Assembly (NCBI GenBank): GCA_002189035.1
Contig: NEEC01000004.1
Coordinates: 3,348,001-3,412,000, forward strand
Length of the DNA: 64,000 nt
Direction: 5' to 3'
From: Utricularia gibba
Lineage: Eukaryota; Plantae; Magnoliophyta
Part shown: one piece after another, positions 1-64,000 of the stretch
Numbering within the stretch: the stretch's first letter is position 1
Layout of the letters: every line of letters begins with the position of its first letter
Notes under the pieces: model-generated
Told to the model about the DNA's origin: nothing
Seen by the model: the letters and a program-made list of their open reading frames with translations, nothing else
Database searches by the model: none
Made by a program: the position numbers and the translations under genes

Positions 1-1345
1 TGGTCCAGGAATCCACAGTGGCTCACCACTCTGTGCCATTCTGATTAGCTCTTCCATTGCTGCAACGGCTAACTCAATCATCATAGTCTTGTCAGCCTCC
101 GTTTGCCCTGATACCGACCGGAGAAGATCTGCAGCACCGTATCTTTCCGCGGTCAAGCCAGTTTGCTGTCTGAAATTGCCTACCCCAAAGTCAAGGGAAG
201 CATTTGCTCCAGCAGGAAGATGAGGATAAGATAGCATTGGCTTGCCAACACACTTCGCAGCAATTCCTGATATCCTATCAATCTGTGAATGAATCAATGA
301 TTTGTGATCAAAAACACCCTCGAAAATCATTCTATTCCATTCCATAGCCATTAATGAATCACACCTCTTCCCTCAAGTGACCGTTTTCGATCCTGAGATG
401 CTGCTCATCGAACGACATCTCACCAATGTTAGCTGGTCCTCCACAGTTAGGACAAGCAGCATTGGTTAATGCATCCTTGTACCGCATATTCTCAGCTAGA
501 AGCTTCTCATTCTCCATCCTCAGTTGCGAATTCTCGTGACGTTCATGTTGAGCCTGGATGTGTTTCATTCAAACCACCATTAGCAGAAACTCAAATGCAA
601 AGGTAATCCACTGCGCATAAATTGCTCAAGGGCACAAACCAACTAATAAAAGAAATGTCACCTTCATTTGTGTACGTTTATTCTGAAACCAAAACTTGAT
701 TTGCAGAGGCTCCAGTCCTAACCTCCGACCGAGATCCTTTCTTTGCTTGTCATCAGGATGAGGACACTCGTTGAAGAACCTGACCCAGCACATAAAAAAA
801 CCCAAAACTACACTTAACTATGACTTCATTTCATCAAAAAAGCAACCATAGCTCCTAACCTTGCTTTGTTAGCGCACCGTTTTACGTGTTTTTAGGATAC
901 ATTTCACTTCATATTATGTGGAACCCCATAGCAAACCCTCATAAGCAAAAGTAAGCATATTTTTCATTATCATAACTAGCAAAAACCCCAGTACAGAACA
1001 TTCTGCATCACGAATTTACTATTACTGCATTCCACCATCAAATTAGCATATTTTTTCCACTCATTAAAACCAAGAATCCGATGTTTACAATGGCTTCATT
1101 TTGGTGAGCAAAACAAATCAAACTTACGCTTCCATTTCTTGGATCTGATGCTGAGTGTGCCGATGATAACGCTTCTTCTTGCTCGGCCGATGATTTGGAT
1201 CTTTACCATCTTCGCCATCCATGATATCCGTACCTGATTTGCTCTCATACTCATCGTCTCCCGTTATCAAATCCAAATCATTCTCTGGAGCTTTATGGAG
1301 CTGTTTGTGGCTGCTTAGACTATCAAATATGCTCGGCTGAAACAT
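1..1345 (-). CDS. HD-ZIP class IV homeobox-leucine zipper START protein (ATML1/PDF2-like); C-terminal part lies left of the window
   Basis: Exons 1345-1128, 779-662, 553-365 and 282-<1 join in frame at GT-AG sites. They give [32 protein letters not shown]...[10 protein letters not shown] (homeodomain), CPNCGG (zipper-loop-zipper) and [15 protein letters not shown] (START entry). Confidence 0.95.
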
Positions 1346-3549
1346 TCCCCCCGCAGACGCCACTGAAAAAACAAAAGATACTTCGGTAAGCCAAAAGGCT
1401 ACATTTTTTATTTCTTGAGTGAAACTGTAAAAAGCTGCTAACTTTGAGCTCGAGATCTTATTCGGATATGTGGTAACTTTTTTTTCAATTAACCCTAGTG
1501 GTAAAAAGTGTTAAAAAAGAAAGGGCTTTGGCTTAGGGAGCATTCAAATATACAAACAGCAGAGTAGGTTTACCGAAATTTTTAAAAAAAATTGTGCGCC
1601 TATACACGTGCTTGAAACTTGAAAGGGAGCTCACTCACCGGAGGAAGGCCGATGCATTAGTTGGCGGGATAGCTTCTCCGGTCGCTCGGAAAGTTCAACG
1701 ATATTGATATATCTAAAGACCTACTTGGGTTTTGAACGATGAGAAGATTCCTTGTATCTGCTTTTTTCTTCCCCACTTTTTGTTTTCATATGCGGTTTCA
1801 AAGTGCAAAAAAAAAAAAAAAAAAGAGAATTCACTATCTTGCGCCCAAAAGACTAGAAGGAGAAAACAAACGCTTTGACATTACTCAAAAAGCCTGCTCG
1901 TTCTTCACTACCCACAAGTGAAAGCTGCCCAATCCACACAAAGAAACAAAACATAAAACCACCCGCAGAAACCCTAACGGATCATCATCAGAAGATCAGG
2001 GTTTTGGGATTCAGATGTGGACAAAAATGGCGGATGTGTTGCGAGAAATGGAGAAAAATTCGTCGAAGAAGGGTGGTGATGTTAGAAGTCGCAGTAGAGG
2101 TGGAGTTTTTGCAGACGATGGAAAAGCATTAATGGCGAGTGGGGAAGGGGGAGGTGGCGCTGTTTATTTACTGCTGCAACCGCAAATGCAATGGAAACGG
2201 CATGGGGTTGGCACCTGGTGTTTAATTCCTCGGCGGGCTGCATCCATTCCTTTCAAAAACTCAAGGGAACGAATCATTAATGTTATTTGCATTATACAGA
2301 GAATCAAAAGATGTGGTTACATCATAAATCATGGTGCGTAGAGGATCGGGGGGATATACCTGCTGTATCTGTCAGATCGGGATCATTAATTACCTATATA
2401 CATGCATGAATCAATGAGTCTATGTTTAACCACTCTTTGTGTCAAATGTTCTTCTCAGGATTCATGTCTTTGATGCCTTGTGTAGCATGCCTCCAAAAGG
2501 GAAAAACTTAACAATATGTAAACCGTGCGCTCGTAGAACTGAAATTCAGGTTACCCAGGCCACAAGGAATGTTTACTGTGCTTTAATTTGGTTTTAGTTC
2601 GAAGTCCAACATATCCGATAGCCTTCCAGGCCTGTGGTTACACTTCCATCCAGCTCCAAAAGATGAGTAAATACTGTTTTACTTTTGAAAGATGTCATAT
2701 GAAAATAATTGCAAGTTCTTAGTTCACTCAATTGACTCGTCAAACCTGTCCACAGGGTTTGAATTCACTTCCTTTTAAAAATGCCCTACTTTGAAGTATT
2801 TTTTTGGTTAGGAATTGACACCAAAGTGTGAGACCCAACACACAAGAGATATTGTGAAAACTTTGATGGTAAAAATGTAAAATCAATGATGCAAAAAAAG
2901 TGTAAGTTCTCCAACCCATAGTTTATTCAACAAAAAACAATTAGTTGAATAACATATATTTGAAAAATATTTGTCAAATATCATTTTTATGAATTTTTTT
3001 AATTAATTTCATTCATATCTTATATCTATATATGCATCATAATTTTGTTTATTTTAAAACTAACAATTAAAAAATATTTATTAAATTTTCACATTTTTTA
3101 AAATAAATAAATACACATAAAATTCAACATATTATATATACAAAAATATATATTAGAGAAAGTAAAATCATCTATATTAATTATTTATATTTAATGTTAA
3201 AGTATTCTTGTTATAACATTAAGGATAATTTTGTAATTAATTTTTTTAATTATAATTGAAGTAATGAATTGATATCTAATGGCATTTATACTTTTTTAAA
3301 TTAATTTTTATTCAAACTACTTTAATACTGTGCATTCTATTTAAATAAATTTTAAAACAAAAAATATAAAAAATTTTATTCAAAGAGCATAGTTTTTCTT
3401 TTTTACATTCCAAATTTCAATTATATCTTAATATGTTGGCCAAACTTCTTGTTATATTTATTAATTTTGATTTAATAATATTGATCATAGGAACGAAATC
3501 ATCACACATTCTAATTTCGATCATGGATAATGTTTTTGAAAAATCTTTT

Positions 3550-4560
3550 AATTTTTGACTTAGGTTGTCTCCGAAGCTATGAAGTAGGGAAGGATGTCAT
3601 ACCACATGACATTGACCCATCTATGGATATCACATTGTGAAATGAATGCCTCACCCCTTCTAGTTCCACATTATTCAGCTTGTATGTTCAAGTCATGTGG
3701 ATAGTAAGAGCAATGTCATAGTACTTGAGTTGATTGTATTTTTCCCTTTCTTCCTAATCCTATGAGTCATAGTTCTGGTTCTCCCGTAGATGGTCTTTTC
3801 TTGATCCACAAACTTCAAAATCCATTACCTCATGCATTTGAGTTGTCTTTTCATGGCCAGCACGATGTCATTCACCTCGTCTGTTAGGGTCTAGAGTTAA
3901 CAAGAATGGGGCATCATCCCATATTAACTTATCCCAAAGGGAATGGAATTTATTGGAGTTGGAAGTAACTAGAATCTTACCAGAATAAAATATATCAATG
4001 AATTTTCAAGTATTTATGGAGAAACTATGGCATACCTACACAATATAAGATTAATTAATCATATATTTTTAAAATTAAATATAGTGATAAATGTTACGGT
4101 TGAGCATGGGAGCACAGAACTCTTATATTTTACTAGAACTTACAAATGCATGTTTGATGCGAGATGTGAACAGGGTGGACTTGTTTTGAGTTGAGCCTAT
4201 TTCAATAACAAATGTTGTCATCATTTGTATGTTATACTCTTCAACCATAACATGATGAAGGTTTTTTATTTCAATTGAAATAGCTCTTCACCTTTTTCTA
4301 CTCATGGTCGCCTTTTAGTTTCAATAGTTTTAACCATTTTGCAACGATCCTAGAAAAAATTCTTTCCACTTCATTCCTTATGACCTTCATAAGGAATACG
4401 AGATAGTCAACTTTCAAAAATCATGAGGGTGAAGTATGAACCTTCACAGTCGTAGTTGGACATAGGTGCCGAATTTCATGAAACACTCCATTTATTGACT
4501 TAAGATGATTCTTTGTCATGATCTCATACCTATTTATTGAGACATAAATGATATTCAATA
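3550..4560 (-). mobile_element. Highly decayed Ty3/gypsy (probably Tat-clade) RNaseH-integrase relic
   Basis: Broken minus-strand frames give TVKVHTS...RIVAKW, EVMDFEVCGS, RTMTHRIRK and a W..(W)GMDIL..IASGQ-like stretch, in the order expected for pol. Many stops and frameshifts; recognised by eye only. Confidence 0.35.
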
Positions 4561-4815
4561 TGTGGTATAATAAAAAGGATAATTACCTTATACTAACATT
4601 GTATGAATGTCCACATATCCGAAGTAATATTCATCAAGTATTTATAGCACATCAAGATTCGCTCGATAGATTACATCCATCAAATATTCAAATTTTTCTA
4701 CACATACAGCCATAAACCCTAATATATACAGCTCAAACCAATCCATGCAAATGTTTACTCCTATTATGTAGTAAACAGTTGGATCTTCAATGTTAAAGTC
4801 AAAGACAATGGTATT

Positions 4816-5412
4816 TGTTAAGTGTCATTTTTTAGTTATATATTAGGTATTATTATGTATTAATCTAGTGTTAAGTTGCCCAATTTAAGATTTATATTGA
4901 TAAATATTGTATTTCCTTAGAAAAATCATATTTTCCTATTTTCTATATATTTTCTCTCTTTTTTCAGGCTCTTTGACCGAGACATGTCAGGAGACTGTCA
5001 TGGAGTGTTGCAGGAGTATTGCAGGAGGTCAGACTCTGACTTTTCATGCCTTGTATGCGACTTGGAACGATTGTTGGCGGAAGACTGACACTAATCAAAG
5101 CCCCTGACTTACGGCTGTCAGAGTCTGCAGCAATGATTGGGCGCTAACTTGCACGTAAAAGAAAGCTGCTGGCGCACACAAGATAGAAAGGGACCTAAAG
5201 TATATAAAAGCCACTTGGAGCACTTAGTTTCGAACTTTTGAACCTTTGTTTTAGTACTTAGAACTTTTGAGTTCTTCCTCCCCTTAAGAAGGAACAACAT
5301 TTCGTTTATGTTTTCATGGCCCTTTCGGGCTAAAACCCTTTAGTTTTTGGGAGAAGATGAAGTTTCCTTCTAAATCTTGAGTACTACACTTTGTTCTTCG
5401 CTGAATTCAATT
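4816..5412 (+). repeat. 5' LTR of element A, truncated (3' half and PBS deleted)
   Basis: Aligns with 14368-~15013. Similarity stops after GCTGAATTCAATTC and the sequence runs directly into the gag N-terminal region; no TGG-type PBS is visible. Confidence 0.85.
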
Positions 5413-5537
5413 CATTAAAGGGTCACCGAAGCTTGAGGTTGTATCGAGACATCTTCTGCTCCTTAGATCTGGAGATTGAGTGCACATTTCTGGCGAAAAA
5501 GAGAGAATTGATTTCCAGTTCATCTACTGACGAAGAA

Positions 5538-8500
5538 ATGGCTGCTCAACCACCTACTGGAGTCTCCACAATGCAAGGAGAACAACACCAACAACATCCT
5601 CAATTTTTTCCAGTTCTACCGATCACTAATCATGGCCCAGCACTAAAGACCATTAAAGAAGAAATCACTGCCAAACATGCTTACCAACCACTTTGTATCA
5701 TCTTTGACGTGGAAGAGGACTTTGAGCTTTGCCCATATCTATTTCAGACACTTCCCAAGTTCGCTGGGAGAGAGAATGACGACCCAAACTATCATCTTAG
5801 AAAGTTGCACACGGCTTGTGCATCCATGCGCTCAAAAGGTGCAACGGAGAACCAAGTCAAGTTGCGGGTCTTCCCTTTCAGTCTCACTGAGCGAGCCTTG
5901 GAGTGGCTATATGGACTACCACCTTCCTCTATTGCAACTTGGGAGCAAATGGTTCAGAAGTTTCTTGATCGATATGTGCCCCTAGGGAGAGCCTCCGTGG
6001 GAAGAAGAGCTTTAGCCACCATGCTACAAAGTGAAGGTAAGAATTTACGGGAGTATTATGACAGATTCAATCAAATCTGTAACACTTATCCACAGCATGG
6101 ACTTGCTGAAGGCCAAATCTTGCAACATTTTTATGAAGGAATGACCCCCATGATCAGAGGACAAATGGATGCCGCTTGTAATGGGTCATTACTAGATAAC
6201 TGCCATAGCGCTGATGCCCGAAGATTGATAGAACAAATGGCTGCTAACTCATATTCTACTTCCAGTCGTTATGACTACTCATACCGAGCACCTGGAGGAA
6301 TTTCTCAGCCTGTTAAATCAGTGCACAAAGTGGATAATTTTGAAGTTTTAGCTCAACTTGATGCTGTAAGTGACACCTTGAAGCTTGGCTTCCAATCACT
6401 TCTTCAACAACGAGGAATGTACCAAAGATCTTCAACCTCTCATCTTTATGATCCAAGACCTATAATACACGAGATGCCAGTAGAAGAGGTGAACGCATTC
6501 TACCAGAACCCAGGAGGAGTTTACAACTATGGAAACTACCAAATGCCGAGAAGAGATCATCCCGGTTTCCGCTGGAGACAACCAGTACCTCCTGGTCAAG
6601 CCCCATCACTAGGGAACCCTTCTGCTGTTTCTCAGAAAACTCTCACTGCTCCGCCTCAACCTTTACAAATCACTAGAGTTTCAGATCAACCTCTTGTTCC
6701 TTATCAGCCAAATCATAATCTGGAGTCCATGATGAAGTCTCTTACCGAGAGCACCACCAAGATGCATGCCGCACAAAAAGGCATGAATGGACGAATTACC
6801 AGTTGGTGCAAGCCATGAACCGACTGGAGATGCAAGGAGCATTGCCATCCCAACCAATGAAGAACCCAAAGCATATCAATGTCATATCTTTAAGAAGTGG
6901 GAAGGATCTACCGGAACCTTACCCATGGTTCATGACTAAGGTGGACAGATTTGAAGAAAAAGAACTTGAAGTCTTGGACGACGATAATGACTGGATGAGG
7001 AGATTATTTTAGAGCATTCTGATGATTCTCCAGTCCATAACACTGTTGTATTGACGCCAACTGAAGAAGTGAAGGAGAAGGAGACACAAGAAGTGGATCA
7101 TCCCAAGTCTCTAGTCATTCCTCCTCCTTTTCCTATGAGACTTCGCAGAAAAAACAAGGACAAACGTGGACTAAAAGCATTCATGGAGGTGATGAAGAAG
7201 GTGAACATGAATATTCCCTTGCTGGACATGATTGATCAAGTACCGAAATATGCGAAAATGTTAAAGAATTTGTGCGACCCCAAGAAGACGGCAAAAGTGG
7301 AAGAGGTAATTCCTTTAACTGAAAATATTTCAGCAATTATTCAAAGAAGGCTTCCACGAAAATGTAAGGATCCAGTTATGTTTTCCATACCTGTTATTAT
7401 TGGTGATACCAAAATTTCTATTGCCATGTATGATTTAGGAGCATCGGTTAATGTTATGCCTAGGTCTCTTTATCTTTCTCTTGCATCTAAATTAGGTAAA
7501 CTTGAACCTACTAGTTTTGTTTGTCAATTAGTTGATAGATCACTTGTGAAGCCTGATGGTAGAGTTGATGATGTGTTTGTACATGTTAAAGATTTGATTT
7601 TTCCTGCTGACATTTTAGTTATTCTCATGGAGAGTGAAAATCCCATGATTTCGGAGTCCATCATTTTGGGATGAACGTTTATGGCTACTGCAGGCACCAA
7701 AGTTGACGTCCAAGCCGGCACAATTTCCCTACAATTCGATGGATAGGTGCTAGACTTTAGCCTGGACAAAGCCATGTAATATCCGGACTAGATTAACGAG
7801 ATTTGCTCAATATCTACATTTGATGCAGATGTAGAACACTTAGCGATGGTCCATGAGCAAGATCCCTTGCTCAAATGCCGTACTGAAAACTTAGATTTTG
7901 ATCGTATTTCTTTTTCTAATTTTGAACTTTTAGGTTATCTTGATTATTTTCTTGAAAAACCTGAATTTTCTGACGTTGCTTTTCTGAGTTTAGAAATACC
8001 TGAGAAATTGTTAATTCCTTCTATTATTCATGCCCCATTATTAGAGTAAAAAACTCTGCCTGAGCATTTGAAATATTTATTTGTGGGCAAAAATGAGACT
8101 TTACCTGTTATTATCTCTAGTACACTAACCTTGGAATAGGAGGAAAAACTCAAAAGTGTGCTCCATGAGCACCAACAGGCACCTGGGTGGACATTGGCAG
8201 ATATCAAAGGCATAAACTCCTCCATATGCACTCAATGGATTTATTTGGAGGAGGGAACAAAGCCGATTCGTCAACCCCAAAGGAGATTGAACCCTCCTAT
8301 GATTGAAGTGGTCAAGAAGGAGATTCTGAAGTTATTGGCCGTAGGTATAATCTATTCTATTTCTGATAGTGAGTGGGTTAGCTCTGTGCAGGTTGTCCTG
8401 AAGAAAACAGGTATCACAGTCATGGCCAATGACAAAGGGGAACTCCTGCCTACCAGAGAGCAAAATGGCTGGTGAATGTGCGTAGATTACCGAAAACTGA

Positions 8501-10231
8501 ACACAGCCACTAAGAAAGACTACTACCCACTTCCATTCATCGACCATATGTTGGAAAGACTTGCTGGAAGGAGCCATTATTGCTGCTTGGATACTCCAGT
8601 TTCCATCAAATACCCGTGGCCCTTGAGGATCAATCTAAGGTTGTTTTCGTTTGCCCTTTTGGAACTTTCGCTTACCATAAAATGCCTTTTGGACTTTGCA
8701 ATGCACCAGCAACATTTCAGAGATGCATGGTTAGTATTTTTTCTGAATATGTTGAGAATATTATTGAGGTTTTTATTGATGACTTTACGGTTTATGGGAA
8801 TAGTTTTGATGAATGCCTTGGTAATTTATCATTGATTTTGAAGCGTTGTGTTGAGACTAACCTTGTTTTGAATTATGATAAATGTCATTTCATGGTAGAA
8901 CAAGGTATCATTTTAGGACATGTTGTTTCCCAAAAATGAATTGAAGTTGAGAAGGCCAAGATTGAGATAATCCAAAAATTACCTTATACCACTTGTGTGA
9001 GAGATGCACATTATTTCCTTGGACATGCTGGTTTTTATCGTAGGTTTATTCAAGATTTCTCGAAAATTGCGTCTCCTCTATGTGCCTTATTGCATAAGGA
9101 TGTTGAGTTTCATTTTGATGAAAAATGTATGCACGCTTTTGATGTTTTGAAAGAGAAGCTTGTTTCAACTCTCATTATTCAGGCTCCAAATTGGAGTCTA
9201 CCCTTTGAACTAATATGTGATGTAAGTGATGTAGCTCTAGGTGCGGTTTCAGGACAAAATGTGGAGAAACAATCTCACGTTATTTACTATGCAACCAAGT
9301 GCCTTGATGATGCCCAAAAGAGCTACACTACTACAGAAAAGGAGCTGCTGGCCATTGTATTTGCCTTGGAGAAATTTTGATTTTATTTGCTAGGAGCCAA
9401 AGTCATAGTCTATTCGGGCCATGCTACATTGAGATACCTCCTCCTCAAAGAGGTTAAAATTTAGGATACAAAGATCAAATGGCTCTTCAACCCATTATCA
9501 TGTGTGAGATCTTTGATGTATGGGGCATTGACTTCATGGGATCATTTCCCTCTTCTCAAGGGAAGCTCTACATCCTTCTTGGTGTTGATTATGTTTCTAA
9601 ATGAATGGAAACCATTGCTTGTGAAAGGGATGATGCCAAAACCGTGGGTAATTTCTTGACTAACATTTTATTTCCTAGGTTTGGACATCCCAAGATTATC
9701 ATTTCAGATCGTGACACCCATTTTGTGAATCATGCCATCAAGAGTGCTCTTGCTAAATACGGAGTCAACCACCATCTATCCACAACTAGACATCCTCAAA
9801 CCAATGTAATGGCGGAAGTATCAAATAGGGAAGTGAAAAGGATCTTGGAGCGTACCATTAACCCAAATAGGCGAGATTGGAGCTTAAGGCTCAATGATGC
9901 ACTATGAGCATACCGTGCGGCTTACAAGAATCCTATAGGAATGTCTCCATACTGAATGATCTATGGTAAGGCATGTCATCTACCCTTTGAATTACATCAC
10001 AAGGCATACTGGGCTGTCAAGTCATGCAACCTGACTAGTGACCAAGTTGGAGAGAGAAGACTTTTAGACCTAAATGAGCTGGAGGAAATTCGCCTCAATG
10101 CCTACACTAACCAACTCTTACACAAGGAAAAGGTTAAACACTTCCATAATAGTAAGTTGCATGGGAAGCAATTTTTAGTAGGTCAAAAAGTTCGCTTATT
10201 TGATACTACTTTAAAACTCTTTCCCGGTTAA
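5538..10231 (+). pseudogene. gag-pol of element A (gag frame open, pol fragmented)
   Basis: Retrotransposon gag (LPKFAGRENDDP, FPFSLTERA), protease (YDLGASVN), RT (CVDYRKLN, FGLCNAPATFQR, FIDDF), RNaseH (CDVSDVALG, EKELLAIVFALEKF) and integrase (WGIDFMG, HPQTN). The RNaseH end and integrase zinc-binding region are missing near 9450. Confidence 0.92.
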
Positions 10232-10624
10232 TTGCATTCTAAATGGCTTGGACCTTATGAAATTGTGAATGTTTTTCCCTCTGATGCTGTTATTATTCGT
10301 TCATTTGAGACAGGGAAAAGCATTAAGGTGGATGGACATCGACCGAAGCCATTTTATGAGAATTTTCAGCCGCATAGTGTGTGTAGCTTACTTCTAGTCG
10401 AGGCTCATTGACAGGTGTCACAGTCGGCCAAAGACTGTAAATTGGCGATGCATGGAAGGCAACCCATGACTTTAATTTCGTAACCGTTACTCTTTCCTCG
10501 TTTATATCACCCACTACTCCAAGTTACTTTATTTTCACCTGCCCCACGTACCCACTTACTCCTTTAACCGTTTCTACACTCAACCTCCCTCTTATCTTTT
10601 GGAATTCCCATTTTATTAACCGTT

Positions 10625-11794
10625 TAATAAACGAAAAATTTACACGTCGTAAATGTAAATCTTCCTATCGAATAAATTTATAACCTAATACGCATTCTAG
10701 CATAAAACAATTATGAGCATAGTGATTAGGATCAAGCACGAAGAGCAGGTGCTTGCTATGTGAAAGTTAATGCATGAAATCAGTGTCATGTTGGTAAAAT
10801 TGGTCTTAGCTAGAATTAAGGCAAAACTAAAATGAAATACAGTAAAGAAAAGTAATAAGTTCTAGAACTCGGTTGTTTCTAGAGTGAAATGGGTGATGCC
10901 TTGAGACTCTTAGGAGATGCATGCTTATCACTAAACAAACTCACACAAACCACAAATCATACAACTAACTCACAAGGTCTAAGTCTACCCGAACTGTTGT
11001 TTTTCCCCCTAATCTTTGGTCTACCTCTAATTAGGGTTGTTAAGTTGGGTTTCACTACTTCCCCCTCCTGAATCTATCCTGGTTTGTTAAGGAAGTGACG
11101 TAATTTATGGTTGATTAGGTCTAAGGATGGATTAGCATGATTCTCCCCTTTTTATCCCAAGGCACCCCCCTGGGCGCTTAGCCACTCATGCCTAACACAA
11201 ACGAAAATAGAAGAGAAAACATCATCCACAATATACTCATGTCTCAGTTGACTACCAGAAAATAAACAAGCAGGAAACTTAAAAGTTCAACAGAAAGCGG
11301 GAAATCATTACTAGCTAATCTTAGCTAGGAGTAATAATCCTTGGAAAACAAAAAATAATCTTCAAGCATGAGCTTAGTTCCTGTTCATCTTCATTCTTCT
11401 TCCTCCCCAGAAAACCTTCTCCAAAAAGCCGTTCGTGAGTCTCCAAGGGGAGATCTGCCTTCTCTCTCCATCTTTTTCCCCCTTTTTGTCCAAAATCTCC
11501 CTTTTTCCTCCTTGGATTTTGTATGTACTACTTTTCAGACTTTGGGACTCATCTTCTGCCACTACACTGTGCATATTCGACTCCTTGAGATTTGTGTTGC
11601 GACCTATACTGCATTGCTCAAAGAAGACTATTAGAGGATTGGGACTAAATCATAGAATTAGTCCCAACTAAGACTAAAATAACATAACTACGGTACTTTG
11701 AGCAAAAATATACAACTTGGCAGTAAAATCTGATTTTTGTAGCGCAATATGAGTAATTTCCATGCACTCAATCACTCAAAAATATGTGTTATCA
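10625..11794 (-). mobile_element. Solo LTR of family B nested in element A
   Basis: Reverse complement of the element B LTRs. On + it reads TAATAAACGAAAAATT...TATGTGTTATCA, flanked by TSD CCGTT (10620-10624, 11795-11799). Confidence 0.92.
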
Positions 11795-11873
11795 CCGTTA
11801 CCCACTTCGCTGTTGTGACCTACGTTTCAATTCCTCTCCCTCACATCTCCGATTCTCCGAATTTTCTGCTCAC

Positions 11874-13482
11874 GATGTATGGACGCCCCACATCTCCGGT
11901 TACTCGAAGCGCAAGTGCTGCTAAGGCAGCAACTCGGAAGCACCAACCTGCTGCTACTGGACCATCCCGAAGGACCCAGTGTCGCAGCACCAACACCCCA
12001 ACAGAAGCTTCTGTTCCCACTGAGCATGAGCATCTCTAGTGCTTCGGTACCCAGCCCCTGCTGCTGCTGCTGACGAGCCGGAATATTCAATGCCGAATCC
12101 CTCGCAGCAATTTCTGGTCTCGAGAGCCCGCAGCCCACACAACCGGAAGAAATTGCTAGAGAAGAAGGTCAGGCAAAAGAAATTCCTATTATTCACTCAT
12201 CCCCTTCTCCAGTACAGGAAGAAGCTTCCCCTGAAGAGATCACCGTTGATGAGGAGGTGGATCTCTGGATTTCTGAAATGGAGCATGCCGCTAATGAAAG
12301 GCCATGCCTACAGTTCCTTCCCGGAGAACAAGATGTAGATGAGGCCACTCAGCCCACACAACGAGGTAAAGGGCAGCACGATCGCACAAAATTCTGGCGA
12401 GACCGAGCATTGGAGTCCCCTGCCTGGACTTAACTGAAAAATATCGTGAGGTTTTTAGATAAGAATGCCCAACTTTTATTTAATCTCCTCACCTCTCGCC
12501 GAATTTTGTTTGATTTCAAATTGCATACGCCTACTTTAGTGCATCTGAACTTACTTGCTGATATTAACCGTTTATTTCATGCTTCCTCTGAGTGGCGTAG
12601 ATTTTCTGAAATTAGCTTATCGGTTTATCCCAAACTTGTTTTCGAATTTTAAACTAGTTTTGAGCTATGGATGTGGCTAGTAATCCCCTTGCTGAGGATT
12701 TGATTTCTTTTCGCCTTGGTGGTAAAAATTTTTGCATGTCTATAAATGATTTTAATGTGGCTTTAGGCTTGGTTTCTGAATATGATTTAGCCACTACTCG
12801 TTACCTCCAAGCATTTTGTGATTATCCTAAGCATTTTAATGTGCTGAATGCCTATGCTTCCATGTCTGTCTATGAGCCCCCATATTCTGTACACAAACTC
12901 AAGGCCCATTACTTGAGGGCCCTTGCTCTTTTAGTGTTGAACAGGTATTTGGGAGGCTGTTACACTGCAACCCGACAAGGCACCAGCATCATTGCCAATG
13001 TGATCGTGTTTTTTCTGTGAGCGATGATGAAGAAGCTCCCCATCAATTTGAGATGGTGGATTGTCACTCAAATGCATTCCATCACTGCCAAGAATGAGAG
13101 GGTGCTCCCCTTTGCTTCCCTCATCATAAAGCTCACCCAACATCTCAAAGTGAACCTTGACAAACAGACCCCTCAGATAGATAATCATTTCCGTTATCTA
13201 GATTTGGATGACTTGTTTTCTTGCAACTACTTAAAGGAGATTGAGGGGAAGACTGTTTTTGTACAAGTGGGTACCAAAAGTACCATTACTTCCATGCCTC
13301 CCTTCATTAGGAACTCATATGGTGCGCCAACTGACATTCCTCTAAGCACTGCACCTTCAAGCCCCACCAAGCACACCCTGTTGCTAGCTATTCAGAGTCT
13401 CCAAGAACAAGTTTCTGCACTTTCAACGAAACTGGACACTCTCACAGCTACTGCTTCACACACCCGCATGCCCCATGACTAA
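11874..13482 (+). pseudogene. Athila env-like additional ORF of element A (disrupted)
   Basis: Located after integrase. Contains YPKLVFEF and ISFRLGGKNFCMSINDFNVALG, similar to SYVELMYEF and ITYKLVGKNFSLSIAEWNVALG in element B. Several stops and frameshifts. Confidence 0.75.
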
Positions 13483-14354
13483 GGTACCCTACACTGGACT
13501 TGATGATGAGGGCATCCTCAAAATTAAGTATGGGAGAGGAGTTTATGTTTATTTTTATTTTCTAGTATTTTCTGGACATTAACTTATGTGTTACACTGTG
13601 TTGAATTTTTTTTTCTGTTTTCGTGCTTCATGTTTTGATTTTCCTTTTTTTTTGTGAGAAAAAATCCCCACTATGCTCCTCAAGTATATTTGCTTCCATG
13701 AATAAGGCTAGAATTTTTAGGATTGATCATACTTAGGTTCATAAATTCTTTGCTGCAAGGAAAATACTTCAATTATTTTTCTTTCTAGATATCAAGCTTT
13801 TGTTGCATGATTTAAGAAAGAATATACCATGACTATGATTACATTTTCATTGCTTGTATATATTATGTTGTGAATAAATTTTTGCTGCCCCTGTAGTGAT
13901 CAGACCAAGGCGGAAAAAAATATATGAAAATAATTGGGAGAGAAAAAAAAGAAGAAAAAAAATATTAGGGGTGCCAAAGGTAAGGATGTTTGGGAGAGAA
14001 AAAAATTGTGTGGTAATCACCACACATGAGGTTTCGTAATCCAAATATTCTTCCCAAAGCGGGGATCTCTATCTGAAAAAAATAAGAGAGAGAAAAAGGT
14101 CTTGAATCAATATAGTGTATGTTCTTTACTGTTTTTATCTTAATAATGATAGTGTATAAGTAGTCATTAATTAAGTCTTATTCTGATTCATGCGAACTTG
14201 AGTGACTTGCCTTAATTTGATTGAAGGACAGGAAAAGAATTGAAGTAAACGCCTGCTGTAGGAACAATGTGCCTTAGTAATGCATCACGACTTATGTTCT
14301 GCCCTTTTTCGTGGACTGCTATGATTTTCATACTTGAGGACAAGCATGATTTTA

Positions 14355-14367
14355 GTGTGGGGGAATA
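14355..14367 (+). other. Polypurine tract of element A
   Basis: GTGTGGGGGAATA immediately before the TG of the 3' LTR, preceded by CTTGAGGACAAG. Confidence 0.8.
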
Positions 14368-15644
14368 TGTTAAGTGTCATTTTCTAGTTACTTATTAAGT
14401 ATTATTATGTATTAATCTAGTGTTAAGTTGCCCAATTGAAGATTCATATTGATAAATATTGTATTTCCTTAGAAAAATCATATTTTATTATTTTCTATAT
14501 ATTTTCTCTCTTTTTCATGCTCTTTGACCCGAGACATGTCAGGAGACTATCGCGGAGTGTTGCAGAAGAATTGCAGGAGTCAGACTCTGACTTTTCGTGC
14601 CTTGTACGCGACTTGGAACAATTATGGGTGGAAGATTGACACTGGTCAAGCCCCCTCACTTACGGTATGTCAGAGTTTACAACAATGATTAGGCGCTAAC
14701 TTGCATGCAAAGGAAAGCTGCTGGCGCATGCAAGATAGAAGGAATGATGGGAAAGGGACTCAAAGAAGTTAATGCACGTGGGGAGTGATATAAAAGCCAT
14801 TTGGAGCACTTAGTTTCGAACTTTTGAACCTTTATTTCAGTACTTAGAACTTTTGCGTTCTTTCTCCCCTCAAGGAGGAAGAACACTTGGTTTTCAATTT
14901 CATTTATGTTTTTCATGATCCTTTTGGACTAAAACCCTTTAGTTTATGGGAGAAGATGAAGTTTCTTTCTAAGTCTTGAGCACTACACTCGGTTCTTCGC
15001 TGAATTCAATTCGGATTTCGCATATTCCACGCATCTTGGTTCCGTGTTTCTGTAACGACTCCTAGTCAAGGTCCATGATTAGTAGGCCACTCTTCGCGGA
15101 TTTTGGTGTAGATCAAGGTGAAGAGCACCAACTCCAACTCTACCGGTTCGAGGGAAGTAGCAGATTGTTTGTGACCTAGGTACCACGACAGTGGATAGGT
15201 TGTGACCTCGGAGCTGCCACTGGCCATTGGCAACAACTTGGCACACGCACGCAATTCGGTTTTGAAGGCAATCCTTTTGTCTTCCTAATCGTCCAAGGGG
15301 GAATCACATGAGGATATTCCTGTGCATCCTTGTCAATCAGAGTGTAAGGGAAAGTAGGCTATTCCTTGCTCCTATAACCAGCTATTCAGAAGAAATCAGT
15401 GAAAACCAAGGTAAGGATGGACAAAAGAAGGAGATGAAATCTCATTCCCAAAAACTGTATCCCATAGTCAAGACCCATCACTTAGATTGTGTCTTTCATT
15501 TCTGCATTTCACAAACCCCCCTTTTACAAAACCATTTTGTAGAAGTTCTTTACAAAACACTTTTCACGAAAAACAACTCCCTGAGATCGATACTCGTACT
15601 CGCTTTTTGGTGCTTAAAATTTGTTGAGGAAACGACACACAACA
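14368..15644 (+). repeat. 3' LTR of element A (1277 bp)
   Basis: Starts TGTTAAGTGTCAT like 4816, ends AACA, followed by TSD GTATT. Confidence 0.9.
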
Positions 15645-15801
15645 GTATTCATATACATGCCAGAACAATATTATTATAATATAAAATTTTATTAAATATT
15701 AATTATTTAAAATTAATTTTAAAAAAATTGATTCAAACCAAATTAAATACACGGCCAATTGGCCATTTGAATGCATTCAAATAAAGACTATGCTAACCCA
15801 C

Positions 15802-17412
15802 TGATAAACAAAAAATTTGTGCAATTCGTTAATTTACAAATTTCTCCTATCAAATAAAATTTATAAATCTAATTTACATCAAATCATATGAAAAATATGA
15901 CCATAGTAGACTAGGCTCGAACACAAGGAGATAGATGCTTGCTATGTGAAGGTCAATACAGTGAATAAGTGTCACGTTGATGAATTTGGTCTTAACTAAG
16001 ACTAAGGCAAAGTTGCGATAAAATGCAGTAAAGAAAAATAACAAGTTTATGAACTCGGTTGTTTCTGGAATGAAATGGGTGATGCCTTGGGATTTCTAGT
16101 AGATGTATGCTTATCACTAAACAAGCTCACACAAACCATAAATCAAACAACTAACACACAAGATCTAGGTCTACCCGGATTCTTGTTTTCCCTCTAATCT
16201 TTGTCTACCTCTAATTAGGGTTGTTAAGCTGGGTTTCACTTCTTCCCCTTCTTGGATCTATCCTGATTTGTTAAGGAAGTGGTGTGACTTATGGTTGATT
16301 AGGTCTAAAGATTGACTAGCACAAATTTCCCCTTTTCACCCCAAGGCACCTCCTAAGTGATTAGCCACTCATGACAAGGGAAAGGAAAATGTTTTCATAG
16401 TATATCCTAAGCAACATTCTGGTTTCAAAATGAAACAACAACAAGCAATGCATAACAGAAATAGAAAAGACAAATTGTTCATGCAATAAATCTAAAACTA
16501 GTTTTAGCTAGAAACAGTATGCATCAAGAACGAAAAATTAATCTTCAAAGAGAAGTTGTGTTCTTCAAGAACGAAAAATAAATCGTCATTCCCTTCCTTC
16601 TTCTACCCCCAGAAACCTTCTCCAGAAAGTTGTTCGTGAGTCTCTAATGGAATATCTGCTTTCTCTCTCTATCTTTTCCCTCTTTTTGTCCAAAATCTCC
16701 CTTTCTTCTTCTTCTTACCTCCAATGAGCAAAAATAGTATGTGCTTACCTCCAATGAATGCTGATTGTCACTACTGCGTTTTCTTCTTCTCCTTTTTTTT
16801 TCATTCTCTTTCTTTTTTTTTTCTTTCTACAGAGATCGAGACCATTGAGAATTTAGAGTTCAACTCAGGTAATTGTTGCTTTCCCTCTTTGTATGTGAGT
16901 GTGGGCAATTCACTCTCCTCCTTATTCCTCAAGGGGTCCATTCTACTCCTCTGAGTTGTTCTCATAACCTCCCTGTGCTCTTTGCTTTGCCGTCTACATA
17001 CGCTCTTTTGTTGTGTGTTGCTTTTCAAGACATGTGTCTCATTGCTTTTTTGATGATGATGTTTTTCTGACCCTTTTGTTTTTGCTATCTGCAAATTTCG
17101 TGACAACCAATCTTCCATGAAGGATCAACACATGCCACTTTGGTTAAAAAAAATCTTGAATGCACCAATCCGATTACATTGAACATGTTGCTACCTCATG
17201 GAAATAATCAAGGGAAAACATGCTCATGGTTCATAAATGGCCATAACAAAATTCATGCATTCTGTGCATCATGAAAACATCCCGCATTTGTAAGAAAATT
17301 CCTCAACCATTCACAAAAATCTCCTGATGATAACATTGCACTACTAAATTACTCTTAACTTAGACTAACGCCATAAAAATAAAAATAAAAATACAGCAAT
17401 GCAGCGATGTTC
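15802..17412 (-). mobile_element. Truncated 3' end of a family B element (3' non-coding region plus partial LTR)
   Basis: 15802-~16700 matches the B LTR in reverse (TGATAAACAAAAAATTT at 15802). ~16720-17412 is the reverse complement of ~29550-30210. The PPT and LTR start are deleted at the junction. Confidence 0.85.
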
Positions 17413-17539
17413 GTTGATATTTATGAATATTTACCACCTTGCCTGTGGCATTTTGCTTATTCTTGCATATAGAGTCAACTAATTTTGTTGCATGATTTAG
17501 TTGATATTTAAGATAGGGAGTGAAAAGGGGTGGCAACAT

Positions 17540-17935
17540 CTCTTGGCTCTGTTTCTACTAAATTTTTTTGGTCTTGAATGATCTCAAACCCAAGATGTAT
17601 TTAGTCACCTCAAATCTTTCTACTAATTTTATTTTCCATTCAGATATCATATTTTCATTGTTTCTATTATACTTCTTCTAGCCTAACTATCTAGAATGTA
17701 CAGAGTACTATTATTCTTGTTTCTTGTATATCCCAATTACAAGAAATATGCATCTACTGTATTATACCATTCTTTTGGAGCTTATATCAATCCAGAAAGT
17801 GCTTTTTGTAGTTTTAATTCCTTTTTGAGGCCATTTTTAAGAGTAAATCCAAGAGGACATTGCACATATATGTCTTCATTTAGTTTCCCATTTAGAAATA
17901 CACACTTGATGTCTAGATGGTGCAAATTTCACCAA
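17540..17935 (-). pseudogene. Ty1/copia reverse transcriptase fragment
   Basis: Minus strand reads LHHLDIKCVFLNGKLNEDIYVQCPLGF...KLQKALSGLI*APKEWY, then KDL...KYILGL, matching the copia RT signature LDVKxAFLNG...YGLKQAPRxW. Confidence 0.85.
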
Positions 17936-18552
17936 TGATTAGGAAAACAAAAATGCGGATTAGGAAAACAAAAAAAATTAAGAAATAATATGAATAGATT
18001 TAGGTTATTTTAAATTATGATATTACAAAAATGCGGATTAAAATTAATGGAGTAAACCATACCTACTTGATTTAAGTAATTGCATCAATAGATAACTTTT
18101 ATTAGAATTTAAAATGTAATATATATATGTTATTATGTATTCTATTAGCACACTATAAGTATATGATTTCATGTTTGAGTCAATGTTTTCACACGAATAT
18201 GATTTATATGTTTTAGTAATACTAGAATTGTTTTTATGTGCAATGATCCTTCTCAATTAATTCATGAGATCCCCTTGATTTAATTATAGAAAAATCATGT
18301 TCATTGACGTGAACAACATATTATAAATATGAATGACTTTTGCATCAAAATTTAAAAATTGAAAATCACTTCTCATTTTTTTAGAAGCTAGAAAACCAGA
18401 AGCAATTCTAAAGAAATAATACAAAACACAGCCCAAGTCATATATATAGAGACTAGTTCATGTGAGATTACTTAGTTCTAGATAGATCTTACATACTCTT
18501 ATGCCATATGGGTGTGAGAGTTGTTGTGCATGAGTATCCCAAATAACCTTTA

Positions 18553-18808
18553 GACCTTGTTTGATATGAAGGTATAAAATTGATTTATAATGGATTTAAT
18601 AAAATTATTTTATTTGATATTTAGGTATAATTATGCCAATTATATGGGTATAATGATAATTATAATTTATACCCATATATTACTCTCATACATGGAATGT
18701 ATACTCAGGGGGAGGGGTGTGCATATTTTTATACCTACACATTTTAGGTTATCTTAACCTAAATAATTTAAACTCATCAATATCTAAATATACCAATGAA
18801 ACAAAGTC
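18553..18808. mobile_element. Possible Tourist/PIF-Harbinger-type MITE
   Basis: Imperfect TIRs GACCTTGTTTG and GAAACAAAGTC, flanked by TTA and TTG; AT-rich non-coding interior. Confidence 0.4.
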
Positions 18809-20412
18809 TTGTGAAAAAGATTGTGGGTGTAACAGCCTTCTTGTTGATGTAGAGGAGAAGCCATAAACAAGATCATCTATCTATGATTTAGAGTTCTTTC
18901 TGATGAGAAAGCATAAGCAAGCTTGTTTAGCCTGTATCGAAGATGGATATTGCTTATAAAATTACATACAAACACATGTTTATAACATGTTACTTCACAA
19001 ACAAACTCTTGGTCCTTTATGGCTTTAATTTTTTGAAATGATATTATTATCAAACTGTTAATAAGATAATTGTTATACATTCCACTACATAATTTACTTT
19101 TTAAACATTCAAAGAAAAAAGTGCATATTTGTCACAAGTCATAAATGTGACAAGTACATAAAGAAATATATCAATGGATTGGATAAATAAATAGTATGTC
19201 TGCTTAGTTGGGGTTCATATATCTTCTAAAGAGCCCACACTCCAACTGTCAAAACAAAAACAAAAAAAATTAGGAGTGGAAGCATTCCAAGGCAAAAACT
19301 TCAAGGATTTGAAGATGCAAAATACTTCAAATCCTGAAAATGATTAATTTTTAGATGCATCCAACTGACATAAAAACCAATGAATTGGTTTTCAGATGAA
19401 ATTAGACTAAGGAAATGGTCACTAAAGAAGTATTCCCCAAAGCTTCAAACACAAATTCACATTTCAATGCATTCCTCTTCTATTTTTCTCATTCAGGAGA
19501 CCATAAGTAGTGGCAAATAGTGATGGAGTTCTAGACCCAAAACGATCATCCCAAAAAATTAAAGATTTTTTTTATATTTTGCATACAAATCAGAAGTTAA
19601 TTCCACAAGGTTGAGGGAGCTTATACTAATCAATACAAAGATCTGCCCCATGTCCCATATGCCATGAATTGGGGGAAATGGGCCAAACACCCCAATTTTT
19701 ATATTCCATCTATAATTTACCTTGATTTTATAAACATTTTACAAATTATAAAAAAAATGATTTCTTCTTTGAATTATGCTTTCAATTTATGATTTTTTTT
19801 TCATATTTGTAATTTTAGCAAAATTGTTAGATGTATTTTTTAATACATATATTGTTACAAATATATTAAAATTTAAACTCTAAGATTTCAATTTTAATAT
19901 AATTTAATATTTGAGATTTAGTTTTTTTTATTTCAAATTTAAGTGTTCAGAGTTTTGAATTTGAAATTTATGTTTATGCTTTAATATTTAAGAGTTTACG
20001 GTTTTAAATTTAAATTTTAGAATTTAGTAATTTAAAGTTTAAAACTTAGAGTTTTGTATATATAATTTTTATTTAGTATTTTAGATTAGAATTAAAGATA
20101 TGGGGTTGGTGATTAGATTATTTTGAATTTATGATTTAATACTTAAAACTCAAAAGTAAAATTCATGGTGTATGTTGGTGGGGTTCTTTTGGGATTTAGA
20201 TTTATAATATAAGGTTTTATGTTAATTTTTATATATTTCTTTTTTGTACTAGTTATTGTATAAATTAAAATTTAACTTAAGGTGTTTTGTAAATGATATT
20301 TAAGCATGGGATATTTTGCAAACAAAAATTAAAAATAGAGTATTTGACAAAGAAATAATATGAACAAAGAAGGCATTAAATTGGGTGAACCAAGATCCAT
20401 CATACTTCGCTC

Positions 20413-22460
20413 CTATGTTTTCAACCTGGAATTTTTTGGTCACGTGGAAATCTTCTGGGCCCAGGTCAACCCGATCAAACTCGATCAAACACAATATGCT
20501 CAGTGCAAGCAATCATGAGCCAACTTGTACATGTTTAACTAGAATAATTCTTAAATGCCTCATGGTTTTCTACTTTCAAAAATAATAATAAAGAGTCAAA
20601 ATATTTCGTATAAATCACAATAACAACAAATTATCAATCACAACTATAAATACATTTGTCATTGAAATCACACTTGTCAGCTTCCACAAGTGTTATGTTC
20701 TACATATTTTTAGATATCAATTCAATAATGTTAAAATTCAAATCTTCCCCCACTTCAACACTTTCCGCATTCAGCAAACTTATATGATGAAGAAATTCAA
20801 CTATTAGCATTTTAAGAATTTAATTATAAAATATGTAAACAAACATCCATCTTCATGTTCAAGACTTGTTTTCTCTACCACTAAAGTTTCTATTTCTTCA
20901 TAAATTGTCTTTTCAATATCTTCAACATCCAAAAATGAATCTTCCTCATTTTCCAAAACCCATGTATAAATTTCTGCAATTTATCATTGTCAATGGGGTT
21001 CATAATGCTCTTGTGCAACAATCCACCTACATATTTTTAACATTATAAGAAATTTAGAAATTAAACATTGAAGAAAGTAAAAAAAATACATTATCTCTCT
21101 TGCAATTTTTTATAATAATTTGCATATACCAGATCATCTAGTCTTTGATATTTGAATCTATTACATTTCATGGTGTGTATTTGATCAAAAACTTTCTAGT
21201 TTCTTTCATATCTGAAATAAGAGCTTGTTTGCCCAAGCATCTTGATTGCAAACTCTCTTAGCAATAGGACACTTGAACCAAAGTATCTCCACCATTTGTC
21301 TTAAAAACAAAATGTGTTAGCAATCTATAGTTTTTAAAATTAATAGTAATGGTAAAAATGCAACAAACATACTTGGTTGTATTTTATTATTTCTGGTTGA
21401 TGCTATAGTCATTTCCCTACTGAATTTTTTCATTTCATCACAAATAGATCCATCTTTTTCAAATATTGCTCATGTTCTCTAGTTCCTTTTGCACAAACCA
21501 TATCTAAAACATCATGTATCACTTTGTCAATCTTAGATGCATACTCTAGATTATATTGGAAATAAGGATTCAATCAAAACACTGCAGCATGAAGACTTTT
21601 TCTGAATAATTAGACCATCGGTTCTCAATTAGTGAAGGGTGCATACAATCATTTATTGTCTTGAAAAATGATCTTGATCACCTTTATAACATTTAGCATT
21701 CTTTCATGCAAAAATCCAATTGTTGGCCTTTTATTTTTATCCGCCATCTTCAAAAATTTCATCAAAGGCTCTAGTATCTTGACCACAATCAAACAATCAT
21801 TTCATATTCCACTATCTATCACAATGTTAATAAATTATTGGTCTTTCTTGTATTTTCCTATAATTGAACTAAATTCTCAATGTAAAGCTAAGGATTGAAG
21901 ATCTTCCTTACACTAAAGAAAGCTATGAAGTGTAATAAAATTTGTTGTAAATATTATTTCAGCTGGCCGAATAATTTCTCTCCATCCTTCCCTTTTTCTT
22001 AACCATGCATGCCAATGTTCATGTTTATACACAAATCTCAATGTTTTAGTAGCTCTATGGACAAGTTTTTGAATGCATGGCAACTTTCCAATATCTTTAA
22101 ACATCAAATCAACATAATGTGCAACACACAGAGACCAATTTATAAACAGAAAATAATCTTTAATGAGTACTCCTGCAACTTTGTAATTAGAAGCATTATG
22201 AGCAATAATATGCACAACATTTTTAAATAAGTGAAACAATGTTCCAAAAATTTTAACTTAATCAGAAGCATTCATTGACTTACAAAAGATCATCCCATTC
22301 AAACTATCAAAGATTGATGGATGGTTTCTATCCAACCCTCAACCATTATACTACAACCGCCTCCTTCCACGACCTTCAAATACTATCAATCCAAATCTCT
22401 AACACTTGTTTCACTTTTCTCAATAAATTCATACGTAGCTTTGATACAACTATCAATCCA
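20413..22460 (-). mobile_element. hAT transposon relic (DUF659-type transposase pseudogene)
   Basis: Minus strand gives NVVHIIAHNASNYKVAG...WSLCVAHYVDLMFKDIGK...IIRPAEIIFTTNFITL, and near 21150 QIHTMKCNRFKYQRLDDLVY (dimerisation domain). The left boundary (candidate TIR CTATGTTTTCAA at 20413) is tentative. Confidence 0.8.
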
Positions 22461-22465
22461 AATCT

Positions 22466-23995
22466 ACATCAAGGAATAACATTGACTGAGGTGCCAAGAT
22501 CACACATAGTTACATAAATCTTTGTCTTTCCAATGATAACAGAAATTGAAAACATACCAAAATCCATATACTTACGTGGTATTCTCCTTTGAATAATGGA
22601 TGAAATATTTTTAATGAAATGAATCACTTCTTGCTCTACCTCTGCTTTCTTCTTGAGAACCTATTAAATCATATCAAGAAGAAAAATAAGAACATTTACT
22701 TTCTTTATCATTTTCATAAAATTTTTTAGTCATTTCTTGTCTTTGTTCTTTCTTTGAATCCTCATTAGGAAGGATGGTGGTATGACCAATGGCTTGGTAT
22801 GAGGAGCTTCATTTACATCCTTCTCCTTGACATCTTTAGGTGGCTTCGGAACATTATTGCTCTACATTGATGAGCCATCTGGATTCTCACAAATGATCTC
22901 CTCGTTGACATCTAAATCACTGTCTACAACTTTCAACTCTTTTTTTTCTTGACCTATCCACCTTGTTTGTGAACCATGAATAAGAGTTTGGTAGGTCTAG
23001 TCCACTTCTCAATGAGATGGCCTTGATATCCTTTGGATTCTACGTTGGTTGTGATGGCAATTCTCCTTCATCTCTAGACGGTTCATAACTTGTGCTAGCT
23101 GAGTAATCTGACCTTGAATACTTGTAATTTGACCTTTCATATCATTCTGCTTAGCATGCATCTTGGAGGTGCTTTCAACGAGAGATTTCACCATGGCCTC
23201 CAAACTATTGTTCGGTTGGTATAGAACCATGTGCTGCTCTGGAGGTCCAATTATCTGCAGCACATGGTTCCCTAATGATGGTACTTGATCAAGAGATATT
23301 AGTTGTACGTCTTTCCTTGGTTTTGATAAAATGCATTGACTTCACTCATCGGCATTTCATGAATTCTCAGTCATTGATCAATGAGATGAAGTTGAACTTG
23401 AGGCTCCTTGATATCCTTCCTTTTGTTGAAATAAGGCTTGAAACCCAAGTAGCGCATAATAAATCAAGAATTTTTGAACCATCTGCTCCCATATGGCAAT
23501 AGAAGACAGTGGAAGTCCATAAAGTCACTCCAAAGCTCGTTCGGTAAGGTTGAAGAGAAAGACTCGTAGCTTGACTTGATTCTCCATTGCTCTCTTGGGG
23601 CGGATGGATGCGCAAGCTGTGTGCAACTCACATAGGTGATAGTTAGGGTCGTTATTTTCCCTTCCAATAAATTTTGGAAGCATCTTGAATAGGTACAGTT
23701 AGAATAATTTGTAATGATTTCTTCCTTAATGATCCATAATGTTGGTCCACGGTTAATGAGAGGCAACATTAGAAAGTTCCCTTGGTGCTATTCTCCTTGA
23801 GTCTAAGGCAATATGAGTACTTCAACAGGTGCATACATCTGACTACATAATGTTATTCTCCTGATATCTCAAGTGATTGAACAGAACGTCTGCTCCCTAT
23901 TTTTAGCAATAAAAGTTCATTCGACCTCTTGATCCAAAAGATATAGAATTTTTCAGTAAGATCTTAAACTTGAACGACCCCTCGGTAGATCTGAC
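22466..23995 (-). pseudogene. gag-protease fragment of a second element-A-family copy
   Basis: Translates to LPLINRGPTLWIIKEEII, NNSLEAMVKSLVESTSKMH and KNISSIIQRRIPRK...MCDLGTSVNVIP, collinear with element A 5.4-7.5 kb. Confidence 0.85.
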
Positions 23996-24330
23996 TACAT
24001 AAAAAAAGAATACTTTCGTAGTACTCCATGACAATTACACAAACATAAAGTTACATGCATGATACATAATTGCATAGCAATCGATGCTTAAAAAAGGCAA
24101 CATCAACAATTTCTTTTTTCCTGTTGCCCCATTACAATGTGGAAACTATGTAGCCAATGCAAGTAAATTACATACAATTAAAAAATAATTATATCTAGTA
24201 AATCTAGAGGTCAAATAAAAATTAACATATCTAAATGATAAACATGTTAATTAGATACTTGAAAATTCAGCATCCCTCGAGATACATGAAAAATACATCA
24301 AATCATTAAAAAACTTACAAACAAGCATAC

Positions 24331-25504
24331 CAATAACATATATTTTTGAGTGATGGAGTGCATGGAAATTACTCATATTGTGGTACAAAAATCAGATTTT
24401 ATTGCCCAGTTCTATATTTTTACGCAAAGTACCTTAGTCATGTTATTTTAATTTTAGTTGGGACTAAATCTACGATTTAGTTCCAACCTTCTAATAGTTT
24501 TATTCGAGTAATGCAGTGCAGGTCGCAACACAAATCCCAAGGAGCTGAATATGAACAGTGTGATGGCAGAGGATGAGACAGAAGTCTGAAAAGGAATACA
24601 CAAAAAATCCAGGAACGAGGAAAAAGGGGGATTTTGGACAAAAGGAGGAAAAGTTGGAGAGAGAGCAGATCTCTCCTTGGAGACTCACGAACGACTTTTT
24701 GGAGGAGGTTTCTGGGGTAGAAGAAGAAAGGGAAAGATGAATCAGAAGTACACAACTTCTCTTTGAAGATTTATTTTTCGTTCTTGATGCATACTGTTCC
24801 TAGCAAAGACTAGTTTTAGATTCATTGCGTGAACAAGTTGTCTTTTCTATTTCTGTTATGCATTGCTAGTTGTTATTTAACTTTGAAACCAGAATGTTGT
24901 TTAGGATATGCTATGAAAATGTTTCCCTTTCCCTTGTCATGAGTAGCTAAGTACTTAGGCCCGCCTTAGGGTGAAAGGGGGAGAAATATGCTAATCAATC
25001 TTTAGACCTAATCAGTCATAAGTCACGTTACTTCCTTAACAAACCAGGATAGATCCAAGAGGGGGAAATAGTGAAACCCAACTTAACAACCCTAATTAGA
25101 AGTAGACCAAAGATTAGGGGGAAAACAAGAATCTGGGTACACCTATATCTTGTGTGTTAGTTGTATGATTTATGGTTTTTGTGAGCTTATTTAGTGATAG
25201 GCATATATCCCCTAGGAGTCCCAAGGCATTACCCATTTCATTCCAGAAACAACTGAGCTCCAAAAACTTATTACTTTTCTTTACGGTATTCCATGTAGTT
25301 CTGCCTTAGTCCTAGTTAAGACCAATTTTACCAATGTGACACTGATTTCATGCATTGACTTTCACATAGTATGCACCTGCTCTTTGTGTTCGACCATAAT
25401 CACTATGCTCATAATTGTTTTATGCTGGAATGTGTATTAGGTTATAAATTTATTTGATAGGAGAACTTTGCATTTAACGACATTGCAAAATTTTTCGTTA
25501 ATCA
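24331..25504 (+). repeat. 5' LTR of element B
   Basis: CAATAACATATATTTTTGAG (decayed TGATAACACA) ... TTTTTCGTTAATCA; aligns with 30414-31514. Confidence 0.9.
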
Positions 25505-25507
25505 AAT

Positions 25508-25521
25508 TGGCGCCGTTGCCG
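25508..25521 (+). other. Primer binding site of element B (Athila type, tRNA-Asp-like)
   Basis: TGGCGCCGTTGCCG three bases after the LTR end. The tRNA-Asp assignment comes from general knowledge of Athila PBSs. Confidence 0.8.
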
Positions 25522-25753
25522 TGGAGCGGTGCTTAATTGTTGTGTGTTTCTGTTGATGCGTTCATGTTCTTCTTGTGTAGGTGATTTCAATTTCAACCTA
25601 GAAATTGAAAAGGCTGCTAAGAGTAACCGCAATAGAGTGAGGGAAGTAGCAAGGTTGAGAAGACTCCCTGCTATAAATTAAGTTAATTTCATCATGGCAG
25701 AATAGGAGAAGACCCTGAATGAGCTTGATGCAGCTGACCATACGTACAGGGGG

Positions 25754-28166
25754 TTGTGTATCAGGTTTTCTGATGACACAGCCAACGAATTAAAGCCAAC
25801 TATGATTAATTTTCTGCCTAAGTACTATGGAAAGGTGGGAGAAAACCCACATGAACATCTAGACAACGTCACTGCTGTTTGCACCTCTTTTAAGAGTGGT
25901 GGGATGACTGAGGATGCCATCTATTTGAGGGCATTCGAATTTACACTAGAGGGAAATGCAAAAATATGGTTCAATTCGCTGAAGCCTAGAAGCATCATAG
26001 ACTGGTCAGGGATGAAGAAGGTGTTTCTCAGCAAGTATTTTCCTGCTTCCAAGGTTGAAGGGATACGAAAGGAGATCAGTGACATTGAGCAAACAAGTGG
26101 AGAATCTCTACATGAATATTGGGAGCGATTTAATCAATTGCTCAGATCTTGTCCTCACCATGGTTTTCAATCTGCTTCCTTGGTGAAGTATTTTTATGAT
26201 GGATTGTTATATTCTGATAGAGGAATGGTGGATTCAGCAGCTGGAGGATTTTTGAGAAAAAAGATGCCAACGAAAGCTCTTGCATTGCTTGAGAAGTTGG
26301 CTGAGCACTTCAGACATATCATCAGGAAGCAAGCTTCGAACAAGAGAATTTGTGAGGTGGAGTGCAAGCTAAAACCATCATAAAGTGAGCTCATGAAGAA
26401 TGTTGCTGCAATGTTTGAGATGATGAAGGAGTTATTTTTATTCCAAGCTAAGAATACACCATGCGGGAACTGTCGCAAACTTGGACATCTTGCTGATAAA
26501 TGTCCAAAGTTGTTCCAAAAGGAGCACGTCAAAGCTATGGGGGATTCAGAGCTTCAACTCAAGGGAAAATATGACACATATTCGAACACTTACAATCCAG
26601 GTTGGAGAAACACCCAAACTTTCATTAGAATAACAATGATGATATGTACAAGGGAGAAAGTTCAAGTATGGGGCAACAAAATCTCCAATGGAATTTTCAA
26701 GAGCAGCAGTAACGTTCATTTCAACCTCCACCATTTCAAAAACAAGTCTAGCAACCTCACTGCCAAAATAATGCTGGAGGAAATTCTGGGAATTCTTTAG
26801 AAGAGATGCTGAAAATGTTTATGGTGCAATCAACCAAAAATGAAGTGGAGAATTGATAAGCCATCAAGAATTTGGAGACTCAAGTGACTCAATTGGCACT
26901 GGAGCTTGGAGAATTAAAGAAGAAAGGAGAGCCAACAACGTCATATTCAAATTCTGGTGGAAAAATGAATTGCAGCACCATGACATTGAGGAACATAAAG
27001 GGGAAGCCAGATAGGAATTTAGTCCAATCTGGGACTAAAACTGACGAGAAGCAAGAATTTTGTGTTGCGGTTGGAGACAAGGAAGAAGTGATGGCTCATC
27101 GAGAACTTACTAAAGAAGAGATTATTCAACCACTTCTTTCTGGTAAGTTGGAAACAAAAGAAGAATAGGATGAGAAGGAGAAGATTTTAAAGTTTTTGGG
27201 TAATACTCAACTTAATTTGAATATTTTGGACTACATTTCCATGGTGCCACGAAGTGTCAAATATTTGAAACACCTTTGCATGTCCAAACCCAAGATGAAG
27301 GAAAAAGGAAAGGTATTTTTAAGTGAGATTTGTTCAACCTTCATCACCCAAAAACTTCCAGAAAAATGCAAGGATCTAGTTTATGAAGCCTTAGATTGAG
27401 ACCTTTGCAAACTGTTGGAGTACAAATTGAATTGACAAATCGATGCCTAATTTCTCCCAAAGGGTTGGTAGAAGATGTGTTAATTCAAATTGAAGATCTG
27501 ATATTTCCAGCTGATTATTATGTGGTCAATATACCTGCTGGAGGATCAAAGGATACTACCATAGTTTTAGGAAGACCATTTTTTAGCACATCCAATGTTA
27601 TTATCAATGTGAAAATGAGGACAATTGAATTGTCTCTTCATAAAGAGAGGATTTTACTTGAGGTGAAAGATGTGATAGAAAATCCTAGTGATTTTGAAGA
27701 TATTTGTTCTATGGAATCAACTGAAGTATTTGTTGAAGAACATATAGAGAGAGAAGATGACAAGAAAGAAAAAGAATATGAAGAAGTCTTTATTGAAGAA
27801 TCAAATGCTGGGGTTTTGGTTGATGTTGAGAAGAAAAATTACAGGGTTAGTCTTATCTTGGACCAAGAATCAACATTGATTGAAGGATTCATCCAAGATC
27901 CAAAAGAAATTTTGGATAATGTTGAAGGGGAGAATGTTTGTATTAATTACTTCAAGAAAATTGAAAGATCTGAAGATGCTTACATGGTTACAAAAACATG
28001 TCCTGACAAACAGTTACTCCTAGGTAAGACTATAACTTGGAAACGAGGTTCTACTGATATTGTTAATTTTATTGATGCAGGAATTGTACCAATTGGGAAC
28101 AAATGCAATGAAAAGAACATGTGTTTCAATGAGGAAGAATCTAACATTTGGGATGATCCATACTAG
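25754..28166 (+). pseudogene. gag-protease of element B with an RNaseH/integrase linker remnant
   Basis: FLPKYYGKVGENPHEHL...AFEFTLEGNAK (gag), CGNCRKLGHLADKC (CCHC knuckle), PKGLVEDVLIQIEDLIFPADY...LGRPF (protease region), then CPDKQLL...DIVNFIDAG...WDDPY. Confidence 0.85.
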
Positions 28167-28458
28167 TGGAGGCGATGCAAAGATAGAGTATTCAATATGA
28201 TGAACAACTCTTGTAAAACTTTTGAGAATGAGGCCCATGATGTTGCTAATGATATGGTATTGAAAGATACAACAAAAACGTAGGCTCAAATAAAGTCTAG
28301 TTCAAGACTGGAAACAGGGACGCTCTTGGAAGGTAATCCAAGTTTAATTTCTGTTAGTTTTATTTTCCTGACATTTTATTTTGTACTTTTAGACTAAGCT
28401 AGGAGTTATTTTGTTTTGTTGCGTTTCTGATAAGAAGAAAGGGAAATCACAGCAAAAA

Positions 28459-29552
28459 ATGACCAGCAAGGGCATCCCCAACTTTAAGCAACATGTAGAA
28501 ATGCTCAACCTCAAGTACCTATACTTTGATGAAGAAGAATTCACAGCCAGGTACAATGTGGTAAAAGGGGCAAGGGTGCTGCCTTGTCGAGTCATAGATT
28601 TCGAAATATTGGTAGAATTGGGCATAGTTACAGAAGTTCACTCAATTTTAGAGGATTCTGCACTGCTTGTTTTATATGATTTGAACCGTCCTTCTTATGT
28701 TGAATTGATGTATGAATTTGCTTCTACCTTTTGTTATGAGAAACCAGAAATTGTGTTTGCACCATCAGCCATCACGTATAAATTGGTAGGAAAGAATTTC
28801 TCATTATCAATTGCTGAATGGAATGTAGCATTAGGTTTTTGTACAGAAAACCATGTTGAATCCCATGAATTTGCTACTTCATTGTTTGACTACCTTGATG
28901 ATTTTGATGCTGAAGAAGTTTATGAAATTTTAACTGATAAACATGTGATAGAATTTAAATCCAAAGGGACAAAAGCTGATTTATTTACAGACCCTGCTAT
29001 GCGATATGTCCACTTGCTTGTTTCTGCTGTGCTGTTTGGTAGGGCATTAGGATTTAATTCTCTGTACAAACGTGATTTGTTTGTCATGTGGTGCTTGTTG
29101 CACAAGAAACCCTTGAATTTATGGGCGATTTGAGTAGAGCAAATGAATAGGGAATATCAAAGGAATACCATAAATCATCTTGGGTTCGGTAATGTTGTTA
29201 CTTTTCTTGCTCAAACGTTATGCTTTGATAAAATTTCTGAATTTCTGAGTTAGAATTCCTGCATGTAGAAATGAAACTAGAACCTCTTAATGCTCATTTT
29301 CTTAAAACTGCTGGACTAATTCGTGCACGAGGAAGTGGATTTGCTTTTAAGTCTATTGCAGGACTTTGTGGGGAGGCACCTCCAGTGAAAGAAAAGGGAA
29401 AAATCCCTGATCAGCCAGCCATGACCCGAAGGAATGAGAAAGATTGCTGCTGCAAGGAGCGACATGACATGGTTTATGACAAGCTTGGGCATTTGCTAAG
29501 GGAAGTGAAAGAGTTGAAACATGGAGTGAAGGACTCCTCCCTGATCAAGTAA
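28459..29552 (+). pseudogene. Athila env-like additional ORF of element B
   Basis: ORFs 28411-29133 (first ATG at 28459) and 29271-29552; homologous to element A 12.4-13.5 kb. Confidence 0.75.
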
Positions 29553-30413
29553 CATCGCTGCATTGCTTTAGTTTTATTTTTATTTTTACTTTTATGGCAT
29601 TAGTCTAAGTTAAGAGTAATTTAGTAGTGCAACGTTATGGTCAGGAGAATTTTGTGAATGGTTGAGGAATTTTCTTACAAGCGTGAGATGTGTTTCATGA
29701 TGCACGAAATGCATGAATTTTGTTATAGCTATTTATGAACGAGTGAGCATGTTTTCCCTTGATTATTTCCATGAGGTAGCAACATGTTCAATGTAATCGG
29801 ATTGGTGCATTCAAGATTTTTTTTAACCAAAGTGGCATGTGTTGATCCTTCATGGAAGATTGGTTGTCACGAAATCTGCAGATAGCAAAAACAAAAGGAT
29901 CAGAAAAGCATCATCACCAGAAAACCGATGAGACACACGTCTTGAAAAGCAACACACAACAAAAGAGCGTGTGTAGACAACTTAGAGGAGTAGAAGGGAC
30001 CCTTGGAGGAATAAGGAGGAAAGTGAATTGCCCACACTCACATACAAATTGGGGAAGCAATAATTACCTGAGTTGCACTCTAAATTCTCAATGGTCTCGA
30101 TCTCTATAGAAAGAAAAAAAAAGAAAGAGAATGAAAAAAGAAGAAAAAAAAAAGCAATAGTGACAATCAGTATTCATTAGAGGTAAGCACATACTATTTT
30201 TGTTCATTTAATCTTCGAAGACACCTTTCAGGATGAAACTGTCATGTATGCTTGACTGGCACCCTCACATGCACAATGGCACCCCTTCAATTCATGCATT
30301 TTGTGCTGAATGTTAATCATCCTTATTGCTACGTAGGGGATCCATTAACTATTTATCTTCTGTTAGTCTTAGTTAGGACTTGAGGACAAGTCTAATATTG
30401 TTGTAGCATAATG

Positions 30414-31514
30414 TGATAACACATATTTTTGAATGATGGAGTATATGGAAATTACTCATATTGTGCTACAAAAATCATGTTTTATTGCCTAATTCTATAT
30501 TTTTGTGCATAGTATCGTAGTTATGTTATTTTAATCTTAGTTGGGACTAAATCACAGATCCTAAGGAGTCGAATATGAACAGTGTAGTGGTAGAGGATGA
30601 GGCAGAAGTCTGAAAAGAAGTACACACAAAATCCAAGGAGGAGAAAAATAGAGATTTTGAACAAAAAGGGGGAACAGATGGAGAGAGAAAGCAGATCTTC
30701 CATTGGAGTCTCATGAACAACTTTCTAAAGAAGGTTTCTGGGGGGTAGAAGAAGGAAGAGAATGACAAATCAGAAGAACACAGTTTCTCTTTAAAGATTT
30801 ATTTTTCGTTCTTGATGTATATTATTCCTAGCTAAGACTAGTTTTAGATTTACTACGTGAACAATTTTTCTTTTCTATTTATATTATGCATTGCTTGTTG
30901 TTATTTAATTTTGAAACCAGAATGTTGCTTAGGATATGCTATGAAAACGTTTTCCTTTCTCTTATCATAAATGGCTAAGTACTTAAGGGGTGCCTTGAGA
31001 TGAAAGGGGGAGAAATATGCTAATCAATCTTTAGCCCTAATCAGTCATAAGTCACGCCACTTCCTTAACAAACTAGGATAGATCCAAGGAGAGGAAGTAG
31101 TGAAACCCAACTTAACAACCTAATTAGAGGTAGACCAAAGATTATGGGGAAAACAAGAATCCGGGTAGACCTAAATCTTGTGGGTTAGTTGTTTGATTTA
31201 TGGTTTGTGTGAACTTCTTTAGTGATAAGCATACATCCCCTAGGAGTTCCAAGGTATCACCCATTTCATTTTAGAAACAACTGTATTCCAAAACTTGTTA
31301 CTTTTCTTTATTGCATTCCATCCTTAGTTCTAGTTAAAACCAATTTTACCAACGTGACACTGATTTCATGCATGCATAGCAAGCACCTACTCTTCGTGTT
31401 CGACCCTAATCACTATGCTCATAATTGTTTTATGCTTAAATATGTATTAGGTTATAAATTTAATTGATAGGAGAAATTTGCATTTAACGACATTGCAAAA
31501 TTTTTCGTTTATCA
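30414..31514 (+). repeat. 3' LTR of element B
   Basis: TGATAACACATATTTTTG ... TTTTTCGTTTATCA. Has a deletion of about 60 bp relative to the 5' LTR. By eye about 13% of positions differ over the first 140 bp. Confidence 0.9.
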
Positions 31515-32187
31515 CATACCACTGTCACAAGAAAAATACATTATGTTTTGATCATCCAAACTAACCGAGACAAATCCAAAATGCTAAAACACATGAAAAT
31601 TGATGAAAGCATATCAAAAACAAAAAATAATAGAAACAAGAAAATGATAAATCTTGAAAATGTGAATTCTGTAAAATCTATGAAAAACGAATAAATATAG
31701 GTTAATGCGAGAAAATTGAAAGAAGGAATTTTAGTATCTACTGCAGCCCTAATTCTTTGCATTCAAGATGTTAGAGTACTTTATTTTGTCGAGAATAAAC
31801 TATATCAAAGAAGCATAGGAGATGCTTGAAGAAGAGAAAAGGAGTTGGCTGGCATTTAGGATAAGTATATCCTATCTCGTAGGGTGGGATATTTAAATTC
31901 TAAAAATTAAAAATTTTAAATTTTAATATTAGTCCTAGATAATTTTATTTCATTTACGAAACACGGGATTTTAATATAATTATCAATATATCACATTTAA
32001 TGCTATCAATCAAGCACATCCTTAGGTTCAATATAGTTATGATTTCTTCAAATTAAAATAAAATGGATATATAATAATTCAGGTTGCACATACAAAAAAA
32101 AAGGGGGAAGTTTAGAGAATTCGGGCATTGAATTTTTTTTATATGAATATAACTAAAGGTACCTCGTGCTAGTTTATAGCCTGAATG

Positions 32188-32288
32188 TGGGCTGGGCCAG
32201 TTGTACGAATGCAAAATAAATATAGGGCCATTAAGGTTAACGGCTTGAGGCCCATATATTTGCTGGGTTACAGGCTATAGTTGGCCCA
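32188..32288 (+). promoter_or_regulatory. Cluster of site II (TCP-type) elements upstream of BMS1
   Basis: TGGGCT (32188), TGGGCC (32193), GGCCCA (32249, 32283), 140-240 bp before the ATG. Such clusters are typical of plant ribosome-biogenesis promoters. Confidence 0.5.
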
Positions 32289-32428
32289 AGCTTGTCTCTC
32301 CTCGGGTACGGTTCTTCTTCCTCCAGCGTGCGCCTCCGTTGTCTCTGCTTGGTTCCGTCATCTGCACATTTTTGAGAGTTGAATGGGAGTATACTTTTAA
32401 CGTTTCAAGATCTGAACTGGAATAAGGG

Positions 32429-35400
32429 ATGGGAAACGAAGAGAAAAACGAGCAGGGTCACAAATCCCATAGGTCTCGAAAATCTGGCGCTTCCGCGAAG
32501 AAGAAAAAGACCAAGTCCAATACAAATGCAAGTGAGAATCTTACCAAAGAGCAGAAGAAGCAAAACAATCCCAAGGTCGTGTTTTTGGGAAACTGTGTTT
32601 TCTTTCTTCCTTTCTTATTTGGTTTAAAGGAATTCTAGTTTCGTTCTGACTGCCTGCATTCAGTGAGTTTCTTACAACCTCAGTGGTCTGTTATTCACTT
32701 GAATCATGCCTTCGATGAGAAATCAGGGTATTCATTGATCTCATGCTTAGGGGGGAGTTTTCTAGAGTGGTTTGTGCGCGAATTTTCTGTAGAAACCATC
32801 TGCTTCATTTGTTACCTGCTATGTGATGGCTGTATTTTTGCATTTTTTATGTCGCTTTTGAACATAATGCAATAGTGAATGCACTATCTGGAGTAATTGA
32901 GCGTATATGATTTTTGCACTATCTGTACTCTTGAAAGTGCATTCCTTTACATGATGATGGCATCAATATGCGAGATTACGTTTTTTTTAAGGTAAAATAA
33001 GTTTGATCAAGTCAAATATTCCTTTTGCATTGTTTATCTCTATGCTGAGGAAATGCATAGATTGCAATTCGGTTTTTCGTTAGTCTTTTAAGTTCAATGA
33101 TACAAGCGATAAACTTTTTTCCACGGGGCAGCATAGGATTTTCAGGCTTCAGTTCCGAAAATCTTAATTCGTCATGTGAATTTTTCAGGCATTTGCATTT
33201 AAGTCTGCAGTAAAAGCTAAGCGGCTGCACGCACGTGCTACAGAGAAGGAGCAGAAAGGGCTTCATGTACCCATTGTTGATCGTTCTACTGGTGAACCTG
33301 CTCCCTTTGTTGTTGTAGTTCAAGGACCTCCAAAGGTTTGTGCTATTAGAGGCCTTTCATTCCGTGTATGCTGTTTTTCTTTTTTTTTTTTTGACCCCTA
33401 AAAATGAATCTTTTATTTTTGAATTGTAGGTTGGGAAGTCACTGTTAATTAAATGTTTGGTTAAACATTATACAAAACAGAACTTACCAGAAGTCCGTGG
33501 ACCAATTACCATTGTATCAGGTTTGCCGTTGTATCAGTCTCGTTCTTATGGGGAGTTGAATTGGTTTACTAATTTTTCATAATAGCAACAAATGTTCATG
33601 AGTACGTCTTATTTTCGTGATACAGGAAAGCAGAGGCGGCTGCAGTTTGTTGAGTGCCCAAATGACATTAATGGGATGATTGACTGTGCTAAGTTTGCAG
33701 ATTTGGCAATACTTGTTATTGATGGAGGTTATGGATTCGAAATGGTAAGCACCTGTCTGCATGCTGCATCTTTTTTTGTGGTACTTCTTGTAGTGTTGGA
33801 TGATATGATATTACTCACAGGAGTGATTTTTCGTTGCAGATGCATAGTCATTTTTTTGAGTGATCCTTTCCGATTAAACATTCATTACTAACTTTTCCCC
33901 AAAAAATTTAAGTCATAATACAGTTCACGAACGTCTTATGAGAAAGTTTTTTGTACTTTAGTTGATATGCAATTGTTTATGCTGATTTACCCCAAACATT
34001 GTTTCTTGATTAATTTTAAACTTTAAAAGTACTTGTACGTTTTTTGGGTTGAAAAGGATCTTTCTGCTTACCATTACACGTTGCAGTCCTGAGCAATGAT
34101 TCTGAGTTTCAATCCAACACAATTTGCAGGAGACTTTTGAATTCCTTAACATAATGAAAAATCATGGTTTTCCTAGAGTCATGGGTGTTCTTACACATAT
34201 AGATAAATTCAAGGATGTAAAGAAACTTCGTAAAACAAAGCAGCGCTTGAAGCATCGGTTCTGGACTGAGATTTATGATGGTGCCAAACTTTTTTACCTA
34301 TCGGGCCTTGAGTATGGAAAGTAAGATTACATCATACCTCCTACAGTGATATATTGGCAAACCGTCATATCTCTTCACATGGATTTTTCTGATAGGTATC
34401 AAAAACGAGAAGTGCATAATCTTGCAAGGTTTATATCGGTCATGAAATTCCCACCTTTGTCTTGGAGAGTGTCTCATCCTTATGTACTAGTGGATCGTTT
34501 TGAAGATATGACTCCTCCAGAGAAGGTGCAGACAAATAGAAAATGTGATAGAAATGTTACCTTTTATGGATATCTGCGGGGCTGTAACTTGAAGAAGGAC
34601 ATTAGGGTACGGATATACCTTGCTTTGTTTTTATGCATTTTCATTTTTTCCTGTTTAAGCATGCCATAAAGAACTCGCTTGCCCAGATCATTATATCATT
34701 CTATATGTTAACTGAAGTCCTAAATCTGCCCAAAGATGCAATGCTTGTGTTTTTTTTCCTAGTTTGTAGATTATTGGAAAAAAGGTTATATCATTGCTAA
34801 TGTTTTGATGATACTGCTTACCATTGCGTTTTCAAGTTTCTTATTTGGAAGTTTCAATCGTTACGCTGTTCAATTTCTAAAGGTTTCAGGTTCACGTGGT
34901 CTAAATATTAGCTTTATATTTTGAAGTTTTGTTACCTTATGAAAAACATTCCTTCATGGATCAGGTGCATATAGCTGGTGCAGGAGATTACACAGTGTCT
35001 GGAGTTACTGCACTGACAGATCCCTGCCCTTTACCTTCAGCTGCCAAAAAGAAAGGATTACGTGATAAAGAGAAGTTATTTTATGCTCCTATGTCTGGAC
35101 TAGGAGACCTCCTCTACGATAAGGACGCTGTTTATATAAATATAAATGACAGATTCGTTGACTTCTCTAAGGATGAAGAAGTCAAGAAAGGTGACTTTTT
35201 AAAAAATGTGATCCCATAATAGCTGTCATGTCATTTTTTACCATGTGAATCGTTATCCTTTTTTATGAAAAATTGGTTATTCTTACTAAATTTTCTTACT
35301 TGAACCAGCGCTGTTGTCAAGAATTATCTTTTGTTTGCCTTTTTTAATCATTCATTGTTGTTTATTCGTGTTCTCTTCTAAACTTTGATTCGTACATCCA

Positions 35401-38400
35401 GGTGACCTGCGGTATATAGGAGTTGGAATGGTGAAAACTCTGCAGAACCTGAAGCAACCGATTGATGAAAATTTGAGCAGAAGTGTCAGCAATCTTTTTG
35501 GAAAAAATCATCATTTATCTTCTGTCACTCAAAGTCATGTAGAGGGTGGTTCAGATCAAAGATGCTCTTTAGAGCCTCAGGTGCATTATGAATCAGATGA
35601 GGAAAATGAACAGATCGCAGGTTCTGGTGTTGATACTAGTTTTTATTACCTGGGTTTTTTTTTTTTTCTTTTTTCACTTGAAGTCTCTTACAAAAGTTCA
35701 TTCTCAGAAGCAATGAACCAGAGTTCTGATGAGGAAGCACGCCCCTTTTCAGAGCAGAAAGCTTCTTCAGACGGCAAATTTAGAGTAGAGATTGATTATC
35801 ATGAAGGAAGGGTTAGGAGGAAAGTTGTCTCTGAGGATGTACTGGATTTGGATACCCCAGATGTACTTTCACTTGAACTGTTTGATTTTTTAAGGTTATG
35901 TAGATATCCAATTCATCTTTAAAATTTGGAAGCAGGGCATGGATGTAGATGAGGATTGCAGCACTGAAACTGATGAGGACAACGATGATTTTGAAGATTC
36001 TGGTTATGGAGAAGAGATGGAAGGCAGCATGGAGGACATTTCTCACCCTGATTTTGCATTGGAGCAAAGTGATAATGGTTTGTTTTTCACTAAGTTCACA
36101 AATTTGACTTTCAAAAGTGCCATTGGAAGGCCACTGCAATCCTTGATAATGGCGTGTGTGTTTCTCAAAATAAAAAAAAAAAAAAACCAAGTGTGGCTGG
36201 ATGAAATTTATTTTCATTTTTTTAATTGGAATGCCAATGCCAATGCATGAAACTCTTTTAGCAGAGTTGGGAAATGCCGCCAAGTGGAGGGAATCCCTCG
36301 CTGAACGAGCTGCTTCTAGAAAAAATGTAAACGTCATGCAACTTGTTTATGGAGAAGGTGTTCCAAAATCATCTGATCATAGGAATGAGACCGAAGATGA
36401 AAGTGAGGATGATGAATTCTTCAAGCCTAAAGTGGAAAAAATCAAGGTTTTCTTTCATGTTTTTTATGGACTTTCAAGGATTCTTTTTTTTTTTTTTTCA
36501 ATTTCACTCTCAACGATTCTTGATACACATTTCCATATCTGTCTTATGATTCTTTTCCCGCCTGTATGATTCCGTGCAGAAGGAAAAAGAAGTAGTCAGT
36601 GACCATGATGTGGACGCTGATGACTGCTCGAAGTTTGTAAGGAATAGCATCCTGGAAGATCGGAATGTTGATGCTCTGATTGCTGGTGTTCGTGATCGTT
36701 TTGTAACTGGAGATTGGTCAAAGGCATCTTTAAGAAATCAAATGCCGGAGGGCAACCCAGCTGATGGGGGAGACAGTGATGAGGTGTTTGGTGAATTTGA
36801 AGACTTAGAAACTGGTGAAACACATAACAACCATGGAGATCATACTGTTGATTCCAAGGCCGAGGAGCGAAGGCTTAAAAAGTTGGCACTTCGTGCCAAA
36901 TTTGATGCCCCATATCCTTTCATTTGCTTCGCTACTCTTTTTTTCGGGGGGGGGGGTGCGCACTATTCACGTTTTATGTGTTTTTTTAGTCAAGTAATAG
37001 GATCGCCTCAAGGTTTTTTACTTTCTCATATGATGACTTCAAAGTTGTTAATTTTTATTTGCATCCTTAATTCTAGTTTACATTTGAGGGTGCATCACCT
37101 CTTAGTGACACTGAAACTGGAGACAATGATGCGGGATCCAGTCATGGCAAGAGTACTGGAAGTGGATTTTTTGACAAGGTAATTCTTGCCGTAGTCTATT
37201 TTTTTAACCGCATTTACCTGGGAAAGATTTACTGACTGCTCTAGTCCCTGCAGTTAAAGAGTGAGATCGAACTCCAGAAGCAAGTAAACATGGCTGAACT
37301 GGATGAACTGGATGAGGCCACTCGCACTGAGATAGAAGGCTACAGAACTGGAACCTACGTCCGAATTGAAATTCATGACATGCCAGTTGAAATGGTTGAG
37401 AATTTTGATCCTTATCGACCTATTCTACTGGGGGCCTTGCTCTTGGTGAAGAGAATGTTGGATATATGCAGGTTAATAAAACGAAATTGATTTCCTCCTG
37501 GAGAAATCCTGCTCGTTTCCTCACTCCAATTTGTTCTACAGGTAAGGATTAAGCGTCACAGGTGGCACAAAAAGGTGCTGAAAACTAGAGACCCAATAGT
37601 TGTTTCTATTGGATGGAGGCGTTATCAAACTTTACCCATATATGCAATCGAAGACCGTAATGGACGCCTACGCATGCTCAAGTACACTCCAGAACATATG
37701 CATTGTCTTGCCATGTTTTGGGGCCCACTTGCTCCTCCTCATTCCGGGGTGGTGGCTGTTCAGTCTCTGTCCAGCAGTCAGGTAAGCTGTTTTTCATTTG
37801 GACCTAAAATTTCTGTATTGCGAATTTGAGTGGCTGGACTCCTGCTCTTGTTGGCTGTTTGATGGTGAATGAGTTAACGTGTGGATCACCCTGGGCTGGG
37901 TTACGTTATTTATTTACTAATATTTATGACTGCCTTGCGATACACATTTTAATACTGTAACTCCGTAGAATTGTAGAGCTTGTCCTCTTTGTGAGCGATG
38001 GGGCATCAGTTTCTGTGGTAGTTTACTTTGATTCTCATTTTTCGATTGTGGTTGGCTTGTTTCAGGCATCATTCAGGATTTCAGCTACTGCAACAGTCCT
38101 GGAATTTAATCACGCTGCCAAGATCGTGAAGAAAATCAAGCTAGTTGGTTATCCCTGTAAAATCTTCAAGAAGACTGCATTTATCGAGGACATGTTCACT
38201 TCAGATCTTGAAATCGCACGATTTGAAGGTGCGGCGATACGGACTGTCAGTGGCATTCGTGGGCAAGTGAAAAAGGTATGTTATCACCGTGAAACTCTCC
38301 TGAACTTGACAGTTACAGTGCATTAATCTGCGCCTCATCTGATTTCTTAGGCTGCAAAGGAAGAGATCGGCGCCCTGCCCAGCAAAAAAGGTGGATCTGC

Positions 38401-39135
38401 AAAAGAAGGAATTGCAAGATGCACCTTCGAGGATAAAATCAAAATGAGCGACATCGTCTTCTTGCGTGCGTGGACGCAGGTTGAAGTACCTCGCTTCTTC
38501 AGCCCTCTAACGACGGCGTTGCAGCCACATGATAGAGCGTGGCAGGGCATGAAGACGGTCAGCGAACTTCGGAGGGAACATAATATACCGGCACCGGTGA
38601 ACAAGGACTCTTACTACAAGGTAAGAAGCACGCATCACTCGGAATGTGCCTTCTGCAATGGCGTTCTTATCTTCTCTTTCGATTCATATTTGAAGCCTAT
38701 CGAGAGGAAGCCCAAGAAGTTCAATCCATTAGCCATCCCCAAGTCACTTCAGGCAGTTTTGCCGTTTGCCTCCAAGCCAAAGAACGAACCTGCACGACAA
38801 CGCCCTCTCCTCGAATCCAGACGAGCTGTCGTGGTGGAGCCTCATGAACGCAGAGTTCGGAAGCTTGTTCAGCATCTTCGGCTCATCAAAAGCGAAAAGG
38901 TAAACACTACTTGACTACGAATGAACTCTGGCAAAATCGGTTTTCGTTAGTTAATGCACGCGCTGATTCCTCCCTGTAGTCTAAGCAAAAGAAACTGAAA
39001 GAGACTGCGAAGAGGAAACAGCAGGTTGCTGAAAATGCAAAGCAAGAGGTGATAAGGAACAAGAGAAAGAGGGAGGAACGCCGAGAGAGGTACCGAGTGC
39101 AGGAAAAGCAGAAAATGAGGAGGATCAAGACCTGA
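32429..39135 (+). CDS. BMS1: Ribosome biogenesis GTPase BMS1 homologue (multi-exon; one apparent 1-nt frameshift)
   Basis: GPPK|VGKS P-loop, [73 protein letters not shown]. Exons traced from ATG 32429 to TGA 39133-39135. Confidence 0.95.
36912..37081 (+). other. U12-type AT-AC intron in BMS1
   Basis: 5' site ATATCCTTT (36912), branch site TCCTTAAT (37064-37071), 3' AC (37080-37081). Removal gives FDA-P-FEGASP...FFDK in frame with the next exon. Confidence 0.88.
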
Positions 39136-39363
39136 TTCATGGATGGATGGATGGATGGATGGATGACCAAAACCCTAGAAAAATCATCCGGAATTTTGAC
39201 TCATGATGTGCTTTGGCGATTCCATGTCACTTGTCTGAGCAGACAAGCCGCCATGCTGTAAAGCATTTTCCAGCAAACCGCACAACTCGCCATAACACAG
39301 CAATTGTTGTTCAAGTACACTACTGATATGTACACAGAAGACTGGTAGCAAACCGCACAAGTC

Positions 39364-41706
39364 CTAATGATTTACTTCGGTTTGAGATCTTCGTTTCTCC
39401 ATCCAGTCGATAATGTCCTGCGCGATCTCTTCGCGCTCGGGTTCAAATAAAAGGTCATGCAGATACCCGTCGTAGAGCTTGATGTCCTTGAACTTGGAAG
39501 GTGCATCATTGTACAGATCCTGCGAAGCTTGTGGATCAGTGACTGTGTCGGCTGTTCCATGGAGGACCAAGAATGGCACCGTGATGGACTTGAAGTTGCG
39601 CATCAGGTACGCCGAGATTCGGAGAATCTCGTGCCCCGTTCGGACCCTTATTGGGCCAGTGTAGACTAAGGGATCCGAGTACTTGGCAATAAGGGCTTGA
39701 GGATCCCTGGATACTGGAATGCCCCTTTTGTTTGCACCCTTGAACTGGAACCTTGGAGCCACTACAGAGAAGATTGGTGCCACGGCCTGTTCATTAAAAC
39801 AAGAACAAACAAACAAAAAGGTAAATGCGGGGTTTATTGTTTCGTATCAAGCTGCAAGCATCGTACTCCAAGATAATATGTAGCATTCTGAGAAAGTGCG
39901 ACTTATGATAATAAGGCTGGGTGACTAGGCACTTACGCCAACGATGGGATGGGCTGGCTTGACACGTAGAGCAGGCGACGTCAATATAACCCCCTCCAAC
40001 ATATCCCTTACATGAGGATAGAGAGCAGCCTATCCATCCAATACACAAATGTCAATGGGAGGAGGATAGCGTTCTTGAGCCAATGGCACAAAGAGGGCAA
40101 TCAATACCTTGAGGACCACTGCCCCTCCGGTTGAATGACCGAACAGGAAACATGGAACACATGGGTTCTCCAATTGTACAGACTCCAAAAAAGCCACCTA
40201 TACCGCAAGAAATGCTTTATTACCCATTGTATTATCACTGTTACAGCAAACAAAATTAGAATTGGGATCACATCAAAGAGACGTATCATACAAAGAATGA
40301 ACTTACGGTGTCTGCGACAACATGATCCAGCGATGGTACATACCCATGCAGTCCATCACTGCCACCATGACCTGTAAAAAAACGTAGTCATTTCCTGACT
40401 AAGGAAAAAAACGGCACTTCTAATAACACTATCACTAGGGAATGGTGTGTTTTTCCTTTGCGTTATGTGGCAGTTATGTTAACAAGAATGTTCAACCAGT
40501 CACCAGTATGGGGTTGAAATACAAAACTTGGAGAATATTATGACACACGCAGTTCAAAGGGCAATTTGAGTTAACAAGGCAAGATGGGAACAGATGAGAA
40601 AAATGCGTGATGAAAAGTATAATATTTTCTAGAAAAATGACAGGAAATTCTATGTCCGTTCCTCACCTATCCAATCCATTGCATAGACCCCATAATTACA
40701 AGAGATGAGTTGCTTAGCAAATTGACCATAGCGTCCACTGAAAGACAAAAAAGCAGCTTAACAACATTTCACATGGGCATAAAGCTGAGGAAAAAAAGAA
40801 GCTGGCTATAAGAAAACCTGTGCTCGTTGAGACCATGAATGATAATGAGGATGCCCCTGTAAGAGTATCATGTTTAAACATTAGTAAGTGGATGCTCTCA
40901 AACCAGGACAGTATAGTTATATGAGCACATTCCAACATGCCAGCCATGAAACATGAACATACGGGGTATTGTTAACTACCAACATGCGAAGGATCAAGCT
41001 TCTAAAATAGACTTTGATTATGAGATACTTCCTAATCACAGCATCCATGATCCATATCGTCAGCGATATGGAAGCCAAATCGTCCAAATTACGCTAAGCA
41101 ATGTCCGCGTAACATGCCTTTTTAACATAACAAAAGTTCACATTCTCGAACAGTATAATCCTATCAGCGATTTGTAGTTATAATACAGAAGAGTTTTCAT
41201 ACAAAACGCAACAAGATAAAGGTCCAAACCGCTGCAGACACACGTTCTCCATCTTAATTAAGAAAACCAAATGAGAAAATCAAGGCATACTTTAATGCTC
41301 CAGAATCCGGAAACCAGGAGCGGTAAAAGAGCGCATGCCGGCGAACGCCATAGAACAGTGAGGTCGACCACCGGCAATCGCAATCGCCCTCGGAAACCAT
41401 TGCTATAGCCTGAGCCAAATCCCTACGCCTCATCGTATCCTCCTGATCCCTAAGGATCGCGAATTTTCTCTTTCGCGATACCGACGCCGGCATCGTTCTC
41501 GGAGAGGAAGGAGGCGTAGATGACAACCTATGCAGGCGAGGCAGCAGCAGCACAATCCAGATGAAGAAGGAATAAACAAACAGGAAAGATCTACGCAACG
41601 ATTCGAGCGATGAAATGGATCGGCATAGATTCTTAAACACCGGAATTATACGGCCGCTGGCGCCGGAAGTTAATTCCTCCACCTGCACCACCGCGGCCGC
41701 CTCCAT
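39364..41706 (-). CDS. Alpha/beta hydrolase, monoacylglycerol lipase / caffeoylshikimate esterase-like (Hydrolase_4)
   Basis: Exons join to GILIIIHGLNEHS, GRY...YAMDWI, GHGGSDGLHGYV, FLFGHSTGG (GxSxG), LVLHGTADTV and HDLLFEPER. Confidence 0.93.
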
Positions 41707-42119
41707 TTTCCGATGGGATAACTAAACTTCCTGTGTCTCGAAAAGCACAAGAACAGATATAGAAAAGAAACAGTGGAAGGTGAAACATGGAATACGATCA
41801 GTTATATAATTAGCAGCAACTGGCCACGTCACCTGGTGTTCGTGGTTCATCTTTATTCGGCTGGAATTGGATTTCCTTATCCTCATTTTCGAGCATATGC
41901 CTATGAATCTTCTCTGCTGGCTGCAATTCCACCTTTCTTCTAAAAACCAATTTTAAAACCCGACCCATCTCTCACTGCTTACATTTTCAAATCGATCAAA
42001 TTCGAATTTCATATATTATTTTTAAATTTATATAGTCTTTATATCATTTATATGTTAATATAAATAAAAATACTTATTATTCAATAAATGAATGAATTAG
42101 GTAAATCTGTTAATAAGAT

Positions 42120-43700
42120 AACAAAAATTAAATAGGTTTATAAAGGCCTGCACATTAACATTGGGATAATGTATATCTGGGATTTCTACATATAATCAAT
42201 GATATTTGACTCATTTCTTCTCAATGGCAATCGATAATAAGTTTTTATTCAAAAAATTACTTCTACCAATTTTCTCTTATAACAAATCAAATCTTATCAT
42301 TCTATTTTATTTTCATCAAAAGGGAAAGAGTATTTACCTCTTTAGTAAGATGAAATAAGTAATAGAATATTTAATTGTGCAAGAAATAGAAGATTTCACT
42401 CTACAAGAAGTAGGACATTTAGATCACTAAAACCTTTTTGAGCTTTTGAATCTTTTTTTCAATCCTCTTCATATTTTATTATGCTATAGGATATCAACTA
42501 TATCTTTTCGTATATATTTTTTATATAATTTCCTAATTTTTTGGAATTATTTTATTGTATTTAAATTAATGTTAGAATGCTTATGCTAATTTCTTTTTAT
42601 CTAAATATCCACTTGATTTTTATATCAACTCATTACATTTAATTTTATAGTGTTTCACTTGATTTTATCATGTTTATGCTACATTTATCAATCTTATGTT
42701 ATCAATACCATCAATACATGAAATTTAATAGATCTAACTCATATACCACATTTATCATATATCATAACTCCTATTATATTATACCTACTATATATCACAA
42801 TTATCAATTTAGTATCTATCATATATCATAACTATCAATCATATCAATCACATTTCACTCATTATATATAATGTATTGCATCCAAAAATAATTCATAATT
42901 TAATGAATTCTCACAATAATCAATGACATGCTTACTTTCAAAATGAGTATTTCAATTTAGAAGATCTTCTAATCGTTATGTCTCATCATAGTGGTATTAT
43001 TTTTTATATTAATCAAAATTGTTGTTCATTACATATTCTAAAATGAGGGATATCCATCCCAACAAAATAGAGGAAAACATGATTATATTAATTGTGAGTT
43101 TGAAAATAATAGTCTAGTAACAAATAATATCTTAATTAATGCTATCTAAAATAATCAATATTCAATCACTGTTTTATAATGTGACATAATTTATGCGGGC
43201 ATATTATCTCTAGCCTTATTGTATAAGTAGTCTCATATCTATGAGAAAGACTTGATGCAATTGGTTGTATATCAATGATAACAATATAGAAATATACTAA
43301 ACATATGTGAATGATGACATATGGATATAATACACCTAATGAATGTCTTCAAAATAATGAGTCTACCATGCTCAAGTGCTTAAATATATTCATAATCAAA
43401 ATTTGTATTGTGTTTGAGATAAAAATATATATGATATCCCAATTTAAATAAGATTGAAATATTACTTTCATTGGATAAATAAACTTCTCTAATATATTGA
43501 GAAGTATAAGTTGGTTGGTGTGTAGGATGTCAAATAGGATATAGTTTATTTATATTTCACTAAATGCATTTTTTATGTTTAAAAAATAATTCATATTTAG
43601 TTGTATGTGATTAATTAAATTTAGAATGAAAACACATTTGGTATGTGGATATAAAAATTGAATATTTGACAATTTTATTTTATTATTCATTCTCGTCTTG
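42120..43700 (-). pseudogene. Possible second, very decayed FCP1/NIF-type phosphatase relic
   Basis: Minus-strand LFCWD (43057-43070; 13-bp identity ATCCCAACAAAAT with 51976-51988), then VIDYCENSLN (~42910) and NVQAFINLF (~42140), in the same order as the motifs at 51.6-52 kb. Weak. Confidence 0.25.
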
Positions 43701-44779
43701 TATGATATTATGCGTTTCAGGCATCTAATCATCATGGTTTTATGTTCTCTCATTCTAAAAAGAATATCTCATATAAGATTAAGATAATTACTCTATTTAA
43801 ATATGTCACATTCATCATCTGTAACCAATATAAGATATCATTATAATGTTCATGTACTTACATTCTTTTTCTTTTAAAGGTTCAACGATCTTGTTGGGTA
43901 TCCCCTCTGCCCACCATTGACACGAGCTTAAGTTTGTTTCAAATACCAAATGTCATGACGCATCCTCACCTTATACAATATTTTCTGCTTTGAGATTTTA
44001 ATTCACACGATTTTATGTTCTTCACTTTCGGAAAAAAAGTCTTATACAAAATCAGAAGAGCTTCTCTATTTAACAATATCTCCTCCCGCGTCCATGGGAT
44101 ATAGTCAAGAGGTCATTGACTTTACATTTTATGTATAAAATTATAGATATAATCCTCATCTAAAACAAACTCAATTAATTCTTCTAGAATATTTATGCAA
44201 TGGTTAATTTATGCTATTTGAATTGTTGTAATATTATAAAACTGATTTATGAATTAATATAAATTTATATTGGAGAATTCAATAGGTTGAATCATATATT
44301 ATAAAATTTAATAGATTAAATTAATTGAATATAAAGATATACTGTATTTTAAAAGTATGTATAAAGTAAATAACATAATGTTTTAATTAATTATTATTTT
44401 AATTATTAAAATATTAATTTAAGGAATTTAATAATTTTTAAATTAATTTATTAATTCAAATTTCTAATTTAGTATAAATGGATGAATATTGAAATGTATA
44501 CAAATAAATATACTTATTTCAAAAAAATGTATTAGAATTTTTAGTGAACGTGGCCTTTTGTCTTTCTGGGCTCGCTATTTTCGAATAGCAGCCCAATCTC
44601 CACAAATTGCCGCCGTCGTAGTCCGTGGCCGTGGTTCCACAAGTGTTCGACGGGTCTCACCTGACATTCGACTGTGGATCGTCAGGTTTTCTCCCTTTTC
44701 GCACACTTACGTTCAGCTGGGACAACTGTATGGTAATTCTATGAATTTGGTGTAAGAAGAGGAGTATTTTACCACAGAA

Positions 44780-46319
44780 ATGGTAGACGTAGAAAGGGAT
44801 GATGGGCGTAAGCCGAACCAGTTGAGACCAGTGGACTGTTCGCGTAGAGCCCTCGTCCGTGCCCATGGCTCCGCATGTTGCTCTCATGGTAAAGCTTCAA
44901 ATTGATTCTTCTTTTTGGTTCTACGTGTTAACTCGATGGTTCCTTCCCTTCCAGGTGAAACCAAGATCCTTGCTGCTGTTTATGGGCCGAAATCAGGAAC
45001 CAAGAAGAACGAGAACCCGGAAAAAGCTTGCATTGAAGTGATTTGGAAGCCTAAGACGGGCCAGATTGGTGAGATTACCAGCATTTCTATCTGCAAAAAT
45101 ACCTTTGATTGTGAGAAACAGAGCTTAGGGCTTGGATATTGTGACTGGTGATTTTGATGGACCATGTCTTTTTTAGGGAAAACTGAAAGGGAGTTTGAGA
45201 TGATACTGAAGAGAACTTTGCAGAATATTTGTCTTTTGAATGTAAATCCCAATACGACCACAACAATTATATTGCAGGTAAGGCTCGTGGATTGATTGAG
45301 CTGTATTCCTCTATGCTGTCTTTTCATTGTTCGCTCAGTTGAGCATGTTTCTACTTGCATTTGCATTGGACATCATTGCTTTTAATGTATTACATTCCTT
45401 TATTTAAAATAACTGGATCATTCAATTCGATCTCTTAGGATGAATGTTTCACTGTAGTGAATCTGCATTGTTTTTCTAAGTTGCATGTCTGAGACAGAGA
45501 GTTCATTTTTTCTTGCAGGTTGTCCATGATGATGGTTCTGTATCCTTTTGTAAACCTGAAAATTTTACTAAGAAGACCTATAAAAAATGGTCATTCGGCA
45601 ATCGGTGATAGTTTTACTGTTGATATTTTTTCTTCTTGTTTTGCATCTTCATCGTTCACATGTCAGCTTCCTTGATGAAGCCGTTATAAGCTTCTTCCAT
45701 GTGCTATACATGCAGCATGCGCTGCCTTCTTAGACGCCGGGTTCCCAATGAAGTATCTTGCAGGTAACCAAATTGTCCTTCAATTCTTAATTCATGTTTT
45801 CATCAAGGGCGGCACAATCATGTCGTAATCTTCCAATGTATAGTTTCCATATGCTGTGGTTTCAATGATGGTGAGCATACTTTGTTGGACCCAACCAAGC
45901 AAGAAGAAGAGGTGAATACCATTTAGATCAGAGATACATATGATTAGTTTCTCTGTGTCACTTCCTCTATTCAATTCCAGAAAATGAAAGCATTCGTGTG
46001 CATAGTCTTCCCCTGCGCCATCCAATCTGTACTCTCCGAAGGATTACCTCCTGATGGGGAAGGGATTATCACATCGTATACCCATGGTGTCATGACAGGT
46101 TACTGCTTTTCTTCATGTAAAATTCACCATTTAAACAAAGAATGCTGCACACAGCAGAGTTGTCTGTGTTGGGAAATCTGTTCACTTTAAATTTCTAGCT
46201 ACCCCATGAGACTCACTTTTGAACTGGGCTTATTAGTGGACGAGTACTTCCTTTGCGTGGAGCAAGGGCGAGCAGCCATCTCCACCCTCTCCAGCATTCT
46301 TAAGAAGAAGTGCACTTGA
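44780..46319 (+). CDS. RRP46: Exosome complex component RRP46 (RNase PH-like)
   Basis: DGRKPNQLRP...RAHGSA, TKILAAVYGPK, IEVIWKPKTG, VVHDDGS|LLPCAIHAACAA, LLDPTKQEE. Exons join in frame to TGA 46317-46319. Confidence 0.94.
45540..45690 (+). other. U12-type GT-AG intron in RRP46
   Basis: 5' site GTATCCTTT (45540), branch site TTCCTTGAT (45668-45676), AG at 45689-45690. Removal gives DDGS|LLPC. Confidence 0.85.
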
Positions 46320-47486
46320 AGGGATCTCGCATTGTCTACTTTCTCCAGGGAACCAAATGGTTAGCAGTTTGTTTTTTTTTTTTTTTTTTGTGGATGCACA
46401 TTTATTTGATTTTGAGATGAAGTAGCTGGGGGAGTAAAGAGAACACTGAGAAATGAATGCTTTTCCCCCCGTCTGTGTGACCCGTGTGGGCTGGCGATTT
46501 TCGATCCATGTTTTTTTTTACTAAAAAAAAAACAAAGCTATCTATCTTCTTTTGGCCCCCACCCTCAATACAACAGTACATTTTTTATCATTAAACAAAT
46601 ACACGTAAATACGGCGATGCGGCACGGTTAGGCGTGTCAAAATAAAGTTTGAGCACACAAATATATCAACTTTATTTTGAAATAAATCATTAAAAAAACT
46701 ATTTGGTTTTCTCATCCTCCAATATTTTGACACTACTCGAAAAAAAAAAAATTTTCGCAATTTAAAGAATGTAATCTAATTTACAAATAAAAGTTTGCAA
46801 CATTAACAAATGCTGATTGATCGAAGTATATAGGGGAAGATGAGGCTGTAATAACGCAAAACGTGTGTAATGAAAGCCCAGTTAAATATATGTGAATATA
46901 ATACAAGTAAGTTAATTGGGATGCGGTAATACTTATTAGCGCGCGTCGATGTGTCAACTGTCATGGAGCGGGTGTGTTTTAGATGCAGAGCAAAGGGGAT
47001 CCACACGAAATAATGAATAATCAGCCCTCCCTTAATGTGCCTACGGGGTACCATGCGAATGTGCAGTCTCAATGTTATTACAATGTACGGTGAACGTACT
47101 TGTATATGAATAAAAAAAAAGACACATGACCATCCATGCATCCATCCAGCGGGGAAAGTTATGCTATGGACAGGGATGCATGCCATGATTCAGATAAAAA
47201 AAAAGTATTTAAATTTTCAAATCCAACTTTTAACTCAAACAAAGTTTAAAAGTATCTGTCTATAATAAAAAAATATTATCTGTTTACACTTCAAATGTTG
47301 CAAAAACATGAGACATATATATATATTTTTTTTGCAATAGAAAGATTTAGATTTTCATTATTTTGAAATAATACGAAACAAGAGATTATGAAAAGAAGGC
47401 ATGATGGGATTGGAAGTTTATCCAAAAAGGAAAGAGTGGATGAGGTGGAGATGCTAATTCATATTATCCCTGTGCTTGCGGTGGCA

Positions 47487-47699
47487 AGCAGGCAGGCAGG
47501 CAGGCAGGAGGGAGGGAGTTGTGTCCATTATTCAAGAACCGAACCCGCATCGCTGATGGCGGGCTGGGCGGCCGGACCGGCGAGTACTGATTATCAAGGC
47601 CGGGGAAGCCCCAGCCCCAGCAACTGATGATACATAGATGGATAGATAATAAGCTGTTAGCTGTATGTGTATTTTAAATTGCCTGCCTGCCTGCCTGCT
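47487..47699. repeat. Inverted pair of (GCAG)n microsatellites
   Basis: AGCAGGCAGGCAGGCAGGCA (47487-47506) is the exact reverse complement of 47680-47699. Confidence 0.8.
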
Positions 47700-47999
47700 G
47701 GAAGGAAATAATAATAACCTGATGAGCAAGTCAATAATAATAGCACCCAATAGCTAATAGCTGCTCGGGGAGGGTATCAAATCGTCACATTGGCTGCCAC
47801 CCATTAACGCCCTATCAAGTCAATATGGGTGTCCCGTCCCGTCCCTCCACGGGGGACGTGAAGATACCATCCTGCCCCCCCCCCCCCCCCCCCCTGGATA
47901 TCCTGGCAAGTACGCTTTTGCCCCTACCGCCTTCCTATTTATACTAATGTCACGGCACGGGACTATCCCCATAACTCTCTGTTCGTCCCCCTCTCCAAG

Positions 48000-49436
48000 A
48001 TGCAGATGGAGAACCACGCCGGTGGCGGCAGCAAGCCTCTCTCCGCCTTGCTTTCGGAAAAGGATCAGAAGCCCCCACTGCATCTCCACAACGCCCGCGA
48101 GGAGGAGCTCGCCTCGCCGTGGAACCTCTCCCCCTCCTCCACTCCTTCATCCTCGGTCCTCTACCACTGCATCTCCACGCTGTACCGCCAGGAGGGCACC
48201 ATCTTTGCGCTGGCGGTCGCCCGGGGGCTCGTCTTCACGGGCTCCGAAAGCTGCCGCATTCGGGCCTGGCGCCAACCCGACTGCACCGAGCGGGGCTTCT
48301 TCTCCGCCAGCTGCGGCGACGTGAGGGCCATTCTGGCGCATGGGAACACGCTCTACACATCGCATAAGGACTGTAAGGTTCGGATTTGGAGGATCACTTC
48401 AGGACCTGATGGTTTCAGAGGAAAGAAACTCGGCGTCCTGCCCAAACCACACCAAATTTTTGGTACCTATTTTTTTTTCGACTGTGCTGCATCAAATATT
48501 ACATGGTCATTATTTTTTTAGAATAAAATTATGATCCAGGTGTCATCCCCGTGAAGAGTGGCTTGAAGCACAAGGACTGCATTTCGTGCATGGCGATAAA
48601 CCTTACGGAGGGGCTACTCTACACGGGCTCGTGGGACAGAACAATCAAAGTGTGGAGGGTTTCCGATGATCTGTGCGTGGATTCCTTCACAGCCCACGAC
48701 GAACAAATAAACGCCGTCATCGTCAACCAGAACGACGGCACCGTCTTCAGCTGCTCCTCCGACGGCGCCGTGAAGATATGGCGACGTGTGTACGGGCAGC
48801 GGGCGCACGCCCTGACGATGACCCTCAAGTTTCAGTTTTCTCCGGTGAACGCTCTGGCTCTCAGCTGCTCCTCCGATTCATGCTTCCTCTACTCCGGATC
48901 CTCCGACGGGATTATCAACTTCTGGGAGAAGGAGAAGGTCTCGGGAAGATATAACCACGGGGGGTTCTTGCAGGGCCACCGATTCTCCGTCCTCTGTCTC
49001 GTCGCCATCGACAGAATGGTACGAACTTGGCGCTATTTCTCTGGAATCCCAGACTTGTGTGTTCTAAACACGGTGTCCGCAGATATTCAGTGGATCGGAG
49101 GACACAACGATCCGGGTGTGGAGACGGGAAGAAGGGATGGGGTTCCATGAATGCCTGGCGGTGATGGACGCCCACCGGGGACCGGTGCAGTCGCTGGCGG
49201 TGGCGGTGGAGATGGAGAGAGCGACGTTTGTGGGGTTTCTAGCGTACAGCGCAGGAGTGGATCAGGCGTTCAAGGCGTGGAGAATAAAAGTGTCGGCGGA
49301 GGATAAGACGGGGTTGGAGTGGTCGGAGGCAAAGACGAAGGTGGAGTACGAGTACGAGTACGAGTTTGAGATGAGCCCCGTTCTGTCGCCGGCGTGGGTG
49401 GAGAAGAGGCTCCAAGGATCCCAATTCATGTGTTGA
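48000..49436 (+). CDS. WD40-repeat protein, JINGUBANG-like
   Basis: VFTGSESCRIRAW, HKDCKVRIW, LYTGSWDRTIKVW, SCSSDGAVKIW, YSGSSDGIINFW, FSGSEDTTIRVW, AHRGPV. Introns 48463-48539 and 49019-49082 join the three frames. Confidence 0.92.
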
Positions 49437-49517
49437 TTAATATTATGTATCATACCCTTGATTTGTGTTTTTTGGAAAGTATATTCACCCATAGAATTAG
49501 AGGATGTGTTAACAGAG

Positions 49518-49917
49518 GATGGATGGATGGATGGATGATATACCATTCATTACACCCTGCTGCCCTCTGAGGCACACGATGAGAATCCAACCACATAAGA
49601 CGTATGTATGTATATTGGAGTGTGACTGCATGAGAATCCAGTCCAGGTGGGGGATCACCTCACCAATTTGATTTGATTTGATTTGATTACCCAGGCCGGG
49701 CCATAAATATAAGTAACTGCTGCAAACGCAATTTAAATGCCTATCCATCCACCCGGCCGCATTATTATGGCTGTGGCTGCCCCATCAGCAGCAGCAGCAG
49801 CAGCAGCAGAAAGCATTATTCACGGTGCCACTCAATCACTGGATCCTCGGATGGGATGGGAGGGAGTTGCGGAGGCTACGAGGTCCCAATTATGATTATT
49901 ATTATTATTATTATTAT
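49518..49917. repeat. Microsatellite cluster: (GGAT)n, (GATTT)n, (CAG)n, (ATT)n
   Basis: Simple repeats visible at about 49518, 49667, 49787 and 49893. Confidence 0.85.
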
Positions 49918-50465
49918 GCTATCAACACTCCTCCTCATCATTTGAGTAAGAGTCCTAAATAGGAATACCAACCGAAAAGATTCTCATGCCGGATTGCATT
50001 GTAGCCAATCTTTTAAATTTTCAAGTTCGCGCTACACTGTAGTAGTAGTAGTAGCCCCCACCCCCCCCCTTTCATCATATAAATCCTCAATGTTTCAAGA
50101 GAAACACAACTTGTTTCTGTCGATGCCATCAGATATTAGGTTTTCTTTTTTTTCATCTATAAATGGATCAGGGTAGACAACACATCAATAATATCATATC
50201 ATATCCTTCTGATTATTAGGATACGTGGGCAATGAAGATCTCATGATGACACCCCGCCCCCACCCCATCCTACATCTTCCTAATAGCAGGATTTTTCTTT
50301 CAGTTAATTTGAAAAATATCCATATTTCTTCACCTTAATTTGAAAAATATTATACTCTCAAAATCTTTTACAAAATATCCAACCTTAATATGACTTTTAA
50401 ATATAAATGTCAAAAAAACAGAAATATAAGTGTATTTTATTTTTTTTGTTTTTTGTGTATATGTT

Positions 50466-51200
50466 TATATCTATGTGTATATTTATTATTTTATTAAAAT
50501 TATTCGAAACAATAATAAATATTGTATTATATGTATTTAAATTGTATAATATTGAAAAACATTGTAATAAAATATGATATATTATATTATTTAATTTAAT
50601 ATATAAAAAATAAATTTGGATATAGATATTTGGTAATAATTATTTATATATTATAATATTCAATCAATTCACAAAAAATACTTAAAGATTATTCAAAATT
50701 ATTATACTAAACGACTTCAGTTCATTATCTTTAATCCTAAAATATATATCATGTATATATATCTATATTAATTGTTTTATTAAAATTTTCAGAAGCAATA
50801 ATAAATGTTATATTATTTGTATTTATTGATATAGATATATGATAATTATTCTAAATATTTTTTCATATAAAATCAATACCCAAAAATACATAAATATTTA
50901 TTGAAAATCAATATACCAAATGCACAGATATATATATATATATATATATATATTCTCAATTATTTGTATATTAATATTTTAAGAAGTGATGATAATAATA
51001 CAATAAATTAATTTTTTTTAATTTTGTGTATAGATATATTTATATTTATTATTTTATTAGTTATTTAAAAAATGATAAATATCATATTATTTATATTTAA
51101 ATTATATACTACTAAAAACATATTCTCATAAAAATAGATATATTGTTTGTATAATTTGAAGATATAAAATAAATATTAATACAACTATTTGGTAAATATT
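50466..51200. repeat. Degenerate AT-rich direct repeats (three imperfect copies) with a (TA)n run
   Basis: Unit starting TATTTATTATTTTATTA...AATAATAAAT.TT.TATTAT at about 50480, 50765 and 51040; (TA)n at about 50927-50952. Confidence 0.6.
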
Positions 51201-51599
51201 TTTAATATTTGGTGTGTTACTTCAGAAAATATTTTCATGGTGAGTATATTTTTTAATGGATTATATTTGTTATTGATGAAGTGATTTTATTGGTGAGTAT
51301 GTGATCTATTACTCTGTCGAAAAATCTACAATCCAATAAATTATTTCAATATGAACTCTATAATAGAGAAATCATCAACAATGTCCATCTAGAAAAATTT
51401 TCATTATGAGTGTATTTTATTTTGTAGTGTTTATTAGAATAATGTGTTTGGATCATTGGATGTATTTTCTAATAATTAAAATTAAAGCTCTTTGAATATA
51501 ATTGGTCTAATACAATAATACTATGTATACTTATATTTTAAAAACTCGTAAAGATTACAATGCCCATATTCTTTTGCAATTGAAGGTTTCACACGTCAA

Positions 51600-54580
51600 A
51601 ATGTTTCCACGTAATTGCGTACATCATCCATTTCATATAATTCTTCCAAGAATAATAAAAGTTATTCATTACTCTGTAGTGCATTATCGTCCTTTTGCAA
51701 TATTGTAAGTAAAAGGAAACATTGCATTGTTTACCTGTTGAAAATGATTAAAAAAATTAACACATATGAATTCTACAGTAGCTATATACAATGACAAAGA
51801 GTTTACTGGATTTAGAAGTGACTTTTCTAGTGAATCGTCAATTAATAATGTATTACTAGTGTTATAACGATAGTTGAAGGTTGTATCGTCATTCCAAATG
51901 CGTCGTAAATCCTTAAATTTAATAGTGTTGAAGCTCCCCACCAATGGATATTTTTGTGTCAGTGTACATATTTATATCCCAACAAAATGCTAGATCTTTT
52001 CAACGACAACCTACAAGGATAAAGTCGACTATTTTAGGTACAATTCCATTACAAAGCAAAAATAGTTATTAGTGGTTAAATCATATCAATAATGCTATTC
52101 TATAAACTTACTCTTTTCATGAGGACCAAATGGCCATGTCAAACATTTCCATGAAAATATAAATTCGTTACAATGCACTTGATAAACAAAAATTTTCTAA
52201 TGTCATTGCAAAAATAGAAATTTTGTAACAAATAAATTAATAAGCCCTAATCTATACAAAATATGAATTTAGAAACAACAGTAGGTCGTAACAAATGAAT
52301 TTCGAGGTCGATCACAAGGAGCTTGTGCTTGTTAAGTGTTTCAGTAGATGTAGAGTTCGAAACAACAGTAGATCTTAGTCTAGGCTCATATTAACAGTAG
52401 TAAACAAGTTTAGTAAACAAAATCAGGTCTCAACGCTAAAGGTAACAAATACTGGTTTTAACTCAGAGTAATACTAAGATGCCTTAAAGGTCTGCAAATG
52501 GTGTGGTGTTAAAATGCCTAACTTAATTTATTATGTTCCTACACTCAAAACTTCAAATAACCTAAGTCTACTCAATTCATTCATCACATTTTCAGCTAAG
52601 CTAGTCTCCAATATCATCACGAACATTGTAATTAGGTCTACCCGCATGCAAAGCATATAGAATTAGGTCTACCCAATTCTACTAGTTATATTTCAAACTA
52701 ACACCTACTGTTTCCATCTTGATTTGTTGGTCAACTTCTAAATCAAACATCTTAGTTGTGAAGTTATTGTTCCCCTCTTTAGGTCTATCCATGGAATGAT
52801 ATAAACAAGAATTAAAAATAAATAAAAAATTTATTATTAACCCTGGATCCACACCACTATACTTTAACTTAAGGCATCTCTAAGGCCTAACTACTCATAC
52901 TTTGAAGGTAAAACATGATAACATTAATATAAAGTAGTGAAAATGCCAAGAACATTGTGAAAGAGTTGGTTGTAGAAACTAAAAACATCAACAAACGAAA
53001 GTAACGCTAGATTGGGTCTTGGTCTTTGTTCTTCACATTGGAGGTCTTCTCCAGAAAATTGCCCTTCCTTTTCCTTCTGGTTCAATATTCGTTGTGTTGG
53101 AGTTGGAGGAGAATCCCCCCTCGTGTGTGTGCTGAGAATTGCTCACACTCCTTTGCGATTCTCTCTCCTCTTGTTTTTTTCTCTCGCCTCACTTCCCAAA
53201 GTAAGTACAATCTCTGACAACTCAGCTGCTCCTGCCCCTAACCTGTAGGCTGTCGCTGCGACAATTTACTCATTGCTCCCTACTGCACGGTGACTTGTAT
53301 GAAATCCTTGTTTTTTCTATGATCTTGGGGTTGCTGCTAGACTTAAAATCGGATTAGAACATGGGTGGGCTAAATCCTCCCACTAATATCTCAAAAATAA
53401 CATTTTTCTAAGTTATATAAAAATGCTTAAAATTATAAAATAAGTAATAAAAGCATAATTAAAAAACTATAATTATCATATCCTAAAACATGAAAATTTG
53501 TGTGCTATCAGCACTCGATAAGTAGTTAGAGTGATAAAATTGTACTACTTATTTGCTCTCCACTCGAGAATGCAGTTATACTTTACTACCACACATCCCT
53601 TGTTCATGTACACAACATCTACAAATAGACCATTAATATTTAAAATGATTAATTTTATAGGACTTGAAATATCAACTTCATGAAGAGCGTACATTGGATA
53701 TATTGTTTCGTATTGGTAGATGATTTTCTTCTGTTGGTTTACTTCTTTTTTGGCCTCCTCAAACTCAAAAAGCAATTGCATAACATCATTATCCTCCACT
53801 TATTGAGGAGCAAATGTGTCGACAATCTCCTCGTTATAAACATCATGATGTGCTATATGCTGTCCTTCTACCTGATGTTCTTCAAGATGATTTTGCATTG
53901 TTCTTGTCCTACAATAAATGCCACATCAAATACATATTGAAGCTCTCACATTCAAAGTTGGTAGTTTAATATCTCTCCATCTCATGTATTTTTCTATTCA
54001 AGAGTTGGATAACTTAGAATATAAAAAACTATTAGTTGAAAACATAAAAAATGCTTAGAAAATCAAAAGAGTGTTAGAAATAAAACTTTTTCTACTTGTT
54101 GATTTTCCAACATTGGACAAGATTGAAAGTTGTCTAGGTATTCTTATCCTCGCGTCTTCTGGTGGAATGATCCATATGAAACTAGTCAATCAATCTCCAT
54201 AAGAATTTCATAAATCTGTTACAATTTTAATTTTTGTGAGCAACCTTGGAGCACTTTGCAATGCTAAATAATGTATCAATACTAAGCGGATATCCATCAT
54301 CTTCACATAACCTCATAAATACAATGATATTTTCAATGGAAGCTGGTGTTAAATGAGATATTGGAAGACTCATTGAATGGCACAGACTCAAAAAATAGTT
54401 GGATAGGTAATGTTAACCCACATCTAAAATGTTTGATAACTACAAAAGCATAGGTATCAACACGTTGTAGTGGTTGATCTAAAATTTATTCATCTAAAAT
54501 GGAGATCACGTAAAATCGTGAAGATTGAGTGTTCAAATCGAACAATATTGTATAAGGTGGGGAGAGGGTGGGTTGACATG
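51600..54580 (-). pseudogene. Chimeric pseudogene: Transposase_28-like (Tat antisense-ORF type) N-terminus plus FCP1/NIF-like HAD phosphatase C-terminus
   Basis: Minus-strand order: FRCGLTLPIQLFF, SLPISHLTPASIENIIVFMRLC, D*LTSFIWIIPPEDAR, acidic linker, KLIILNINGLFVDVV, YRVH|CNEFI..EMFDMAIWSS (split by the LTR), LAFCWD, FKDLRRIW, NTLLIDDSLEKSLLNP, NAMFPFTY, DVRNYV. Confidence 0.75.
52180..53510 (-). mobile_element. Solo LTR of a family-B-related lineage
   Basis: TGATAAACAAAAATTT (52180) ... TGTGTGCTATCA (53510), termini like the reverse B LTR; TSD GCACT (52175-52179, 53511-53515). Confidence 0.88.
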
Positions 54581-57038
54581 TATTGTGGTGTGGATGCAAT
54601 TTAATTGAAATAATTAGATTTGTTGCCAATTTTATCTAAACAGAAAATAAAATTATTAGAATAAACCAACTGATATAAAACAAGAGTCACAAAATATTCA
54701 TAAAAAATTAGTCAAATAATGAAAGTAATGAATGTTATAAATGTAATTTACATTATTTATTATTTTTAAATTCTCCTTCTCCATTAGAAAAAGCTACTAG
54801 TGCATTCTCCTTCTAAATCACCTTTTCATTCTTGTCTCCCCCCATCCCCTTCATTTTAAAAGAATGATCAATAGAACATTGTGTTTGCTTTGAGAAAATT
54901 GTCATAATGAGAAATGCTTAATTAGAAATATTAAATGGGAAAAGATATGTTTTAATAGAGGTATATTTTAAATATTATGCTTAATTTGAAAAGTAAAAAA
55001 TAAGATAGGAAACATGTTGGATAATTATATCTTTTTAAATAAACCATGATTGAAAATATATATTCTTTTCAAAATACATATAGAATATCAATTTATTTGA
55101 ACAAATCCAGAAGAAGTTTGTGGAAGGAAGAATAATAATAATAAAAAATATGGTGAATAATAATATTAAAAAAGAATAAAATTATTTTATATCAATTGAT
55201 ATTTAAATTCCTATCCCTCTCTCTTCTATTTCTTTCCCAAGTTCTAAATATTTAAAATTTATAATCTACATTTTTTAATTACTGAAGAAAAAATTAATTT
55301 CATATCCCTCTAGCAAACATAGCCTTAGATGGTTATGAGGAAAATGTTAAAATTAGAGTGGATATTTTTTAAACCCATGTATCTATCTTGTGACATTGGA
55401 AAATATCCCCAAATTGGAGTTTAGATGAATTTAGCCACATATGAAATATATCTACTTGATAGACAAGGATGGAACAGACCCAGATATGATGAATTGGCAA
55501 CAAGATTATAGATACAAGGGATTTGAGCATACAAAAAAACGCATTTTTTTCAGGATGGGACAGCAAGGCATGGGCTTCGTCTCGATCTCGCTCCCCATGA
55601 ATTAATATCAAGAGCCAGCTGTCACGTGAGGAGACCAACAGAATTAATTAGATAATACAAAATGAAAGTGATTTATGAGCGAGCTGTAGGTCTATTTACA
55701 ATTATATTCAACATAAAAAAATTGTATTTTACTCCATCTTTTCTTTTCTCTCCTATTTTATATACAAAAATAATGAAATATTGTTTACTGCATTTATGAA
55801 TATGAGCACATTAGATTTATATTCTATTTATCTTGTGCAACTTATTAAAATTAAATACATGATTATAAACAATTCAAAAAATAATTACGAAAATCTCATT
55901 ATTTTGTAAAGAAACTTAGCTCCATATGTCTCCACTATTTACTAAAACTAGTACAATAAATGTATAATATTTAATAAAAATGCTATGGTTAGTCTTTATT
56001 GACATATTTAGTTTCTAATTTTTAATTGGAATATATTTAATCTACATATTTTGATGTTTGATTATATTTAATCCTCTATTTTTTTAATTCAGTTATTTTT
56101 TTATCTTTTCTATTTAAATATAAATTATCATTAATTTTCAATGGAATATATTTAATTTTCATTGTATTCATAATTTGATAAAATTGATCCTTATTTTTTC
56201 AACTATCATCCAACCACCGTCCACAACCATACCCGTTGCACATGGCACATCACCACCCAGGCGATGGATAAGGATGATGAGCGATGGGTGATGTGGCTGG
56301 CAGTGGCCATTGGTGATTGATAATGATAAAATTGAATTAAAAAAAAAGATTTTAAATTAATGATTGATTTTATCATTAGTGTAAATAATGTAGATCATTC
56401 TTACTCGATAACTAATTATAAATAGTTTTGAAATAGTACGATTTATATATTGTTTTTCAAGACTAATTACGTTATTTATGTAAATAGTGGGTTATTGCCT
56501 TATTGGCGTAATTCTCTTGTAGATTTTTTTAAAACATGAAATATATACACTAAAAAGTAATGAATAATTGAAACGTAAAAAAGTGCGTCAAAAGTATTCT
56601 AATAAATGATACAAAAATATGTTTTAGAATGATACATTTTATTTAATTAAGATAATAGTTCTTATCATTTTTTATAAATATTATTTAATAATAAATAAAT
56701 ATAAGATATTATATTCATTATATTTGTCTGTGTATATATACTGTAATACTAGATATGCATATTTTCAATACTTCTATCGATATATAATTTTTTATTAATT
56801 TAATTTATATTTTTTAATAGATGATAATTATTAAAATGGACGATTTTTAAAATTTTATTTTGTATAATTATTTCGACTCCCCACCATTTACTTGGCTTTT
56901 CTTTTTCACTCTTCTGGGGGTCGCCTTCAATCGCGACCTTGCCTGAACTCCGCTCCCCGATCCCCACCTCCCTACACACGCACAATTTCGGTATATTGAT
57001 ATTCCAAAACTGTGGGCTTTCTTCCTGCTTTTGCTTAA

Positions 57039-59374
57039 ATGAGCAGAGCAGCAGCGCTGCAAATGCGATCGCCGTTTGTGAATATGGAAATCCCCGATGA
57101 TCCGGCGCCGTTTATACGATCGGAGTTCCTGCAAGTACTCCGTGCTCGTCGCTCTGCGGAAGGTCATTCAAATCCTCTCACGCGATTCCTTGATTTATTG
57201 AGCATTTTGAATGCTGGATAAAGTTTACACGCTTGTGCTAATGGAGAACCTCTGCAGTTCCTCTTAGTGTAGTGCCTGCCGCACCTGTTGGAGATCCACT
57301 TTTTCAAGTTCCTCCAACGCCGGAGAGCAGGAAGGTTGATTGCTTCTTCAATTCTGCCGTTTCAGGATATTCTTTTTTTAATCTTATATTGTGATTAAAT
57401 TTAGGTGATGGAGTCCTGCCCGAGAAGAGAAATTTCAAATTTCAATGAGCTCATCGTGGAAGAGAACTTCTACTTGACTACCGAGGCATGATGAGATACT
57501 ACTGTGTTCATATGAACTTCCTCTGATTTTAAAAAATTTCATTAGAAATGGTGGCTTTTCGAGAGGATCCTAAAAATCGAACTCCTCGACAACTGTTTCA
57601 GAGTCAACAGTCTGTTATTGTTCTTCTATGTGAGAATATCTTCCAAATCTGGAAACATGCTTTATCAGTATACTTTCCATGTAGGAAGGAGAACAGGGAA
57701 TGTTACCTGTTTTATTAGTAAAACTCAAGGAAAGCTCTCCCAGAAGAAGGCCAGCAATTGTCATCTTGCATAGCACTAACAAATGCAAAGAGTGGTTGCT
57801 ACCTTTACTTGAGGTAGCGCATAGCAATTGTTCTCGACATTTATACCAGTGCATAATCCATTTTTTCCGCTCACATCTGATTATTCCAGGCATATGCTTC
57901 GAGGGGTTACATATCCTTAGCCATTGACTCACGTTATCATGGAGAGCGTGCTAGAGTAACAACTTATAAAGATGTGGGCTTCCACAGTATTTAGTTTGTT
58001 TTACTGCTTATGAAAAACTCTAAAATCTGTTTCTGATTTTGCTGTAGGCTCTGGTGTCATCCTGGGACATTGGAAACACAATGCCTTTTATATATGACAC
58101 TGTATGTAATTTGTGTTTGAAAAATCAATGGTTGTATGCTACAGAATTAACATAATTGGATTATTGCAGGTCTGGGACTTGATAAAATTAGCTGATCATC
58201 TTACCGACAGGGAAGATGTAGATCATGATAGAATCGGAATAACTGGTGAATCGCTTGGAGGTGGGGTGGATTTCCTCGAGTCAATGTGCTTGCTTGTTGG
58301 AAAGAAAATCACCGGCATTCGTTATTATATTCAATTTATGCTCATTCGTTTGATTGTTTTCTCTTCTACTTAACCCAGGAATGCATGCGTGGTTTGCTGC
58401 AGTTGCTGATACTCGATATTCAGTGGTTGTCCCTATAATTGGGGTTCAGGTAGACCTAACAACTTGTCCTTTGGGATATTTAAATCAGATATCGTGTGCT
58501 TAATGTGTATTTTTCAGTTGTAGCTACTCCGAATCTACTAGTATAGAATATTTACCTTCAAGTTTCAACCTTAAAAAACCATTTAACTATCGATCATCCA
58601 CACGTCATCCACCTATGAAGTATCTTTTGTGTTAATAGAAGGTAAAGACTATTTCAGGGCTTTCGATGGGCTATTGATCATGACAAGTGGGAGGGCCGTG
58701 TAAACAGCATCAGAGCTGTATTTGAAAGTGAGATAGTTTAAATGAGAATCGGCATTTATTTCTATTAGTTTGAGAGTCGGATCTCATGATCTTGAATTTA
58801 AGTTCTTGGTTTTCAGAAGCAAGAGCTGATTTAGGAAAAAGTTCAATTGATAAAGAAGTGGTGGAGAGAGTGAGTCTTTCTCTCATCCTACCATTCCGGC
58901 TTTCTCCCTCCCAAACGTCTGTAGTGGATGAATGTTGGTAATTCTTCTAAACAGGTATGGGATAGAATAGCTCCTGGCCTGGCTTCTCGTTTCGATTCTC
59001 CTTATACTCTTGCAGCAATTGCACCTCGGCCCCTGCTCATATTGAACGGTTAGCAAACGCATTGGTGCTCGAGCTTAGGAGAAAAGGAACCCAATTAGTG
59101 ATTGCTTTGACTTACAGGTGCAGAAGATCATCGTTGCCCCCTTGATGGATTGGAAGTTCCGGAAACGATGGCGAAGCAGGCATATGAAAAGCACCACTCG
59201 GAACAATATTTCAAGGTGCGGTAACTCCCACTAACGCAAAAGATGGTGAGCTAACTCTCACCTTTCTTTCCTCTTCCTCACCAGCTAGTAGCAGAGCCAG
59301 GGATCGGCCATGAAATGACAGTTTCAATGGTCAAACAAGCCAGTGACTGGTTCGATCAGCACTTGAATCCGTAA
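57039..59374 (+). CDS. Alpha/beta hydrolase superfamily protein (esterase/peptidase-like)
   Basis: Exons give PAIVILHSTNKCKEW, AIDSRYHGERA, RIGITGESLG|GMHAW (GxSxG), FDSPY...IAPRPLLILN|GAEDHRCP and EPGIGHEMT; stop TAA 59372-59374. Confidence 0.92.
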
Positions 59375-59856
59375 AGTAGCAGCAGCAGCAGCAGCCATAT
59401 TTTTATCATTTCAGTGAGGTATTGCTTTTTCAACTCAAGTGCAACACCTTACCTATCAGCGTTGTTTCTCTTTTTATACCATTCGCAATAAAAGAGAAAC
59501 AACTTTGTTTTCAAATTTCTCATTTAATTGATTATTCATTTTTAAATCCATTAATCAATATTGAATAGTTATTAATCCACACAAATAACGAAATTATTAA
59601 CTAAATATCCGATATCATTTCAGGCATTAGCATATGAAATTATTCAAAAACAAAAAAACCTTACGAATCCTCTCAAACAGAATTCAGATTTTATAAAAAA
59701 ACACTAAAATGTCATTTGATATTATGTTTAAAAATAATGTAATTAGGTATATATACTCAATTGTAATGTATATAACAAATTGTGTTAGATGAGAGTAATG
59801 AACTATAGGATGAGTTAAGGCTAGAGTTGTGACCGGTTCTATATGGAACGATTTTC

Positions 59857-60894
59857 TCAAACACAAAAATCTAAGTGTTTGCTATGTGAAAGTCAATACA
59901 TGCAATCAGTGTCACGTTGATAGATTTGGTCTTAACTAGGATTAAGGTAGAGTTGCAATAAAATACAATAAAGAAAAGTAACAAATTTCTAAGTTCGGTT
60001 GTTTTCTAAGATGAAATAGGTGATGCTTGGGACTCCTAGGGGATGTATGCTTATCACTAAACACGCTCATATAAACCATAAATCAAACAACTAACAAATA
60101 AAGTCCAGGTTTATCCAGACTCTTGTTTTCCCCGTAATCTTTGATCTACCTCTAATTATGGTTGTTAAGATGAGTTTCACTACTTCACTCTCCTGGATCT
60201 ATCCAGATTTGTTAAGGAAGTGGTGTGACTTATGATTGTTTAAGTCTAAAGATTGATTATCATATTTCTCCCATTTTCACCCCAAGGCACTCCTAAGTAT
60301 CTAGCCACTCATAACAATGGAAATGAAAGCATCTTCATAACATATCCTAAGTAACATTCTGTTCTCAAGGCTAAACAACAACTTAAGATGCATAACAGAG
60401 CATAAACAATAAATTGTTCACGTAGGGAAAAATAAAACTAGTCTCAGCTAGGAACAGTGTTAATCAAGAATGAAAGAAAATTTTTAAAGGGAAACTTGTT
60501 CTTCTAGATCGTCATCCTCCCCCTTGTTCCCCAAAAAAATTCTCCAAAAAGTTGTGTCGCGTGTCTCTAATGAGGAAGATCTCTTTTCTCTCTCCATCTT
60601 GTCCCCATTTTTGTCCAAAATCCTCATTTTTCATCTTCTTGGATTTTATATTCTTTTTTTTAGATTTTTGTCTCATCTTCTGCCATTACACAGTTCATAT
60701 CTGGCTCCTTGAGATTTGTAAAACCGACATGTGCTGCATTGCTCAAAGAAATTTATTAGAATTAAGGTTGGGAGTAAAAAAACACAACTATAGTACTATA
60801 CGCAAAAATATAGTACTAGGCAGTAAAACTTAAGTTTTGTAGTACAATATGAGTTATTTCTCTATATTCAATTACTAAAAAATATGTGTTATCA
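59857..60894 (-). mobile_element. Truncated family B LTR
   Basis: Matches 10.7-11.8 kb and ends AATATGTGTTATCA (60894). About 130 bp are missing at the left end; no TSD confirmed. Confidence 0.85.
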
Positions 60895-61701
60895 ACAACC
60901 ACATAGGCTACTGCTATTAGTACATTATGCTCATCTTCGCAATATACTTGTGAATTCATGCTCTACAAACATAAAAAAGAACAGATTCTGATATACGTCT
61001 TTTTTATATAAAAATAGATCCAATCTTTTGCCCAAGGATGAAGGAAGAAGAGAAAATTAAGTCAGTCAATTTTTCATTTTTAAATAAAAAATGGAATTGG
61101 TTAATTTACAATTTGTATTCTCTACAACTTGAATATTCATGTTGTTGACCAACTCAGAAGTTAGCGCTTGATTTATAGAGTTGTTTTGTGGAGATTTTCA
61201 CTCCATAGAAAAGATATAAATATAGAGAGACCAATAAGAAAAAAAACACAACTACTAGGTTTTGATAAGAGAAATAATTTTTGAAGGAGTAAAAATGAGA
61301 AAACATGTCCTAATATAGATAAACCTTCCCCACTCTCCATTTATATATACCATTCGCATGCTCAAAAAATAAATATGTTATACAAGATTAACATACATAT
61401 ACTAGTTAATCAAATAATGATTTATGTATAAACTTAAATATAAATCTTCTATATTATATTATTAAATACCTTTAAACCAAATTCAGATTTTACAAAAACA
61501 CTAATATGTACATGTTGATGGATAGGGATTCGATGAATATACAAGAAAAATTTAGAATCAAGTGAAATTAAACTGAATATGAAAGAAAAATAATTTCAAA
61601 ACATAAATCATGATAAGTGAAACATATCCAAAAGTAAAGTGATCCAAATATTACAAACAAAAGTATGTCAAAAAAGGTACCAGAAACCCAAAATAAGTCT
61701 T

Positions 61702-62235
61702 TGTTAAGGGCGAAAATCGGAGTCCAAGGTGGAACCGATTTTCGGGTTACTGGTGCAGCTGAAAATACCACACCTATTCATGCTTCTTTATGATTAGCTC
61801 GATTCGACCAGCAAAAATAAAAGTGAGTGGAGATTTTTACGTGGAAACCGCCAAAGGACGGAAAAACCACGGAGCTATCGGAGCTCGCCGGAGAAAATCT
61901 TTACTAGACGGAGATAGTGAAGAAAGGTACAAGTTGATGGGCTTCGAGTCGAACCCTTTCTCCGTTATGATATCTTCTATTTATAGAAGAGGTTGATCTG
62001 ACCGAGTCCTGAGTTCTGCAGACGTCGGTTACTTTCTACGCCTGCTATGTGATCTCGCTTTTCAGATATTGGCCGCCTGCTCTGCCGTAATTCGGCCGCT
62101 TTTCATACTGTGCTATACAGCCACCGCTGTCAAATTTCTGACATATATCGGCCTGTCGACTGGTGCTATCTTGTCAGAGCTGCTTTTGGCGACCTTTTTG
62201 GAGCCGATTATCCTTAACCGATTTATACCCCATCA
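61702..62235 (-). repeat. Candidate 3' LTR of the Tat element
   Basis: Minus strand: purine tract AGAGGGGC(TGAA), then TGATGGGG...CCCTTAACA; internal CTATAAATAG TATA box at 61986-61977. Confidence 0.65.
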
Positions 62236-62629
62236 TTCAGCCCCTCTGATTTACCGACATTGGCTGATCCAAGGCAAGTCGGTGGATCAGAATTATGACT
62301 ATACTGATTTCGGGCATACCGCTTTTCTATGAGTAGGTCTCAAATCGATTCAAAATGATTTCTTCGCCATGCGTTGCTTCCTGGGCACGCCACACTTTTT
62401 TCCACTCATTCTGGGCACTCCAAACAATGTGCCGTTTCGCCTTCCGAATACCTCCCTTATAAATACGCCTTTTTTTCGTCATTTCTCCCCTTTGCTTTCT
62501 TTGTTCTTTCGTGAAGTTTCAGCGCCGTTCGTGCTTTGTCGTGTTCGCCGCCGTGTTACTCATCGGAAACCGCAAGTCCTTCTGGTATCTGTAGTTTCTC
62601 TGCATCTTTCTCACATTCCTGGGTTAGTT

Positions 62630-64000
62630 ATGCGTTCCGCTGGATTTTTGAAACCCTCTTCTTCTCATCCTAATCCCTCCACGGGTTTCTGCTCTTCGTT
62701 CGTCCCCTTTGCAACTTCCTCCCCCTTTCAGTTCTCGAAAACGAAATGGGCAGAAGATCTAGCGCACTGAACATCCTGCAATCCACTCCAAATATTTAAT
62801 TCCGGAAGAATATATCATTTCTCAAACTAGGGATGGTCAGATTCCTTGGGGATCTGGGGAAAGGCCTCTTCCCCGTTTTAGTCTCCCCATCCCCATTGCC
62901 TATTTAGAAAGCGGCCTCCGATTTCTGCTCCATCCTCTACTTGTTCAGTTTCTTCATATGTTTGCAACCCCCCTCTATTGCCTAGCCCTGAATTTGATCT
63001 TCTACTTTATTGCCTTCTTGTTCTACTCGGCGGGTATGGATCTAACAATGACCTCGATGGTTTTTTTTTTCAACTCTTCAAAGTTGCAGTCAGAAAAGCT
63101 AAGTCGCTGATGCATGAGCGTGCTCACTTTCAATTTCACCAGTTCGAAGATCATCCCGATTTCATCGTTAAACCTCCCGATACCCATCATGATTGGTGGT
63201 CTTCCTTTATTTGGGTGGCTCCCCCCATAGGAGCTAGATGGAACTTCCCGATTAAGCCTCCTGGTCCCTTTGAGGTTAAACCATCTGGCCGCTTTCGCCC
63301 TTCTAACGATTCTCGAAGAGATGTGTATCGGAGGCTCAGCGAATGCTCTGTGAAATACGAGTCCCAGTCACATTCGGGGGGGGGGGGGGCATGGTCCGAT
63401 TTCATCATTCCCCCCGGTTCTGAGTTAGAATTTTGTCATCTCTTTCAATCTCCACCCAATATCCCTGTTATTTCTGGTACACCTCCCACTTCTGATTCGA
63501 TAAATCCATTTCCCTCAGATCTGGTTCCCGAATCTTCTGTTTGCCCTTCGCCTCAAAAGAAAAGAAAAAGAGTTAAGGTTCACACACAGAAACCTTCTAA
63601 AAGGCACAAAGGTAGTTATGTTCTGCCACCCTGAATTGTAATGCCTTTATCGTGTTTCACCGCCTTTCCAACTTTCGCATGCAGCTGAAGAGATGGTACG
63701 ACGGAGTGCCCTGGAGGACTCAGTAATGGCCCGTTTCTTAGTTGAGATGCAGAGGATGTGGGTGCCCGAGGTGACCTCTTCCGCACAGGTTTGTTTTTCC
63801 GTATATTGATTTCAAATTCCCGAGTCTGACCCATTTCATTTCTTCCTCTAGGCCGGTTTTCCAGAAGTTCAGCCAAATGCTGTCGATTTGACTGTGGAAG
63901 GAGGCCGGGTAATTGGGGTTCCTGAGATTTGGGAAAAGGAAGCTGTCTCCCTCGCCAACACCTGCCGAAAGTCCAGCTCTCGGCGTGAGCCCCTTTTTCG
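62630..64000 (+). pseudogene. Antisense additional gene of the Tat element (Transposase_28-like), spliced, with frameshifts in its 5' part
   Basis: SKYLIPEEY, YLESGLRFLLHPLLVQFLHMF, HHDWWSSFIWVAPP. TATAAATA at 62458-62465. GT-AG introns 63612-63684 and 63789-63851 keep the frame open to the window end. Confidence 0.72.

What the first reader, a model, noticed from the sequence alone, without database searches (positions are those of the whole stretch)
51600..54580. Retrotransposon antisense-ORF protein apparently fused to an FCP1/NIF-type CTD-phosphatase domain
The N-terminal part is homologous to the Tat antisense protein in this window: YGD*LTSFIWIIPPEDARIRIP versus HHDWWSSFIWVAPPIGARWNFP (10 of 22 identical, and the stop is TGA where TGG is expected), plus the GLxxP...LxP block. 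On the same strand, after an acidic linker, follow the motifs of the plant FCP1-like HAD phosphatase subfamily in order, with intron-like gaps. The first catalytic Asp position reads Asn (NINGLF versus DxNGLL). FCP1/SCP-family enzymes include RNA polymerase II CTD phosphatases. Inference: a Tat-lineage antisense gene captured a host phosphatase, possibly as an active or decoy modulator of transcription or silencing. Introns could persist because they are antisense to the genomic RNA. I do not recall this domain pairing, but could not search for it. Continuity of the fusion across the frameshifted linker is inferred.
Basis: partly seen in the sequence, partly recalled or inferred. Interest (0 to 1): 0.75.

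Follow-up and report, generated by a model that had tools for sequence, protein, structure and literature searches.

The report
Dead TRP28–phosphatase-like fusion gene copy
This stretch of plant DNA is a long-dead copy of a gene that put a retrotransposon-type domain (TRP28) in front of a phosphatase-like domain copied from an ordinary plant gene; the pairing is unpublished as far as I could search, but this copy is broken, lies alone between two host genes, and our scan has already seen the same pairing at many other places in this genome.

Summary
On the minus strand, 54,485 to 51,521, a TRP28/Transposase_28-like module is followed in the same orientation by a complete, collinear FCP1/NIF-like gene body.

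- **TRP28 part:** PF04195 scores E 1.7e-4, below Pfam's cut-off. 25 of 30 best Atlas clusters carry PF04195.
- **NIF part:** A model I built from 31 host proteins hits five pieces in order, and only here in the 64 kb.
- **Gene structure:** It reads as five exons. Three introns sit at host-gene positions and two host introns are missing.
- **State:** It is dead, with at least 8 in-frame stops, at least 4 frameshifts, and the nucleophile Asp changed to Asn.

The locus is not inside a Tat element. It lies between a WD40 gene and a Peptidase_S9 gene, with no pol, LTR, transposase or terminal repeats nearby. The link to the window's own Tat antisense gene rests on one 24-residue block.

I found no protein or paper with both domains. 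This scan has already reported the same fusion on other DNA of this genome, many times, inside MULE, hAT and PIF transposons. I could not check those notes. Function is untested.

The parts
54087..54485 (-). Exon 1 (approximate): TRP28/Transposase_28-like module. It is read in three frames because of two frameshifts. It includes GLTLP (54418-54404), the PF04195-matching piece (54230-54412) and 'LTSFIWIIPPEDARIRIP' (54189-54136). TGA stops lie at 54210-54208 and 54192-54190, the second opposite a conserved Trp.
   Evidence: PF04195 E 1.7e-4, 22.2 bits. Atlas: 25 of 30 best named clusters carry PF04195, top score 0.96. Translation. tblastx block against the Tat antisense ORF. The spacing of G21, P25, P46 and F55 of the published TRP28 logo (PMC11963269) fits if one base is gained or lost in the T-run near 54390.
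53909..54086 (-). Candidate intron 1, the junction between the TRP28 exon and the host-derived part. The acceptor ttattgtag|G at 53909/53908 is good. The donor is uncertain: GT at 54086 gives 178 nt and breaks the frame, GT at 54118 gives 210 nt and keeps it.
   Evidence: Script check of GT..AG pairs. Removing the interval takes out three of the four stops between the modules. This is inference, not shown.
53548..53908 (-). Exon 2: acidic linker plus HAD motif I, 'KLIILNINGLFVDVVY'. One TAA lies at 53802-53800. The exon ends where the first NIF exon of host genes ends (about model position 164).
   Evidence: Host-family model positions 102-149, E 4.9e-4. tblastn to P0006, P0011 and P0020. Host exon ends from plant contigs.
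52197..53547 (-). Intron 2, about 1.35 kb. It contains a G+C-richer stretch (52900-53350) of unknown origin.
   Evidence: No repeat elsewhere in the window, no Rfam match, no Pfam hit on its ORF pieces.
52112..52196 (-). Exon 3: '..RIYIFMEMFDMAIWSS*KE', HAD motif II region. TAA lies at 52170-52168 and TGA at 52119-52117. The donor GTAAGT starts at 52111. The 5' half is decayed and the start is approximate.
   Evidence: Host-family model positions 179-189. Same exon as the host exon covering positions 164-193.
51807..52050 (-). Exon 4: 'VPKIVDFILVGCR*KDLAFCWD' then, after a frameshift near 51970, 'CTLTQ..KFKDLRRIWN..NTLLIDDSLEKSLLNP'. TGA lies at 52002-52000. It equals two host exons joined: the host intron at CW|D is absent. 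The acceptor of intron 3 is degenerate.
   Evidence: Model positions 209-225 and 219-277, E 1.2e-9. phmmer against 1.8 billion representatives. Host exon map.
51735..51806 (-). Intron 4: 72 nt, GT..AG, phase 0 after 'LLNP'. It is at the same position as in host genes and is open in frame, so it reads through.
   Evidence: Val (a GTx codon from the donor) follows NP in all 17 read-through ORFs aligned. Host exon ends.
51521..51734 (-). Exon 5: 'VNNAMFPFTYNIAK', a frameshift, then 'DDNALQSNE*LLLFLEELYEMDDVRNYVETF*RVKPSI..'. TAA lies at 51664-51662 and TGA at 51598-51596. It equals two host exons joined: the host intron after 'LG' is absent.
   Evidence: Model positions 304-321. Host exon map.

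Best explanation
This is a non-functional, isolated remnant of a chimeric five-exon gene. Exon 1 encoded a TRP28 (Transposase_28, PF04195) module, the domain typical of antisense genes of Retand/Tat retrotransposons. Exons 2-5 are a genomic copy, introns included, of a eudicot host gene of the 'FCP1 homology domain, C1271.03c-like' NIF family. That family itself has D-x-N-G in place of the catalytic DxDx(T/V) motif.

**Shown**
- Both modules are present, on one strand and in order.
- Three intron positions are shared with host genes.
- Lesions are heavy: at least 8 stops, at least 4 frameshifts, nucleophile Asp to Asn.
- The locus lies in a 7.4 kb spacer between two host genes, with no recognisable carrier element.

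**Inferred**
- The two modules were once spliced into one protein across intron 1.
- The copy belongs to the transposon-borne TRP28-NIF gene family that this scan has noted at many other loci of the same genome.
- When intact, such a protein used TRP28 to reach nucleic acid or chromatin, and the phosphatase-like domain to act on or bind a phosphoprotein such as the RNA polymerase II CTD, to the benefit of its transposon.

This copy does nothing now.
For: **NIF part**
- phmmer of 51687-51971 finds plant NIF proteins, which carry PF03031.
- The host-family model gives five collinear minus-strand hits, and only here among 4,345 ORF pieces.
- 53 of 142 aligned positions match the host consensus.
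- FastTree places it inside a eudicot clade (support 0.91-0.99) on a branch ten times the median length.

**TRP28 part**
- PF04195 E 1.7e-4.
- Atlas: 25 of 30 clusters carry PF04195.
- The W..FIW..PP block matches the Tat antisense ORF.

**Structure**
- Introns at model positions about 164, 192 and 277 coincide with host exon ends seen in plant contigs and in read-through ORFs.

**Linkage**
- It is the only PF04195 hit in 13 kb, directly upstream of the only NIF-like locus in 64 kb, on the same strand.
- Removing intron 1 takes out 3 of 4 intervening stops.
- The five-exon count agrees with the scan's earlier notes.
Against: - No intact protein with both domains was found. The 23 relatives in the 1.8-billion library and the top 120 host relatives are NIF-only. 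The word search with the exon-4 piece found only a 96% identical 85-aa ORF.
- The best-looking donor/acceptor pair for intron 1 breaks the frame.
- PF04195 is below Pfam's own cut-off, and PF03031 does not hit the pieces.
- No transposase, terminal inverted repeats or LTR were found, so no carrier is shown here.
- The recurrence of the fusion rests on unchecked notes of this scan.
Confidence: 0.65

Rival explanations
1. Chance neighbours. A decayed duplicate of a host NIF gene and an unrelated scrap of a Retand/Tat antisense gene landed side by side and were never one gene.
For: - No protein with both domains turned up in public collections.
- The most canonical splice pair for intron 1 is out of frame.
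- The genome is rich in retroelement debris.
- Both parts are too decayed to date.
Against: - The two parts share a strand, are in the right order and lie about 200 bp apart.
- The TRP28 scrap has no other Tat sequence around it.
- It is the only PF04195 hit in 13 kb, beside the only NIF-like locus in 64 kb.
- The NIF body lacks any host-type N-terminal exon hit.
- Unchecked notes of this scan report the same pairing at many other loci.
Confidence: 0.2
2. The gene is the antisense gene of a Tat-lineage LTR retrotransposon that captured a host phosphatase, kept its introns because they are antisense to the genomic RNA, and may act as an active or decoy modulator.
For: - TRP28 is characteristic of Retand antisense ORFs (PMC11963269).
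- A 24-residue block matches the Tat antisense ORF in this window.
- Intron retention is compatible with an antisense position.
Against: - No gag, pol or LTR lies on either side. Host genes lie at 47.7-49.4 kb and 56.9-59.2 kb.
- There is no DNA similarity to the Tat element at 60-64 kb.
- The TRP28 cores do not align.
- The copy is dead.
- Earlier notes place other copies in DNA transposons, which also preserve introns.
Confidence: 0.1
3. A live host gene with unusual splicing or recoding.
For: A 96% identical 85-aa ORF exists in another public assembly (P0001).
Against: - At least 8 in-frame stops and at least 4 frameshifts are spread over all five exons.
- The acceptor of intron 3 is degenerate and the nucleophile is lost.
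- The branch is ten times the host median.
- Of the two real differences from P0001, one lies in the intron read-through.
Confidence: 0.02

Closest known systems
TRP28 (Transposase_28, PF04195) antisense proteins of Retand/Tat LTR retrotransposons (PMC11963269)
   Same: The N-terminal module has the TRP28 core (GL..P, ..P.., ..F..LC spacing) followed by the W..F(I/F)(W/F)V block. It is plant-specific, of unknown function, and predicted to bind DNA.
   Different: Here it is not antisense inside a retrotransposon, and it is followed by a NIF-like gene body. That paper lists other extra domains (topoisomerase 2, Mis12, Smc and others) but no phosphatase ('phosphatase' occurs 0 times).
Land-plant 'FCP1 homology domain-containing protein C1271.03c-like' NIF family (PF03031; often auto-named TIM50)
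   Same: Exons 2-5 are homologous over the whole domain. They share three intron positions, the D-x-N-G type of motif I, the IWSS motif and the LLIDDS motif.
   Different: - About 37% identity to the host consensus.
- Two host introns are missing.
- The host N-terminal exon is replaced by a TRP28 exon.
- The nucleophile is Asn.
- It is a pseudogene.
PMD-PP7 fusions (Arabidopsis MAIL3, grapevine VvMAIL2.2) and the MAIN/MAIL1-PP7L complex (PMC7156037)
   Same: A transposon-derived plant domain is joined, in cis or in trans, to a phosphatase or phosphatase-like domain. That module has a role in TE silencing and gene expression.
   Different: The domains differ on both sides: PMD rather than TRP28, and a PPP-type PP7 rather than a HAD-type NIF. 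Those are domesticated, conserved host genes. This one is a dead copy, apparently transposon-associated.
Gene capture by plant transposons (Pack-MULE-type transduplication; accessory genes such as the ULP1 protease of some MULEs). Stated from general knowledge, not checked in a paper here.
   Same: A host gene copied as genomic DNA with its introns, then joined to TE-derived coding sequence.
   Different: No TIRs, target-site duplication or transposase were found at this locus, so capture by a DNA transposon is not shown here.

Membership tests
TRP28 / Transposase_28 (PF04195) | Match to the Pfam model at or above the gathering score | tested here: not met
   22.2 bits, E 1.7e-4, against a cut-off of 26.2, on 54230-54412. 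The domain is split by a frameshift, so only part of it can be scored.
TRP28 / Transposase_28 (PF04195) | Conserved positions G21, P25, L34, P46, N47, F55 of the published logo (PMC11963269) | tested here: inconclusive
   G, P, P and F are at the right spacing if a 1-nt change in the T-run near 54390 is allowed. N47 reads Ala and L34 reads Cys with Leu next to it. This was read by eye, not scored.
TRP28 / Transposase_28 (PF04195) | Recognised as the family by an independent method | tested here: met
   Atlas feature search: 25 of 30 best named clusters carry PF04195. Top score 0.96 with 175 shared features.
NIF / FCP1-like HAD phosphatases (PF03031) | Match to the Pfam NIF model | tested here: not met
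   No PF03031 hit on any exon piece, even at E up to 10. The relatives found by phmmer do carry PF03031.
NIF / FCP1-like HAD phosphatases (PF03031) | Homology over the whole domain to bona fide members | tested here: met
   The host-family model hits five collinear pieces covering positions 102-321, best E 1.2e-9. phmmer gives E 1.6e-5 to P0006 in a library of 1.8 billion. tblastn gives 2e-10.
NIF / FCP1-like HAD phosphatases (PF03031) | Catalytic motif I DxDx(T/V), with nucleophile and general acid/base Asp | tested here: not met
   This copy reads N-I-N-G. The host subfamily reads D-x-N-G in about 130 of the 157 motif-I matches counted in 163 fetched proteins. So even the parent family lacks the second Asp, and activity is doubtful for the family and absent here.
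Retand/Tat antisense gene | Lies antisense between pol and the 3' LTR of an LTR retrotransposon | tested here: not met
   No retroelement domain in 49.3-62.4 kb. Host genes lie on both sides. No DNA similarity to the Tat element at 60-64 kb.
Transposon-borne TRP28-NIF fusion gene (family noted earlier by this scan, unpublished) | Five exons: a TRP28 exon followed by a NIF body with host-type introns | tested here: met
   My own exon model gives five exons. The notes say 'five-exon gene'. I could not see their sequences. A sequence look-up in the scan's index was blank.
Transposon-borne TRP28-NIF fusion gene (family noted earlier by this scan, unpublished) | Carried inside a MULE, hAT or PIF element | tested here: not met
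   No transposase domain and no convincing terminal inverted repeats around this copy.

The most novel reading that the evidence does not exclude
TRP28-NIF is a real, once-selected accessory gene family of plant transposons. It would be a chimera of a retrotransposon DNA-binding-type domain and a pseudo-phosphatase (DxN) copied from a host gene. Its product would dock on a phosphoprotein such as the Pol II CTD, or on silencing factors, to favour transposon expression. In logic it would be the transposon-side counterpart of the host PMD-PP7 module. This locus would be one fossil of it.
Probability: 0.2. Interest if true: 0.7.

Novelty: new variant of a known kind. Interest (0 to 1): 0.35.

Why it matters
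- TRP28 is a widespread plant transposon domain with no known function.
- A recurrent fusion to a CTD-phosphatase-like domain would give a first functional hint: a link to phospho-dependent transcription or silencing.
- It would also parallel the PMD-PP7 module of host genomes.
- This copy cannot test that. It is dead and has no carrier.
- Its value is as one more dated fossil. It is also a clean case showing that the phosphatase-like part came from a eudicot host gene as genomic DNA: three shared introns, two lost.

Tried and rejected
1. Pfam NIF on single exon pieces gave no hit. I replaced it with a host-family model.
2. Search for a fused protein:
   - The big representative search with the exon-4 piece gave 23 hits, none fused.
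   - The word search with P0016 residues 345-560 gave 120 listed hits, all PF03031 only.
   - The word search with the exon-4 piece gave only P0001.
   - The word search with the Tat antisense ORF gave nothing.
   - The length filter of the word search keeps short exon queries from reaching full-length fusions.
4. The metagenome scan gave 79 plant-like loci. All are host-type NIF genes or transcripts, and phmmer with the window's TRP28 pieces found no TRP28 beside them. They served only to map host introns.
5. Search for a carrier: Pfam on 186 ORF pieces from 49.3-62.5 kb, inverted repeats, tandem repeats, Rfam and self-BLAST. Nothing was found.
6. The Atlas search with the linker piece was uninformative.
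7. Direct alignment of the two TRP28-like cores in the window was not significant.
8. A motif-I-like 'KHKLLVIDLEIHLL' inside intron 2 (52250-52390, E 3.8) is taken as chance.
9. Species identification was not attempted. The host exons are too short for the length filter.
Scripts joined exon 1 and exon 2 candidates only to count stops. They merged the exon pieces, with gaps at the breaks, only for an identity count and a tree.
Full report
**Setting.** The window is plant nuclear DNA (36.6% G+C).
- Retroelement debris lies at 5-9.4 kb and 25.7-29 kb: gag, RT-RNaseH and ATHILA ORF1.
- Host genes lie at 36-39 kb (BMS1/Tsr1-like) and 47.7-49.4 kb (WD40).
- A Peptidase_S9-type gene lies at about 56.9-59.2 kb on the + strand.
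- The finding lies on the minus strand in the 7.4 kb, very A+T-rich spacer between the WD40 and Peptidase_S9 genes.

**The phosphatase-like part is real.** Pfam's generic NIF model does not hit any single exon piece. Other tests do.
- phmmer of 51687-51971 against 1.8 billion representatives returned 23 hits. Apart from a near-identical 85-aa ORF (P0001, 96%) and a few large proteins that look spurious (P0003, P0015), they are plant proteins or ORF fragments of one family.
- The longer hits carry PF03031. Their sources name them 'FCP1 homology domain-containing protein' or, by automatic transfer, 'TIM50'.
- I built a model from 31 such host proteins and ran it against all 4,345 six-frame pieces of the window. 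The best-scoring hits are five collinear minus-strand pieces at this locus; the other seven hits listed are all weak (E 1.2 or more), one inside intron 2 and six scattered elsewhere in the window:
  - 53548-53799, model positions 102-149, E 4.9e-4
  - 52120-52167, positions 179-189
  - 51922-51999, positions 209-225
  - 51687-51971, positions 219-277, E 1.2e-9
  - 51599-51661, positions 304-321
- Overall, 53 of 142 aligned positions equal the host consensus.
- A quick FastTree places the merged pieces inside a eudicot clade. SH-like support is 0.91-0.99 on the enclosing nodes and 0.75 for the pairing with Oxalis. The terminal branch is 2.0 against a median of 0.2. Rows used were the 31 host proteins of 320-470 aa; longer multi-unit proteins were left out.

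**The TRP28 part is probable.**
- The piece 54230-54412 hits PF04195 at E 1.7e-4. That is 22.2 bits, below the 26.2 cut-off.
- It is the only PF04195 hit among 96 ORF pieces from 49.3-62.5 kb.
- One frame off and just upstream lies 'GLTLP'. With a single-base change in a T-run near 54390, the G, P, P and F positions of the published TRP28 logo fall at the right spacing.
- The Atlas feature search gives PF04195 for 25 of the 30 best named clusters, top score 0.96.
- Downstream follows the 'W..FIW..PP..AR...P' block. It matches the window's Tat antisense ORF at 10 of 24 residues, with TGA opposite Trp.
- That block is the only link to the window's own Tat gene. The Tat TRP28-like core (62763-63107) does not hit PF04195 and does not align with this one.

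**Gene model and state.** The locus reads as five exons. Boundaries are approximate unless stated.
- E1, about 54485-54087: the TRP28 module.
- Intron 1: good acceptor at 53909/53908.
- E2, 53908-53548: acidic linker and motif I.
- E3, about 52196-52112: FDMAIWSS, with donor GTAAGT at 52111.
- E4, about 52050-51807.
- Intron 4: 72 nt, 51806-51735, in frame and open.
- E5, 51734-51521.

Host exon ends come from 79 plant-like contigs fetched from metagenomes and from read-through ORFs. They lie at model positions about 164, 192, 215, 277 and 297. This copy keeps the introns at 164, 192 and 277 and lacks those at 215 (CW|D) and 297 (LG|). So the phosphatase-like part was copied as genomic DNA, not from mRNA.

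Lesions:
- In-frame stops at 54210, 54192, 53802, 52170, 52119, 52002, 51664 and 51598.
- Frameshifts near 54390, 54230, 51970 and 51695.
- No AG in front of E4.
- Asn in place of the nucleophile Asp.

The copy is dead.

**The DxN motif belongs to the host family.** Of the 157 motif-I matches counted in 163 fetched proteins, about 130 read DVNG, DLNG, DING or DMNG. The whole plant subfamily therefore lacks the second catalytic Asp of DxDx(T/V). The 'decoy' flavour is inherited, not a result of the fusion.

**Was it one gene?**

For:
- Same strand, right order, about 200 bp apart.
- Removing an intron ending at the strong acceptor takes out three of the four stops between the modules.
- No host-type N-terminal exon is detectable.
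- No other Tat sequence surrounds the TRP28 piece.

Against:
- The best donor (54086) breaks the frame. Only the weaker donor at 54118 keeps it.
- I found no public protein with both domains and no paper that mentions both Pfam families or related word pairs.

**What this scan already noted.** Many notes on other DNA of the same genome describe dead copies of a five-exon TRP28-NIF gene inside MULE, hAT and PIF/Harbinger elements. Their authors judged it once selected and unpublished. These are unchecked AI notes, and I could not read those loci. My exon count and the DxN point agree with them. The carrier does not: here there is no transposase, TIR or LTR.

**Mechanism.** For this copy there is none. 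For the family, my best guess is an accessory protein. Its TRP28 part would bring it to nucleic acid or chromatin; it is predicted to bind DNA (PMC11963269). Its NIF-like part would bind or dephosphorylate a phosphoprotein. This is inference only. The nearest described logic is the host PMD-PP7/PP7L module, found in trans (MAIN/MAIL1-PP7L) and fused (MAIL3, VvMAIL2.2), which acts in TE silencing (PMC7156037).

**Limits.**
- The word search cannot reach full-length fusions from short exon queries.
- The species was not identified.
- No contig looked human.

Noticed in passing
Neither piece hits PF04195, even at E up to 10. The 250-aa ORF has no relative of 137-437 aa in the word search.
   Followed up: partly
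window 26063-26166 (-): Rfam snoR71 (plant C/D-box snoRNA) sits just at the gathering score (40.2 against 40 bits). It lies inside a retrotransposon gag-like ORF region (25706-26380, +).
   Followed up: no
window 56900-59250 (+): A multi-exon host gene of the Peptidase_S9 / alpha-beta hydrolase type ('GITGESLGGG'). It is the right-hand neighbour of the locus. The left-hand neighbour is a nearly intronless WD40 gene at 47.7-49.4 kb whose reading frame is split into three long ORFs.
   Followed up: partly
window 50449-50649 and 51012-51208: A 200-bp direct repeat (75% identity) lies in DNA of 11-26% G+C just downstream of the dead gene. Many low-complexity inverted matches span the spacer. None is convincing as a transposon end.
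   Followed up: partly
window 52900-53350: A G+C-richer stretch (about 40%) lies inside the 1.35 kb intron 2. It has no repeat in the window and no Pfam or Rfam match. It could be an old insertion.
   Followed up: partly
L006-L008, L011, L016, L017 (metagenome contigs Ga0315913/14, Ga0228710/11): Plant-like contigs in metagenomes carry two or three host NIF genes in tandem, 3-5 kb apart, each with the same six-exon NIF body.
   Followed up: no
P0010 (Ricinus communis XP_048236319.1) and P0011 (Turnera subulata KAJ4835209.1): These are annotated NIF-family proteins whose motif I has lost the nucleophile Asp (LSLG and ISLGG; LYLNG). They may be decayed or captured copies in other eudicots.
   Followed up: no
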